In this document: piece after piece, positions 1-64,000 of the stretch | How positions within the stretch are numbered: the stretch's first letter is position 1 | Layout: each line of letters opens with the position of its first letter | Origin: an uncultured delta proteobacterium | GTDB taxonomy: Bacteria; Desulfobacterota; Binatia; UBA9968 | DNA: 64,000 nucleotides | NCBI GenBank assembly: GCA_963745035.1 | Contig: CAVUVW010000013.1 | Coordinates: 992,001 to 1,056,000 of the forward strand | Direction: 5' to 3' | Made by a program: the position numbers and the translations under genes | The notes under the pieces: model-generated | Database searches by the model: none | What the model was told of the DNA's origin: nothing | The model's input: only the letters and a program-made list of their open reading frames with translations

Positions 1-38
1 AACGACAGAAAGCTAATCACAATCACAAACGAGATCAT
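1..38 (-). CDS. 5' end of an unknown gene running off the window (MISFVIVISFLS...)
   Basis: ATG at 38 preceded by strong RBS GAGGAGGAG (41-49); hydrophobic start; directly downstream of tatC. Confidence 0.5.
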   Translation of the reverse strand, partial: MISFVIVISFLS

Positions 39-67
39 TACTCCTCCTCATCCCTTTACGTTCCATG

Positions 68-796
68 TCATTCTGGTCTGCGCCAAATATACGCGATGCC
101 GATGCTGAGCACGTAGAGAAGCATCATCGGAACAGCGAGCAGGCTCTGGTTGATCACATCGGGCGTCGGCGTCAGCATCGCTGCGATGACAAAAATGACG
201 ACCAGAGCATAGCGAAACGACCGCAGCATAAAGCGGTAGTCCCAGATACCGGCCCGCACCAAAAAAAATGTAAAAACAGGCAGCTCGAACGTCGCACTAA
301 AGGCCAAAACCATACGAAAGAAAAAACTAAAATATTCGCCGATCCGGATCGCGGGACTGACTCCCATGCTTTCGTACTGCTCGATGAAATACTTGAACGC
401 GACCGGCAAAACGAATCGATAGCAAAAAAACGCGCCGCACACGAAAAAAAACGTGGCGCAAAATACGAATGGAAGAACCCACATCTTCTCCCGGCCCGAC
501 AGCCCCGGCGCGATAAAGCGCCAGATCTGGTAAAAGATGACCGGCGAGGAAAACAGCACCCCCGCGGCGAGGGCGACTTTGATCTCGACAAAGAATGCTT
601 CGGTGACGCTGGTGCCGATGAGATTCTGGCCCGGCTGCAGATTTTGCCGCAGCGGCGCGACGACAAAGGCGAAAATCGCGTCGGCAAAAAAATAACTGAC
701 ACCCGAGGCGAGAACGATAGCCAAAATGGATTTCAGAATGCACCAGCGGAGCTCTTCGAGGTGCTCCGCCAGAGTCATATTGGAATCGCTCGCCAC
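68..796 (-). CDS. tatC: Twin-arginine translocase subunit TatC
   Basis: MTLAEHLEELR, YQIWRFIAPGL, FELP and LTPTPD motifs; several TM helices. Confidence 0.97.
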   Translation of the reverse strand: MASDSNMTLAEHLEELRWCILKSILAIVLASGVSYFFADAIFAFVVAPLRQNLQPGQNLIGTSVTEAFFVEIKVALAAGVLFSSPVIFYQIWRFIAPGLSGREKMWVLPFVFCATFFFVCGAFFCYRFVLPVAFKYFIEQYESMGVSPAIRIGEYFSFFFRMVLAFSATFELPVFTFFLVRAGIWDYRFMLRSFRYALVVIFVIAAMLTPTPDVINQSLLAVPMMLLYVLSIGIAYIWRRPE

Positions 797-829
797 AATC
801 CACTACCACAGACCGAACAAGAAAATTGC

Positions 830-862
830 AAAAAAGGGGAAGGATACGATCCCTTCCCCTTT
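830..862 (-). terminator. Rho-independent terminator after the small lipoprotein gene
   Basis: Minus strand GGGGAAGG-loop-CCTTCCCC followed by TTTTTT. Confidence 0.75.
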
Positions 863-897
863 CTTGCTGGCTAAAACTCGGTAACGCCGAATCGACT

Positions 898-1122
898 TTA
901 CTTGGTTTTCGCCTCGTCTTTCTTCTCAGCAGGCTTGTCCGGCATTGGAGCCGCATCCTTTGCAGGCTCGCTCGGCGTTGCAGGGGGAGCCGGTTCCGCA
1001 GGTGCTGCTGGAGCAGGCGGTGGCGGCGGCGGTGCTGGTTCTTCCTTCTTACCGCACCCTACGAATGTTAGCGTAAAAGCGAAAAGCGTAATGGCCGACA
1101 ATGAAACAAACTTCTTTCCCAT
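898..1122 (-). CDS. Small Pro/Ala-rich lipoprotein
   Basis: RBS GGAGGTG at 1131-1137; MGKKF...TFVG|C lipobox; PAPPPPPPAPAAPAEPAPP low-complexity mature part. Confidence 0.8.
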   Translation of the reverse strand: MGKKFVSLSAITLFAFTLTFVGCGKKEEPAPPPPPPAPAAPAEPAPPATPSEPAKDAAPMPDKPAEKKDEAKTK

Positions 1123-1425
1123 CACTGATTCACCTCCTTTCCCGTCACTTGTACTTTGCCCGTTAAGAATTTTGTATCGCACAACTGAATGGGATATTCA
1201 AGCGGTATGAACACGATATCGGCGCGCCATGGCGGCATTTTTCGCGGCGCGAATCCGAGCACCTGACGAACTTTCGGCGGCCGCGGGACATCGGCAAAAG
1301 CAAATTTTTTTTGTTGCGTCCATGCCACGACTCGGGAAAATTTATCCGCCGTCAAAAAACAATCGACGCCGTCGTGCGATTTTCTCGTGACCTTCGGATC
1401 AAACGCTTTCGATCCTCACCGCGAA

Positions 1426-1445
1426 TGTGCATAAGTTGTGGATAA
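1426..1445. promoter_or_regulatory. Tandem DnaA-box-like sites
   Basis: TGTGCATAA-gt-TGTGGATAA, the reverse complements of TTATGCACA and TTATCCACA, in a ~700 bp intergenic region. Confidence 0.5.
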
Positions 1446-1773
1446 CTGAATGCACGCATGGCCCGCAAGGCGAAAAATAGCGTACCTCAGCGAATTGCCT
1501 AATTTCTTGGCTAGCGAAATCATATAAAAACGAGCACTTGAAAATTTCGCTATATTCTCGCCGGCGATTTACCGTAGTAATTGCCGCCGTCGGCCGGCGA
1601 TTTCGAACCGCTGTAATCGTGAGATGGTGTTCGGGTCTTCGCGCGAGAAAATTCACCGGCGCCCATCATGCTCGCCGCGGAGCGGCGTTCGGCTATTTTC
1701 GATTCGCGCCGCGCTGTGTGATGCGCAAACATACAACCGCGGTGGTTGCGGATGAAACCCGCGCGCCGACGCG

Positions 1774-1802
1774 TTGACTCCGCCGGCGGTCGATGGTAGA
1801 AA
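1774..1802 (+). promoter_or_regulatory. Candidate sigma70 promoter of rpsT
   Basis: TTGACT-N17-TAGAAA with extended -10 TG; RBS GAGGAGG before the TTG start. Confidence 0.45.
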
Positions 1803-1829
1803 ACTGAAAGTTTACGCGAGGAGGATTTC

Positions 1830-2102
1830 TTGATCACCCACAAGTCAGCCATCAAGAGGCATCGTCAAAGCCTCAAGAAGCGGGCGCGAAACATCGAGAC
1901 CAAGTCCAAGCTGAGAACTCTGATTAAAAGGGCGCGCTCGGCAATCGAAGCGAAAAATCAGGTGAACGCCACCACTCAAGTTCAGGCCGTCAACAAAGCG
2001 TTGGGTAAGGCCGTGCGCAAGGGCGTGATCAAGAGCAACACCGCTTCGCGCTGGCTGGCGCGTCTGGCGCGCTCGGCGGCGCGCATCTCCGCGGCCGGCT
2101 AG
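1830..2102 (+). CDS. rpsT: 30S ribosomal protein S20
   Basis: HKSAIKRHRQS...KSKLRTLIK...KGVIKSNTASR. Confidence 0.96.
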   Translation: MITHKSAIKRHRQSLKKRARNIETKSKLRTLIKRARSAIEAKNQVNATTQVQAVNKALGKAVRKGVIKSNTASRWLARLARSAARISAAG

Positions 2103-2146
2103 GCCGCGCCACAAGTCATCCCCGCAGCGCCGGCATCACTCCGCTC

Positions 2147-2758
2147 CTAGAACATCTCCATCACGCGCTGGTAAAGCTCCTGGGCGAAGCGCTCCATCAA
2201 CTGATCCTGCATCATCCGGGTCTCGATTTCGGTCAACTGGATATCGGTGAACCGACGCACGTCCGTGGAATTCAACGTGCCGGTGCGAAACTCCGACGAG
2301 GTCGTGACTACCGCGGCGCGCGAGCCGGCGTAGATTTCGGTCAGAAGAACCCCTTGGCCGCGCCACAGGATCTCGTCGGGTTGGCGCCGCCGGAGAGTTA
2401 CATCCAGAGTGAGCGTGGATTCGTACTGCAGAACTTCATCGTCGCGGTTGACCGAAGCGACGGTGCTTTCCAGCGAGCGGATCACGCCACTAAGGATCAC
2501 GTCGGCCTGCTCGGAGTGATCGACCATTTTGAGATTGCTGCGCCGGTAAATTTCGCCGCGCAAAGCCGTAGCCAGCTCTTTGTCCAAGCCGACCACGCGG
2601 CTGCGATTCACGAAGGTTTCCACGTAAATCGTCTTGGCGTCCGGTGGCAGCAGCGAGGTCTCGCCGACGAATTGATAACCACAGCCGTTCAACGCTACGA
2701 AGAGCGCGACGGCCAGCACCGCCGTGAGGCGAGAGCACACAAGATTTTTAACGCGCAT
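2147..2758 (-). CDS. lptE: LPS assembly lipoprotein LptE
   Basis: Lipobox LNG|CGYQF; immediately downstream of leuS (conserved synteny). Confidence 0.85.
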   Translation of the reverse strand: MRVKNLVCSRLTAVLAVALFVALNGCGYQFVGETSLLPPDAKTIYVETFVNRSRVVGLDKELATALRGEIYRRSNLKMVDHSEQADVILSGVIRSLESTVASVNRDDEVLQYESTLTLDVTLRRRQPDEILWRGQGVLLTEIYAGSRAAVVTTSSEFRTGTLNSTDVRRFTDIQLTEIETRMMQDQLMERFAQELYQRVMEMF

Positions 2759-2761
2759 AGA

Positions 2762-5368
2762 TCAACCCTCTAAGACGATATTCACCAGGCGGCGCGGCAC
2801 GTAGACCACACGGCGGACTTTCTTGCCGTCAAGTAGGCCGGCGACCTTCGGATCGCTCAATGCGTCGGTCTCGATCCGCTCCTGCGTCATGTCCGCGGGC
2901 ACCGTGATCTTGCCCCGGACTTTGCCGTTCACTTGCACGATGATCAAGAGCTGTTCCTCTTCGAGCGCTGCCGCGGAGTATGCCGGCCAGGCGATCTGAT
3001 CGATCCGATCGCCGTGACCGAGCTCCTGCCAAAGCTCGCTTGCCACGTGCGGCACGAACGGCGCCAACAGCAGGACCACGGTTTCCAGTCCGTGTCGACG
3101 AACCGCTGCGCTCGCGCTCGAGCGGTCACCGCGCTGGGCGGCCGCGCTGAGCGCGTTAAAAAGCTCCATGATCGCGGCGATCGCGGTGTTAAAATGAAAC
3201 CGTTGCTCGATGTCCTCGGAAACCTTTTTGATCGTACGATGCACGGCCCGCCGGAGATCGCGCAACTCGGTGGAGAGCTCTCCGTCTTCACTCGCCGCGC
3301 CGACGTTCTCCCATATCGGTCGCTCCTGAACGATCAGCCGCCACAGCCGCGAAAGAAATCGGTACGCGCCTTCGACGCCTTGATCGCTCCACTCGAGATC
3401 TTTTTCGGGCGGCGCCGCGAAAAGCGTGAACAAGCGCGCGGTATCGGCGCCGTAGCGGCTGATGAGATCTTCGGGATCGATGATGTTCTTTTTCGACTTG
3501 GACATCTTTTCGACCCGGCCGATGGTGACCGGCCGGCTGCACTGGGCGCATTGCCAGCCGTCCTTTTCCGAACCGATGAGATCGCCGGGAAACAGCCAAC
3601 CATGCTCCGGACAACGATAGGTCTCCTTCGAAACCATGCCCTGGGTGAGCAGGTTGGTGAACGGCTCATCGACTTTGGTCAGCCCCAAATCACGCAGCGC
3701 CTTGGTGAAAAAGCGCGCGTAGAGCAAGTGCAGCACGGCATGCTCGACGCCGCCGATATACTGATCGACGGGCATCCATCGATCCGCCTGCGCGGGATCG
3801 AAGGGCGCCCGGTCAAAGCGCGCGGAAGTGTAGCGGAGAAAATACCAGGACGAATCGACGAACGTGTCCATGGTATCGGTCTCGCGGCGGGCGGGGCCGC
3901 CGCATTGCGGGCACGAAACCGCAGAGAAAGTCTTGCTCTCGCGCAAAGGCGACCCGCCTTTGCCGGTAAACGGCACATCCGTCGGCAGCTCGACCGGCAG
4001 CTCGGCTTCCGGCACCGGCACGGCGCCGCATTTTTCGCAGTAGATGATCGGGATCGGCGTGCCCCAGTAGCGCTGACGCGAGACGCCCCAGTCGCGCAGC
4101 CGGTAGCGAATTTCCTTTTTGCCCCACCCTTTCGTCTCCGCGTGCGCGGCGATTTTTTCCTTGCCGGCGCTGTTTGACAAGCCCGAGAACTCGCCGCTTT
4201 CGGCCATCACGCCGTCATCGACATAGGCCTCGGTCATGGCGGCCGGCGTCAACGCGCGCTCCGCCGGCTGGATCACCACGCGGATGGGCAAATTATATTT
4301 TCTTGCAAACTCAAAATCGCGCTGATCGTGCGCCGGCACCGCCATGACGGCGCCGGTGCCGTACTCCATGAGAACGAAATTGGCGAGGTAGATCGGAATG
4401 TTCTCGCCGGTGAACGGATTGCGGCAGTAGGCCCCGGTAAACACACCCTCTTTTTCCGCCTCGTCTTCACCGCGGCGCGCCTGGCTGATTTTACCGATGC
4501 GCTCGATGAAGTCCGCCACCGCCCGCTCCTGCGCCGTGCCGCGCGCAAGCTCCGGCGCCAGCGGATGCTCGACGGCGAGCGAAACGAAGGTCGCTCCGAA
4601 GATGGTATCGGCTCGGGTCGTAAAAATCCTGAGCGCGCCCGCGTGGCCGACTAGCGGAAAATCGATTTCCGCGCCCGTCGACTTGCCGATCCAGTTGCGC
4701 TGCATGATGAGAACTTTTTCCGGCCAGCCGGTGAGCTTATCGAGATTCTGAAGCAGTTCCTCGGCGTAATCGGTAATGCGAAAAAACCATTGCTCCAGCT
4801 CTTTCTGCACGACCACGCTGTCGCAGCGCCAGCAGGCGCCGTCCACCACCTGCTCGTTGGCGAGCACGGTCTCGCACGACGGGCACCAGTTGACGAAGGA
4901 GTTTTTCTTGTAGGCAAGCCCCTTTTTGTAGAACTGCAAAAAGATCCACTGGTTCCAGCGGTAATATTCGGGATCGCAGGTGGCGATCTCGCGCTCCCAG
5001 TCGTAGGACAGCCCCATGCGCCGGAGCTGAGTCTTCATGTAGAGAATATTTTCCCGCGTCCAGACTTCCGGATGGACTTCGCGCTCGATGGCGGCGTTTT
5101 CCGCCGGCAGGCCGAAGGCGTCCCAACCCATCGGATGAAGCACATCGAAGCCGCGCATGCGCTTGTAGCGCGCCACCACGTCGCCGATCGAATAATTGCG
5201 CACGTGGCCCATGTGGATGCGCCCGGACGGATAGGGAAACATTTCCAAAACGTAATATTTCGGCTTGGCGGAATCCTCGCCGGCGCGAAACGCCTCGCGC
5301 TCCGCCCAAAAGCGCTGCCATTTCTCTTCGATCGCCGCGGGCCGGTAACGTTCTTCCATGACGGTCAC
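2762..5368 (-). CDS. leuS: Leucine--tRNA ligase
   Basis: [31 protein letters not shown] editing motif. Confidence 0.99.
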
Positions 5369-5853
5369 GTCGCCGATTTCGCGCTCTGCGCCACTTGATC
5401 GAGGACGCCGTTGATAAACGGCGCGGAGTCGGCGCTGCCGAAGCGCTTGCCGATCTCGATCGCTTCATCGAGGCTCACCGTGGTTGGAATATCCGGGCAG
5501 AAAATCAGCTCATAAGTCGCCACGCGCAAGATCACCAGATCCACCTTGGCGAGGCGCGCAAGCTTCCAGTTCTCGGTGCTTTGCTCAATCGCCTGGTCGA
5601 TCGCGGGGCGCTGGCTGACAACGCCCGACACCAACCGGCGTGCAAATTCCTTGGCTTTGGCATTGCCTTCGAAGTGTTCGAGAAAAAGGTCCACCGCCCG
5701 CACCGATGGGTCGCCGGTAATCTCAATCTGGTAAAGCGCCTGGAGCGCCAGCTCGCGCCCTTTACGGCGCGTGCCTTTGACCGTGTGCTCGGAGCGCGGT
5801 TCCTGTGGATTGTCTGACAATGTGCTCTCTGGAATGGCTGGGACAATCGACAC
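5365..5853 (-). CDS. nusB: Transcription antitermination factor NusB
   Basis: [31 protein letters not shown]. Confidence 0.96.
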
Positions 5854-5857
5854 GAAG

Positions 5858-6326
5858 TCACGACAAGGCGCGCATCACGTGGATCAATTCGACCGCCGTG
5901 AGCAGCGCCTCATAACCTTTGTTGGCGTCCTTGATACCGGATCGCTCCATTGCTTGCTGGACGTCGTCGGTGGTCAAAACGCCGAAGCCGATGGGAATTT
6001 TATATGTTTGCACGGCGTCGCCGACGCCGCGCGTCACCGCGTCACAGACATAATCGAAATGCGGGGTATCGCCGCGGATGACTGCGCCGAGGCAAACCAG
6101 CGCATCGTATTTACCGCTTGCCGCCATCCTGTCGATCGCCAGAGGGATCTCAAAGGCACCCGGCACACGAACTACGGTCAGATCGTCCTCGACGCCGCCG
6201 TGGCTTAGAAACCCATCGATGGCGCCCTCGAGCAGCTTCTCCGTGACGAAATGGTTAAAGCGGCTCACGCACGATGCCGATCTTCAGACCGTGCGCGTCC
6301 TTCTTCCCTTCGAGAACGTTTGGCAT
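5858..6326 (-). CDS. ribH: 6,7-dimethyl-8-ribityllumazine synthase (frameshift near 6270, likely sequencing error)
   Basis: MPNVLEG...LKIGIV in one frame, SRFN..VPGAFEIP..GAVIRGDTPHFDYV in the next. Confidence 0.93.
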
Positions 6327-6350
6327 GGATGCTGTGCGCGGCGCAAAAGA

Positions 6351-7577
6351 TCAGTGCTTGACCGACTTGCTTTCGAGGTTGGAGAACAGGTGGCCGAGCT
6401 TGCGCTGTTTGGTGCGCAGGTAGTGAATATTGGTGTCGCGTGGCGCCACTTCGAGCGGCACGCGCTCGACGATCTTGATGCCGTATCCTTCCAGGCCCGT
6501 GATCTTGCGTGGGTTGTTGGTCAGCAGAGAAATCTTTTTGACCCGCAAATCACGCAAGATCTGCGCGCTGATGCCGTAATCGCGCAAATCCTCCTTGAAG
6601 CCCAACTCAATATTGGCTTCTACCGTATCGCGCCCCTGATCCTGCAACGCGTAGGCCCGGATCTTGTTGGTCAGACCGATGCCGCGCCCTTCCTGGTGCA
6701 TGTAGATCAACACACCCTTGCCTTGCTGGTCGATCAGGCGCAGCGATTGGCGGATCTGATCGCCGCAGTCGCAGCGCTCCGAGCCGAACACGTCCCCCGT
6801 CAGACACTCGGAATGGACGCGTACCAGAGTCTTATCACCGCTGTCGATGTCGCCTTTCACCAGCGCCATGTGCTCGACGCCGTCGACTTCGTTGCGATAA
6901 ATGATCGCGCGGTACATGCCGCCGTGGATCGTCGGGAACTCCTGTTCGGCGACCCGCTTGACCAGACTTTCGTTGCGCAGCCGATAGGCGATCAGGTTCG
7001 CTACCGAGACGATCTTGAGATGCTCGCGCTCGGCCAATCCCTGCAGCGCCGGCAGCAGCGCCACCGCGCCGTCATCATCCAAAATCTGGCAAATGACGCC
7101 CGCCGGTTTGAAGCCGGCGAGCCGGGCAAGATCCACCGATGCGTCCGTGCGGCCTGAGCGCGCCAACACTCCCCCGCTGCGCGCCTGAAGCGGCTGCACG
7201 TGGCCCGGAATCACCAGGTCCTCGTGTCTGGTCTGCTCGGCGATCGACGCCTGAATGGTATGCGCGCGCCCGTGGGCCGAAACTCCGTGCACGCCTTCCA
7301 GGGCGATGGAGAACGACGCGCCGCAGATCAGCCCCGCAAGCGAGCTGTTCGCCTCCGGGATCATCGGAATGCCGATCTCGCGAATGCGCTCGTCGGTGAG
7401 GGTCACGTAGATGATGCCGCGTCCCTGGCGCGCCATGTAATTGACGCTTTGCGCCGTCACTTTTTCCGCCGCCAGGCAGAAAAATCCATTGCTTTCCGGG
7501 GCGTCTTCGTCGACCAGAATGACCATCCGGCCGTTACGAATCTCTTCCACGCCCTCTTCGATGGTGGAAATCGCCAT
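6351..7577 (-). CDS. ribBA: RibBA-type fusion with intact GTP cyclohydrolase II and degenerate DHBP synthase domain
   Basis: C-terminal [29 protein letters not shown] intact; N-terminal RibB fold lacks RENEGD, GHTE and CE residues. Confidence 0.92.
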
Positions 7578-7581
7578 GCGG

Positions 7582-8187
7582 CTAAAACGACTTGCGGCGG
7601 CGCTTCGGCATGAAGCTGCGCACGTATTTTCCGATCAGATCAGTTTCGATGTTGACCTTATCACCAACCCCGCGGGCGCGCAAATTAGTGTGGCGCAGCG
7701 TGAATGGGATGATCGCGACGGAAAAGCGCTCCCGCCGGCATTCATTGACGGTCAAGCTGATGCCGTCCACGGCCACCGATCCTTTCGATACCAACAACGC
7801 TCCGAGCGCCGGCGGCACGCGAAATTGGAATACGGTAAAATCGCCTTCTTTCATGATCGCCGCAATCGCGCCGACACCGTCGACATGGCCGGTCACCAAA
7901 TGGCCGCCGAGGCGCTCCTCAAGCCGCATGGGCTGCTCGAGATTGACCAGAGCGCCCACCCCCAAGCGATCGAGATTTGTCCGCCTGAGAGTTTCCGGCG
8001 ACACGTCGACGGTAAACGCTCCCTTGGCCTTTTTCACCACCGTCAAGCACGCGCCGTTGACGGCGATGCTCGCGCCAAGCGCCATCGAGCGGACGGCGAG
8101 TTTCGTCCGCACCGTCAGCGCCGCCGCGCCGTTTTTCCGGCGCAAGGCGGCGATGACGCCGACGTCTTCGATCAGTCCGGTGAACAT
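7582..8187 (-). CDS. ribE: Riboflavin synthase (alpha chain)
   Basis: MFTGLIE start, [34 protein letters not shown]. Confidence 0.96.
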
Positions 8188-8233
8188 GATCTCACTTTTC
8201 AGCGCGGCGCAGCGCCTCCGAAGTAGCTCCCAT

Positions 8234-9337
8234 TCATAGACTTCCCGCCACCATGAGATCATCGCCCGAGGGCATGATCCGGAGATTTTTCACGGCGACG
8301 GCTTGCTTGACGCGGCGCAATCCCAAAGCCTCGATCATCGGCAGGCCGTCGCCCCCCAAAATTTTCGGGGCGAAAAAAAATAAAATTTTGTCTATGATCT
8401 TTTCCTTGATGGCCGAGGCGGCGACCGCCGCGCCGCCTTCGATCATCACGCTCACGACGCCGTCGGCGGCAAGTCTCCTGAGCAGCGGCCGCCACGCGAT
8501 CCGGCCGGCGCGCAGCGGCAATCGCCAAACTTGAATTCCGCGCGCCTCGAAGGCTCGAACGCGCGCCGGCGAAACGTCGGCGCCAACCGCAATGATGGTT
8601 TTCTCCGCGTCCGGCAGGCGCAGCAGCTTGGCCGAAAGCGGAATTCGCAGGCGGCTATCCAAAATCACTCGGCGCGGGTTGCGCCCGCCGGCAATCCTGC
8701 AGGTGAGCTGCGGATCGTCGGCGGCGACGGTGCCGAGCCCGACGATAACGGCGTCGACTTCATTGCGCAGCCGGTGCGCCGCCGCGCGCGATTTCGCGCC
8801 GCTGATCCAGCGCGCGTCGCCGCTCTCGGCGGCGATCCGGCCGTCGAGGCTCGCCGCGAGCTTGAGAGTCACCAGCGGCGCTCCACGCGTGATGAATTTG
8901 GCGAACGCTTCGATCAGAGCGCGGCACTCTTTTTCGAGCACGCCGGTGCGGACTTTGATGCCGGCGCGCCTGAGCTGGCGAAAGCCGCTGCCGGCGACCA
9001 GCGGATTGGGATCGCGCACGCCGCACACGACTTCCTTGACGCCGGCGCGAATCAACGCGCCGGTGCAGGGCGGCGTGCGCCCCTGGTGGCTGCACGGCTC
9101 CAAGGTGATATACAGAGTCGCGCCGCGCGCGCGTGCGCCGGCGCGCTTGAGCGCGGCGATCTCGGCGTGATCACCGCCGGCGAATTTATGATAGCCGGTG
9201 CCGACGATTCTTCCGCGCTTCACGAGCACCGCCCCGACCTGGGGATTGGGGCTGGTGCGGCCGGCGGCTTTGCGCGCCAGCCGGCAAGCGATGCGCAAAA
9301 ATTTTTCGTCTTGGACGCGCGCGCGAGCTTCGGCCAA
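8234..9337 (-). CDS. ribD: Bifunctional riboflavin deaminase/reductase RibD (start approximate)
   Basis: TSPNPQVGAV, HAE, TLEPCSHQGRTPPC, KLAASLDG, IEGG; ORF-track extension to 9841 overlaps nrdR and is not real. Confidence 0.95.
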   Translation of the reverse strand: MAEARARVQDEKFLRIACRLARKAAGRTSPNPQVGAVLVKRGRIVGTGYHKFAGGDHAEIAALKRAGARARGATLYITLEPCSHQGRTPPCTGALIRAGVKEVVCGVRDPNPLVAGSGFRQLRRAGIKVRTGVLEKECRALIEAFAKFITRGAPLVTLKLAASLDGRIAAESGDARWISGAKSRAAAHRLRNEVDAVIVGLGTVAADDPQLTCRIAGGRNPRRVILDSRLRIPLSAKLLRLPDAEKTIIAVGADVSPARVRAFEARGIQVWRLPLRAGRIAWRPLLRRLAADGVVSVMIEGGAAVAASAIKEKIIDKILFFFAPKILGGDGLPMIEALGLRRVKQAVAVKNLRIMPSGDDLMVAGSL

Positions 9338-9342
9338 AGAGG

Positions 9343-9846
9343 CTATTCTCTTTTCTGCCGAATCTCGGCTAACTTCGGGGTCGGCCCGCCCTTGCGCTCC
9401 TTGAGCAACTCTTCGAGCTCCACCATGAATTCGCTGATGTCTTTGAACGAGCGGTACACCGAAGCGAAGCGCACGTATGCCACCGGATCGGTGTCGTGCA
9501 GCTCGCGCATGAGGGTTTCGCCGATGACTGAGCTCGGGATCTCCTTTTCGCCGCGCTCCTGCACCGCGCGCTCGATGCGGTCGGTGATCGCCTCGATGGT
9601 GTTGATGCTGACCGGCCGCTTTTCGCAGGCGCGCTTGAGGCCGTTGATGATCTTCACGCGGTCGTAGCTCTCGCGCCGCCCGTCTTTCTTGACCACCAGC
9701 GGCATCATCTCTTCGACCCGCTCGTAGGTCGTAAAGCGCCGGCTGCAGCGCTCGCACTCGCGCCGGCGGCGGATCATGTTGCTGTCCTTGCTCAACCGGG
9801 AATCGATGACGCGATTGTCGGTCTCGTGGCAAAAGGGGCACTTCAT
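9343..9846 (-). CDS. nrdR: Transcriptional repressor NrdR
   Basis: MKCPFC..VIDSR..IRRRREC..C..RFTTYE, ATP cone, [10 protein letters not shown]. Confidence 0.98.
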
Positions 9847-9852
9847 GGCGCT

Positions 9853-9947
9853 AATCGAAAATCGCGGACGGAGGATCGCGGATCGCGCGATCTTCGATCC
9901 TCCATCTTTCTATCCTCGATCCTCCATCCTCAATCCTCGACTATCTT
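9853..9947. repeat. Degenerate 7-bp tandem repeats forming an inverted pair
   Basis: GAGGATC/GCGGATC units facing ATCCTCG/ATCCTCC/ATCCTCA units between glyA and nrdR. Confidence 0.7.
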
Positions 9948-9958
9948 TCCCACTCCGA

Positions 9959-11213
9959 CTACGCCTTACCGAGCCGATGCGGATACACGGGAAACTTTCT
10001 GCACAGCTCGCCTACCTCCGCCGCCACCGCTCTCAGCGCGGCCTCATCGTTGACGTGGCCGAGCGCGCGGGCGATCAAGTCGGCGATGATCGCCATCTCG
10101 GCTTCTTTCAAACCGCGCGTGGTCACCGCCGGCGTGCCGATACGGATGCCGCTTGTGACGAACGGCGAGCGCGTGTCGAACGGCACGGCGTTGCGATTGA
10201 CCGTGATGCGCGCCTTGTCGAGCGTCTCCTGCGCGACCTTGCCGGTCAGCTCCGAGTTGCGCAGGTCAACCAGCATCAAATGATTATCGGTGCCGTCGGA
10301 AGTCAAGCGAAAGGCTTTGGCGATGAGCGCTTGGGCGAGCACGCGGGCGTTCTTGACGATCTGCTGCTGGTAAATTTTAAATTCCGGACTCAACGCTTCT
10401 TTGAGCGCCACGGCCTTGGCCGCGATCACGTGCATCAACGGCCCGCCCTGCATGCCGGGAAAGACCCGGCTGTCGACGGTTTTGGCATGCTCCGCTTTGC
10501 ACAGCACCAAGCCACCGCGCGGGCCGCGCAAGGTTTTATGGGTCGTCGTCGTGACGAAGTCGGCGTACGGCACGGGGCTCGGATGAAGCCCGGCGGCGAC
10601 CAAACCGGCGATATGCGCCATGTCGACCATGAACAGCGCGCCGACCTCGTCGGCGATTGTGCGAAAGCGGCGGTAGTCGATGATCCGCGGATAGGCGCTG
10701 GCGCCGGCGACGATCAATTTGGGCCGGTGCTCTTTGGCCAGCCGCTCGACTTCGTCGTAGTCGATGGTTTCGCTTTTCTCCGACACGCCGTAGGGAATCA
10801 CTTTGTAGATGAAGCCGGAAAAATTGACGGGGCTGCCCATCGACAGATGGCCGCCGTGGGCCAGGTTCATGCCCAGGTACGTGTCGCCCGGCTTCAGCAC
10901 GGATAAATATACCGTCATGTTGGCTTGCGAGCCCGAATGCGGCTGGACGTTGGCGTGGTCGGCGCCGAACAGTTCCTTGGCGCGCGCGATGGCAAGCGAC
11001 TCGACGATGTCGACGTACTCGCAGCCGCCGTAGTAGCGCTTGCCGGGATAGCCTTCGGCGTATTTGTTGGTCATCACGCGAGCCCTGCGCTTCGAGCACC
11101 GCCTCGCTCACGACGTTTTCCGATGCGATCAGCTCCAGGTTGTCCTCGAGTCGGCGCGTTTCTTTTTGGATCGCAGCGAAAACTTCCGGGTCGGTAGTTT
11201 CAAGAAATGACAT
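9959..11213 (-). CDS. glyA: Serine hydroxymethyltransferase (frameshift near 11080)
   Basis: LELIASEN, then [17 protein letters not shown] and [17 protein letters not shown] motif. Confidence 0.97.
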
Positions 11214-11214
11214 G

Positions 11215-11706
11215 CTACTTCCTCGGTTCGATTTCTTGACGGGCTTCCGCGCCGGCGAGGCGCATCCCGAGGTCGCTCTCGGTCTGGCTGATCTTGTCGA
11301 TCCGGCGCTGGTGGCGCCCGCCGCCGAACGGCGTCGCCAGCCAAGTCTCGATGATCTGCCGGGCGAGCGCCGCTTCGGTCTTGGCGCCGCTCAACACCAG
11401 AATATTGGCGTCGTTGTGCTCGCGGCTCGAACGCGCGCCGTCGAGATCGTGCACCAGGGCGGCGCGCACGCCGGGAAATTTATTGGCGATGATCGACATG
11501 CCGATGCCGCTCGTGCAGACCAGCACGCCGCGCTCGGCCCGGCTTTCGGACACGCAGCGGGAAACCTCCCTGCCGAAGTCGGGATAATCGACCGACTCGC
11601 GCCCGTGAGTGCCGAAGTCGCAAACCTCCGCGCCCCTGGAGCGCAGGTAACCGAGCAGATCGTCCTTGAGGTCGACGCCGCCGTGGTCGCAGCCAAAAGC
11701 GATCAT
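11215..11706 (-). CDS. rpiB: Ribose-5-phosphate isomerase B
   Basis: [40 protein letters not shown]. Confidence 0.95.
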
Positions 11707-11877
11707 ATTGAAACTCGATTCATGCGCGGTCCGCGGCGAGAACAATGCGTGACGGATAAAGAAAATCGCAGGGCCGTGGTTTTCAACCGCCACCTCCCCC
11801 TGCGATTTGCAAAATTCTTTTGGGACAAAAGTCTAAACGATCAACCGGCCCCGCTTCGACGCAGGCGCTCGGAAAAA

Positions 11878-12114
11878 CTAGCGATGGGCTTCGATATAGG
11901 TGATGACGTCTTGGACGGTCTTGATCTTTTCCGCGTCCTCGTCCGAGATCTCCATCTCATACTCTTCTTCCAGCGCCATCACGAGCTCGACGATGTCCAG
12001 CGAGTCAGCCCCCAGATCTTCGATAAAGGAGGCCTCGGGGGTCACTTCTTCCGCGCTTACTCCCAGTTGTTCGCAGACGATTTCCTTCACCCTGGCCTGA
12101 ACAGATGCCGCCAT
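11878..12114 (-). CDS. acpP: Acyl carrier protein
   Basis: [18 protein letters not shown]; AGGAGG RBS. Confidence 0.98.
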
Positions 12115-12141
12115 CTTCACATACCTCCTGCTACAAATTCT

Positions 12142-12885
12142 TCACATGTACAGCCCGCCATTGACGTTGAACACTTGGCCGGTGATATACCCGGCCCCCG
12201 CTCCAGCGAGGAATACAATCATTTCGGCCACTTCAGCGCAAGTGCCAAAACGACCCAAGGGGATCTGCTTGAGAAACTCCTCGCGCAGCTTTTCCGGCAG
12301 CTTCGCGGTCATGTCGGTTTCGATGAATCCCGGCGCCACCGCATTGACGGTTACGCCGCGCGTCGCACATTCCCTAGCGACGGTCTTGGTAAATCCGATG
12401 ATCCCCGCCTTCGACGCGGCGTAGAGCGACTGCCCGACGTTGCCCATTTGCCCCACCACCGAGGAGATATTGATGATCCGGCCATAACGCTGGCCAATCA
12501 TGTAGCGAGAAACGATTTTAGTGCAGAGAACGGTGCCCTTGAGATTGGTGCCGATGACTTGGTCCCAATCGGCCGGCTTCACCCGAATCAAGAGATTATC
12601 GGCGGTTACGCCGGCATTGTTGACGAGAATATCAATTTTTTTCTGCCCGTCAACGATTTTCTTCATGGCGGCTTCGACCTGATCCTCGGCGGCGATGTCG
12701 AATTGGGAAAGCTCCCCTTGCCCGCCCGCCTCGACGATCGCGGCCAATGATTGTTCCGCGGCGGCTTGGTTGCCGCGGTAGTTGACGACGACGTAGGCGC
12801 CCGCTTGTCCGAGAGACAACGCCGCCGCTCGGCCGATGCCGCGGCTGGCGCCGGTCACCAGTGCGATCTGTCCGGAAAGTGTCAT
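12142..12885 (-). CDS. fabG: 3-oxoacyl-ACP reductase
   Basis: TGASRGIG, NNAG, YAASK, PGFIETDMT; fab cluster context. Confidence 0.96.
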   Translation of the reverse strand: MTLSGQIALVTGASRGIGRAAALSLGQAGAYVVVNYRGNQAAAEQSLAAIVEAGGQGELSQFDIAAEDQVEAAMKKIVDGQKKIDILVNNAGVTADNLLIRVKPADWDQVIGTNLKGTVLCTKIVSRYMIGQRYGRIINISSVVGQMGNVGQSLYAASKAGIIGFTKTVARECATRGVTVNAVAPGFIETDMTAKLPEKLREEFLKQIPLGRFGTCAEVAEMIVFLAGAGAGYITGQVFNVNGGLYM

Positions 12886-12888
12886 CGT

Positions 12889-13828
12889 CTATGCCACCGC
12901 CATTCTCGAAAGATCCGCCGGCGCTTTCGAAGTTATCGACTTCCAGAGCGGGCACGATGCGCTTCATCAAACCTTTCAAGACTTTGCCGGGGCCGATCTC
13001 GATCGCGCGGCCGCAGCCCAACGCCGCGAGTTTTTTTACCGACTCTTCCCAGCGCACCGGACGATACCGCTTGCTCGACCAGCAGCGCTTTCACCCGATC
13101 GGGCGCCAGATTGACGTCGGCTTCGACGTTGGTCACGACGCCGACGGCGAATGGGTCGGACGGAAATATCGGCGAGAGCGCGCCGTCAAGCCATCCGCCG
13201 CCGGCCGCATGAGCTGGCAGTGAAACGGCGCGCTCACCGGCAAATCCAAAACCCGCTTCGCGCCCCGCTCTTTGGCCAACGCGGCGCGCGCGCCACGGCC
13301 TGCTTGGCGCCGGCGATGACCACTTGACCCGGAGCCGTTGAAGTTCGCCGGCGATACCACTTCGCCCTGCGCGGCGTCGGCGCAGAGCCGCTGCACATCG
13401 TCCATCTCCAGACCCAGCACCACCGCCATGGCGCCTTCGCCCGTCGGAACCGCCTGCTGCATCAAGCGCCCGCGCTCGTGCACGAGCTTTACCGCATCGC
13501 GAAACTGAAGCGCGCCGACGGCGACCAGCGCACTGTATTCGCCGAGGCTATGGCCGGCGACCAGCGCAGGTTCGACGGACGCCTCGGTCTGGAGCACGCG
13601 CAGCGCGGCGATCGATGCGGTGAGGATCGCCGGCTGGGTATTTTCGGTCAACTTGAGATCCGCTTCCGGACCGGAAAAACAAAGCTCGCTCAAACGAAAA
13701 CCGAGAGCGTCGTCCGCCTCGGCGAAAGTTTCTTTGGCCGCGGGAAACTGTCCGCAAAGCTCTTTTCCCATGCCGACGTATTGCGATCCCTGCCCCGGGA
13801 ACACGAACGCAACCCGACTACTCGTCAC
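12889..13828 (-). CDS. fabD: Malonyl-CoA:ACP transacylase (several frameshifts)
   Basis: FPGQGSQ, GHSLGEY, VSAPFHC; later frames give RWEESV and EIGPGKVL. Confidence 0.92.
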
Positions 13829-14952
13829 CGCCCCTCCGTTCTCCTGGCCCGCCCGGCACGGGGCCCTTCTCGCCAAGCGACTCGATCTTCGATTTGAAGC
13901 GCTCCCAGAGCTTGCGCGGCAGGCCTTCCTTCTTCGCTCCCGCGCCGTCTCCGTCGCTCAACGTTTCGGCGATATGGCGATTCATTTCTTGATTCACCGC
14001 GTCGCGCGCCGCGCGAATGGCGTTCTTGATCGCCCGCGGGTTGGAGCCGCCGTGGGCGATGATCGCGACGCCGTCGAGACCGATCAGCGGCGCGCCGCCA
14101 TACTCGGCATAGTCCAAGCGCCGGTATGCCTCGGACAACGACTTGCGGCTGAGCAAATAACCTACTTTGGCTGGAGATATTTTTTCGAAAGGCGCTCTTT
14201 AACACTTCGCCGGCGAAGCTCGCCACCCCTTCCATCGACTTGAGCGCGATGTTGCCGGTAAAACCGTCGCAGACGACGACGTCGACTTTGCCGTTGAAGA
14301 TGTCCCTGCCTTCGACGTAGCCGATGTAGTTGAGCGCGGTGGCCGCGAGCTGCTCGCTCGCCGCGCGGGTCAAGTCGTTGCCTTTGCTTTCCTCTTCGCC
14401 GTTGCTCAGAACGCCGACCCGCGGCTGGGAAATGCCGAGCACCCGGTCGGCGTAGATCGCGCCCATGAGGCCGAACTGGACCAGATGGCGCGGCTTGCAA
14501 TCGACGTTCGCGCCTGCGTCGACGATCACCGTGCCTCGTCCCAGGCTCGGCACGACGACCAGAATCGCCGGCCGGGCGACATGCGCCAGCGTGCCCATGA
14601 CGAACATGCCGATCGCCATCATCGCGCCCGAGTTGCCCGCGCTCACCACCGCGTCGACTTCGCCGCGCCGCATCATCTCGAAAGCAACCGCGATCGATGA
14701 ATCTTTTTTCCGCAGCGCAGCGCTCGGCGACTCGTGCATCGGCACGACATGGGAGGCTGCGACGATCTCGAACCGCGGCGCACCGTGATGCTTGGCGAGC
14801 TCGCGCTCGATGGCTTCGCGCTCGCCCACCAGAATCACTTCGGCGGCGAAGTCCCGGACCGCCAGCAAAGCGCCTTCGATGACGGCTTGGGGGGCGTGGT
14901 CTCCGCCCATCGCATCGACGGCGACTTTCGGCATAGGACGTGGGTCGCTCAA
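13818..14952 (-). CDS. plsX: Phosphate acyltransferase PlsX (frameshift near 14165)
   Basis: AVDAMGGD, SAGNSGA, DAGANVD, VCDGFTGN; YGGAPLIG in second frame. Confidence 0.95.
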
Positions 14953-15135
14953 TCAGCTTTCTTGAGTTTGAATGACGGCGCGGCCGCGATAAAAGCCGCA
15001 GTGCGCGCAAGCGCGGTGGGGCAAAACGGTTTCGCCGCAATTGGCGCAGGTGCTCCATTGCGGCTTGGTCAGGCCGTCGTGAGCGCGGCGCTGGTTCTTG
15101 ACTCGCTTCGAGGTTCTTCGCTTCGGTACCGGCAT
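14953..15135 (-). CDS. rpmF: 50S ribosomal protein L32
   Basis: MPVPKRRTSK..RRAH; CANC..HRACAHCGFY zinc motif. Confidence 0.96.
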   Translation of the reverse strand: MPVPKRRTSKRVKNQRRAHDGLTKPQWSTCANCGETVLPHRACAHCGFYRGRAVIQTQES

Positions 15136-15195
15136 GGATTCAGTCCTGTCTTTCTCCGCGTCGCCGCGGCCGCAAGTCGCGCGGTTTAGTTTGAT

Positions 15196-15738
15196 TTAAC
15201 GGCCGACTTTGAGGGTGCGGAAAATCGCCATTCGCGGATCGCCGCTCGCAGCGGCGCAGTCGCAGCTCTCGCCATTGAGGTTGGCGCCGCACCCTTCGCA
15301 CAAGCCCCGGCAATCCTCCGCGCATAGCGGGCGGGTGGGCAGCGCCAACATCACTTGTTCGATGATCAGCGGCGTCAGATCGATCTCATCGCCCGAGTAG
15401 TAGCTCAAACCAAGCTCGCCGCCGCGCAACTCCTCCGCCCCGCGTTCCGATTTGGCGGGCTCCGGCGTCAATACAAAAGCAAAATCCTGGTCCAATGTAA
15501 AACTGTACTGCTCCAAGCAACGGCCGCAATAACCGGTAAACTGGCCGCGAAAGCTGCCGTCGAAAAAAAGTTCCGCGCCGGAGCGGTAGTAGGTCAGATC
15601 CACGTCGAGAGACGGTGGAAAGCCGAAATCCGGATTTTTGCTCCGGCGATAGATTTCGTTGAGTTCCTCAATCTTCTCGGAGAAGGCGATCTCTTTGGGG
15701 GATTGAGGAATCTCGTCTACGGGGATTTTCATCACCAT
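15196..15738 (-). CDS. yceD: DUF177/YceD family protein
   Basis: CGRCL, IDL..EQVMLALP, CAEDCRGLC..CG.NLN, DPR; upstream of rpmF. Confidence 0.9.
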   Translation of the reverse strand: MVMKIPVDEIPQSPKEIAFSEKIEELNEIYRRSKNPDFGFPPSLDVDLTYYRSGAELFFDGSFRGQFTGYCGRCLEQYSFTLDQDFAFVLTPEPAKSERGAEELRGGELGLSYYSGDEIDLTPLIIEQVMLALPTRPLCAEDCRGLCEGCGANLNGESCDCAAASGDPRMAIFRTLKVGR

Positions 15739-15764
15739 CGAGCGGGGGCCGTTAACGTTCTCTG

Positions 15765-15792
15765 AATATAGACAATTCACCTCCGTTGTCAA
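15765..15792 (-). promoter_or_regulatory. Candidate sigma70 promoter of the yceD-rpmF-plsX-fab operon
   Basis: TTGACA-N16-TATATT. Confidence 0.6.
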
Positions 15793-15942
15793 GTTTGGCC
15801 GAATCGATGCGAGCGCGAAAAGGTCATGATTTATTCGAGACTTCCGTAGCACCATCATGATGCTTCGGCACGGTTCATCGGCAGCCGCGCTGCGCCTTGA
15901 GAATCGCCGGGCTTTTTGTTAACCATTTTTTTGACTCGAGTC

Positions 15943-16947
15943 ATGAATTTCCCGACATCGCTAAGAAATCACTGGGGCGGCAAGCGCTTCAATTCGTACA
16001 ACCGCGCGCTCCGGGAAATTTTCGGCGCGCGGGTTTATAAAATCGGTTTGCGGCTCGATTTTACCTGTCCCAATCGCGACGGCACAGTCGCCGTCGGCGG
16101 CTGCATTTACTGCAACAACGCGAGCCACACGCCGAAAGACTACCGCCCACACGCCACGGTGACCGAACAACTGGAGAAGGGCGCACAGGCGATCGGCAGG
16201 CGCCACAAGGCGGAAAAATTCATCGCCTACTTTCAGAGCTACACGAACACTTACGACAGCGCCGCGAAATTGGAAAAACTCTATCGCGAAGCTTTGGATT
16301 TTCCCGGCGTGGTCGGGCTGGCGGTGGCGACGCGGCCGGATTGCCTGCCTGAGGACACTCTCGATTTGATCGGCGCGCTCTCGAAGCAGACGTATCTTTG
16401 GCTCGAGCTCGGCTTGGAATCCATGTACGACCGGACCCTCGCCTGGGTAAATCGCGGCCACGATTTGCGCGCCTACGTCGACGCCGTAGAGCGCGCTAAA
16501 CGGCGCGACCTGCGTCTTTGCACCCATCTCATCCTCGGCTTTCCCGGCGAAAGCCGCGCGGAAATGTTGGCGACAACCGATTTGCTCAATCGCCTCGAAA
16601 TCGACGGGGTGAAGCTCCACAACCTTCACGTCATCAAGAATACCGCGCTGGAGAAGCTTTACCTGCGGGGACAGGTGCCGCTTTTCAGCCGCGCGGAGTA
16701 TGTCGCGCTCGTGGTCGATTTTCTCGAGCGCTTGAACCCGCGCATGATCGTGCACCGTCTTTCCGGCGAGACTTATCGCGCCATCACCGTCGCGCCCGAT
16801 TGGTCGGTCGATAAAATCGGCGTCCATAACGCCATCTACAAAGCTCTCGAAGAGCGCGACGCCTGGCAGGGGCGGCTTTTTTTACGCGCCGAGCCGAGAG
16901 ACTTCGAGCGGGAACTGTCCGCCTGCGCTGAAGGAGCGGCAAGTTGA
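15943..16947 (+). CDS. TIGR01212/YhcC family radical SAM protein
   Basis: FTCPNRDG..GGCIYC, YFQSYTNTY, TRPDC, ELGLES, GVKLHNL. Confidence 0.92.
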   Translation: MNFPTSLRNHWGGKRFNSYNRALREIFGARVYKIGLRLDFTCPNRDGTVAVGGCIYCNNASHTPKDYRPHATVTEQLEKGAQAIGRRHKAEKFIAYFQSYTNTYDSAAKLEKLYREALDFPGVVGLAVATRPDCLPEDTLDLIGALSKQTYLWLELGLESMYDRTLAWVNRGHDLRAYVDAVERAKRRDLRLCTHLILGFPGESRAEMLATTDLLNRLEIDGVKLHNLHVIKNTALEKLYLRGQVPLFSRAEYVALVVDFLERLNPRMIVHRLSGETYRAITVAPDWSVDKIGVHNAIYKALEERDAWQGRLFLRAEPRDFERELSACAEGAAS

Positions 16948-17846
16948 ACGGTCACATCGGTTTGATTCACTCGATCCTGCCCGCCACGGTGGATCTCAAC
17001 GTGACGATCCCCGAAAGCCATCCCTCGGCGCGCAATCTGGGCTCGGAGCGCGTCGGCTCCGGTACCATCGTCGACCCCGACGGCTACATACTGACGGTTC
17101 ATTACGTGACCATCGGCGCCTCGTCGATCACCGTCACTTTACCCGACGGCGAGCAATACCCCGGGCAGATCGCGGCGCAGGATCAAGAAACCGGGCTGTC
17201 TTTGGTGAAAATTGCCGCGCGCGATCTGCCCTGCTTGAAACTGGCCGCGCCGGACTCGGCGGCGCTCGGTCAGTCGGTGGTCATGATCGCAAGCAGCGGG
17301 CAGACCGGCCGGCGGGTGAGCGGCGGCTACATTTCTTCCCTCGAAGGTTACGACGGGCAATGGGAGTACATGATCGACAAGACCATTCGTGTAACCACGT
17401 TCAACCCCGGTTTCGGCGGAGGCACGCTCGCCAACTTTCGCGGCGAGCTGCTCGGCGTGGTTTCGCTGAATTTGAATGAAGTGGGAAAATTTTCCCTGGC
17501 GATTCCGGTCGACTACTACCGAGCCTACGAGCGCGAGTTAAAGCAATACGGCCAAGTGCGCAGCCGCCCGCAGCGTCCATGGCTCGGGATCTATCCGCAG
17601 GCTATGGCCGGCCACGTGGTCATCGGCGGCGTCGTGCCCAACGGACCGGCCGCCAAGTTTGGCTTGCAGCAAGGCGACATCGTTCTCACCGTGGAAAAAA
17701 AAGAGATCCGCACCCGCCAGGAGCTTTACCAGGAAATGTGGAAAAAGCGTCCGGGAGAGCGGATCTCTTTGAGAATCCTTCGCGACGATCAGTCGTTTGA
17801 CTTGGATATCGTCGGCGGCGATCGCGCCGATCGCTACCGCACCTAG
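16944..17846 (+). CDS. HtrA/S1C-like protease fold + PDZ domain, catalytic triad apparently lost
   Basis: GSGTIVDPDGYILT, NPGFGGG (vs NPGNSGG), RPWLGI..GPAAKFGLQQGDIV PDZ; overlaps radical SAM stop (TTGA). Confidence 0.85.
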   Translation: MNGHIGLIHSILPATVDLNVTIPESHPSARNLGSERVGSGTIVDPDGYILTVHYVTIGASSITVTLPDGEQYPGQIAAQDQETGLSLVKIAARDLPCLKLAAPDSAALGQSVVMIASSGQTGRRVSGGYISSLEGYDGQWEYMIDKTIRVTTFNPGFGGGTLANFRGELLGVVSLNLNEVGKFSLAIPVDYYRAYERELKQYGQVRSRPQRPWLGIYPQAMAGHVVIGGVVPNGPAAKFGLQQGDIVLTVEKKEIRTRQELYQEMWKKRPGERISLRILRDDQSFDLDIVGGDRADRYRT

Positions 17847-18277
17847 TCGTCGCCTCCCACTTTTTGCAGCTTGCCCTTGCCGGTGACTTTGATGCCGATC
17901 GCCGGCGTGTAGGCCTCCGGCTCATAGTTGATCAGCGCCTGATCCGATTCCTGCAAGTCGCGCAATTTCACGTTGGCGCCGCCCTTTTCGATCTTCGTCT
18001 TGTCGTCCACGCCCACGACTTCTTCGCGCACTTTGCCTTTGCGCTCCATTTGAAAAGTAATCGTGCGCTGGCCCACCGCGCTGATGACTCCTTCCACCTC
18101 TACGGCTTTGGTCTTGGCGGCTTTCGCCGGCTCGTCTTTGGCCGCCGCGGGCGGCGGCGCCGCCGGCGCTGCGGGTTTCGCCGCCGGTTTGTCGTCTACC
18201 GAGCTGCACGCAGCCACAAACGCGCTTGCGACAAACAGCGCCGCCGAAAAAGCCGCATACTTCACAAAACTATTCAT
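17843..18277 (-). CDS. Lipoprotein with Pro/Ala linker and small beta (OB-like/DUF5666-like) domain
   Basis: FVAA|C lipobox; VEGVISAV..VDDKTKI..LRDL pattern. Confidence 0.7.
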   Translation of the reverse strand: MNSFVKYAAFSAALFVASAFVAACSSVDDKPAAKPAAPAAPPPAAAKDEPAKAAKTKAVEVEGVISAVGQRTITFQMERKGKVREEVVGVDDKTKIEKGGANVKLRDLQESDQALINYEPEAYTPAIGIKVTGKGKLQKVGGDD

Positions 18278-18622
18278 TCCTGGTCCTCCTTGGATCTCAC
18301 AAACGATGAACGACGAGCGTCGCCATGATGAAAATATTTTTCATCCGCTTAAATCATAATTGAGTTTCGCTTGTCAAGGCGAGGTCGAGCACAGACAGCC
18401 CTCGTGTATTCCCGCGGTCCGGGTCCGTTCAAGTGACACGCGCCGTCTCAATCGAGAAGCTGTCTCGTTTCGGCGACGAAGCTCGCGTCGGCGGCCATTT
18501 TTAAAAGCGTTGCAAGATTTCCACCCGCTCGCGATTTCTTCGAACGAACGAGCAGCGAATCGAGATTTTCGTGTCCCGCCCGATCCGTTGAGATTCAGTA
18601 GGAAACACACTACAAACGGACG

Positions 18623-19048
18623 ATGAGTGCCGCGCCTGCGAAAATCGTCAACGTCACTTTCTACCGTGTCATCTACGGCGATACCGACCAGATGGGTGTG
18701 GTTTACTATGCGAATTATCTGCGCTGGTTCGAAAAGGGGCGGTCGGAATTTCTTCGCCAAATCGGCTTGCCGTATGCATCGATCGAACAGCAGGGCTTCA
18801 ATTTTCCTGTCGTGGAAGTGACCTGCCGCTATACGCAGTCGGCGCGCTACGATGATGTCGTGCGCATCGAAACGGAATTGGTCGAGCTGGGGCGCGCGTC
18901 GCTCTCATTTCAATATCGCATCATGCGCGATGCCGATGATTGCCTGCTCGCCAACGGATCGACCAAGCACGCGTGTCTCGACGGCGCCGGCCGGTTGAGC
19001 GGCGTCCCCAAAACCTTGCAAGCAGCGATCGCCGCAGCCGCGCGCTAG
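18623..19048 (+). CDS. YbgC/FadM-type hotdog acyl-CoA thioesterase
   Basis: YGDTDQMGVVYYANYLRWFEKGR. Confidence 0.92.
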   Translation: MSAAPAKIVNVTFYRVIYGDTDQMGVVYYANYLRWFEKGRSEFLRQIGLPYASIEQQGFNFPVVEVTCRYTQSARYDDVVRIETELVELGRASLSFQYRIMRDADDCLLANGSTKHACLDGAGRLSGVPKTLQAAIAAAAR

Positions 19049-20200
19049 TGGGCCGCAGTCCCTTCTTTGCTCTCCGCGCGCGAGCGCATCGGCGATCTCG
19101 GCGCGCACTTCGTCGTCGCTTTCGATAACCCGGCGCTTCTCCAACGCGCGCACCGCGGGCAGGGAGCCGATCTCACCCAGAGCCCAGGCAGCGTGGCCGC
19201 GCACCAATGGCTCTTCGTCGTCGAGCAGACGAATCAATTCAGGCACGGCTTCCAAAGATTTGAGATTCCCCAGAGCGACCGCGACATTGCGCAAAAAGCC
19301 GCGCCGCTTGGCGCGCAAGATCGGACTGCCTTTAAACCGCCGGCGAAATTCATCGCGATCGAGCGACAGCAGCGGGATCAGTTGCGGCGCGTGCAAGCCG
19401 GCGCGCGGCTGGTAGGCGTTCTCGGGACTCGCTTCCGCCTTCACGTTATACGGGCAGACTTCCTGGCAGATGTCGCAGCCGAAAACATGGTTGCCGATCA
19501 ACGGGCGCAGATGGCGCGGCATCCAGCCTTTGAGCTCGATGGTCAGATAGGAAATGCAGCGGCGCGCGTCGAGCACGTAGGGCCCGACAAAGGCGCCGGT
19601 CGGACAGGCTTTGAGACACAGCTCGCAGCGACCGCAGCGATCGCCGATCGGGCGGTCGTAGTCGAGCGGCAGGTCGAGAAACAACTCGCCCAGAAAAAAC
19701 CACGAGCCTTTTTTGGGAGAGATCAGATGGGTGTTCTTGCCGATCCAGCCGAGCCCGGCCACGCCGGCGATGTCTCTTTCCAGCACCGGACCGGAATCGA
19801 CGAAAACTCTGCCTTGCACGGGCGCGCCGTGTAGCTCGTTCACTCGATCCAGCAGCGCTTCGAGTTTCTCTCGCATCACGTCGTGATAATCGTCGCCCCA
19901 CGCGTAGCGCGATATCCAACCTTGGGCGTCGTCGACCGGCTCGGGACGCGGAAATTCGGTGTAATAATTCATACCCACGGAAATGACCGAAACCGCCCAG
20001 GGCACCAGCGCCCGCGGATCGCGCCGCGTGTCTTCGCTCCGCTTCATGTACTCCAATTCGCCCGCCATGCCTTGGCGCAGCCAGCGCGAGAACGACTCCG
20101 CGTGCGGCGGCGCGCCGACCGGCGAAATGCCCACTAGAAAAAACCCGAGTTGCTGCGCTGCTTCCTTGATGCGGGCCGATAGACTGAAACGGTCGTTCAT
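18905..20200 (-). CDS. queG: Epoxyqueuosine reductase with C-terminal HEAT repeats (true 3' end probably near 19045)
   Basis: SRYAWGDDYH, VDSGPVLER, CGRCELCLKACPT, CISYLTIE, GCDICQEVCP. Confidence 0.96.
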   Translation of the reverse strand: MNDRFSLSARIKEAAQQLGFFLVGISPVGAPPHAESFSRWLRQGMAGELEYMKRSEDTRRDPRALVPWAVSVISVGMNYYTEFPRPEPVDDAQGWISRYAWGDDYHDVMREKLEALLDRVNELHGAPVQGRVFVDSGPVLERDIAGVAGLGWIGKNTHLISPKKGSWFFLGELFLDLPLDYDRPIGDRCGRCELCLKACPTGAFVGPYVLDARRCISYLTIELKGWMPRHLRPLIGNHVFGCDICQEVCPYNVKAEASPENAYQPRAGLHAPQLIPLLSLDRDEFRRRFKGSPILRAKRRGFLRNVAVALGNLKSLEAVPELIRLLDDEEPLVRGHAAWALGEIGSLPAVRALEKRRVIESDDEVRAEIADALARGEQRRDCGPLARGCGDRCLQGFGDAAQPAGAVETRVLGRSVGEQAIIGIAHDAILK

Positions 20201-20261
20201 GAGGAAAATCTACTTGGGGTGCGCCTGAAGCGCGGGAATAGACGAGATCTTCGCGAGCCGA

Positions 20262-20712
20262 TCAGTGGTACGAAGTTTCGTCTTCCGGGTCGGCATCGCC
20301 ATCGTCGAGCAGCGGCTTGCGCCCGGCGAAACCATCCTCGATTCCATGCCAGAAGCCGACGTTCGGTTCGCCGAGCTGCCAGCAAAGAAACACCACCTCG
20401 GCGCCGAGCATGCACGGAAAGTCGATCAGTCCCTGCTCCACGCCCTTGCACACGCAGCCGTGGGCGTTGATTTCCTCGACCCAGCTCTGTACCTGGCCGA
20501 TGAGCTTGGCGATCTCGGCATCGTCGGCGCAGATGTTCCATCAGATCGGGCGCGTCGGCGTCGAGCTGTTCCCTGCGAATCACGGTTTCGCTGGCGCTCT
20601 TCAGGCGCCGGATATTCTCCAGAATCTGTTCCACCAACGGCCGCAGCTTGGGCAGCAGCTCGTTGGCTTCATTGACCGTAAACAAGCGGGAATAGTTTCC
20701 CGTCGAATCCAT
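20262..20712 (-). CDS. DUF2203 family protein (frameshift near 20530)
   Basis: LFTVNEANELLP; then GLIDFP..VFLCWQLGE..WHGIEDGFAGRKPL. Confidence 0.85.
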
Positions 20713-20752
20713 GAGTTTTATTCCACGACGTTTTCCACGCGCACGACAGCGG

Positions 20753-22048
20753 TTAGAGATTCATGCCGCTGCGAATTTGCCGGAGCAAAGCGATGTTGTC
20801 CGAGTGGCCGGTCATCGACGCGGAGATCGCGCCGCGGATCGGCCGCCCGAGCAGATAGAAATCGCCGAGAATGTCGAGAATCTTGTGGCGCGCGAATTCG
20901 TTGGGATAGCGCAAATCGGTGTTGATGATCTTGTCGTCGCCGATGATGATGCAGTTGTTGAGCTTGCCGCCGCCGGCGAGGCCCATGGTTTGGAGCTTCT
21001 CGATATCGCGGAGAAACCCGAAGGTGCGCGCCGGCGCGATCTCGTTTTTGAAAAACTCCGGCCCGCCGTACACGTAGGTATGTTCCTGCTCGCCCACCGG
21101 CTCCGGATAGCGCAGCCGATAATGAACCGACAACGATTCCGCCGGAGTGATGCTGATCGACTCGCCGTCTTTCGCCTCGATCCGGTATTGCCGGTCGATG
21201 ACGATCTCCGAAGAATCTTCGACCTGCTCCTCGACGCCGGCTTCCTCGATGGCCTGGCAGAACTCCACGGCGGAGCCGTCCATGATCGGCACCTCGCCCT
21301 GCACCTTGACGAGGAGATTGGTGATGCCGTAGCTGTGCATCACCGCGAGGAAATGCTCGACGGTGCCGATGGCAAAGCCCTTGGAGCGAAGCGAGGTCGC
21401 ATAGCCGGTGGAGCCGACATAGTCGAGATGGGCCGGCAACGTGACGTCGCCGGAGATTCCCGCGAATAGGATGCCGCGGTTGGCCGGCAGCGGGTGAAGA
21501 ATCAACCCGGTCTTCACTCCCGAGTGCAGTCCCTGCCCCGAGAGCACCACGCTTTTTTGCAGCGTCTTCTGCTTACGCGTTTGCAGCGCGTCGCCGTTTT
21601 TCAACGCGGCCGCCGACTTGGCGGCGCGCGCTTTGTGCGCGCCGGCGGCGGATTTCTGCGCGCCGCTTGCCGCCTCGCCGAGCGCGCGCTGCACCGTCAG
21701 CAGCAATCCATCCAAGGTAACCGGCTTCTCGATGAAGTCGAAGGCGCCGAACTTGGTCGCAGTGACGGCGGTGTGAATATTGCCGTGGCCGGAAACCATC
21801 ACCACGGGAATGTCCGGCTCCTGGCTCTTGATCTCTTTCAGTAAACCGATGCCGTCGACCTGGGGCATCCAGATATCGAGCAGCACCAGCTCGGGCTTCT
21901 CCTCCCGGATCATCCTGAGAACCTGAGTGCCGTCCGCAGTGTCGAGCACGCGGTAGCCCTCGTCGGTCAATACCTCGCGCACCGACTCGCGCACGCCGTC
22001 CTCGTCGTCGACGATGAGAATAGTTTTCTGGTTGGCTGACTCTTCCAC
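20753..22048 (-). CDS. lpxC: Fusion of NtrX-type receiver domain and UDP-3-O-acyl-GlcNAc deacetylase LpxC
   Basis: REC: ILIVDDE, LLDIWMP, SGHGNI, FIEKP. LpxC: KQKTL..GQGLHSG, TVEH, EVPIMDGSA, ARTFGF, HKILD, GH. One uninterrupted frame; GTG start after AGGAGG. Confidence 0.93.
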   Translation of the reverse strand: MEESANQKTILIVDDEDGVRESVREVLTDEGYRVLDTADGTQVLRMIREEKPELVLLDIWMPQVDGIGLLKEIKSQEPDIPVVMVSGHGNIHTAVTATKFGAFDFIEKPVTLDGLLLTVQRALGEAASGAQKSAAGAHKARAAKSAAALKNGDALQTRKQKTLQKSVVLSGQGLHSGVKTGLILHPLPANRGILFAGISGDVTLPAHLDYVGSTGYATSLRSKGFAIGTVEHFLAVMHSYGITNLLVKVQGEVPIMDGSAVEFCQAIEEAGVEEQVEDSSEIVIDRQYRIEAKDGESISITPAESLSVHYRLRYPEPVGEQEHTYVYGGPEFFKNEIAPARTFGFLRDIEKLQTMGLAGGGKLNNCIIIGDDKIINTDLRYPNEFARHKILDILGDFYLLGRPIRGAISASMTGHSDNIALLRQIRSGMNL

Positions 22049-22069
22049 TCGCCCCTCCTGCAAAACCTG

Positions 22070-24301
22070 CTAAGAATAGACCGCCCGTTTGGCGGCGTCC
22101 TCCGCCGCAGCGGTGGCGCTCACGGGAAACTCGATGATAAAGCGGGTTCCCTTCGGTTCGTTGGGCCATGCGCGGATATAGCCGCGGTGGTCTTCGACGA
22201 TTTGGCTCACGATAGTCAATCCCAAACCGGTGCCGTTCTCCTTGGTGGAGAAATACGGCTCGAAGATTTTCGTGCGGATTTCCGCCGGCAGCCCGCAGCC
22301 GTTGTCGGCGACCTCCAAAGTCACCACGCCGCGCGCCGGATCGTGGATCGTCGCCAGCCTGACTTCGCCCTCGCCTTCCACCGCCGCCACCGCATTATCG
22401 AGGAGATTGATCAGCATGCGGTTGATCTGCTCGCGGTCGAGATCCAGAGCCGGAATCACGCCGCCGCGAAAATGAAAATGAATTCCAAGATGGCCTTCCT
22501 TGAACAAAACCAGCGCCTCGCCGACGACCTGGTTGAGATCGGCCGGGGCGAGCCGGGCCGAAGGCAGGCGCGCGAATTGAGAGAACTCGTTGACGAGGTT
22601 CTTGAGCTCGACGACCTGCTGGATGATCGTGCTCGTGCACTTGTCGAGAATCGCGCCGTCGCCTTCGAGCATTTTGGCGTAGCGTTTGCGCAGCCGCTCC
22701 GCTGAAAGTTGAATCGGCGTGAGCGGATTTTTGATTTCATGCGCGATTCGGCGCGCGACTTCGCGCCATGCCTCCATGCGCTGTACCTGCTGGATCTGGG
22801 TAATGTCCTCGAGAAACAGCATCACGCCCAAAATCGAACCGTCGTCGTCGCGCAAAGTCGCCGCGTTGACCATCACCGTCAACAGACGATCGCTGAGCGA
22901 AAGGCGGATCTCGCGCTCGACGCTCTCGCGCCCCATGACGCTGTCGAGTATGGCGCGCAGCTCGGCCAGAGCTTCGGTATGAAAAACTTCCTGGTAGTTT
23001 CTTCCGACCGCGCGGTCGGCCGCGACCGCGAGGATCTTCTCCGCGGCCTTGTTCCAGGTGGTGATCTTTCCTGCCGGATCCACCGACACCACGCCCGCGG
23101 CGATGTTCGCCAGCAAGGTCTCCACCACCGTGCCGCGGCGCTCGAGCTCGAGCTTGATCTGCTTTAAATCGCCGGTCATCTGGTTGAAGGAATTCATCAG
23201 CACGCCGATTTCATCGTCGCCGCCGGCCTCGATGCGGTAGTCCCAATTGCCCTGAGCCACCTCGTGGGTGCCTTCGGCGAGCTTTTGAATCGGCACGGTA
23301 ATGCTCCGGGAAATATACATGCCGCACCAGGTCGCGGCGAAAATCACCACCAACGTGATCAGCAGCAAAGTCAGAAGATAGCTGTTTTTCACCGGCGTCT
23401 TTAAAAACGTCAGATACTTGTACTGCTCGTAGGATTGGGAAATTTCCACGGCGCGCTTGGAAATGCTCTTGGGCACGTAATAATCGACCACCACTACGCC
23501 GCGAATGCGCCGGTCCGAGCTGTAAAGCGGCACGCCGCCGCGGATCACGTCGGCGTCGCCCAGGATTTCCGTGCGCGTCACTTCGAGACCGCGCAAAGCG
23601 CGCTGCAGAAACTCTCCCTCCACTTTGACCACTCCGCCCGTCGGCACCTGCTCGTTGACCGCGACGATCAGCGGCTCGCCGTCGGGCGCGATGATTTCCA
23701 CGGTGCCGAGGTTGTACTCGCGCTGCTTCATCTGCACGAAAGCCTTGAGGTCCGCGGCGTTCTGCTTGTCGGCCAAGCCCTCGGCGGTGAGCCGCTGGCT
23801 CAATTGGCGAGCGTAGAAAATCGCGTTGTTCGCCGAATTTTGATAGTAGGTTTGGCCGATTTCCAAGGAGCCCTGCAGCGCGCTGTCGACTTTGGAATCG
23901 AACCAGCGGTCGAAGGAGCGGGTCAAAAGCCCGCCGGCGATCGTGAACAGCAGCACGCTCGGTACCAGCGACAGCGACACGAAGGCCAGCACGAGGCGCC
24001 CCTGGAGGCGCGAGCCGAGAATCCGCCGACGCCGCTCGACGATCAGCTTGATCAGATTGCGCACCACCAGAAACACCAGCAGCCCGAGCAGGATGATGTT
24101 GACGTTGATCAGGAGAAAAAAAACGATGTTGCTGGCAATGGACGATTCCGCCGAGACGTCGGGCAGCTGCACTTCGAAATAGACCAGCGCCGCGACCATC
24201 AGCGCGGTGATCAGAATGACGATCCCTTCACGCTTGCGGCGCTTGGTTTCCTCGCGCTTGAGAGTTTCCGCGCGAGAGATCGCGGGACTGGCGGCTTCCA
24301 T
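22070..24301 (-). CDS. ntrY: NtrY-like sensor histidine kinase (TM, periplasmic, HAMP, PAS, HisKA, HATPase)
   Basis: [53 protein letters not shown]. Confidence 0.92.
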
Positions 24302-24345
24302 CGGGCTCTACCCGGGACTAAGCGCCCGGAAGATTAACGAAAAGA

Positions 24346-24558
24346 TTACCTTCTAAAGAAATAAAGGACAAGCGAGATGAGCACGCTGATGAGAATGCAG
24401 GTGGTGATCGGAAAATAGAATGAAAAGCGCTCGCGCTGGATCGTTATGTCGCCGGGCAAATTTCCCAACCAGGGCAACTTGCCCGCAAACGATAACACCA
24501 CCCCGACGACCACGAGAATCAGTCCAAAAAAAACCAGTGTCTTGCCGAATTCCGACAT
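24346..24558 (-). CDS. DUF2905 family small membrane protein
   Basis: LGNLPGDI.I..F.FYFPITTCILIS. Confidence 0.88.
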   Translation of the reverse strand: MSEFGKTLVFFGLILVVVGVVLSFAGKLPWLGNLPGDITIQRERFSFYFPITTCILISVLISLVLYFFRR

Positions 24559-24592
24559 AGCGCACCGCCTTCATATCGGGCGTGCCCCGCGG

Positions 24593-25622
24593 TTAAAATA
24601 GCGAGGGTTGCTTCTTGGCGGCGCCGCCGCTAGCCAGGGCGCTCTGTTCCCGGCCGAAATGATCGAACGCCAGGACGGTGGCGACCCGGCCGCGCGGCGT
24701 GCGTTGGACAAAGCCCGCCTGGATCAGAAACGGCTCATAGACGTCCTCGATGGTGTCTTTCTCCTCGCCGATGGCCGCCGCCAGGGTTTCGACACCCACG
24801 GGACCGCCGCCAAACTTGTCAATCAGCGTAAGCAGCAGCATGGTATCCATCTTGTCCAGCCCCAGCCGATCGACTTCGAGCATCTTGAGCGCCTCGTCGG
24901 TGATCGACTTCGTGATCATGCCGTCGCCTTTGACCTGCGCGTAGTCGCGCACCCGGCGCAGCAAGCGATTGGCGATGCGCGGCGTGCCGCGCGAGCGCGC
25001 GGCAATCTCGGCAATGCCGTCGCTCTGCTTCGCGCACGCCGAGGATCGCCGCCGAGCGCTTGAGGATGCGCGCCAGCGCCGCGGTGTCGTAGAAATCCAA
25101 ACGGTGAATATGGCCGAACCGATCGCGCAGCGGCGACGTCAACAGGCCCGAACGGGTAGTGGCGCCGATCAGCGTGAAGCGCTTCAGATCGAGCTTGATC
25201 GATCGCGCCGACGGGCCCTGACCGATCATGATGTCGATCTGATAGTCTTCCATCGCCGGATAGAGCACTTCCTCGACGATGTGATTCAGGCGATGAATTT
25301 CGTCGATGAAAAGCACGTCGCCTTGCTCGAGGTTGGTCAGCAGCGCGGCGAGATCGCCGGGCCGCTCCACCACCGGCCCCGAAGTCGCCCTGATGTTGAC
25401 GCCCATTTCCCGGGCGATGATGTAGGCGAGCGAGGTCTTGCCCAATCCCGGCGGGCCATGAAACAGCATATGATCGAGGACGTCGCCGCGCCCGCGCGCT
25501 GCCGCGATCGCCACCCGCAGATTGGCCTTGACCTGCTCCTGGCCGACGTATTCGTCGAAGCCGCGCGGCCGTAGATTGACCTCGTAGTTCAGGTCTTCGT
25601 CGTTTTTGTCAGCGCTTAGCAT
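24593..25622 (-). CDS. ruvB: Holliday junction helicase RuvB (frameshift near 25040)
   Basis: [23 protein letters not shown]; GGPVG and [14 protein letters not shown] in second frame. Confidence 0.96.
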
Positions 25623-25717
25623 GGTCGCAGGAGTATTACCGGCACATCATATCGACGGTGATCCGAGGCCCTATCCACGCCTAATCGTCAGCAGCCGTCC
25701 TCGATTCTTGGTGAAGC

Positions 25718-26307
25718 TCAGCTCATGCGCCGGAGCGTTTCCTTGATCACGTCCTCCAATGAGCGTTCGCCTTTCTTGAGCACCTCGCGAACCAGTTTTT
25801 CCGCCTCGGGTCTTTTATATCCCAGATTGACCAAAGCGCGAAACCGCGTCGAGCAAAAGTTGCGATCCACCGTCGGTCTTGGCGCTTTCCTGCCCGGGCG
25901 GCGCCAGAGTGGCGAACTTGTCCTTCAACTCGACGATCATCCGCTCGGCGAGTTTTCTGCCCACTCCGGGAATCGCGACCAGACGCACTTGGTCGGCTTC
26001 CTTCAACGCGCGCGCCAACTCGTCGGCCGCGATGCCGGAAAGAATGTTGATGGCGAGCTTGGGTCCGATTCCCGAGACGCCGATCAGCAGCAAGAAGAGC
26101 TGTTTTTCTTCCGGATCTTGAAAACCGAAAAGCTGAAGCGCGTCCTCGCGAACGTGGGTGTGGATTTGCAAGCTCACCGCAGCGCCGATTTCCGGCAGGC
26201 GATAAAAGACATTGAGCGGAATAAAGATCTGATAGCCGACTCCGCCAACGTCGACCACCGCCTCGCCGGGCATCTTTTGCGCTAGAGTTCCGCTGATTGG
26301 CGATCAG
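25718..26307 (-). CDS. ruvA: Holliday junction DNA-binding protein RuvA (frameshifts near both ends)
   Basis: VGGVGY, HVREDA..LFGF, VSGIGPK, IPGVGRKLAER. Confidence 0.93.
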
Positions 26308-26925
26308 TCGCTAATCACAAGAGGCCGGCTCCAGCGCTTGGCGGCAAGCTCGACGCAGTCGCGCCAGCTCGTCCGGCCGGAGGCTCCGTTGCGCGACGGC
26401 GCCAACGTAATTTGGAAAGTCTCGCGATGAACGTGACAGATCGCCGCCGCCAGCGCATCGGCGGCGTCCGCGCGCATGGCGCCACGCACGAGGAGCAATG
26501 CGCCGACCATTTTTTGCACCTGCTCCTTGGTCGCGCGGCCGTAGCCGACCACCGCGACTTTGATTTCCGCCGCCGAATACTCGGCGATATGCAGCCGATG
26601 CTCTGCCGCCGCCAACAAAGCGACGCCGCGCGCTTGCCCGAGCTTCAGCGCGCTTTGCGCATTGCGCGAGAAGAATACCTTTTCCAAACTGACGGCAGTC
26701 GGACGACAATCTTCGATGATTTCGTGGAGCCCGCGGTAGATGTGGCTCAAGCGCTCGGCCAGCCCGAGTGCGGCGGATGTGGCGATGATTCCGTGCGAGC
26801 GGCAGCGCAGTTTGATTGGCTTCCACTTCGACGATTCCCCAGCCGGTCACAAGCGAACCGGGGTCGATGCCAAGAATGATTTCCCGACCGAGCCGCCTGG
26901 CGCTGCTCTTGAGCGTCGGCGCCAC
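26304..26925 (-). CDS. ruvC: Crossover junction endodeoxyribonuclease RuvC (frameshift near 26800)
   Basis: ILGIDPGS..TGWG; EKVFF, KLGQARG, DAADALAAAICH. Confidence 0.93.
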
Positions 26926-26929
26926 CGCT

Positions 26930-27676
26930 TCAGCTCGCCTTGTCCATCAGCTCGGAAGGAATGTTGAAATTGGCCGACACGCTCTGCACGTCGTCGTGGT
27001 CTTCGAGCTCTTCGGTGAGCTTGAGAATCTGCTCGACGTGCTTGGCGTCGACGTCGACGGTGTTCTTCGGCACCAAAGTCACCTGCGCGCTGGCCACCGC
27101 GATCTTTTCCTGATCCAGGCGCTCCTTCACCGCGGCGAAATCCTCCGGCAAGGTCACGACTTCGAAAATCTCGTCTTCGTCGCGCACGTCTTCGGCGCCG
27201 GCGTCGAGCACGATGCCCATCAAGCGGTCTTCATCGACCTGGACTTTTTCGACGGCGATCACGCCCTTCTTGTCGAACATCCAGGACACGCAGCCGGTCT
27301 CCCCCAGGTTGCCGCCGTGTTTGGTGAATAGCCGGCGGATCTCCGATACGGTGCGGTTTTTATTGTCGGTCAAGACCTGCGCGATGATCGCGGCGCCGCC
27401 GGGACCGTAACCTTCGTACTGGATTTCTTCGTAGGTAACCCCTTCGAGCTCGCCGGTGCCCTTCTTGATCGCCCGATCGATATTCTCGTTCGGCATGCTG
27501 TTGCTGCGCGCGGTCAACACCGCCGTGCGGAGACGCGGATTGGCATTGATATCGCCGCCGCCCATGCGCGCGGCGACGGTAATTTCCTTGATGAGCTTGG
27601 TGAAGATCTTGCCGCGCTTGGCGTCCTTGGCAGCCTTCTTGTGCTTGATCGTGCTCCACTTCGAATGACCGGACAT
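26930..27676 (-). CDS. yebC: YebC/PmpR family protein
   Basis: [30 protein letters not shown]. Confidence 0.97.
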
Positions 27677-27930
27677 AAATGTGACCTTCCGTTAAATTCG
27701 CTCGTAACCTAACACAATCGCCCCACCGGGTAAACCAGACTATCGCGATCGCCCGCCGCGCGGTCCAGGCGGTTCAGAGCGCATCTTCGCAGGCCGATGA
27801 ACCGTTTGTCTTGTCTTCACCGAAGGATTGCGCCACGGAGATCCTAAGCGCCGATTTCGGCATGAGTGCGGCAGCAAATCCGCGCCGCGCGCTTTTTTCC
27901 CGAAGAGTTCTTCGCTATACTCCGGCCACG

Positions 27931-28629
27931 ATGAGCCCGAACATGTTGCTGCGTCCCATCGGCTCATGGCTACCGGCGCGTCCTAAGAACGCGCCGTTGT
28001 TTTTTGCGCTGGCGCTGGCGCTCGGCTGCTCCGTGCCGCCAAGCAAGGTACGCGTACCGGAGCCGCCGTCCACCGGCGGCCTCAGCCAAACCGGCATCGC
28101 TTCCTGGTACGGCCCCGGCTTTCACGGCAAAGCCACCGCGAGCGGCGCGATCTACAACCAGAACGATTTCACCGCGGCGCATCAAACCTTGCCCCTCGGC
28201 ACGCGCGTGATGGTGACCAATTTGGAAAACGGCAGCACCACGGAGGTGACGATCAACGATCGCGGCCCGTTTGCCAAGGGCCGGATCATCGATCTTTCGC
28301 ACTCCGCGGCGCGGCTGCTCGACATGGTGGGCCCAGGCACCGCGCTGGTGCGCGTCGACGTGCTCGAAAGCCCGGTCAAACTGCAAAGCATTCGCACCGC
28401 TTTGAACTACACTCTGCAACTGGGATCGTTCACGCAAATGGACAACGCCCGACAGCTTCGCGATCGCGCGGCAAGGACGTTTCCCGACGTGACCATCGCG
28501 CCGCTCCATTCCCAAGACGCCACCTACTATCGAGTGCATCTCGGCACGTTCTCGAACCGGACCGACGCCGAAGCGCAAGCCCGGCAGGTGACCCAGGCAG
28601 GCTATTCGGTCATCATCATGGAGAAATAG
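27931..28629 (+). CDS. rlpA: Septal ring lytic transglycosylase RlpA (lipoprotein, SPOR domain)
   Basis: LALG|C lipobox, GIASWYG, TAAHQTLP, INDRGPF..RIIDLS, C-terminal SPOR. Confidence 0.93.
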   Translation: MSPNMLLRPIGSWLPARPKNAPLFFALALALGCSVPPSKVRVPEPPSTGGLSQTGIASWYGPGFHGKATASGAIYNQNDFTAAHQTLPLGTRVMVTNLENGSTTEVTINDRGPFAKGRIIDLSHSAARLLDMVGPGTALVRVDVLESPVKLQSIRTALNYTLQLGSFTQMDNARQLRDRAARTFPDVTIAPLHSQDATYYRVHLGTFSNRTDAEAQARQVTQAGYSVIIMEK

Positions 28630-29925
28630 GTGGATGAGCCCCCTTCGCTGACTCTTTGCGCGCGAAGGCGCGTGCCGCGCGCCGGTTTTTTTCTGTTCGC
28701 CGCCGTGCTGTCCGCTTGCGCATCTGCGGCGCCCCAGGTCGCTCCCCCGCCGGCCGCAAAGTTTGGGGAAATCGTCACGAGCGTCTCACAAACGCGCGGC
28801 CTCGAATGGAAGCAGGAAATCACCCTGGCGCCAGCCGCCGCGAGCAATTCCGCGGACCTCCAAAGCGAGTTTTACAATGGCGCGCCGCTCGCGGCCGTCG
28901 AACAGGCGTACAAAGCCATCGGCTTGTTGGCCGGCGCCGACGATTTGAAGAAGTCACTGGCGGACTTGGTCCGACTCGAATCCCTCATCGGCTATGATCG
29001 CAAGCGCGCAAGCGCGACCTGGTCGCCGGCCGCCGCGCAGCTCGGCGCCCCCTTGGCCAACCTCGATGCCGACAAGGCGCGCGATCTCGCGCCGGTGCTC
29101 GCGGCGATGCGGGCGCTCCAGGAGCAGCACTTCCAATCGCCTGCCGCCATCGATCGAACAGCGATCGAAGACCGCCGCTCGGCGCTCGCCGCCGTCGCGG
29201 CCGGCGACGCGCTGTTGACGTTCATGATGCGGGGGTTGCAAAAGGAAGCGCCGAATCTGGAAATCGCCGACCAAATCGCCGCAACGCTGGAGCGCTTGGC
29301 CGGCGACTTGCCGGATTTCCTGCGTCGTCGTTTGACCTTTCCCTACCGCCACGGCAGCCGCTTTGTGTATTGGGCCTTCAAAGCCAAAGGCTGGCAAGGA
29401 GTCAACGGCATTTACGCCGATCCGCCGCGTGCCACCACGGAGATTATTCATCCGGAAAAATACTTCATCGAGCGCGAGCCGCCGCTGCTTTTGTTTCCAC
29501 CGCACTTGCTGCGCCGGTTCAAGCAGCCGGCGGCGATCGAGCAAACGCTGGGCGAAGACGCCATTGCCGGTTTGCTCACCGGGGCGAGTCGCGCGCAGGC
29601 AGCCGAAGAGATCGCCGCCGGTTGGCGCGGCGATCAGCTATTCCATTTCGCCGAAAACGGCGGTGCCGCAACTCTTTGGTTCACCTCCTGGCGAACGGAA
29701 AAACAAGCCGGTGAGTTTTTTCGCGCCTACTGGGCGGCCCTCGAGACACGCCACCGCGTGCGCTTCGAAATGGCCGCACCGAACGCGCCTGCCCTGGCCG
29801 TCGCGCGCGAGCGCGGCTGGCTGCTGCAGCGAATCGGAGACTTAGTGCTGCTGGTCAGCGCCTCGCCGGCGAGCGCTTTGCGCTCAGCTTGCCGCGGAGG
29901 CCTGGAAGGATTTGGAGGTCGATAA
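28630..29925 (+). CDS. Lipoprotein resembling a zinc-metallopeptidase-like family, metal motif degenerate (3' end uncertain)
   Basis: LSA|C lipobox; ALQEQHF, GDA, FPY..G..FV, PP..T.EIIHPEKY and GWRGD blocks. Confidence 0.65.
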   Translation: MDEPPSLTLCARRRVPRAGFFLFAAVLSACASAAPQVAPPPAAKFGEIVTSVSQTRGLEWKQEITLAPAAASNSADLQSEFYNGAPLAAVEQAYKAIGLLAGADDLKKSLADLVRLESLIGYDRKRASATWSPAAAQLGAPLANLDADKARDLAPVLAAMRALQEQHFQSPAAIDRTAIEDRRSALAAVAAGDALLTFMMRGLQKEAPNLEIADQIAATLERLAGDLPDFLRRRLTFPYRHGSRFVYWAFKAKGWQGVNGIYADPPRATTEIIHPEKYFIEREPPLLLFPPHLLRRFKQPAAIEQTLGEDAIAGLLTGASRAQAAEEIAAGWRGDQLFHFAENGGAATLWFTSWRTEKQAGEFFRAYWAALETRHRVRFEMAAPNAPALAVARERGWLLQRIGDLVLLVSASPASALRSACRGGLEGFGGR

Positions 29926-29967
29926 GGAAACGGACGAGTTGCGCTTCGACTCGGCCCACGCTCCGGC

Positions 29968-30886
29968 TCAGTTTCCGCCCAGGAGCAGATAGCGGCCGTT
30001 TTCCATTTTGGCCCGCCCCTCGCGCGCGAGCTTTTCCAGGTGCGCCTGCACGGAAAATTCCGCCACCCGCTGGAGCGCTGCCGAGACGTCTTTATAGATG
30101 AGGTGCGTGATGTCCCCGATGGTTTGGTGCCCAGCCCGCAACGCCGCCAAAACCTGCTGCTCCCGCTCCATGCGATGTTTGATGTATTCTCTGATTTTCG
30201 CTTCGGGCTTGCCGACCAGCGGACCGTGGCCGGGCAGGATCAAGCTGATTTCGAAGCCGAGCAACCGCTCCAGCGAATGCAGATAATCGGTCATGTTGCC
30301 GTCCGGCGGACGAATCACCGCCGTGCCGAAGCCGAGAATGTTGTCGCCGCTGAACAGCACCCTGTCGCCGTTTTCGTAAAAGCAGCAGTGCCCCGACTCG
30401 TGGCCCGGCGTGTGCAGCACGTGCAGTTCGCCGCCGCCGAAGGAAATCCGGTCATTGTCGTCGTACTGAAAATCTTCGCCGCCGAGATAACCCTTGCGCG
30501 AGCGGTGAATGCCGAGCTTGGCGCCGCAACGCTTGCGCAGCGCCAGCGCGCCGCCGCAATGATCGCTGTGGATGTGGGTGAGCAGGATCTTTTCGATCTT
30601 CTTTGCGCCCATCGCCTCCACCTGCTCGATGATGCCGTCGAGGTTCGAGTCGGCGCTCAAGCGCCACGTCGATGACGATGACGCTCTCCTTGCCGACGAC
30701 GTATTGGTTGGTTCCCTGCAGCGTCATGATGCCGGGGTTGTCGGCCGTGAATTTTCCGATGAAATCCGGTGTCGCCATGATCGTCCCTTCGGCGGCGTTG
30801 CTCTCGCCGCGAAAAACTGCGTCGGCCAAAAAAAACGCCAGCGAGGTCTTTGCCAATCTCGCCAGCGCTTTGCGTCTGGTAAGCAG
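29968..30886 (-). CDS. MBL-fold metallo-hydrolase, LACTB2-like (frameshift near 30660; start 30778 or upstream Tat-like leader)
   Basis: ADNPGIMTLQGTN, THIHSDH, HTPGH, FSGD, PGHG, C-terminal winged helix. Confidence 0.88.
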
Positions 30887-30891
30887 AGCTT

Positions 30892-30952
30892 CTAGTTCCT
30901 TGTTTCTGGTTTCCGGTTGCTCACTAGGAACGAGAAACTCGAACCAGAAACT
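30892..30952. repeat. Degenerate 7-bp tandem repeats forming an inverted pair
   Basis: AGTTCCT/TGTTTCT/GGTTTCC facing AGGAACG/AGAAACT units just after the acnA stop. Confidence 0.6.
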
Positions 30953-30960
30953 CCCTGACA

Positions 30961-33657
30961 TCAATTCTGCAGAAGCTGCCGCAGCACATATTCCAAAATG
31001 CCGCCGTGCCGGTAGTAGTCGAGCTCCGCCGGCGTATCGATGCGGCAGGTGACCTTGAACTCGGTGACTTTGCCGTCGTCCGCCGTCGCTTTCACGGTCA
31101 GCTCCTGGCGCAGCTTGAGGCCGGGGCCGATGCCGAGAATGTCGAACTTCTCAAACCCGGTGAGATTGTGCGTCTTGAGATTTTCTCCCGGCTTGAAGAC
31201 CAGCGGCACGATCCCCATGCCGATCAGGTTGCTGCGATGAATACGCTCGAAGCTCTCGGCGATGGCGGCCTTGATGCCGAGCAGGCGCGGCCCTTTGGCC
31301 GCCCAGTCGCGCGAGGAGCCGGTGCCGTACTCTTTGCCGGCGATGACGATCAGCGGCGTGCCTTCTTTCTGATATTGCATCGCCGCGTCGTAGATCGACA
31401 TCTGCTTTTTGTCGGGCAGATGCACCGTGACGCCGCCTTCGGTACCGGGCGCGAGAATATTTTTCAAGCGAATGTTGGCGAACGTGCCGCGCATCATCAC
31501 TTCGTGATTGCCGCGCCGCGCGCCGTACTGGTTGTAGTCTTTGGGCAGCACGTCGTGATTGGTTAGATAGCGCGCCGCCGGGCCGTTTTTCTCGATGGCG
31601 CCCGCCGGCGAAATATGGTCCGTGGTGACCGAATCGCCGAGCAGGGCGAGAACGCGCGCGCCGGTAATCGGCTGCGGCTCGCCGGGCGTCTTGCCCATGC
31701 CGTCGAAATAGGGCGCTTCACGCACGTAGGTCGACTGCGGATCCCACTGGAACAGTTCGCCTTCGGGCACCGGCATGCTCTTCCACTGCTCGTCGCCCTC
31801 GGTCGCCTTGCTGTATTCTTTATGAAACATCTCCTGGCGCACCGACTTGCGCATGGTCTCGTTGACCTCCTGGGGCGACGGCCAGATGTCTTTTAAATAA
31901 ACCGGCTTGCCCTGGGAATCGTTGCCCAGCGGATCGTTGTAGAGATCGACGTTCATGCTGCCGGCGAGGGCGTAAGCGACCACCAGCGGCGGCGAGGCGA
32001 GATAGTTGGCGCGCACGTTGGCGTGAATGCGCCCTTCGAAGTTGCGATTGCCGGAGAGCACGGCGGCGGCGACCAGATCGCCTTCTTGGATGCCGTTCAC
32101 CACCGGCTCGGGGAGCGGCCCGCTGTTACCGATACAGGTCGTGCAGCCGTAGCCGACCAGATGAAAGCCGAGCTTTTCCAAATAGGGCAGCAGGCCGCTG
32201 TCTTTCAGATATTCCGTGACGACCTTCGAGCCCGGGGCGAGACTGGTCTTCACCCAAGGTTTTCTCGTCAAGCCCTTCTCGGCGGCTTTTTTCGCCAGGA
32301 GCCCGGCGCCGATCAGCACCGACGGATTGGATGTATTGGTGCAGCTCGTGATCGCCGAGATCACCACCGAGCCGTGGCTGAGCTGGAATTTATCGCCGTT
32401 CATCTGCACCGCCACGCTCTTGTCGGCGGCGCCGCTCTTCATCAACGACGGCAGCGCTTCCTTAAAAGCCTTCTTGCTCTCCGTCAGCGGCACCCGGTCC
32501 TGCGGTCGTCGCGGCCCGGCGAGACTCGGCACGACGCTGCCGAGATCGAGCTCCAGCGTATCTGTGAATACCGGATCGGGCGATGCATCGGTGCGGAACA
32601 TGCCCTGTTCTTTGGTGTAGGCTTCGACCAGCTTGATGAGCGCGGGGTCGCGCCCAGTGAGATCGAGATAGCGCAAGGTCTCATCGTCGGGCGGAAAGTA
32701 GCCGATGGTCGCGCCGTATTCGGGCCCCATGTTGCCGATGGTGGCGCGGTCGGCGAGGCTCAAGCTCGACAATCCCGGACCGTAGAATTCCACGAATTTT
32801 TCGACGACGCCTTTTTTGCGCAGCATCTGCGTGACGGTCAGCACGAGATCGGTCGCGGTCGCGCCCTCGGGCAGCCTGCCGTGCAATTTAAACCCGATCA
32901 CCTCCGGCGTGACCATGATGATCGGCTGGCCGAGCAGCGCCGCTTCGGCCTCGATGCCGCCGACGCCCCAGCCGACCACGCCCAAGCCGTTGATCATCGT
33001 CGTGTGCGAGTCGGTGCCGACGACCGTGTCGGGATAGGCGAAATGGGCGCCGTCTTTCCTGGCGCTGAAACACTACCGGCGCGAGATATTCGAGATTGAC
33101 CTGATGGCAGATGCCGGTGTCGGGCGGGATCAGGCGGAAGTTGTCGAACGCCGTCTGGCCCCAGCGCAAAAAGGCGTAACGCTCGACGTTGCGCTCGAAC
33201 TCTATCTGGGAGTTTTTGTGAAACGCGTCCGCCGTGCCGAAGTAATCGACCTGCACCGAGTGATCGATGACCAGATCTACCGGCGCCAGCGGATTGATTT
33301 TTTTCGGGTCGCCGCCGAGCCGCTTCATCGCTTCCCGCATCACCGCGAGATCCACCACCGCCGGCACGCCGGTCAAATCCTGCATCAACACCCGCGCCGG
33401 CATGAAAGCGATTTCTTTCTCCTGCTTGGCTTTTGCGTCCCAGTTGGCCAATCCTTCGATGTCGGCCTTGTTGACGTGGTGGTTGTCTTCCTGGCGCAGT
33501 AAATTCTCCGAGAAGTACTTTGAGCGAAACCGGCAGGCGCGAAACGTTTTTGAAACCCGCCTTCTCCAGGCGATCGAGCCGGAAAATATCGTAGCTCTCG
33601 ATTTCCGACTTTCAGCACTTGTCGCGTGCCGAAACTATCCACGTACTTCTGTGCCAT
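30961..33657 (-). CDS. acnA: Aconitate hydratase A (frameshifts near 33050 and 33500-33600)
   Basis: [56 protein letters not shown]. Confidence 0.96.
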
Positions 33658-33746
33658 TGAGTGCTCCTTAAATAAGGTATAGGGAGGTTGTCTATTTTGT
33701 AGCGAGGGCGGCGAGATAAAGCAACCGCTTCGCGGACACCTGTCGC

Positions 33747-33775
33747 TTGACAAGTTCCCGGCGCAACAACACAAT
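33747..33775 (+). promoter_or_regulatory. Candidate sigma70 promoter
   Basis: TTGACA-N17-CACAAT upstream of the binding-protein gene at 33850. Confidence 0.45.
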
Positions 33776-33849
33776 CGGCGCATGTTTATCGGCGTCGTCG
33801 CCTAAGCAAAATCTATCCACAACGGCCGGCTCAAAGGAAGGAAACTGAT

Positions 33850-34848
33850 ATGACTAGGAAGAGTACTGCAATCTGGATTGTCCTCTCGTTGGCGGCGGCG
33901 TTTTTTTGGAGTAGCCCCGTGAATGCCCAGCTGACGAAGATCAACATCGGCTACAGCGCGATCAGCGGCGATGCCCTACCCGCCTGGGTCGCCAAGGATG
34001 CCGGGATCTTTGAGAAGAACGGGCTCGATGTTCAGCTGGTGTTTTTTTCCGGTGGTACGACGGCGGTAATGGCCCTGGTATCAGCCGACACGCCAATCGC
34101 TCAATTGGCCGGTCCGGCTGTCGTGAACTCCGTCATGGCCGGCTCTGACGCAACCCTCATCGTGGGCGGCGTCACGTCACTCAATTATTACCTCTTGTCT
34201 CGCCCTGAAATAAAAACACCGGAGCAACTCAAAGGCGGCTCGGTGGCGATCAGCCGCTTCGGCTCGTCTTCCGATTTTATCGCGCGCTACGCGCTGTCAA
34301 AGATCGGCTTGAATCCCGGGAAAGACGTGACCATCGTGCAGATCGGCAGCACCACGGCGCGGGTGGATGCCGCGCTCACCGGGCGGGTGCAAGCGACGGT
34401 TGTTCAACCCCCGGCGAGTATCATCGCGCAGAAGCGCGGCATGAATGTATTGGCCGACCTGCCCAAGCTCGGACTTGTTTACCAGCACACCTCCGCGGCG
34501 ACGACCAAGAAGTATATACGCGAGCATCCGGACATCGTCAGGCGCTACGTCAAATCACAGATAGAAGCCGTGCATCGCATCTACACCGACAAAAATGCTG
34601 CCATTAAGGCGCTGGCTAGATTTATCGGCCAGAACCTCGACCGCGACGTTTTGGAGAAGACCTGGGAGAACCTGCTGAACGAATCGGTCTTACCCAGAAA
34701 GCAATATCCGTCCGCGGAAGGATTGAAAACCATTCTGGCGAGCGAACCCAAGGGAAAATCGTTCAAGCCGGAAGACTTCTTCGATGCGACTTTCGTGAGA
34801 GAATTCGATCAGAGCGGTTTTACCGACGGGCTTTACAAAAAGCGCTGA
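33850..34848 (+). CDS. ABC substrate-binding protein, SsuA/NMT1 family
   Basis: Signal peptide; GIFEKNGLDVQLV, LKGGSVAISRFGSSSD, GRVQA. Confidence 0.88.
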   Translation: MTRKSTAIWIVLSLAAAFFWSSPVNAQLTKINIGYSAISGDALPAWVAKDAGIFEKNGLDVQLVFFSGGTTAVMALVSADTPIAQLAGPAVVNSVMAGSDATLIVGGVTSLNYYLLSRPEIKTPEQLKGGSVAISRFGSSSDFIARYALSKIGLNPGKDVTIVQIGSTTARVDAALTGRVQATVVQPPASIIAQKRGMNVLADLPKLGLVYQHTSAATTKKYIREHPDIVRRYVKSQIEAVHRIYTDKNAAIKALARFIGQNLDRDVLEKTWENLLNESVLPRKQYPSAEGLKTILASEPKGKSFKPEDFFDATFVREFDQSGFTDGLYKKR

Positions 34849-34932
34849 GCGTTCAGCACGAATGATTCATGGCTTACGCACGCCCACAGATAACGAAAAT
34901 AGGGAGTTTCAACGGCACGAGTCTCCCACTAC

Positions 34933-35006
34933 TCGTATTCCCGCAAAGCGGGAATCCAGGTTTGTCTCGGTCCAATAGCCTGGATACCCGCTTTCGCGGT
35001 AGACGG
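34933..35006. repeat. REP/dRS3-like palindromic element, copy A
   Basis: ATTCCCGCAAAGCGGGAATCCAG...CTGGATACCCGCTTTCGCGG; similar to the copy at 62881. Confidence 0.8.
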
Positions 35007-35145
35007 AAACGCTGTGCTTTCTCGGTATTCCGGGTTCGATTCTATAGCTCTTCAGCACGGCATTTTGAACGAGACGCGAAGGTCAAAGGTTGTTGTATCC
35101 GCGACTTCTCGATCTTCGTGCTTTCGTGGTGAAACACAGTCTTCA

Positions 35146-36153
35146 TCACTTATTTTTCAACTTCAGCCGCTCCACCGCCTTCTGCACAAACGACGGATCG
35201 AGAAATGGTTTAGCATCGCGGTTCTTGATTCCTTGCGGATTGAAGCGCTCGTGAAAGCCCGTGATCATGCTCTCGATGCCCGCTTGCCACGGCAGCGGCA
35301 CACCGCCGATCGCCTCGTACTGTCTTGAGTACTCCTCGTAGGTTCGCTCCAGCAGCACGGGATCTTTCTGCCGGGTCAACTCCGTGATCGCGCGATACGC
35401 GATCGGCTTGTTGGTGCGAAATATGTGCATGCCCTCGACCAGCGCCGTCATGTAATCTTCGATCACTTTGCGATTACGATCGCGAAAAGCTCGATTGATC
35501 GTGTGCGGCACACCGGCATACGGCATCTTGAGATCGAGAAAATTCACCAGCTCGCGATAGCCGGCTTTCTCGAGCTCATATTCATTGGGCGGATTGACCG
35601 TCACGCCGTCGATGAGGCCCTGCTTGATCGCCGCCACACGGCTCGGAATGCCGCCGGCCAGATAGACGAACTGCACGTCCTTGCCCGGCGTAAGTTTTAG
35701 CCTTTCGAGATAGAGAATGGTCGCGTACTCGTCCAATCCCGCTCGTCCTACGCCAAGCTTCTTGCCTTTCAAATCCGCTGCCGTCTGAATCGAGCTATTC
35801 ACCATCAACCGCAACGGTACGTAGCGCGTTTCGGTCGCGATCACAGTCAGATCGAAGCCGCCGGTGGCGATCGCCCGCGACACTGCCGTTCCGCCGCCGT
35901 AGAGGACTTGAATATTGCCGCTCGCCAGCGCCGGCATGTAGGTCGATGCGCCCTGCATCAGCACCATCTCGACGTCGAGATCGTACTTGGCGAAAATACC
36001 TTCGCGCCGCGCGATCCAGCCGGGACAAAAAGTTGCCGCCGGCGAAGCGTATGCGACCACGAGCTTGGTCGTTTCTCCGTAGACGAATTGAACCGTTACT
36101 ATAAGCGCAGCGAGTAGAACCGAGGTGAATGTCGATGTTCTTTTCACTTTCAC
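35146..36153 (-). CDS. ABC substrate-binding protein, SsuA/NMT1 family
   Basis: Signal peptide; GIFAKYDLDVEMV, DLKGKKLGV. Confidence 0.88.
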   Translation of the reverse strand: MKVKRTSTFTSVLLAALIVTVQFVYGETTKLVVAYASPAATFCPGWIARREGIFAKYDLDVEMVLMQGASTYMPALASGNIQVLYGGGTAVSRAIATGGFDLTVIATETRYVPLRLMVNSSIQTAADLKGKKLGVGRAGLDEYATILYLERLKLTPGKDVQFVYLAGGIPSRVAAIKQGLIDGVTVNPPNEYELEKAGYRELVNFLDLKMPYAGVPHTINRAFRDRNRKVIEDYMTALVEGMHIFRTNKPIAYRAITELTRQKDPVLLERTYEEYSRQYEAIGGVPLPWQAGIESMITGFHERFNPQGIKNRDAKPFLDPSFVQKAVERLKLKNK

Positions 36154-36206
36154 GCCTCCGCGCCAAAACTAATCCAAACACAAAATGAATGTCCAGTAGA
36201 AATGTT

Positions 36207-36283
36207 TCGTCAGTCCCGCACGTTTTACTCGGGGGTCCCACCACGATTAACCTGGATTCCCGCTTAGATCATGCGGGAATGAC
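36207..36283. repeat. REP/dRS3-like palindromic element, degenerate copy B
   Basis: CTGGATTCCCGC-TTAGATCAT-GCGGGAATGAC with a degenerate left arm. Confidence 0.65.
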
Positions 36284-36428
36284 AAAGTTCGGAGGCAGCA
36301 ATTGAATGAACACTTCCCGCGTGAGACGTTCCTTGACTGATCGATCGACAGTCGAGTACGTTGGCGGCATGAAGGCGATGACCAGTCTCGATTGATTTTG
36401 CATAAACCGTCGCGAGAGGGATCAGCCC

Positions 36429-37886
36429 ATGCCAAAGACGATTACGATCAGCCGGCGCAATTTTCTCGAAGCCGTCGCTGCCCTGAGCTCGCTCGGCGCA
36501 GCCGCCTGCGCTGCCGGCCCACAGCAAACGATAAAAATGTCTGCGGCGGATCGCAAAGCGGGTAAGCTTCCGTCGCGCGGCGAGTTTGTCGTCCGCAACG
36601 CATATGTCGTCACCATGGACGCGCAATTGGGCGACCTACCCAACGGCGACGTGCACGTGCGCAACGGCGCTCTCGTTGCCGTCGGACCCAATCTGAGCGC
36701 GCCGGGAGCCGACATCATCGACGGCCGCAATCGCATCGTGCTGCCCGGCTTTGTCGATACTCATTTCCATCTTTGGGGGAGCTTCGCCCGCGGCGTCGTG
36801 GCCGACGGCGACTTCGATTATTTTCCCGTCATGAGCCGCCTCGGTCCGGTGATGACGCCCGAGGATGCCTACAACAGCGCGCGGCTAGGCATTGCCGAGG
36901 CGATCAACTCGGGCCTCACGACGATTCACGATTGGTCGCACAATATTATTTCGGCGCCCTATGCCGACGCCGACTTGCGCGCGCTCCGCGATTGCGGCAT
37001 CCGCGCGCGCTTTTCCTACGGCTACAGCCGCAATTTGCAGCAAAAGCCCAAAGAGACCGTCGATTTCAACGACATCGCGCGGGTGAAGCGGGAATGGTTC
37101 GGCGCATCGAATGATGGCCTGCTGACCATGGGCTTCGCGTCGCGCGGCGCCGGCGACACGCCGCCCGAGGTCTATCGGAAGGAATGGGAATATGCCCGCA
37201 GCCAAGGATTGCCGATCACCCAGCACGCCGGCCGCTCGCTTGCCGAGATCAAAAGATTTCGCCGCATCGAGATGCTCTACAAAGACAGATTGCTCGGGCC
37301 GGACGTCCAGCTCATCCATACCTACAGCGCCTCGGCCGAAGAGCGCGGCATGATCGCCGAGACCAACACACACGTGAGCATCGCGCCGTTCACCGCGTCG
37401 CGCCTGGCATCGGGCCTGCCCTATCTCGGCGATCTCTTGAAGCGCGGCGTGCAATGCAGCTTGTCGGTGGATACCACCACGGTCGGCGGCAACGCCGAGA
37501 TGTTCGGCATCATGCGCCTCATGCTGCAACTCAATCATCTGCGCTCGATGAATGTCATGGAAGTGCAGCCGCGGAGAATTTTGGAGCTCGCCACCCTCGA
37601 CGGCGCGAAAGATCTCGGCATCGCCGATCGGGTCGGCTCGCTCACGCCGGGCAAGCGCGCCGATTTGATTCTGGTTCGAACCGACGACTTGAACGTGGCG
37701 CCGTTTATCAATCCATCGCTGCTGCTGGTCCAACAGGCGCAGCCTTACAACGTCGATACCGTAATTATCGATGGACGCATTCTCAAGCACAAAGGCGAGC
37801 TGGTCGCGTTGGACACCGAGGAAATTATCCATAAGGCCGCCGAATCTTTTCACGCCGCGCGCAAACGGGCGGGCGGTCCATACTAA
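36429..37886 (+). CDS. Tat-exported amidohydrolase (SAH/MTA deaminase-like)
   Basis: SRRNFL twin-Arg signal; PGFVDTHFH, ITQHAG, LIHT, SVD, GSLTPGKRADL. Confidence 0.85.
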   Translation: MPKTITISRRNFLEAVAALSSLGAAACAAGPQQTIKMSAADRKAGKLPSRGEFVVRNAYVVTMDAQLGDLPNGDVHVRNGALVAVGPNLSAPGADIIDGRNRIVLPGFVDTHFHLWGSFARGVVADGDFDYFPVMSRLGPVMTPEDAYNSARLGIAEAINSGLTTIHDWSHNIISAPYADADLRALRDCGIRARFSYGYSRNLQQKPKETVDFNDIARVKREWFGASNDGLLTMGFASRGAGDTPPEVYRKEWEYARSQGLPITQHAGRSLAEIKRFRRIEMLYKDRLLGPDVQLIHTYSASAEERGMIAETNTHVSIAPFTASRLASGLPYLGDLLKRGVQCSLSVDTTTVGGNAEMFGIMRLMLQLNHLRSMNVMEVQPRRILELATLDGAKDLGIADRVGSLTPGKRADLILVRTDDLNVAPFINPSLLLVQQAQPYNVDTVIIDGRILKHKGELVALDTEEIIHKAAESFHAARKRAGGPY

Positions 37887-37933
37887 TGTGCGCCGGTTCC
37901 AATAGGCAATCGTAGTCGTTTCAGGAGCACTCC

Positions 37934-38890
37934 ATGAAAACGCTTAGTCAGTTCTGGCATCCGGTTTTATGGTCCAAAGAAGTCACCGACAAACCCGTTG
38001 CGGTAAAGCTGCTCGATCAGCCGCTTGTGCTCTGGCGCGCCAATGGAAACGTGTCGGCATTTTACGATCTCTGCATCCATCGCGGCGCGGCGCTTTCGCT
38101 GGGCTGGGTGGACGGCGATCAGTTAGTTTGCGGATATCACGGTTGGAACTACGCCGCGGACGGCAGTTGCACGCGCATACCCTCGTTGCCGCCGGATCGG
38201 GAGATCCCCACCAAGGCGCGCGCGAAGGCTTATCGCGTCCAGGAGCGCTACGGTTTGGTCTGGGTCTGTCTCGACGAACCGCGCCAGGATATTCCGCAGT
38301 TTCCGCCCGAGTTCGGCGACCCGAGCTTCAACTGGGAACCTTACACGTCGGAAGGCCAGTGGCGCGCCAACGCCGCGCGCATGATCGAAAACCTCGCCGA
38401 CTTCTCTCATTTTCCATGGGTTCATGCCGGCATCCTCGGCGACCGCGATCGGCCCGAGTCGCCGGTGATCGACCTCGCCGAGATAGATGGCGGTTTCCAA
38501 TACGAGATCGATACGCCGGTGAACAAATTTCGCCAGGACAGCGTCGCTAAACAATTGTATACCGTCATTCTGCCGTTCATGGTGACGATCCAACGGCGCC
38601 AGCCGGGAAGCATCGAGCGGCATACCAATATTTATCTGTGCACCCCGGTGTCGAATAACGAAACCAAATTTTATCGGCTCGCCGGACGCAACTATCGCGA
38701 CGAGAAAACCGACGAGCAACTGAACGCCCGGCATCGGCAAATTTTCGAACAAGACAAGCGCATCGTCGAATCCCAACGCCCTGAAGAGCTTCCACTCGAT
38801 CTCGCCGAGGAACTGCATTTGCGCGGCCCCGACACCCCTGCCGTCGAGTATCGCAGGCGCCTCAAGCAGATGGGAATTGAATGGTTATGA
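37934..38890 (+). CDS. Rieske non-heme iron oxygenase, VanA/demethylase-like
   Basis: CIHRG...CGYHGW Rieske motif; ENLADFSHFPWVH and EQD mononuclear Fe ligands. Confidence 0.92.
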   Translation: MKTLSQFWHPVLWSKEVTDKPVAVKLLDQPLVLWRANGNVSAFYDLCIHRGAALSLGWVDGDQLVCGYHGWNYAADGSCTRIPSLPPDREIPTKARAKAYRVQERYGLVWVCLDEPRQDIPQFPPEFGDPSFNWEPYTSEGQWRANAARMIENLADFSHFPWVHAGILGDRDRPESPVIDLAEIDGGFQYEIDTPVNKFRQDSVAKQLYTVILPFMVTIQRRQPGSIERHTNIYLCTPVSNNETKFYRLAGRNYRDEKTDEQLNARHRQIFEQDKRIVESQRPEELPLDLAEELHLRGPDTPAVEYRRRLKQMGIEWL

Positions 38891-38901
38891 TCTCAACTCA
38901 A

Positions 38902-38963
38902 GCGTTCAACCCCCTCCGTTCAAAACGTTTTGAACGACTTGAACTGCTTGAACGTTTTGAACT
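38902..38963. repeat. 9-bp tandem repeats (TTGAACnnn x4) with upstream inverted GTTCAA units
   Basis: ttgaacgac ttgaactgc ttgaacgtt ttgaact preceded by gttcaac and gttcaaa. Confidence 0.75.
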
Positions 38964-38979
38964 CTATCATTGAGGAAGC

Positions 38980-40498
38980 ATGCCTGATCATTACGATGTC
39001 ATTGTCGCCGGCGGCGGTTCGGCTGGCTGCGTGATCGCGTCGCGTCTTTCGGAAGACCCGAAACGAAAAGTGTTGTTGCTCGAAGCGGGTCCCGATCCGC
39101 AGCCGATTCCGGAAACCGTTGCCGATGCCGAAAAGGCCACTAACGTGCTGCTCGAGAGCCCTTACATTCTGATGTATCCAACCAAGCGCAACTACGACGA
39201 CAGCGAGTTTTACTCGCTCGCGGGCAGGATCATGGGCGGCGGCTCGTCGGTCAATATGATGTCGATTCCCCGGCCGATCAAAGCCGACATGGATGCGTGG
39301 GCAGCTCGCGGGAATCCTGAGTGGACTTGGGACAAAGTATTGCCCGTACTGAGGCGCATCGAAGCCGATCAGGACTTTCCGCAAAGTCCGATTCACGGCG
39401 ACCAGGGACCGATTTACGTCAAGCGCAAGCATGTCTTCGACACGCCTCTGAGCGGAACCGAACAAGCGTTGCTCGACACCGTGACCAAGCTTGGCCTGCC
39501 GCGCTTCGACGATCAAAATGAAGCCAATCCTCACGGCATCGCGCCGACGGCGCGCAATATCAAAGACGGCAAACGACAGTCCTCCGCCGTTGCCTATCTC
39601 GGCCCCGCGCGGAGCCGTCCAAATCTCAAGATCATCGGCGCGGCGCAAGTCTCCAAGCTGATGGTGCGCGGCAAGAAAATCGAAAGCGTTCGTTATCAAA
39701 AAGATGGCAACGAACACATCGCCACGGCGGACAATGTCGTTCTCAGCGCCGGGGTTTATCACTCGCCGCAGATTCTCATGCTGTCGGGCATCGGCCCCGG
39801 CGAGGAGCTCGAGCGTCATCATATTCCCGTCGTGCACCGGCTCGACGGCGTCGGCGAGAATTATCAAGATCATCCTGTCGTCACGATGACGCTGAAAGCA
39901 AAGACCGACCGGACAGCGATCAGACGCGCGCAGCCGCTCGACGCTCAAGCTCTATTTCAAAAGCGATCCGGCGCGCGACTTTATAGACTTTCATATCATC
40001 CTGCGCGACATCACCAGCGTATCGGGTATCGGCGACATGATCGGGTTTTCCTGTCACTTGCTGGAGCAAAGCAATCGCGGCCGATTGACGTTGCAAAGCT
40101 CGAATCCGGCCGACTTGCCGGTCATCGATCCGCAGATGCTGGAGCACCCAAAGGATATCCAGGCGATGCTCGCGGCGATGAAATTCGTGCAGCGCCTTGC
40201 CGCGACCGCACCGATGAGCGATTACTGCGGCGAGTTGTTTTCGCCGAGCCCGGCCGAGGATTGGGTGAAGTTCGCCCGATCGACCTACACGAGCTATTTT
40301 CACGGCGTCGGCACCTGCAAAATGGGACCGGCCTCTGACCCTATGGCTGTCGTCGACCAGCACCTGCGCGTGCACGGCATGGAAAATCTCTGGATCGGCG
40401 ATGCGTCGATTATGCCGACCGTCGCGCATGCCAACACGAATCTCACGAGTATGATGATCGGCGAACGCGCCGCCGACTTCATTAGAGAAGCTTCGTAA
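38980..40498 (+). CDS. GMC family flavoprotein oxidoreductase (frameshift near 39920)
   Basis: GGGSAG, GGGSSVN, SPQILMLSGIG, GENYQDH; FHGVGTCKMG, DASIMP, ANTN in second frame. Confidence 0.92.
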
Positions 40499-40515
40499 CA
40501 GCCGCGCGACCAATC

Positions 40516-40974
40516 GTGAGAAAAGAGCTGGCCATTTCCGGCTTCTGGCTGATCCTCTCGCTTTATCTGGCCATCGAGTCCTATCGGCTCGGCCTGAGCA
40601 CCGGCAATCGCCCCGGTCCGGGTTTCTTTCCATTCGGCGCGGCGGCTGCCATCGGAGTCATCACCGGTTTCCATTTGGTGAAGAATTTTCGCCAAGGTTC
40701 ATCAACCGAAGATTCCGAAGCCGGCGGCACCGGCGAGGTGCCTTTGGTTCTTGCCGTCCTCGCCGGAATGGTGGCTTATGTGCTCTTGCTCGATGTTCTT
40801 GGTTTTCTCCTCTGCACCTTTTTACTTCTCGCCTTCTACCTGAAGGTGATTGCCGCGCGGTCATGGCGCATGAGCGCGACCTTTGCCGCCACGGTCGCGC
40901 TGATGTCCCACCTCTGCTTCGACGTCTTGTTGAACGCCCAACTGCCCCGAGGCTTGCTCGGTTGGTTCCATTAG
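40516..40974 (+). CDS. tctB: Tripartite tricarboxylate transporter small permease TctB
   Basis: PGPGFFP, 4 TM, LP.G end. Confidence 0.88.
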   Translation: MRKELAISGFWLILSLYLAIESYRLGLSTGNRPGPGFFPFGAAAAIGVITGFHLVKNFRQGSSTEDSEAGGTGEVPLVLAVLAGMVAYVLLLDVLGFLLCTFLLLAFYLKVIAARSWRMSATFAATVALMSHLCFDVLLNAQLPRGLLGWFH

Positions 40975-40984
40975 GGCAGCAATC

Positions 40985-42490
40985 GTGGAAACCCTCGGCT
41001 CGCTTTTCCAGGGCATCTTCGCCGCCGCCGCGCCGCTCAATCTATTGTATGGATTCGCCGGCGTTTTGCTGGGTACCCTGGTCGGCGTGCTTCCCGGTCT
41101 CGGTCCGGCCGGCGCCATCGCGCTGCTTTTGCCTCTAGCGTTGCACGCGCCGCCTCTTGCTTATCTCATCATGCTGTTCGGCATCACCTACGGCGCGCAA
41201 TACGGCGGCTCCACCACCTCGATTCTGGTCAATATTCCCGGCGAAGCTTCTTCGGTCATCACCGGGCTCGACGGTTACGCCATGGCGCGCCAGGGACGCG
41301 CCGGCCCGGCGCTCGGCATGGCCGCGTTCGGATCTTTTATCGGCGGCACAGCCGCGCTTTTCGGCGTGGCATTTTTGGCGCCGGCGCTCGCCGAACTCGG
41401 TCTGCGCTTCGGTCCGCCGGAATATGCCGCTCTCATGCTGTTCGGTTTGACCGCGCTGGTTTACCTGGCGCGCGGACCGATGGACAAAGCCATCATGATG
41501 GCGCTGCTCGGCGCCATTCTCGCCAGCGTCGGCCTGGACCCCGTAACCGGTCAGCCGCGCTTCACTTTCGACATGCTGGTGCTGCGCGACGGCGTTGGCC
41601 TGACGCCTGTGGTCATCGGACTCTTCGGAGTATCGGAAGTCCTAGTCAACTTGCGTGCCCAAGCGAGCGCAGTGTTTCAAAAAAAAATAAAGGGCTTGCT
41701 GCCGACGCGGCAGGATTGGAACGATTCCATCCTGCCGATCACGCGCGGCACCCTCCTGGGATTCTTGATCGGCGCGATTCCCGGTCTAAACGTCGTCATC
41801 GCAACCTTTGCCGCCTACGCGGTCGAAAAAAAATTATCCAAGCATCCGGAGAAATTCGGCCAGGGCGCCATCGAAGGCGTGGCTGCGCCGGAGACTGCCA
41901 ACAATGCCGCAAGCTGCAGCGGCTGGATCCCGCTGCTGAGCCTGGGCTTGCCGACCGGCTCGGTGACTTCGCTGATCTTCGGCGCGCTGATGATCCAGGG
42001 CCTCGCTCCGGGACCGTTGTTCATCAAGAATTCGCCGGAAATTTTCTGGGGTGTTCTCGGCAGCATGGTCATCGGCAATGCCATGCTGCTCATTCTCAAT
42101 CTGCCGTTGATAGGTCTCTGGATCAAAGTGCTGCAAGTTCCGTATTTCTTTCTTTTTCCCTTGATCATTCTGTTCAGCATCGTCGGCGCCTATGCCGCGG
42201 CCGGAAACATCGGCGACGTCGTGATCATGATAATCTTCGGCTGGGTCGGCTATCTCATGAAAAAATTTGCCTACGAGCCCGCGCCAATGGTACTGGGATT
42301 GGTGATCGGTCCGCTGCTCGAGACCGCGATTCGCCGTTCGCTGATCATGTCCAAGGGCGACGCGGCAATTTTCTTTCAAAGGCCGATCGCGGCGGTTTTC
42401 ATGGCTGCGGCTCTGCTGATGTTGTTGAGCCCGTTGTTCATGCGCCGCCGTTTGGGGCACGAAATCATTGAACGAGTGGAAGAACAGTGA
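40985..42490 (+). CDS. tctA: Tripartite tricarboxylate transporter large permease TctA
   Basis: GVLPGLG, YGGSTTSILVNIPGE, DGYAMARQG, GVAAPETANNA. Confidence 0.95.
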   Translation: METLGSLFQGIFAAAAPLNLLYGFAGVLLGTLVGVLPGLGPAGAIALLLPLALHAPPLAYLIMLFGITYGAQYGGSTTSILVNIPGEASSVITGLDGYAMARQGRAGPALGMAAFGSFIGGTAALFGVAFLAPALAELGLRFGPPEYAALMLFGLTALVYLARGPMDKAIMMALLGAILASVGLDPVTGQPRFTFDMLVLRDGVGLTPVVIGLFGVSEVLVNLRAQASAVFQKKIKGLLPTRQDWNDSILPITRGTLLGFLIGAIPGLNVVIATFAAYAVEKKLSKHPEKFGQGAIEGVAAPETANNAASCSGWIPLLSLGLPTGSVTSLIFGALMIQGLAPGPLFIKNSPEIFWGVLGSMVIGNAMLLILNLPLIGLWIKVLQVPYFFLFPLIILFSIVGAYAAAGNIGDVVIMIIFGWVGYLMKKFAYEPAPMVLGLVIGPLLETAIRRSLIMSKGDAAIFFQRPIAAVFMAAALLMLLSPLFMRRRLGHEIIERVEEQ

Positions 42491-42511
42491 GCGGAGATCC
42501 GGGGAGGAATC

Positions 42512-43481
42512 ATGAAACTGAAGATACTCATCGTCGCTTTGGCCTTATTCGGCGCGAGCACGGCGCTGCACGGCCAAGCGTTTCCGAACAAGCCCATCGA
42601 GCTCGTCGTAGCGTCGAGCCCGGGCGGCGGCGTCGATCTGATATTCCGCCTCATCGCCGAGGAGCTCGGCAAAAATCTAAAGACACAAGTGAATGTCGTC
42701 AATCAGCCGGCTGGCGGCGGCGCCATCGCTGCCGAGAAAGTCGCTGGCGCGCGCAAAGATGGCTACATCCTGCTTGGGCTCGCTGCTCGGCCAGGTCGCC
42801 ACCATGACCGTGGCCAATCCGAAGACGCCTGCCAACTTCGCCCGCGACTTTCAACCGATCGCGATCTTGCACGGCTACGCCGCGGTGATCATGCTCGGTC
42901 GCGCCGACGCGGAGTTTAAGACCGTGAAAGACATCGTCGCCCACGCCCAGAAAAAACCCGGCGATCTGATCGTTGCCGTGGGCCCGGCAGGCACCAGCCT
43001 CACGTTGGAAGTGGAATTGTTAAAACGCGCCGCGAAGATCGACCTCACCTCTCTGCCCTTCGCCGGCTCGGCGCAGGCAATCACCAATTTGCTCGGCGGC
43101 CATGTGAATTTCGCCATGGCGTCGGACGTTGCCGCCCAGCCGCATATCAAAGCGGGAAAGCTCGTCGGCATCGCGGTCGATGTCGAATCGGCGGTCCTCC
43201 CCAATGTACCGACATTCGCCAAGCAAGGTTACCCGCAAGTCAATTTGCTCGCCAGTGTCGCCTTGCTGGCGCCCAAAGGCTTGCCGGAAGCGACTACGAA
43301 AACTCTAACGGACGCGATCAGGAAAACCGTCGAAGAACCGAAGCTTCAGGAAAATTTGAAAGCGCGCGGCTACAACATCGATCTGCGCACTGCGGCGGCG
43401 GACGTCGACAAACTGGTCAAAGAGGAAATCGACAAATACTCGCGCTTCACGCCCGAGGATCTCGGCTGGAAATCGAAGTAG
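42512..43481 (+). CDS. tctC: Tripartite tricarboxylate transporter binding protein TctC/Bug (frameshift near 42780)
   Basis: FPNKPIELVV..PGGGVD, DGY, LLGGHV, LPNVPT. Confidence 0.88.
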
Positions 43482-43618
43482 CTGAGAGGCCCCGTTGATC
43501 GCACGTCATCGAATCCACCGCGAGGGCGGGCGCATCGTCCCGGCGCGTTGTCCACTTGCAGTTTTTATGCTATCGGCTACAAAAGTGAATCCAATTGCAC
43601 GGATAGAAAGGAAGGACC

Positions 43619-44092
43619 ATGCCGCTTCACGTTAAGAAGGATGACGTTCCTGAAAGAAAGGGAGTTCGCACAGGCGCTGAAGGCGAAGGCTCGATGATAT
43701 CGGTCAAAGGCTACGGCAACGAATGCAGTCTGATGATCGCATCGCGGGCGCCGGGATATCACACGACGCCGCATGTTCATGAATCGGAGCAGCTCAACTA
43801 CATTCAAGAGGGCGAAATTTGGTTCTTTGTCGAGGACCAGGGCTTTCACTGCAAGCAGGGCGACTTTCAAAGAATCCCCGCAAACAAAGTGCACTGGGCG
43901 TGGAACCGATCCGACAAGGATGCCGTCGTCATCGAAGCCCACTCTCCGGGGCTGGTGGGACTCAAGGCGGCCAACGGCGCCGTGGCCCTGTTCGACGACG
44001 GCGAAGCGCCGCAGATGCGCCGGCCGGGAATAAATGAATTTGTTTCCTTCGATGCCGCCGCGGTGGAAAGAAAATATTTCGCGGAATCTTGA
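43619..44092 (+). CDS. Cupin domain protein
   Basis: PHVHESEQLNYIQEG...GD...IPANKVH. Confidence 0.85.
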   Translation: MPLHVKKDDVPERKGVRTGAEGEGSMISVKGYGNECSLMIASRAPGYHTTPHVHESEQLNYIQEGEIWFFVEDQGFHCKQGDFQRIPANKVHWAWNRSDKDAVVIEAHSPGLVGLKAANGAVALFDDGEAPQMRRPGINEFVSFDAAAVERKYFAES

Positions 44093-44099
44093 CGATTAG

Positions 44100-45096
44100 A
44101 TGACCGTTCGTCTCACATTATTGCTGCTAGGCTGCGCGCTGGTCGCGCTGGCGCCCGACCGGATCAAGCGCGCAGGAACCGCTGCGTATTCCCTACGGCG
44201 TGACGACTTCTCTCCAACACCTGCCGGTTCTCGTCGGCAAAGATAGCGGCCTGTTCGCGAAGTACGGTCTCAACGTCGAACCCGTTCACATCCGCGGCGG
44301 CGCGTTGATCACGACCATGATCATGAGCGGCACCGTGCAGTTTTCCGGCGCCGGCGCCGAATCCGTGGTCTCGGCGCGCATCGAAGGCGGCGACGTGGCG
44401 TTGATCGCCTGCCCGGCCGACAGCGATGCGGTCTATTTTGTCGCGCGGCCGGAGATCAAAACGGCGGCAAATCTCAAAGGCAAGAGCAGCGCGGTCACGA
44501 GGCTCGGCTCCACCACTCATTTTTATTTGCGCGCCGCCTTGCGCTCCTTGGGATTGGACCCCGAAAAAGACATGACCATTCTCCAGCTTGGAGGCGGTCC
44601 GGAGATCGTTGCGGCGATGCGCGGCGGCAGAGTCGCCGCGGCCGCCCTGCCTTACCGCAATACTTTCAGTTTGATCCAGTCGGGCTGGCCGCTCCTGGTC
44701 GATATGTCGACTCCGAATTTTGTTTATCCGTCGTCGTGCGTCGCCACCACCCGAGCGTTCATCAAGAGCAATCCGGCAGTGGTCGAGCGCTTTCTCAAGG
44801 CTTACATAGAATCGACGTGGCTCATCAAGAAAGACAGCGCGCTCGCCGAGCAGGTCATCAAGAAATGGCATCGGGAAACCGATGGCGCATTCATCAAGAA
44901 GACCGTGGAAGTCTACGCGCGCATTTTCAAGCCGTTACCGTACATTTCGGATCAGGGATTGGAGATCGTCTTGAAGGAAATTGCCGCGCGCCGGCCGGTG
45001 TCAAAAGAGTTTTTCGGAAAACCGGAACTGTTTCGCGATCACGGCCCGCTCGACAAACTCGCCAAGGAAGGCTGGATCGAACGCGCCGGCCAATAA
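44100..45096 (+). CDS. ABC substrate-binding protein, SsuA/NMT1 family (frameshift near 44165)
   Basis: Signal peptide from ATG 44100; GLFAKYGLNVE, LKGKSSAVTRLGSTT. Confidence 0.85.
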
Positions 45097-45208
45097 ACGA
45101 ACAAATGCGCGGTGCAAATTTGCCGTTATTCTCCAAACCTGGAGGCCGAACCATCCAGGTAACCGGCCGGCGATCACTTTTCACAAAACGGCTGAGCGCG
45201 ATCGACGC

Positions 45209-46175
45209 CTAGCGCACGCTCAGTTCTCGCTGCGCCTCTTCGAGGAAAGAAAGGTTCGCGACTTGAGAGTGAGGAACTTGTTTCTGTGACTTGTTCGCCC
45301 TGAGAGTTTGCTGAATCACATTTTCGATCGCGGCATCGCTCGCCGAGCCATTCGCGCTCAGCGTTTTGATCATGACCTGATAGCTTTTCTCGGCGACATC
45401 GGCATCGATCTTCCATTGCTTGGCGATGAACTCGACGACCTTGAGCTTTTCTTTGCGCAAGTAGAGCAAACTTTTGACGAAACCCCGCACCATCCGTCTT
45501 ACCTGAGCTGGGTTCTTGCCGATCTTGTTGTCCGAAGTGACCAGGCCGGCTTGAAGTTGTTCTTTGACGACATCGCCGGCCCACGCCAACACGCGAAATC
45601 CTTCCTTCTCGCCGATGACGTCGTACGGCGGCGTGAAAATCGCGCCGTGCACCGCGCCCGCGCGCAAGGCCGCTTGATTGTTCGCCTGGCTGCCGAGCCC
45701 CTGCGTGACGATGTCGCGCTCGGGATTGAGCCCGAAGGACCTGACGATCTCGCGCGCCACGATGATCCGTCGTGCTGCCAATGGACGTGACGGCGATACT
45801 CTTGCCTTTCAAATCCGCCGGCGTCTTGATCTCGGGGCGAACATTAAGCGCGAGCGCCGGACGGATGCCGCCAAAGGCGATCACCTTCACGGGCAGACCG
45901 GTCGTCGCCGCGCGCATCATGGTGTCGGCGAGCGTTGCATAATCGAGATCGCCCTGAAGCAACGCCGGCGCCACCAATCGGCCATTCATCAAGACGACTT
46001 GGACGTCGAGTCCTTCTTCCCGAAAGATCCCGAAACGTACTCCAACGTAGGAGGGCAACTGGCTCAGCGCCGTAACCGGGATGCCGAGGGTCACTCTATC
46101 CGGCTTTTCTTGAGCGAGAACATGATAGAAAGATAAGCACAAAAACAAGCAGATCAGCGAAGTTTTCTTAAAATA
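45209..46175 (-). CDS. ABC substrate-binding protein, SsuA/NMT1 family (frameshift near 45775; start approximate)
   Basis: GIFREEGLDVQVV, DLKGKSIAVTSIGSTTD. Confidence 0.82.
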
Positions 46176-46240
46176 TTTACTCCTATGTTCCTATTGCTTG
46201 GCCGTGGCCTCCGCATCCGCATAACTTCCTTCCTTGAGAG

Positions 46241-46744
46241 CTAAGCCGCTTTCTGACTTGCGCCGCGATAACGCCAGCGCAACAGCCGCCGCTCGATGAC
46301 TTCCGCGCAGAAGAATAACAACAGGACAAACGCCATGATGAGAAAGATGAGTCCCATGGTAAGGGCCGCATTGTAAGTGCTTTGCGCAAACTGAAGTAAA
46401 TAACCTAGGCCGCGTGTCGCTGCGACAAACTCGCCGACGCAGGCACCCGTAAAAGCAAACCCGACGGCGACCTTGAGACTGCCAAGCACCCACGCCGTTA
46501 CCGAAGGAATGTAAACCTCGCGCAACAGAACCATGCGCCCGCCGCCGAGGGTGCGCACCCGATCCACCAAAAGCTGGTTGACGTCTTTGATGCCGTTGTA
46601 GACGGCAAAAAAAATCAGCACGGCGACGAGCACGACCGCGAGGGCGATCTTCGACGGCACTTCGATGCCCAGCCAGATGACGAAGAGCGGCGCAAAAATG
46701 ACCCGCGGGATCGCGTTGAGCAGCAGCATGACCGGCTCGAGCAT
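46241..46744 (-). pseudogene. ABC permease (SsuC/TauC type), N-terminal part missing
   Basis: LNAIPRVIFAPLFVIWLG, EAA-like loop, VGEFVAATRGLG; begins mid-domain at the end of the binding-protein gene. Confidence 0.65.
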
Positions 46745-47808
46745 AACTTCCGACGATCGAAAGATCGAGCAAAGGCTTGTGGTCGACCGAGGGAGCTAAT
46801 AGACCCGCGGCCCTGTGCGCCTCCGCGACTCGGTTAGCCGCGGCAAGATCGATTTTCACATTGTCGGGATAGAGCGAGCGGCGGTAACGTTCGAGAATAC
46901 CCGCGAGGCGGTCGCGATTGGCGCCGGTGATAAGCTCCTTGGGCAGCGCGGCGACGGCTTCTTTCACGGGGATAGCGCCGGTATCGCGCAAACCTTTGGC
47001 CAGCGCGCGCGAAAGCCGCGCCATCTCGTCGCGGCGCCGCTCGCGTTCCTCCAGGCGTACCGCCACGCCCATGAACTCGTAGGCTCCGCCGAGGTGGCGG
47101 TTGGCCTCCTCGATATCCATGATATTCGAAATCACGCGGCCTCCCGCCTCGGTAACCAAGCTCAACGCCGGCTCCTGGACCATCCCGGCATCCACTTGGC
47201 CCAGTTTGAGCGCGTCCAAGATATTCGTGCCGAGAGTCGCAAAACGCACTTTGTTGGAATCCGCGCCCGCGCGCTTCATGAGAAACAGCAGCAATATATG
47301 TTCGGCGTTGCCCAATGCAGAAATCCCGACCGTGCGGTTTTCCAGATCCTTGAAGACTACGGATCTCTTTGGCTGTTTTCGGCGCGCTGGCGAGAGCAAA
47401 CAACGGCAGCCTTCCCGTCGATGCAAAACGCGCAATCTTCGCGCCGCGCGCATACGCTTGCAGCGCGACATCGAAAGATGTTCCGGCGTAATCCACCGAA
47501 CCGCCGACCAGCGCCTGCATCGCCACATTGCCGCCACGCGTGTAGACCAAGCGAACGTCGAGGCCCTCGTCCTTGAAATGGCCGCGCGCGCGCGTGACTT
47601 CGTAGGGAATGACGCAGAGAAGCTGGCCGCAAAAAGCAAGCAATACCTGGCGGCCTTGTCCGTAGGCGTTCCTCTCCGAAACGAAGATGATGCCGCCCGC
47701 CAGACCGGCAAGTCGTTTGAGCGCGCCGCGGCGACCGATGAATTTCTTACCGTTGACGATTTCCGGTTCGCCGGTGAATTCCGGAGTTAATTTTTCGCAG
47801 CAATCCAT
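46745..47808 (-). CDS. ABC substrate-binding protein with Tat-like signal (frameshift near 47350; no stop before permease remnant)
   Basis: IGRRGALK leader; GHFKDEGLDVRLV, GQVDAGMVQEP. Confidence 0.8.
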
Positions 47809-48040
47809 GGCGGCCTCCGAATTTTTTAGTGCCTGTTGCCGGTGATCCGCGAATCTACGTTGGGGTCTAAGCGGGTTGGGCTTGCAATCGCGCTAGTAAA
47901 ATACAACATCAACATCAAAAGACAACCGCGATAGATCTTGCCACGCGTGCGAAGCAATTGTACAGTCGCTCATCAATGGAGTGACGCGGCGGACATCAGA
48001 TCCGCCAGCTGAAGCGTCGGACCCTAGGAACGGCAAGGAA

Positions 48041-48796
48041 ATGAAAAACAACTGTACATTGGCCGCCAATTTGATCGCTTCTTTGGAACTAAAACTACCG
48101 CCGGTCGCCGTCGCATTCTCCGATGCCGCCAATGTCCCGCGCTATGATGGCATCGCGCCTGCCGGATGCTTTTTCTGGCAGGAGGCGGCGACCCGAACGT
48201 TCGTCACCGCTGCGAAGGATCATGGGCTCTGCTCGATCGGCGTGCATACGCACCATCTGGCCCAGCCTGCGCGCACTCATTTAACCGAGCTGAGCGAAGC
48301 GCTTAAGGCCATGTGCGATCTCGACTACGTGCGTCCCGAAGAAGTGGCAAACATTCCCGTGATCAAGCGAGAAGTTAAGTATGTGACTTATGGGCCCCTG
48401 GCCGCCTTCCCGCTTTTTCCGGAAGTGGTCATCCTCTTCGCCCACGCCCGGCAAAGTCTTGTTCTCAGTGAGGCGGCGGCTCGCGTTGACAAGGGCGCTC
48501 CGCCGGCCATGGGACGCCCCGCCTGCGCCATGGTTCCGCATGTGCTCAATCGTGGAAACGCCGCCATGAGTCTGGGCTGCTGCGGCGCGCGCGCTTACCT
48601 CGACACCCTGACCGACGACGTAGCCATGTGGGCGTTCCCGGGCGGCAAGCTCGAGCAATATGATACCGAGATTGCCGCGCTAGCGCGCGCAAATAAAACG
48701 TTGACAACGTTTCATCTGCGTCGGCGCGAGGATGTCGAGGCCGGTAAGCAGCCCACCGTAAGAGAATCGCTCGAACGACTTTCGTCTCGGCAATAA
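48041..48796 (+). CDS. DUF169 family Cys-rich protein
   Basis: PPVAVAF, GC.FW, YGPL, PEVVI, MSLGCCGAR. Confidence 0.8.
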   Translation: MKNNCTLAANLIASLELKLPPVAVAFSDAANVPRYDGIAPAGCFFWQEAATRTFVTAAKDHGLCSIGVHTHHLAQPARTHLTELSEALKAMCDLDYVRPEEVANIPVIKREVKYVTYGPLAAFPLFPEVVILFAHARQSLVLSEAAARVDKGAPPAMGRPACAMVPHVLNRGNAAMSLGCCGARAYLDTLTDDVAMWAFPGGKLEQYDTEIAALARANKTLTTFHLRRREDVEAGKQPTVRESLERLSSRQ

Positions 48797-48848
48797 AATT
48801 GACGCAACGGCGGCCGCAGCCGCCGTTTGCAAGAAATGGGGGACGGCC

Positions 48849-49699
48849 ATGCCCATAGCAAATGTCCGCGGCGCGAACATCAATTATAAAGTGCTCGGCA
48901 GTCAAGGTCCCTGGGTGGCGCTTGTCGCCCGGCGGCCGGCGCGACATCAGCGGCATCGAGCTGCTGGCCAGCGAAGTTGCCAAGCGTCGGCCACCGGGTC
49001 GTCATCTTCGACCGGCGCAACTGCGGCGCCTCCGACGTCGTCATCGACGGCAACGAATCGGAATACGAGATCTGGGCGGACGATATCCATGAACTGCTTA
49101 CGCAGCTCGGCGCCCTACCCGCCTTCGTCGGCGGCAGCTCGTCGGGTTGCCGAACGGCGCTGTTGTTCGCGCTGCGCCATCCCGATGCGGTTCGCGGGCT
49201 GCTCCTGTGGCGCGTCACCGGCGGCCGCTTCGCCTGCGAGCGTTTGGCGGAAGAATACTATGGCCAGTTTATCGAGGCGGCAAAAAAGGGCGGCATGGCG
49301 GCGGTCTGTGAAATGGAACATTGGAAAGAGCGCATCGAAGCGAGGCCGGAGAACCGCGCCGCGCTGATGAACATGACGCCCGATCGTTTCATCGCGGTGA
49401 TGTCGCACTGGCGCGAGTATTTTCTCAAAGGCGCCGACCTGCCCGTGATCGGCGCCAGCGAAGCGGACTCAAAATCCATCAAAGTTCCGGCTTGCGTCGT
49501 TCCCGGCAACGACAACACCCACGGCCGTCAAACCGGCGAGAACCTCGGCCGCCTGCTGCAAAAGAGCGAAGTGCATATGCTTTTTCCAAAGCACTATGAC
49601 GAGCCGCTGAGCCCGCGGGAAGAATGGGACGAAAAGGCCGGCGAAATGGCCGCGCTGTTTTCCGACTTTATCAAACGATCTTCGGCGGCCGCGGCCTGA
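48849..49699 (+). CDS. Alpha/beta hydrolase (frameshifts near 48925-48985)
   Basis: INYKVLG, FDRRNCGAS, GGSSSG nucleophile elbow. Confidence 0.82.
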
Positions 49700-49725
49700 G
49701 CATCAAAGCGAGAGCGAGGAAGACA

Positions 49726-50406
49726 ATGTTCGACCCAGTGGAAGCGACAAAAGAAAAAATGGTTTTGGTTTGCAAGGTGCTGCAAAAGCAGCGCATGGTC
49801 GACGGCTACGGCCATCTGACGGTGCGGCTCGGCGACGGCCGCTTCTTGAGCACGCCGCATATGCCGCCGGGGAAAGTCGCTCTGCGCGACCTGATCTTCA
49901 TCGATGCCGAAGGCAAAAAACTCCAGGGCGTCGGCGAGCCCAACGGCGAAACGCCGATGCATACCTCCATCTACAAAGCGCGGCCCGACGTGCAGTGCAT
50001 CTTGCACTATCACCCCGATGAAGTGATCGCGGTAGCGGCTACTGGTCAAGGAATCAAAGTCCTGTCCAACAGCGGCGTCCACTTTTACCGCGGCACCCCG
50101 ATCTATGATTCCCCGTTGCTCATCCGAACTCACCAGCTCGGCGACAAAGTCGCCGCCACCTTGGGTGATCGCAGCGCGGTGCTGCTGCGCGGTCATGGCG
50201 GGACGGTGGTGTCGAACAATCTCGATAATTTGCTGCGCCTCGGTCTCGATCTCGTGCGCGCCGCCAAACTGCAGATCATGACCGCGCCTCTTGGTGCACT
50301 CAAAACCCATAGCCAGGAAGAATGCGAGCAGATGGTCAAGGGCCATGACCAACCCAACGCAAATCGCCGTTACATCGACTACTACATTTCCGAGCTCGTC
50401 GACTGA
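49726..50406 (+). CDS. Class II aldolase/adducin family protein
   Basis: GHLTVR, ETPMHTSIYKARPDV..ILHYHP, LLRGHG. Confidence 0.9.
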   Translation: MFDPVEATKEKMVLVCKVLQKQRMVDGYGHLTVRLGDGRFLSTPHMPPGKVALRDLIFIDAEGKKLQGVGEPNGETPMHTSIYKARPDVQCILHYHPDEVIAVAATGQGIKVLSNSGVHFYRGTPIYDSPLLIRTHQLGDKVAATLGDRSAVLLRGHGGTVVSNNLDNLLRLGLDLVRAAKLQIMTAPLGALKTHSQEECEQMVKGHDQPNANRRYIDYYISELVD

Positions 50407-50671
50407 ACGGCGGCCGCAAGGTCAGCGGGGATATTTCGCCGCCAGCTCGACCGCCATCGATCGGAGGCGGCCAGCGCAGACACCATTGTTGACTGTCCAC
50501 GGTAAACCAAAGTTGCCGATCGCCGCCGCTGCTCGAACGTGCGCCGGCAAACGGTCGACATTCCCGCATTCCCGCGGGAAATCTCGCTCGCAACCGCCGG
50601 GATGCGGATTGGAATAAAGCTTGCTCCTCCGCGGATCAGTTCGCAATCAAGTCTGAAAGGAGAAACAAATC

Positions 50672-51699
50672 ATGGCGGATAGACCGAAAGTTTGTATCGA
50701 TCGGGTGTTGCCGACGGAGTTCATGCGCCCGCAGCGCACCATGCGCACGCGCGGCGGCGAGCGTGCCATAGCGCCGATCGGAAAAACCTGGATGAACGGA
50801 TCGACCCTGCGCGTGCGCTTTCATCGGCGGCAGCGCGAGCGAACAGGCGACCGCGCGCGAGCAGGCCGGCTGGTGGGCGCAGGCCTGCAACTTGAAATTC
50901 GACTTCAACAACGCGCCCAACGCGGAAATCCGCATCGCCTTCGATCAGAGCGACGGCGCCTGGTCCTACGTCGGCACAGACTGCCGCAACATTCCCGCCA
51001 ACCAGCCGACCATGAACCTCGGCTTTCTCGACGGCGGCACCACCGCGCACGAGTTCGGCCACGCCATCGGCCTCGCCCACGAGCACCAGAATCCGCAAGG
51101 CGGCATCCAGTGGAACGAGCAAGTCGTGATCGAAGAGCTGGCGAAGTCGCCCAACTTCTGGGACGAGGCGACGGCCCGGCACAACGTCCTGCGCAAATAC
51201 AGCATCGACCAGATCAACGGCACCGAGTTCGATCCCGACTCGATCATGCTCTACTTCTTTCCGGCGTCATGGACGCTCAACGGCATCGCCACCAAGGCCA
51301 ATGAGATTCTCTCGACCATCGACAAGCAATTCGTCGCCGGCGCCAAGATGTATCCCAAGACCGGCGTGACCCCCTCGAATGCCGTCGAGCTCCAAGTCAA
51401 CGCCAACAAGCGCACCGCCGCATCGATCGGCAAGTTCGGCGAGGAGGATCTCTATCCAATTCACCGCCGCGCGCGACGGCCGCTACCGCATCGACACGCG
51501 CGGCTCGACCGACGTCGTGATGAAGCTCTTCGGTCCGAACAGCGAAACAGCGCTGATCGCCGAAGACGACGATTCCGGGGTCGATACCAACGCGCTGATC
51601 ACGCGGGAGCTCGTCGCCGGCCAGTATTTCGTCCAGGTCCGGCACTACAATCGCGCGAGCGGCAAAGGGAAGTATTCGATCAAAGTGCAGCGGCTCTAA
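50672..51699 (+). CDS. M12A/astacin-like zinc metallopeptidase with C-terminal PPC-like domain (frameshifts near 50820 and 51455)
   Basis: WSYVGTD, HEFGHAIGLAHEH, SIMLY Met-turn; EDDDSG..NALI..AGQYFVQV. Confidence 0.85.
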
Positions 51700-51771
51700 A
51701 GCGTGCGCGCCGATGCGCGTCCGGGAAGCTTCACTATCGGCATGAACCCGCCGCGCGCGAAACGAACAAGC

Positions 51772-51846
51772 AGATAAGGAGACGCGGAGACAAGGAAATT
51801 GTCTTCCCGTCTCCGAGTCGCTTTGTCTCCCAGTCTCCCCTCTCCA
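51772..51846. repeat. Degenerate 8-bp tandem repeats forming an inverted pair
   Basis: GGAGACGC/GGAGACAA units facing GTCTCC units between the peptidase and PrpD genes. Confidence 0.65.
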
Positions 51847-51947
51847 GCGCACGCCGAAGGGCGAACGGCTTGCGCGCGCGCCACGCGCCGCATAAAGTCG
51901 AGCCTCGCCCTTGCACGGCGGCAAAACTTTCCAGACGAGGTTTCCTC

Positions 51948-53368
51948 ATGAACGCCGGCCTGAAAACCACTGCGGCCGCAGCCGAATTCGTCGAGCAGAT
52001 CACGGCCGATGCGATTCCCGCCGAAGCCATGCGCATCGGCACGCGCTGCCTGCTCGACGGCCTCGGCCTTTTCGTCGCCGGCTCCGAAGAGCACACCGTG
52101 CAACTTCTCGTCGAAGACGCCGCAAGAGCTGGGCGGACGGCCCGACGCTCTGTTGCTGAGCCGCGGCAGCGCGAAAGTGCCGGCGCCGACGGCCGCGCGC
52201 ATCCTGGGCACCGCCGGTCACGCCCACGATTGGGACGATAGTCAAGTGAGCGTCGATCCGGCGCACGTGTACGGGCTTGTTGACTCACCCGACGATTCCG
52301 CCGCTTTCGAGCGCGCTGGTGATGGCGCAAAAACTCGGCGCCGTCGACGGCACGGGCTTTTATGACTCGCGTTCCTTGCCGGCTTCGAAGTCGAGTGCAA
52401 GATCTCCGAATGGATGCTGCCGGAGCACTACCTCAAAGGCATGCATTCGAGCGGCACCGTCGGCACCTTCGGCGCCTACGCCGCGGCGGCGAAGCTGCTC
52501 GGATTGACGGGCGACAAGCTGCGCAGCGGCTTCGGCATCGCGGCCAGTTTCGCCGCCGGCATTCGCTGCAACTTCGGCACGATGACCAAGCCGCTCCACG
52601 TCGGCCGCGCCGCCGAGAACGGCGTCACCGCCGCGCTGCTGGCGGCGCGCGGTTTTACCGCCGATCCGGACGCGCTCGACGGCCCCTGGGGTTTTTACGC
52701 CGTGCACGGCGGCGGCGTCAGCGCCGAAAAAGTCTCCCAAGGCTTCGGCAAGGTTTGGACGATCGTCGAGCCGGGCGTATCGATCAAGCCGTACCCGTGC
52801 GGCGTGCTGACTCATCCGACCATCGATCTGATGCTGCAGCTCGTCACCGAACACGACATCGAGCCGGATCGAGATCGAGGCCGTCAAAGTTTACGCCGGC
52901 ACGAATATCCTAAATCCGATCCGCTATCCGATCGCTGCCAATCATCTGCAGGCGAAATTTTCTCTTCCCGCCGCGCTGGCGATGATCGCGCTGGCCCGCC
53001 GCGCCGGCAAGCGGGAATTCTCCGACGAGTTCGTCGGATCGGCGCCGATGCAGGCGATGCAGCAGCGCATCACCACCGAACTGGATCCGGAAATCGAAAA
53101 GATGGGCTTCGACAAAATGCGCTCGCGCATCGCCATTCGACTCAAAGACGGCCGCGCCGTGGAAGGCTGGGCCGACGAGCGCTACCGCGGCGGCCCGGAA
53201 AATCCGCTGAGCGATGCCGACCTCGAAGCCAAAGTGCGCTCGTGCTGCGAGGGCGCGCTCGATCGCGAACGGCAGTCGGAGTTGATCAATGCGGCTCGGA
53301 AAATCACCGAGCTCGCCGATGTCGGAGATTTGATGCGCATCGTCAATTGTCTGAAACGAGAATCGTAG
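51948..53368 (+). CDS. MmgE/PrpD family protein (several frameshifts)
   Basis: HAHDWDD, THPT, HYLKGMH, TMTKPLH, KPYPCG, RGGPENPL. Confidence 0.88.
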
Positions 53369-53494
53369 ACGCTTGTTTGGATTATTTTTAACTGTGGGGT
53401 GAGTGAAGAAGCATAGGATGGGCTGAGAGCGTTAACGATATCCTTCGTCCCCAACACTGAAATCAAGACGCAGCGGGAAATTGACCCGCGGCGA

Positions 53495-55402
53495 TTAAAA
53501 GTACGCTTGCAAATTCACCAAATACTCCTGCGTGCCGGCGCGCTGATTGAACTCGAAGCGAACCGCCAGGTTCTTGCTGAGCGTGTAGCGCTGGTGCGCG
53601 GTGACGCGCCATTCGCCGGACTTGTCGCCGGCGGTAAACTGGAGATAGCCGGCCGATAGCCCCATTTTCCAGCGCTCGCTGACATCCAGCAGCGCCCCCG
53701 CGCTCGCGCCCGCGCCGAGCCGATAGTCGCTGTCGAAAACCCTTCCGTACTCGGCGGCAAGGTCGGCGAAAGCGAAATACACCTCGCGCGTCAACCAGGA
53801 GCTTTCCGCGGCCAGGCCGATGCCGCCGGTAAAATTGCCGATGCGGCAAAAGCGGCAGCCGTTATGCCGGATGGTGTCGAATCCCGTGGCGACCTTCCAC
53901 GACGGGCTGAGGAACAGCGCGTTGACCGGCGACAGCGAAACGATGTTCACCAGGGTGAAGCGATCGATACGCGTATGGCCTCTTTCCGGATAGTGGCGCA
54001 GCGAGATACCCAAAGCTTCGATCTGCGCATCGGGCGTGTAGCCGTACTCGGGATCGAGGAGGTCGTGAAACGCCAGACGAAAATTTATCTCGCTGAAGCC
54101 GTCGCCTTCGCGCCAGCCAGCGCCCACGCCGGCGCGCATGACCTTGTGCCCTTCCTCCGGTGGGCCAGTAAACGGTTTCGGCGTATTGCCGGCCGGAGCC
54201 ACCCTGAGCCTGCTGCGCGCCACCAGCACCGTCTTGTTGCGCTGCTGATAAATGGCCGTATCGTCTGTCTCCGTGGCCGCCTGATACAGCAGGTAATCGG
54301 ATGCCACGTCGAGCACGCGCGCCTGGCGCTCCGGCGCCAAGCGGGTGAAGCCGTCGGCGCGCGCCTTCTGTGGATCGGCGACGATCGTCGATAGCCAGCC
54401 CCGCTCCGCGCTAGAAAGCGCTTCGCGGCCGCGCCGGATTTGCGTTGCGCGCGACGGCCGAAAGATCACTTCTTTGACCAATCCCGGCCGCTCGGCGATC
54501 ATGCGCACGCCATCCGAAGGAAACGTATAAAACCAAAAGCGCTCGGTAAGATGAATTTCCGGATCGGCCACATCGATCAGGGAAAGAATCTGATAGGCGC
54601 AGTTCTCCTTGAAAAAAAAATAATCGAAGGCCGCGTTGCCCATCTCCCAGGTATGCATCAGCATGCGCTCGATCTGCTCCGCGGTCAGATTGAGGCGGTA
54701 TTCCCAGATATCGCGGTTCTCGAAATCGCCGTACTCCCTCGCCTTGACGTAGTAGGGATGAGTCGAAAAATAACCGCTGAAGCCGCCGGCGACGCCAAGC
54801 ACGGCGAACAGGATGCCGTTGTCCGTCGTCACGTCGGCGGAATAGTTGACCGTGTAGGCGAGCAAACGGGTCTGCTCGGTCTGACCCCGTTGGTCCACGC
54901 GCAGCAGCAAATGGCCGAACATGGAGGAAGGATTGTTCATGTAGGCGGAGGGAAAGATCAGCGTGATCGATGCCGGATTCAGCTCCTGGAGCCAAGCGCG
55001 AAATCGCTCGCAGGACTGCGGCGGCAGGCGCGCTTCATCGATGGCGAGCGCGTTCTTCAGCCAATGATAGCGCGCGATGAAAGCGCAGCGCCCGGGCTGG
55101 CGCGATCTCCCGACAAGATCGGTGGAAAAAAATTGCGCGAGGGTGGCCTGGAGCTCGGCCTGTGGGTCGGTTTTACCTTGAGGTGAAAGAAAAAATCCGG
55201 GTTCGTCAGCCTCGCTCTCGTACCCGCCGCCGAGAGTCGCGCGGTAGTGTAGCAGCAAATGCCAGTAGCGTTGCTGATGTAGTTGGGTTGCCGCGGCGCG
55301 CTGCTGGAGCTCTCGAAGATACGAGGCGTGCTCAGCGCGGCCTAGCGCCGTGTTTCCAAAGAAACACAGCGCCAGCACCGCAAGACCGACGAATCCCGAC
55401 AA
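53495..55402 (-). CDS. DUF4105 (Lnb-like N-terminal domain) protein with probable C-terminal outer-membrane beta-barrel (start approximate)
   Basis: YWHLLLHY, FF.SP.G..DP.AEL, PSSMFGH, ENRDIWEY.LNL, YFFFKENCA; terminal YLVNLQAYF. Confidence 0.82.
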   Translation of the reverse strand: MSGFVGLAVLALCFFGNTALGRAEHASYLRELQQRAAATQLHQQRYWHLLLHYRATLGGGYESEADEPGFFLSPQGKTDPQAELQATLAQFFSTDLVGRSRQPGRCAFIARYHWLKNALAIDEARLPPQSCERFRAWLQELNPASITLIFPSAYMNNPSSMFGHLLLRVDQRGQTEQTRLLAYTVNYSADVTTDNGILFAVLGVAGGFSGYFSTHPYYVKAREYGDFENRDIWEYRLNLTAEQIERMLMHTWEMGNAAFDYFFFKENCAYQILSLIDVADPEIHLTERFWFYTFPSDGVRMIAERPGLVKEVIFRPSRATQIRRGREALSSAERGWLSTIVADPQKARADGFTRLAPERQARVLDVASDYLLYQAATETDDTAIYQQRNKTVLVARSRLRVAPAGNTPKPFTGPPEEGHKVMRAGVGAGWREGDGFSEINFRLAFHDLLDPEYGYTPDAQIEALGISLRHYPERGHTRIDRFTLVNIVSLSPVNALFLSPSWKVATGFDTIRHNGCRFCRIGNFTGGIGLAAESSWLTREVYFAFADLAAEYGRVFDSDYRLGAGASAGALLDVSERWKMGLSAGYLQFTAGDKSGEWRVTAHQRYTLSKNLAVRFEFNQRAGTQEYLVNLQAYF

Positions 55403-55446
55403 AGGAAAGGCAGCGAGCCTCAGCCGAGGGCCGGAGCTCGGTGGGC

Positions 55447-55956
55447 TTAGTTCAACGTGAGTTTCGTGAAGCTCGGGTGCGCTTCCATGCCGCTTTGTAA
55501 CGTCTGGATCATCGCGCCGGGCGTCGAATCCCCGGATTCTACCAAGCTTACGTATTGGGTTTGGGCCATAGTGAAAAACTCCGGGCGGCTCTCTTCGGGG
55601 ACGCCCATGAGCTCGGCCAGCGAGGCGAGGTGCTCGCCTCCGCCGCGCGCCATTTCCTGCGAAAGGCTCTCGTAGTTGGCGGCGGCGAAGATGCTCGCTT
55701 TGTGCTCGCTCATGATCGTGCCGTCGTTGGTGCAGCCCGAAGTTCCCGAGCTGATGCCGAAGGTCTGGTTGCCGAAGGTGCCGTTGGTCGTCGCCATCAA
55801 GACCTGCGGCGCGATGCTTTTCTGACGGCCGTAATCCGACCACGCCAATTTGCCCAGGCCGCAGCCGGGTCCCGTATCCGGATGGTCCGCCCATGCTCCC
55901 GTCGCGCTCAGCGGCAGCAAAAGCACGCCTAGTCGCAGCCATTTTTTGTTGATCAT
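55447..55956 (-). CDS. DUF3015 family exported protein
   Basis: Signal peptide (AWA|D); GPGCGLG, ATTNGTFGNQTFGISSGTSGC, MARGGGEHLASL. Confidence 0.88.
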   Translation of the reverse strand: MINKKWLRLGVLLLPLSATGAWADHPDTGPGCGLGKLAWSDYGRQKSIAPQVLMATTNGTFGNQTFGISSGTSGCTNDGTIMSEHKASIFAAANYESLSQEMARGGGEHLASLAELMGVPEESRPEFFTMAQTQYVSLVESGDSTPGAMIQTLQSGMEAHPSFTKLTLN

Positions 55957-56156
55957 CTCGTGCCTCCTCGCGTAAGATTTTGTAGCCCCAACTTTAGCTT
56001 GTAGAATATACCCTGGCAAGACTATGGCGCGGATATTTCAGCGCGGCCTTCTATAGACCAGACGGGCCGGAGAATTCATCGGCTTTCGATAGCAATGACA
56101 AGCGGGTTCTGGTAATACGCAAAGCTTCAGCAGAGTCGACGCAGCGTTGCTGGAAA

Positions 56157-57387
56157 ATGAGCATCCATCGCCGGCAATTCGCCAAAAAAGTTCTCGCCGC
56201 GGCCGCAGCGGCCGTATGGCCGCCTTTTCATATCGTCCGTGCGCAAAACGCGAAATTGAAGATCGGCGTGCTCCTGCCGAAGTCGGGACTGCAGGGCGTG
56301 ATCGGCCAGTCGTGCCAAAAGGGCGCGGATCTCGCGCCGGGAGTGATTCGCGATTTGCTCGGCGTCGATATCGAGCTGATGAACGCCGACACGGAGACCA
56401 ACGTCGATACCGCGCGCACGCGCGCCGAGAGGTTGATTCAGGAAGGCGCCCACTGTCTGGTCGGCCCGTTCGACTCCGGCGCGGCCGCCGCCATCGCTCA
56501 GGTCGCCGAGCAGCGCGGCGTACCGTTCGTGATCAATATCGCCGCTGCGCCGCAGATCACCGAACAGGGTTACAAATTCGTCTTTCGCAATTTCCCGGTG
56601 GCCTCGGAGCTGGTAACGAATGGATTGACGCTCATCAACGACCTATTTCACGCCACGGGCACAACGCCGCGCACGGCCGTGTTCATGCACGTCAACGACA
56701 CTTTCGGACAAGCCAATGCCAAAGCGATCGGCGCCATCGTGCCGAAGCTCAACCTGCCGTTCAAACTTCTCGATACGATCTCCTACGATCCCGCCGCCAA
56801 AGATTTGTCGGTGGAAGTCGCCAAGGCGAAAAGCACCAAGGCCGATTTCCTTCTCCTCGTGTCGCGCTTGAACGACGCGATCGTGCTGCGCCGCGAGATC
56901 GTCAAGCAGCGCTGGAATGTCATGGGCGTCATCAGCCCGGGCTCGCCCGGTATGTACGAGAACCAGTTTTATCAAACGCTCGGCAAGCTCTCCGAGCACT
57001 GCGTCTCCAACGTGCCCTGGTACGACCCGAAAGCCGCGCTGACCAAGAGCGTCGATGCGGCGTTCAAAAAGCGCAACCCGAAAGATCAACTCAGATTTCA
57101 TGCGCTCAACGTCGGCTATACTTTCGAAGCGATTTTGGTTGCGGCCGACGCTTACAAGCGCTCAAAGTCGGCCGCGGCGCAAGCTCTCACCGAAGCGATT
57201 CGTCAAACGGAAATCAAAACGCGCATGATGATCGGCGGACCGATCAAATTCAATGCCAAGGGACAGGTCGAAGGCAACTTGTCGGCGTGCATTCAGAACC
57301 AAGGGCAAAAGCCGGTGCTGGTGCTTCCCGCCGCGGCGGCGGAAGCCAAACCCGTGTTTCCATGGAATGAGTTACAAGAAAGCGTAG
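56157..57387 (+). CDS. Liv-type ABC substrate-binding protein with Tat signal (true stop probably TAG at 57385-57387)
   Basis: HRRQF leader, LKIGVLLP.SG, GPFDSG, GPIKFNAKG. Confidence 0.88.
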
Positions 57388-57431
57388 AATCCAAAGCGAC
57401 GGTTGTCGATGTCAGTGACAGTTCATCAGGA

Positions 57432-57528
57432 TGTCATCCTGAGCCAACGGCGAAGGATCTGCTTTTCTTTCGGCCAGTCAGAACGAATGCAAAGCAGATT
57501 CTTCGTCGCAGGGCTCCTCAGAATGACA
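57432..57528. repeat. Palindromic REP-like element TGTCATCCTGAG...CTCAGAATGACA
   Basis: Terminal inverted arms plus internal GAAGGATCTGC/GCAGATTCTTC inverted pair. Confidence 0.75.
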
Positions 57529-57579
57529 TGATGAATTATTCGCGCTCACACGAGTCTGCCTAATACATCTTCGCTTACC

Positions 57580-58455
57580 GTGACCATCGATCTCGTCAAT
57601 CTCGTCAACGTCATCATCTCCGGCGTGCTCACCGGGCTCGTCTACGGCCTGATGGCGCTCGGTTTGTCGGTCATCTTCGGCGTCGCGCGCATCGTCAACT
57701 TCGCCCACGGCGAAATGATGACCCTGGCCATGTACGCCGCCGTCCTCGCGTTTGCCTTCCTCGGACTCGATCCGTTTGCCGCGCTCGTGCCGATCGCCGT
57801 CGCTTTTTTCCTGTTCGGTTATCTCTTGCAAACGGCGGTGATCAATCGTTTCATCGCTCGACCCGAACACAGCCAGTTCATGCTGCTCCTGGCCATCGCC
57901 GTGATCATGGTGAACGCGCTGCTGATCATCTTTGGCCCCGACGCGCGCAGCGTGCAGCTCGATCATTTGCTGGAATCGATCGCCATTGGCCCGCTGCTCG
58001 TCGATCGCGGAAAATTCTACGCCGCTCTGGTTTCCTGCGCCGCATCGGCGGCGCTCTTCGCTTTTTTTCGCCTGAGCCGCCCCGGCACGGCGATCCGGGC
58101 GTGCGCGGACAACTGGCTCGGCGCCAGAGTCGTCGGCCTCAACGTCAAGCGGCTTTATTCGATCGCTTTCGGCCTCGGCAGCGGCTCGGTGGCGGTCGCG
58201 GGCTGCATGATGGTCCTTCTCTTCGACGTGACTCCCGCGTCCGGTCCCGCCTACACGCTGCTCGCCTTCGTGATCGTCATCGTCGGCGGTCTCGGTTCCA
58301 TGTCCGGCGCCCTCGCCGGCGGCGTGCTCATCGGCGTCTCGGAAGCGGTGGCGGGCCTGTTTATCGCGCCGTCCGCGAAAGGCATGTTCAGCTTCGCTTT
58401 GCTTATTTTGGTTTTGCTCTTTCGCCCACGCGGTCTTTTGGGCGGCCGATCGTGA
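57580..58455 (+). CDS. Liv-type ABC permease (LivH-like)
   Basis: YGLMALGLSVIFG..IVNFAHGE, IVGGLGS, FRPRGLLG. Confidence 0.92.
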   Translation: MTIDLVNLVNVIISGVLTGLVYGLMALGLSVIFGVARIVNFAHGEMMTLAMYAAVLAFAFLGLDPFAALVPIAVAFFLFGYLLQTAVINRFIARPEHSQFMLLLAIAVIMVNALLIIFGPDARSVQLDHLLESIAIGPLLVDRGKFYAALVSCAASAALFAFFRLSRPGTAIRACADNWLGARVVGLNVKRLYSIAFGLGSGSVAVAGCMMVLLFDVTPASGPAYTLLAFVIVIVGGLGSMSGALAGGVLIGVSEAVAGLFIAPSAKGMFSFALLILVLLFRPRGLLGGRS

Positions 58456-59423
58456 ACCCGCGCGCTATTGCTCTGCTCGCCGGTCTGGGGGCCGTATTAC
58501 TTTGCTTTCCGCTCGTCGCCAGCGATTATGTTTTATCCGTCGCCACGCTCTTTTTGTTCTTCGCGTACACCGGACAAGCATGGAATATCCTCATGGGCTT
58601 CGCCGGCCAGCTTTCGCTCGGCCATTCGGCCTATCTCGGTCTGGGCGCGTACGCCGCCGCGGCGCTGCATTATCATTTCGGCATGGGACCGTGGGCGGGG
58701 TTGTGGCTGGCATTGGTTCTCTGCGGCGCGCTCGGCGCAATGATCGGCGCGCTGGCGTTCCGTTACGGCGTTTCCGGCGTTCACTTTACGCTTCTCACGA
58801 TCGCCGTCGCGGAATTCATGCGCATCGGCTTCGACCATTTCACCTGGGTCGGGGGCTCCGGCGGCCTTTTTCTGAAAGTCGCCCAGCGCGACTACATCGA
58901 TCTGCTCAATCTGCGCGGTACGCCCGCGATGTTCTATTACGTGATCCTGGCGCTCGCCGCCGGCGCATTGGGATTGAGCGCCTGGCTGTTGCGCCGCCGG
59001 CCGGGCTACTACTGGCGGGCCATTCGCGAAAACGAGGACGCGGCGCAGGCGCTCGGCATCCACACGTTTCGCTGGAAGATGCTGGCGATGACCTTCAGCG
59101 CGTCGATGACATCGCTCGGAGGAGTTTTTTTGGCTTTTTACTATAACAATCTTTTCCCCGAGCAGGTCTTTCATATCTCGCGCTCCATCGAGATTATTCT
59201 CGGCCCGATTATCGGCGGCATGGGCACGCTTTTCGGGCCCATTCTCGGGGCGGCGCTGCTGGCGCTCCTCGCCGACGGCGCCACCGAAATACTCGCGGCG
59301 ACCGGGTGGGAGATCCCCGGCCTGAAGCACCTGATGTACGGTGTCGCTCTGTTCGTCGTGATCACCGTCTTGCCGCACGGCGTCTGGCCCGCTCTCGCGC
59401 GCAAGCTCAAAGTGACAAAATGA
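58452..59423 (+). CDS. Liv-type ABC permease (LivM-like)
   Basis: AWNILMGFAGQLSLGH, AIRENEDAA, GGMGTLFGP. Confidence 0.92.
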   Translation: MNPRAIALLAGLGAVLLCFPLVASDYVLSVATLFLFFAYTGQAWNILMGFAGQLSLGHSAYLGLGAYAAAALHYHFGMGPWAGLWLALVLCGALGAMIGALAFRYGVSGVHFTLLTIAVAEFMRIGFDHFTWVGGSGGLFLKVAQRDYIDLLNLRGTPAMFYYVILALAAGALGLSAWLLRRRPGYYWRAIRENEDAAQALGIHTFRWKMLAMTFSASMTSLGGVFLAFYYNNLFPEQVFHISRSIEIILGPIIGGMGTLFGPILGAALLALLADGATEILAATGWEIPGLKHLMYGVALFVVITVLPHGVWPALARKLKVTK

Positions 59424-60149
59424 CGCCGCTTTTGGAAGCGCAACAGGTCAGCAAGACGTTTCGCGGCCTGCGCGCGCTGTCGAGGGTTTCGTTGTCTGTT
59501 GAAACGCGCTCCGTCACCGCGCTGATCGGTCCCAACGGCGCAGGAAAAACCACGTTGTTCAATTTGGTAGCCGGCGCGACGGCTTCGGATGGCGGCAGGA
59601 TCTATTTCGGCGGCAAGCGCATCGACGGATTGCGTCCCGATCAAATCTGCGAGCTTGGCATCGCCAGGACTTTTCAGATCGTCAAGCCGTTCGGCGGCCT
59701 GACCGTCCTCGACAACGTCATCGTCGGCGCCCTCAAGCGCCATCGATCGGCGCACGAAGCGCGCCGCCGCGCCGATGCGATTCTTGAAAATCTCGGTCTC
59801 GGCGCCCAAGCGCGATCTGCCCGCGTCGGCTTTGACCCTGCCTGACCGCAAGCGGCTCGAAGTTGCCCGGGCGATCGCCACCCAACCGAAACTCCTGCTC
59901 CTCGACGAAGCGATGGCCGGCCTCCGTCCGGCCGAATGCGAGCCGATGATCGAGTTTCTGCGCGCGATCAACCGGCGTGATGGCCTCACGATTCTGCTGA
60001 TCGAGCACGTCATGCGCGCGGTGATGGCGCTGGCGCAATCGGTGGTCGTGCTTCACCAAGGAGAAGTGATCGCCAGCGGCACGCCTGAAAACATCGCACG
60101 CGAGCCGGCGGTGCTCCAATGCTACCTCGGCGCGAGCGTCGAAACGTGA
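59420..60149 (+). CDS. Liv-type ABC ATPase (LivG-like; frameshift near 59805)
   Basis: GPNGAGKTT, IARTFQ; LLLLDE and IEH in second frame. Confidence 0.9.
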
Positions 60150-60859
60150 GAACACTGCTCGAAATCAGAGATCTCGACGTCTTCTACGGTGATGCTCAGG
60201 CTCTTTCAGGCGTTTCCCTCGATGTACCCGAAAACGAGATTGTTGCCATCGTCGGTGCCAACGGCGCCGGCAAGTCCACTTTGATCCGCGCCATCGCCGG
60301 CATCGAACGCGCGCGCGCGGGGCGCATCTCATTTGCCGGACGCGACCTCGCGGGTCTCGAATCCCATGAGATTTGCAATTTAGGCATCGGTCACGTCGCC
60401 GAAGGCCGGCAACTCTTTCCCGGCCTGACCACCCTGGAAAACCTCGAGACTGGCGCCATGCTCTCGCGCGCCCGTATTCACATGAAGCAAACTTTGGAAG
60501 AGGTATTCGCTCTTTTTCCGCGTCTGGCGGAGCGCCGCAAACAACTCGCCGGCACTCTCTCCGGCGGCGAGCAGCAGATCCTCGCCATCGGCCGCTGTTT
60601 GATGAGCCGCCCGGACCTGATGATGCTCGACGAACCTTCGCTTGGCTTGGCCCCGGATCGGGTGCAGCAACTGCTGCAAACGATTCACAGGCTCAACCAG
60701 AACGGCTTGACGATTTTGCTGGTCGAGCAGAACGTCGCCGCTTCCTTGAAAATTTCCCAGCGGGCCTACGTTCTCGAAAATGGTCGCATTGTCATGTCTG
60801 GCGGGGGAGTCGATCTGCTGGGAGACGACCGCGTGCGCCGGGCGTATCTCGGACTATAA
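60146..60859 (+). CDS. Liv-type ABC ATPase (LivF-like)
   Basis: GANGAGKST, LSGGEQQ, LDEPSLGLAP, VEQN. Confidence 0.93.
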   Translation: MRTLLEIRDLDVFYGDAQALSGVSLDVPENEIVAIVGANGAGKSTLIRAIAGIERARAGRISFAGRDLAGLESHEICNLGIGHVAEGRQLFPGLTTLENLETGAMLSRARIHMKQTLEEVFALFPRLAERRKQLAGTLSGGEQQILAIGRCLMSRPDLMMLDEPSLGLAPDRVQQLLQTIHRLNQNGLTILLVEQNVAASLKISQRAYVLENGRIVMSGGGVDLLGDDRVRRAYLGL

Positions 60860-61020
60860 AACGGTTGAGCCGCTTCGCGCCGAGCGCGAAGCTCTTGACG
60901 GCCTCATTGTTTCCCGGATAACAAAGGGTTGACCTGCGGCAATGATGGACGGCTGGCAAGTCAGGTCGATGGCCGAAGCGCGCCATTCCACTAAAAAATA
61001 GAATCCATGGAGGCAACTCG

Positions 61021-62793
61021 ATGAGCGATACCGAGATCAAAAAATCCACCCAGCGCTGGCAGTCCGACGTGATCGTCGATCTGATCAAGCAGTACGACTT
61101 CCCGTACATCGCGCTCAATCCCGGCGCGAGCTACCGCGGGCTGCACGACTCGCTGGTGAACTACGGCGAGAATAAACCGCCGATGCTGCTCTGCAATCAC
61201 GAGAAGATCGCCGTGCAGATCGCCCACGGCTATGCCAAGGCGAGCGGCAAGCCGATGATGGCGATCGTCCACAACGTCGTCGGCCTGCTGCATGCGCCGA
61301 TGGGTATCTATTACGCCTACATCGACCGCTCGCCGGTCTTTATCGTCGGCGCCACCGGTCCGATGGATGAAAAGCTGCGCCGCCCATTCATCGACTGGAT
61401 TCACACCGCGTTCGCTCAAGGCGACGTCGTGCGCGGTTTTACCAAGTGGGATTACCAACCCGGCAGCATTCACGGCGTGCCGGATTCTTTCGCGCGCGCC
61501 TATTCGATCATGATGAGCGAGCCGCAGGGACCCGTGTACATGGTTTACGACTCGGCGATGCAGGAAAGCGCCATGAAAGAGGAGATGGCGCTGCCGAAAT
61601 ACAAAGTGAAGGTGCCGTCGCGGGTTGCGCCGGAGCCGGCGGTCGTCGAAGAGGCCGCGGATATGCTCATGGCCGCGGAGAATCCGTTGCTGCTGACGGA
61701 ATACGCCGCGCGCATGCCCATCGGCTTCGATTCCACCGTGCAATTGGCGGAAACCATCGGCGCCTCGGTTTACGACATCAACAAGCGCCTCGGCTTTCCC
61801 AACCGCCATCCGCTGAGCCTGAGCTTTCACGGCGACGCCTTCAAAGGCGTCGATGTCGTCGCTGCCCTGGACGTCGTCGACTGGACGCGCGGCTCGCACA
61901 AACTGAATACCCAAACGCGCGAGGTCAGCGTCGTCACGGCGCCGGACTGCAAATGGATCGATGTCGGCTTCGCCGATATCGAGATCAGCAAGTGGGCGAC
62001 GGATTACAACAAGCACCACAATTGGGATCTGCGCGTGCTCGGCGACAGCGCGCTGTCGCTCCCCGCGCTCACCGCGGCCTGCCAGAAACGTATCGACGGC
62101 AACAAGTCGCTCGACGACGAAAATCGCCGAGCGCAAAAAAGCCATCGGCGACCGCCACGCGCGCCAGTGGCAAAAATGGCAGGATCAAGTCAAAGAGGAA
62201 TGGAACCAGCGCCCCATGACCGAGTCGCGTCTGGCGCACGAGCTGTGGCAGGTCATCAAGGACGAAGACTGGGTGCTCACGGCCAATACGCTGAAAGAAT
62301 GGGTGCACAAGGTTTGGAACTTCGACAAACCCTATCGCCACGTCGGCCGCGAGCTCGGCACCGGCACCCAGATCGGCATGTCCATCGGCGTCGCTCTGGC
62401 GCACAAGGGCATCGGGCAAGCTCGTGATCGATCTCCAGCCCGACGGCGATCTCATGTTCGATCTCGGCGCGCTGTGGATGCCGATCAAGTACGACATCCC
62501 GATGCTGATCGTGATGTACAACAACCGCGCCTACTACAACGACTGGGCGCACCAGATCCACATGGCGCACCAGCGCGGCACCGACCCGGCGCGCGCTTAT
62601 ATCGGCATGGACCTCGAAGGCCCGCCGCCCGACTTCGCCCACATCGCCAAAGGCATGGGATGGTACGCCGAAGGCCCGATCGAAGATCCCGGCCGAAGTC
62701 GGCCCGGCGGTGAAACGCGCCATCGCGCAAGTCAAAGCCGGCAAGCCGGCGCTGGTGGACGCGGTAGTCTGGCGCCGCGGTGAGAATGCGTAG
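61021..62793 (+). CDS. Thiamine diphosphate-dependent enzyme (ALS/BFD-like; frameshifts near 62120, 62415, 62690)
   Basis: NPGASYRGLHDS, HEKIAV..AHGYAK; PDGDL..YNN ThDP-binding motif variant. Confidence 0.88.
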
Positions 62794-62880
62794 GGATGAT
62801 GCAACCACGATGTGATTCATGAGCTTCGCGCGCCAACAAATAAAGACAGTAGGCAGTTTCCAGGGCACGATTTTGCTTCA

Positions 62881-62960
62881 GTCGTCATTCCCGCGCACGC
62901 GGGAATCCAGGTTTCTTCTCGCCGAATTAGTCTGGATACCCGCTTTCGCGGGTATGACGG
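62881..62960. repeat. REP/dRS3-like palindromic element, copy C
   Basis: GTCATTCCCGCGCACGCGGGAATCCAG...CTGGATACCCGCTTTCGCGGGTATGAC. Confidence 0.85.
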
Positions 62961-63047
62961 AACCCAACCGCTACTCCGCCAGCTAGAAGATTCTCCGTGT
63001 CCTTCCTGCTGAACAAAACTTGAGAGATCATAAGGAGGAAAAATCGC

Positions 63048-64000
63048 ATGGCAAAGCCTGCTCCGAAAGCAGAGACGATCAAGAAATCCGACCGGCGCTG
63101 GCAGTCCGACGTCATCGTCGACATGATCAAGCGCTACGATTTCGAATATATCGCGCTTAATCCCGGCGCGAGCTACCGCGGGTTGCACGATTCGCTGGTA
63201 AACTACGGCGAGAACGATCCGCAGATGCTGCTCTGCCAGCACGAAAAGATCGCCGTGCAGATCGCGCATGGGTATGCGCGTGCCAAGGGCAAGCCGATGA
63301 TCTCCATCGTGCATAATCTCGTCGGCCTGCTGCACGCTCCGATGGGCGTGTACTACGCCTATCTCGATCGCGCGCCGGTTTTCATTATCGGCGCCACCGG
63401 GCCGATGGCCGAACCCAAGCGCCGTCCGTTTATCGACTGGATCCACACCGCCAACGGCCAAGGCGAAGCGATTCGCAATTTCGTCAAATGGGATTACCAG
63501 CCGACCACGGTGGACGGCGTGCCGGGCGCGTTCGCGCGCGCCTACTCGGTGATGATGAGCGCGCGCCAGGGACCGGTCTACATGGTTTACGATGCCGGCC
63601 TCCAGGAAGCGGAATTGACTCACGACGTCGAGATGCCGCCGGCCGGCGCGATCGACGTTCCCACGGCCCCGTCCGCCGATCCAGTCGCGTTGGCGAAAGC
63701 TGCGGACACACTAGCCGCCGCGAATCGGGTGGCGATCATCGCCGACTTCGCCGCCCGCCCGCCGCACGGCTGGAATCACGTCGTCGAATTGGCTGAGACC
63801 CTCGGCGCTTCGGTTTGGGATGTCGGTTCCCGCTTGAACTTTCCGAGCGATCACCCGCTTAACTTGACGATGGATCCGGACGGCTGCTACCAGGGCGTCG
63901 ACGTCGTGCTCACTCTCGACATCGCCGACTTCGAAAAGCCGACCCACGTGCGCGACATCGCGACCCGCACCGTCGTCAGCAAAGTGCCGGCCGAACGCGA
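63048..64000 (+). CDS. Second ThDP-dependent enzyme, tandem paralog, truncated by window end (absent from the ORF track)
   Basis: AAGGAGG RBS, ATG 63048, MAKPAPKAETIKKSDRRWQSDVIVD..NPGASYRGLHDSLVNYGEN..HEKIAVQIAHG. Confidence 0.9.
   Translation, partial: MAKPAPKAETIKKSDRRWQSDVIVDMIKRYDFEYIALNPGASYRGLHDSLVNYGENDPQMLLCQHEKIAVQIAHGYARAKGKPMISIVHNLVGLLHAPMGVYYAYLDRAPVFIIGATGPMAEPKRRPFIDWIHTANGQGEAIRNFVKWDYQPTTVDGVPGAFARAYSVMMSARQGPVYMVYDAGLQEAELTHDVEMPPAGAIDVPTAPSADPVALAKAADTLAAANRVAIIADFAARPPHGWNHVVELAETLGASVWDVGSRLNFPSDHPLNLTMDPDGCYQGVDVVLTLDIADFEKPTHVRDIATRTVVSKVPAER

Follow-up and report, generated by a model that had tools for sequence, protein, structure and literature searches.

Within the window, by which we mean the whole 64,000-nucleotide stretch of DNA analyzed here, a gene for an NtrY-type sensor histidine kinase is followed on the same strand by a gene whose product joins an NtrX-type receiver to LpxC, the enzyme for the committed step in the synthesis of lipid A (Table 1). 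The preliminary description had reported one uninterrupted frame with such a receiver and a complete LpxC, and both the reading frame and the family searches bear this out. Pfam recognizes Response_reg (8.8e-32) and LpxC (1.5e-81) in the protein, the latter (PF03331) at 274.3 bits against a cut-off of 27 and over profile positions 1-266 of 268, and the NCBIfam model TIGR00325 (lpxC) scores 242.8 bits, above its cut-off of 187.25. The best NCBIfam receiver match is to NtrX (NF051870), at 143.1 bits against a cut-off of 600 and covering positions 3-151 of 452 alone; Pfam finds neither AAA+ nor HTH in the protein, in agreement with the reported absence of both domains. Judged by these profiles, the protein is NtrX-derived and not an NtrX by the full-length family criterion. 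The closest solved relatives of its receiver are chains 4d6x and 5m7n, which we take to be Brucella NtrX.

Table 1. Features of the ntrY and receiver-LpxC locus (positions in the window).
Feature	Position	Strand	Basis or remark
DUF2203 gene, directly downstream of fusion	20197..20712	-	Pfam; frameshifted in the window's assembly
Stop codon of REC-LpxC gene	20753-20755	-	ORF reading
REC-linker-LpxC gene	20753..22063	-	Single open frame, 436 aa from TTG 22063
LpxC deacetylase domain	20774..21571	-	Residues 165-430; Pfam, NCBIfam and structural relatives
H420 (TGHS)	20804..20806	-	Catalytic His by P. aeruginosa alignment; 37/37 fusions
H393, K394, D397, D401 (HKILDILGD)	20861..20887	-	Zn ligands and catalytic Lys/Asp; each 37/37 fusions
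E236-H237 (TVEH)	21353..21358	-	Aligned to P. aeruginosa LpxC; 37/37 fusions
Ala/Lys-rich linker	21584..21670	-	Residues 132-160; predicted disordered (pLDDT <50)
REC domain, NtrX type	21692..22021	-	Residues 15-124; Pfam Response_reg
Phospho-acceptor Asp codon	21875..21877	-	D63 in ORF numbering, D58 from GTG
Probable start of REC-LpxC gene, GTG	22046-22048	-	431 aa product; AGGAGG ahead
Spacer between ntrY and fusion, 21 nt	22049..22069	-	AGGAGG at 22054-22059
Stop codon of ntrY, TAG	22070-22072	-	Sequence reading
ntrY-type sensor histidine kinase gene	22070..24301	-	743 aa; NtrY_N, HAMP, PAS, HisKA, HATPase_c
DUF2905 small membrane protein gene, directly upstream of ntrY	24346..24558	-	Pfam

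The finer points of that description also stand. Its gap of 21 bp between the kinase stop and the fusion holds when translation starts at GTG 22048, behind the AGGAGG at 22059-22054; homologues of the fusion are 427-434 aa long, with an alignment that begins at residue 4, and the acceptor Asp is D63 because its numbering follows the ORF track, which opens with TTG 22063. The Ala/Lys-rich linker, put at about 35 residues, is present, closer to 30 residues long and predicted to be disordered. All the listed motifs can be read in the sequence: the phospho-site of the receiver is complete, with DD (19-20), D63 in LLDIWMP, SGHG (91-94) and KP (113-114), and TVEH, HKILD and GH are intact in the LpxC half. 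E. coli LpxC holds its Zn through H79, H238 and D242 and has E78, H265, T191, K239 and D246 as catalytic residues. H237, H393, D397, E236, H420, T347, K394 and D401 of the fusion align to the catalytic and Zn positions of P. aeruginosa LpxC; after E. coli E78 and H79 we take E236 and H237 of TVEH to be the general base and the first Zn ligand, and H420 is presumably the equivalent of E. coli H265. In an AF2 model of the fusion, pLDDT is mostly above 85 in residues 163-436 and below 50 in the linker, and the modelled LpxC domain compares with solved LpxC in Foldseek at an rmsd of 1.3-2.1 A and a TM (target) of 0.84-0.95. By family, motif and fold, this domain is a predicted UDP-3-O-acyl-GlcNAc deacetylase. 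The protein terminates shortly past the LpxC core.

The junction between the two halves is well covered by independent assemblies. Contigs from public runs continue through the linker uninterrupted (X1, 20719-22180; X10, 21008-22073; X4, 21273-21740), as does a contig of RNA run X15 (21467-21749). Apart from the RNA run, they come from three DNA studies other than that of the window, and the contigs of these four public runs list no indel within 20753-22063. Several neighboring genes (ruvB, ruvC and DUF2203) carry frameshifts in the window, and the independent contigs place single-base indels at 20524 and 20714 in DUF2203 and at 25028 in ruvB.

By its domains, the upstream gene is predicted to encode an NtrY, paired with the NtrX-type receiver: NtrY_N (PF19312) reaches 41.3 bits against a cut-off of 23.2, the other four NtrY domains are found as well, and the protein is 42-47% identical over its full length to kinases adjoining true NtrX (L032 and L033). 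Since the spacer contains no convincing terminator, ntrY and the fusion gene are probably co-transcribed; a promoter and terminator scan of 20000-24800 returned weak consensus matches only, too faint to delimit transcription units. Short RNA contigs of run X15 cover parts of both genes, in a form from which level, strand and a single transcript cannot be read and in which DNA carry-over is possible. On the flanks, DUF2203 follows the fusion in every one of the 12 loci of the genus; of the 12 loci belonging to other genomes of the order, 4 have it there too. DUF2905 likewise lies upstream of ntrY in L123, L125, L134 and L016.

The 7.4 Mb genome yields one LpxC match, the fusion protein itself, which settles the question of whether this is its only lpxC; lpxA and lpxB are both present. 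Because LpxC is single-copy, a switch acting on it cannot be a simple off state. No protein of the genome passes the NtrX family cut-off, the best scoring 402.5 bits against 600.

The architecture is a stable property of the lineage. Of 40 genomes of the order, 33 have a full-length fusion, six have it cut at contig ends and one has no LpxC match; five genomes of the order on single contigs (G025, G026, G028, G037 and G038) have the same architecture, and all 120 closest clusters combine PF00072 with PF03331. Fused sequences number in the thousands, with 2028 representatives at E<=1e-30. In the phylum sample, 33 of 34 fusion-bearing genomes lack a second LpxC match. The preliminary description had suggested a search for receiver-LpxC genes next to ntrY in related genomes, and here the outcome is uniform: all 27 testable loci of the class have ntrY directly upstream of the fusion, the order contributing 23 of 23 and other orders 4 of 4. 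Outside this class, none of 12 short forms, 3 mid forms and 2 named MAGs of the phylum has the fused gene next to ntrY, and all five genomes tested have an NtrY homologue elsewhere. A search of genome contigs for related loci, with at least 602 stretches matched, mostly recovered ordinary LpxC genes among the 80 loci listed and does not reflect taxonomic range; the matches listed also include two short fusions (L042 and L045) and two long forms adjoining ntrY (L043 and L044). Homologues of the fusion in MAGs bear the labels Nitrospinota, Deltaproteobacteria and Entotheonellia.

Across 37 diverse full-length fusions, which share 32-66% identity, the five residues of phospho-chemistry (D19, D20, D63, S91 and K113) are retained in 34-37 proteins and the LpxC catalytic residues in 36-37, a pattern suggesting that selection acts on both halves. 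The acceptor Asp itself is kept in 35 and lost in 2 of the 37, so LpxC must work without phosphorylation in at least some lineages. The linker varies between 20 and 110 aa in relatives and is not conserved in sequence; any coupling of the two halves can therefore not run through the linker itself. Five LpxC residues are specific to the clade of fusions (G186, Y245, K253, C269 and L373), and these could mark a surface on which the receiver docks.

Phylogenetic analysis adds a point that the preliminary description had missed, namely the descent of this protein. A single clade (SH-aLRT 99) unites all fused LpxC domains, and it includes REC-AAA+-(HTH)-LpxC proteins of about 700 aa; 15 clusters are full REC-AAA+-LpxC, some with HTH_8. 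Forms with and without AAA+ do not separate on the LpxC tree, and a split of long and short forms into two sides of the tree is rejected (p-AU 1.7e-62). In the receiver tree, the fused receivers, that of the window included, group with unfused NtrX receivers (98). These trees show that the short fusion descends from a whole NtrX (REC-AAA+-HTH) joined to LpxC, and what is new here is that the REC-LpxC protein shares one LpxC clade with such whole-NtrX-LpxC fusions. In the AAA+ module of the long forms, none of 17 has GAFTGA or the Walker B DE, motifs that the two unfused NtrX compared both retain. The transcription module (AAA+ and HTH) thus appears to have decayed after the fusion and then to have been lost.

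Separate ntrX and lpxC genes in relatives had been named as a finding that would count against the proposal. Such genes exist, only in distant members of the phylum, and there lpxC lies within the ntrYX operon: the two unfused relatives (L032 and L033) have the order lpxC-DUF4390-ntrY-ntrX, an arrangement that strengthens the link between NtrYX and LpxC. The DUF4390 model (PF14334) has no match in the genome of the window and is also silent in all 14 control genomes, so its silence does not show absence. A transcriptional connection is on record in other bacteria. In the accessible text of the respective sources, NtrYX holds down the transcription of lpxC both in R. sphaeroides and in C. crescentus (PMC7240162, PMC12444477), with lpxC mRNA up 8.8-fold upon loss of ntrYX in R. 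sphaeroides (PMC7240162). For DVU2934, a regulator of D. vulgaris, lpxC is the one target, with binding only upstream of that gene, and S. fumaroxidans is noted for an 'lpxC directly upstream' arrangement (PMC3333781). From this shared arrangement we infer that DVU2934 is NtrX-like and orthologous to the NtrX of L032 and L033. The ancestral operon link between NtrYX and lpxC was presumably one of transcriptional control.

Collectively, these results are best read as a change from transcriptional to direct control, with LpxC output set by NtrY through phosphorylation of the receiver Asp, a reading that we consider probable by a modest measure. The fusion would be an enzymatic response regulator, made of an NtrX-derived receiver, a flexible linker and the sole LpxC of the cell, with its partner NtrY encoded 21 nt upstream. 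NtrY may sense an envelope or redox cue and phosphorylate D63, and the state of the receiver would set the amount of LpxC activity and hence the flux into lipid A. That NtrY is the cognate kinase is suggested by its adjacency in the 27 loci of the class; phosphotransfer and its effect on LpxC output are putative, as is the manner of that effect. We would favor a gate resembling that of CheB: packed on LpxC in one state, the receiver would come free in the other, perhaps by way of its dimerization. The AF2 pTM, which is 0.83 in the short form and 0.47 in one long form, gives a weak hint of such packing; a complex prediction for LpxC (160-436) and the receiver (6-135) scored 0.01 against a mark of 0.32 in a run whose controls were not folded, and speaks neither for nor against binding. 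A more specific version, which we put forward tentatively and with somewhat less conviction, is that phosphorylation by NtrY gates the only LpxC of the cell in place of FtsH/LapB or transcriptional control, a sigma-54 activator having fused to its own target, lpxC, and its ATPase and DNA-binding parts having decayed and then been lost as a transcriptional circuit became post-translational.

Other readings would leave the catalytic rate untouched. One is that NtrY determines the half-life of LpxC through FtsH, Lon or Clp, with the receiver serving as the degron or adaptor site under its control. Receivers that steer proteolysis are known (RssB and CpdR), and the FtsH degron of E. coli LpxC is its C-terminal tail; the fusion protein ends soon after the LpxC core. 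LpxC is under proteolytic control in E. coli and, by the available text of a review, possibly subject to Lon in some alphaproteobacteria (PMC12444477). In the genome, the LapB-type Zn-ribbon model (PF18073) matches one protein alone, at the N-terminal Zn ribbon, and that protein is RadA-like, as would suit a cell without LapB, yet this model is non-specific, with matches in 10 of 14 control genomes, Gram-positives included, so that it says little on LapB, which may still be present. Control by a degron needs no fusion, and no sequence feature points to a protease; we regard phosphorylation-dependent stability as unlikely.

Lower still in our estimate is a role in placement, whereby the receiver docks on membrane-bound NtrY or dimerizes, bringing LpxC to the inner membrane or fixing stoichiometry and co-expression, and phosphorylation alters location and not activity. 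A flexible, hypervariable linker could act as a leash, the NtrY_N region marks NtrY as a membrane protein, and a LapB homologue of N. meningitidis has been proposed, in the accessible part of the same review, to localize LpxC at the membrane (PMC12444477). However, the pool of a housekeeping enzyme is too large for one kinase dimer, and many lineages in which the fused gene lies away from ntrY still keep the phospho-site residues, which makes tethering a poor candidate. The receiver could, finally, be a frozen accident that no longer signals, with LpxC regulated elsewhere or not at all. Decay of the AAA+ and HTH modules after the fusion and loss of the acceptor Asp in two fusions would fit this, but the five phospho-chemistry residues have persisted at 32-66% identity while the adjoining AAA+ decayed over the same time, ntrY has remained adjacent throughout the class, and the genome offers NtrY no other NtrX-type partner at the family cut-off; we give a vestigial receiver scant credence. 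The assembly could be error-prone, to judge from the frameshifted neighbors and the indels that independent contigs reveal in two of them, and could have merged a receiver gene with lpxC through a mis-join or an indel. This is refuted for practical purposes by the gap-free, indel-free contigs of four runs and by the recurrence of the architecture, which both the 120 closest clusters and genomes of the order on single contigs display.

If the direct-control reading is correct, a two-component signal in this soil bacterium would govern outer-membrane lipid synthesis directly and not via gene expression; the fusion-bearing genomes of the phylum sample are Binatia-like soil bacteria. What controls the flux into lipid A has been asked for a long time, and detailed answers, which involve proteolysis or a partner protein, exist for only a few proteobacteria. 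The fusion family may represent a different solution, with a phospho-receiver built into the enzyme, and provides an unusually complete series of candidate intermediates from transcriptional control to direct control of an enzyme. As a 'Rosetta stone', it lends independent support to the NtrYX-LpxC link of alphaproteobacteria and, for the putative NtrX-like regulator, of Desulfovibrio. The proteins are small and predicted to be soluble, making in vitro LpxC and phosphotransfer assays feasible.

We found no description of a receiver-LpxC protein in the CC-licensed PMC and bioRxiv literature, a body of work that leaves aside subscription journals. Where a review deals with LpxC in other organisms, NtrYX is named, in the accessible text, solely for its role in transcription, and its main text contains none of the words 'receiver', 'fusion' and 'fused' (PMC12444477). 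The other widespread LpxC fusion, LpxC-FabZ (with an LpxC-FabA domain), appears in the available text of a preprint (bioRxiv 10.1101/2025.10.16.682753). There the partner is C-terminal and two enzymes share a substrate pool, with no signaling domain; such fusions among our representatives (P0214, P0215 and P0229) have LpxC domains outside the clade fused to receivers. Against control by FtsH/LapB/YejM in E. coli and activation by MurA in P. aeruginosa, which act on stand-alone LpxC through proteolysis or a partner protein, the fusion stands apart by its built-in phospho-receiver. It shares its pathway with the NtrY/NtrX systems of Brucella, Caulobacter and Rhodobacter and with DVU2934, and the kinase and receiver types of the locus are those of NtrY/NtrX; unlike NtrX, it lacks the AAA+/HTH output, and the regulated enzyme is itself the output domain. 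In layout it resembles CheB, PleD, WspR, RpfG and RssB, with the receiver at the N terminus joined by a flexible linker to the C-terminal enzyme; in CheB, the receiver keeps the active site blocked as long as it is unphosphorylated. The output domains are not homologous, however, and that of the fusion is a predicted Zn-dependent deacetylase of an essential biosynthetic pathway rather than a signaling enzyme.

Collectively, our sequence comparisons show that a conserved, sole-copy LpxC with intact catalytic residues carries an intact NtrX-type receiver and is encoded by a gene adjoining ntrY. The fused protein scores 242.8 bits against the NCBIfam lpxC model TIGR00325 (cut-off, 187.25), and its closest receiver family is NtrX (143 bits), matched at profile positions 3-151 of 452 only. 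The 743-aa upstream protein combines the Pfam domains NtrY_N, HAMP, PAS, HisKA, and HATPase_c. The motifs and coordinates of the preliminary description, which proposed an NtrY-controlled receiver-LpxC fusion, proved correct throughout by sequence, ORF, and domain analysis, and its 21-nt intergenic gap is reproduced when the GTG start is counted from the ntrY stop; the 431-aa product of this start is about the size of most close homologues (427-434 aa). A gene for a DUF2905 small membrane protein (window 24346-24558, - strand) sits between ruvB and ntrY, is also found 5' of ntrY in 4 related loci (L123, L125, L134, and L016), and could belong to the same unit as ntrY.

Features of the receiver-LpxC locus and of related loci (window positions unless a locus or residues are named)
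Feature	Location	Strand	Remarks
Receiver-LpxC open frame, 436 aa	20753..22063	-	ORF listing; directly behind the 743-aa frame 22070..24301
Response_reg domain	residues 15-124		Pfam 8.8e-32
LpxC domain	residues 165-430		Pfam 1.5e-81; profile positions 1-266 of 268
GTG start	22046-22048	-	sequence; gives 431-aa product
AGGAGG	22054-22059	-	sequence
ntrY TAG stop	22070-22072	-	sequence
Split DUF2203 gene	20197-20712	-	two frames
ruvB	24593-25622	-	RuvB_N in 24819-25622; lid and RuvB_C in 24593-24964; shift near 25028
Split ruvC	26304-26925	-	two frames
Long forms with degenerate ATPase, 650-795 aa	P0122-P0148; L023 6668-9055; L027 6070-8127	L023 +; L027 -	
Unfused lpxC, ntrY, ntrX, one strand	L032 5085-10109; L033 5044-9935	-	genomes G094, G115

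In the window assembly, RuvB_N and RuvB_C fall in two frames and the ruvC and DUF2203 genes are likewise split; given these frameshifted neighbours, the question of whether the fusion is an artefact had to be raised. We aligned contigs from public sequencing runs, namely three DNA studies (X1, which may be the sample from which the window came, X10, and X4) and a metatranscriptome (X15), to window 20100-25100. The linker, over which the preliminary description proposed to map raw reads, was crossed without a gap in all four runs, with contigs covering the whole fused gene or its linker (X1 20719-22180, X10 21008-22073, X4 21273-21740, and X15 21467-21749), and none of the indels listed for the aligned contigs lies within the fused gene. 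The listed indels are single-base differences at 20524 and 20714 in the DUF2203 gene, in an independent contig; a 3-nt, low-depth difference at 22072, at the ntrY stop; one at 23543 from a low-depth RNA contig; and one at the ruvB frameshift site, 25028, where the X10 contig is one base shorter than the window. The ruvB split is thus probably an indel error of the window assembly rather than a pseudogene, and the presence of several such one-base errors in a stretch of ~7 kb points to an error-prone, perhaps long-read, assembly. As a side observation, the queG ORF (18905-20200) extends 144 nt into a convergent thioesterase gene. An assembly artefact as the source of the fusion is ruled out by the gap-free contigs, by the best 120 homologous clusters, all of which carry both PF03331 and PF00072 (75-97% identity, 415-449 aa), and by the other genomes of the same order.

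The search of related genomes suggested in the preliminary description recovered the fusion at full length (matches running from query residues 2-13 to 430-436) in 33 of 40 further genomes from the order, five of them single-contig genomes (32 of 39 if G005, with locus L003, which is flagged unpublished, is excluded). Six further matches are cut by contig ends, and G019, a genome of the same genus that is 91% complete, yields no LpxC match by protein or Pfam PF03331 search, probably owing to an assembly gap. The fused gene is also the only PF03331 match in its own genome (7.43 Mb, 92.6% complete), as the proposed check for further lpxC copies established; lpxA and lpxB are present, and none of 60 matches reaches the NtrX family cut-off (best, 402.5 versus 600), so that NtrY's only NtrX-type receiver in this genome appears to be the one on LpxC. 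Among 150 further genomes drawn evenly across the phylum (E<=1e-40), 17 encode a short full-length fusion (42-56% identity) and another 17 an LpxC part of 45-61% identity within frames of 690-837 aa (11 genomes) or 450-497 aa (6 genomes), while 107 have a standard LpxC alone (34-43% identity) and 9 yield no match. A second LpxC match is absent from 33 of the 34 fusion-bearing genomes; one with a short fusion, G074, also has a standard LpxC in a 330-aa frame, its two LpxC matches lying at C11:39479-40309 and C33:20147-20956. In G036 (contigs C40 and C28), an extra LpxC fragment of 45% identity lies at a contig end and may be contamination.

Beyond these genomes, a scan of 1.84 billion protein representatives returned 2028 proteins at E<=1e-30, the best 150 of which comprise 63 with receiver and LpxC (15 with AAA+ between them), 6 with AAA+ and LpxC that are cut at the N-terminus, 74 with LpxC only, and 7 with receivers only. 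In the Pfam analysis of 27 representatives, the long forms (650-736 aa) consist of Response_reg, Sigma54_activat, AAA_lid_14, and LpxC, with HTH_8 in addition in P0125; by domain content, the long form is a complete NtrX fused to LpxC. Several metagenome-assembled homologues at 77-84% identity bear the NCBI name 'Candidatus Binatia', others Verrucomicrobiae or Phototrophicaceae; Nitrospinota, Deltaproteobacteria, and Candidatus Entotheonellia are among the source names given for cluster members. As a separate observation, five representatives (P0192, P0194, P0207, P0234, and P0265) consist of three to five NtrX-like receivers arranged in tandem.

The descent of the fusion was traced in a quick IQ-TREE analysis of 106 LpxC domains (the window and 105 listed representatives with one near-complete LpxC stretch; 45 that were fragments or lacked LpxC were excluded). 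All fused LpxC domains form one clade on a long stem (0.71; SH-aLRT 99), together with 5 LpxC-only sequences that may be truncated gene calls. Short forms repeatedly stand beside long ones, in P0131/P0136 (support 100), P0141/P0148/P0126, and P0124/P0125; the receiver-domain tree repeats the first two groupings (99 and 95, respectively) and does not recover P0124/P0125. Separation of the 20 AAA+-bearing sequences from the 24 short ones, groups set by architecture in a test chosen after the tree was seen, was rejected (delta lnL 275, p-AU 1.7e-62). Repeated loss of AAA+ is the simplest reading, with the clade unrooted internally and the tree alone unable to separate loss from gain. Neither the GAFTGA loop nor an intact Asp-Glu pair in Walker B occurs in any of 17 long forms examined, and 15 of them keep Walker A (GxxGxGK), whereas all three elements are present in both unfused NtrX proteins of the phylum. 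Fused receivers cluster with unfused NtrX receivers, apart from 6 of the 7 further enhancer-binding proteins taken from the window's genome (98), and a Fis-type HTH remnant persists in the linkers of P0124 and P0131, the latter (491 aa) being Response_reg, HTH_8, and LpxC in Pfam. Judged from these features, the fused protein is shown to descend from whole-NtrX-LpxC fusions whose transcription machinery decayed.

Conservation was assessed in 37 full-length fusions, the window protein among them; the other 36, all representatives, share 32-66% identity with it and divide into 21 short and 15 long forms. In the receiver, position 19 is Asp in 34 and Glu in 3, D20 and K113 are each kept in 36, D63 is Asp in 35 (Asn and Ser once each), and position 91 carries Ser in 35 proteins and Thr in the other 2. 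The LpxC residues E236, H237, F348, H393, K394, D397, D401, and H420 are invariant, and T347 is kept in 36. Short-form linkers, of 20-110 aa, have no conserved sequence. By this pattern, selection is acting on both ends of the protein and not on the middle. Residues G186, Y245, K253, C269, and Leu 373 occur in 86-98% of the 44 LpxC domains from the fused clade versus <=7% of 57 standard ones, position 253 being Lys in the former and Glu or Asp in the latter, and are candidates for a clade-specific surface.

ntrY immediately precedes the fused gene at all 12 loci of the genus, the window's own included, at all 11 testable loci from the rest of the order (L126 runs into a contig edge), at all 4 from other orders of the class, and at 5 of the 7 long forms that could be tested (L024, L025, L026, L043, and L044, but not L023 and L027). 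It does so at none of the 12 short forms testable in other classes, at none of 3 mid-size forms, and at neither L042 nor L045. Five genomes whose fused gene is away from ntrY encode an NtrY homologue elsewhere (31-45% identity across its full length). In the unfused locus L032, a DUF4390 gene sits between lpxC and ntrY, with a 4-nt overlap of reading frames, and the unfused NtrX of L032 and L033 looks like a working sigma-54 activator, with GAFTGA and Walker B kept.

As regards mechanism, NtrY would phosphorylate D63, and phosphorylation would change LpxC output. We lean, by a little, towards direct post-translational control of LpxC activity, in which a CheB-like gate or a phosphorylation-driven oligomeric change would alter active-site access. 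The AlphaFold2 model of the short form (83-row alignment; mean pLDDT 86.1, pTM 0.83) has a receiver of canonical five-stranded form (14-127), predicted disorder at 132-160 (pLDDT <50), and an LpxC fold, and its pTM hints that the model sets the receiver on LpxC with some confidence. On solved LpxC chains, Foldseek superposes the LpxC part with an rmsd of 1.3-2.1 A, and no listed chain spans beyond that part (TM normalised to query <=0.60). The long form P0123, modelled from a 22-row alignment, folds domain by domain (pLDDT 80, pTM only 0.47), with three helices at the expected HTH position. Since LpxC is the sole copy, its 'low' state, phosphorylated or unphosphorylated, would have to keep basal activity. 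As for the sign of control, the intact GAFTGA of unfused relatives suggests activation, whereas NtrYX lowers lpxC expression in alphaproteobacteria, according to portions of PMC7240162 and PMC12444477. The live alternatives are that the receiver regulates LpxC stability instead, which is unlikely, and that it tethers or localises the enzyme, which is quite improbable. A vestigial receiver is very improbable and fits poorly, as the phospho-site was selectively retained while the adjacent AAA+ decayed.

The fused proteins are present in public databases under automatic names, e.g., 'UDP-3-O-acyl-N-acetylglucosamine deacetylase' or 'NtrX', the latter a JGI name carried by one long form. In the openly licensed PMC and bioRxiv literature, our searches found no description of a receiver-LpxC protein, of NtrY as its partner, or of an NtrX ancestry; a domain-combination preprint, in the part available, mentions LpxC-FabA fusions only (bioRxiv 10.1101/2025.10.16.682753). 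Enzymatic response regulators are an already known kind, and both the LPS-regulation and the two-component fields should find this architecture of high interest. A 2025 review on the regulation of lipid A names NtrYX, for R. sphaeroides and C. crescentus, only as a nonspecific transcriptional control on lpxC, and its main text uses none of the words 'receiver', 'fusion', or 'fused' (PMC12444477). R. sphaeroides without ntrYX is reported, in excerpts of PMC7240162, to have 8.8-fold more lpxC mRNA and increased LPS, lpxC itself carrying no NtrX site. For D. vulgaris, passages of PMC3333781, PMC4114195, and bioRxiv 10.1101/2021.11.05.467447 give lpxC as the single target of DVU2934, a DNA-binding response regulator that shares an operon with a histidine kinase; in S. 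fumaroxidans, the orthologous operon directly follows lpxC (PMC3333781, in part). Because the S. fumaroxidans arrangement matches that of L032 and L033, we infer by analogy that DVU2934 is a putative NtrX-type regulator.
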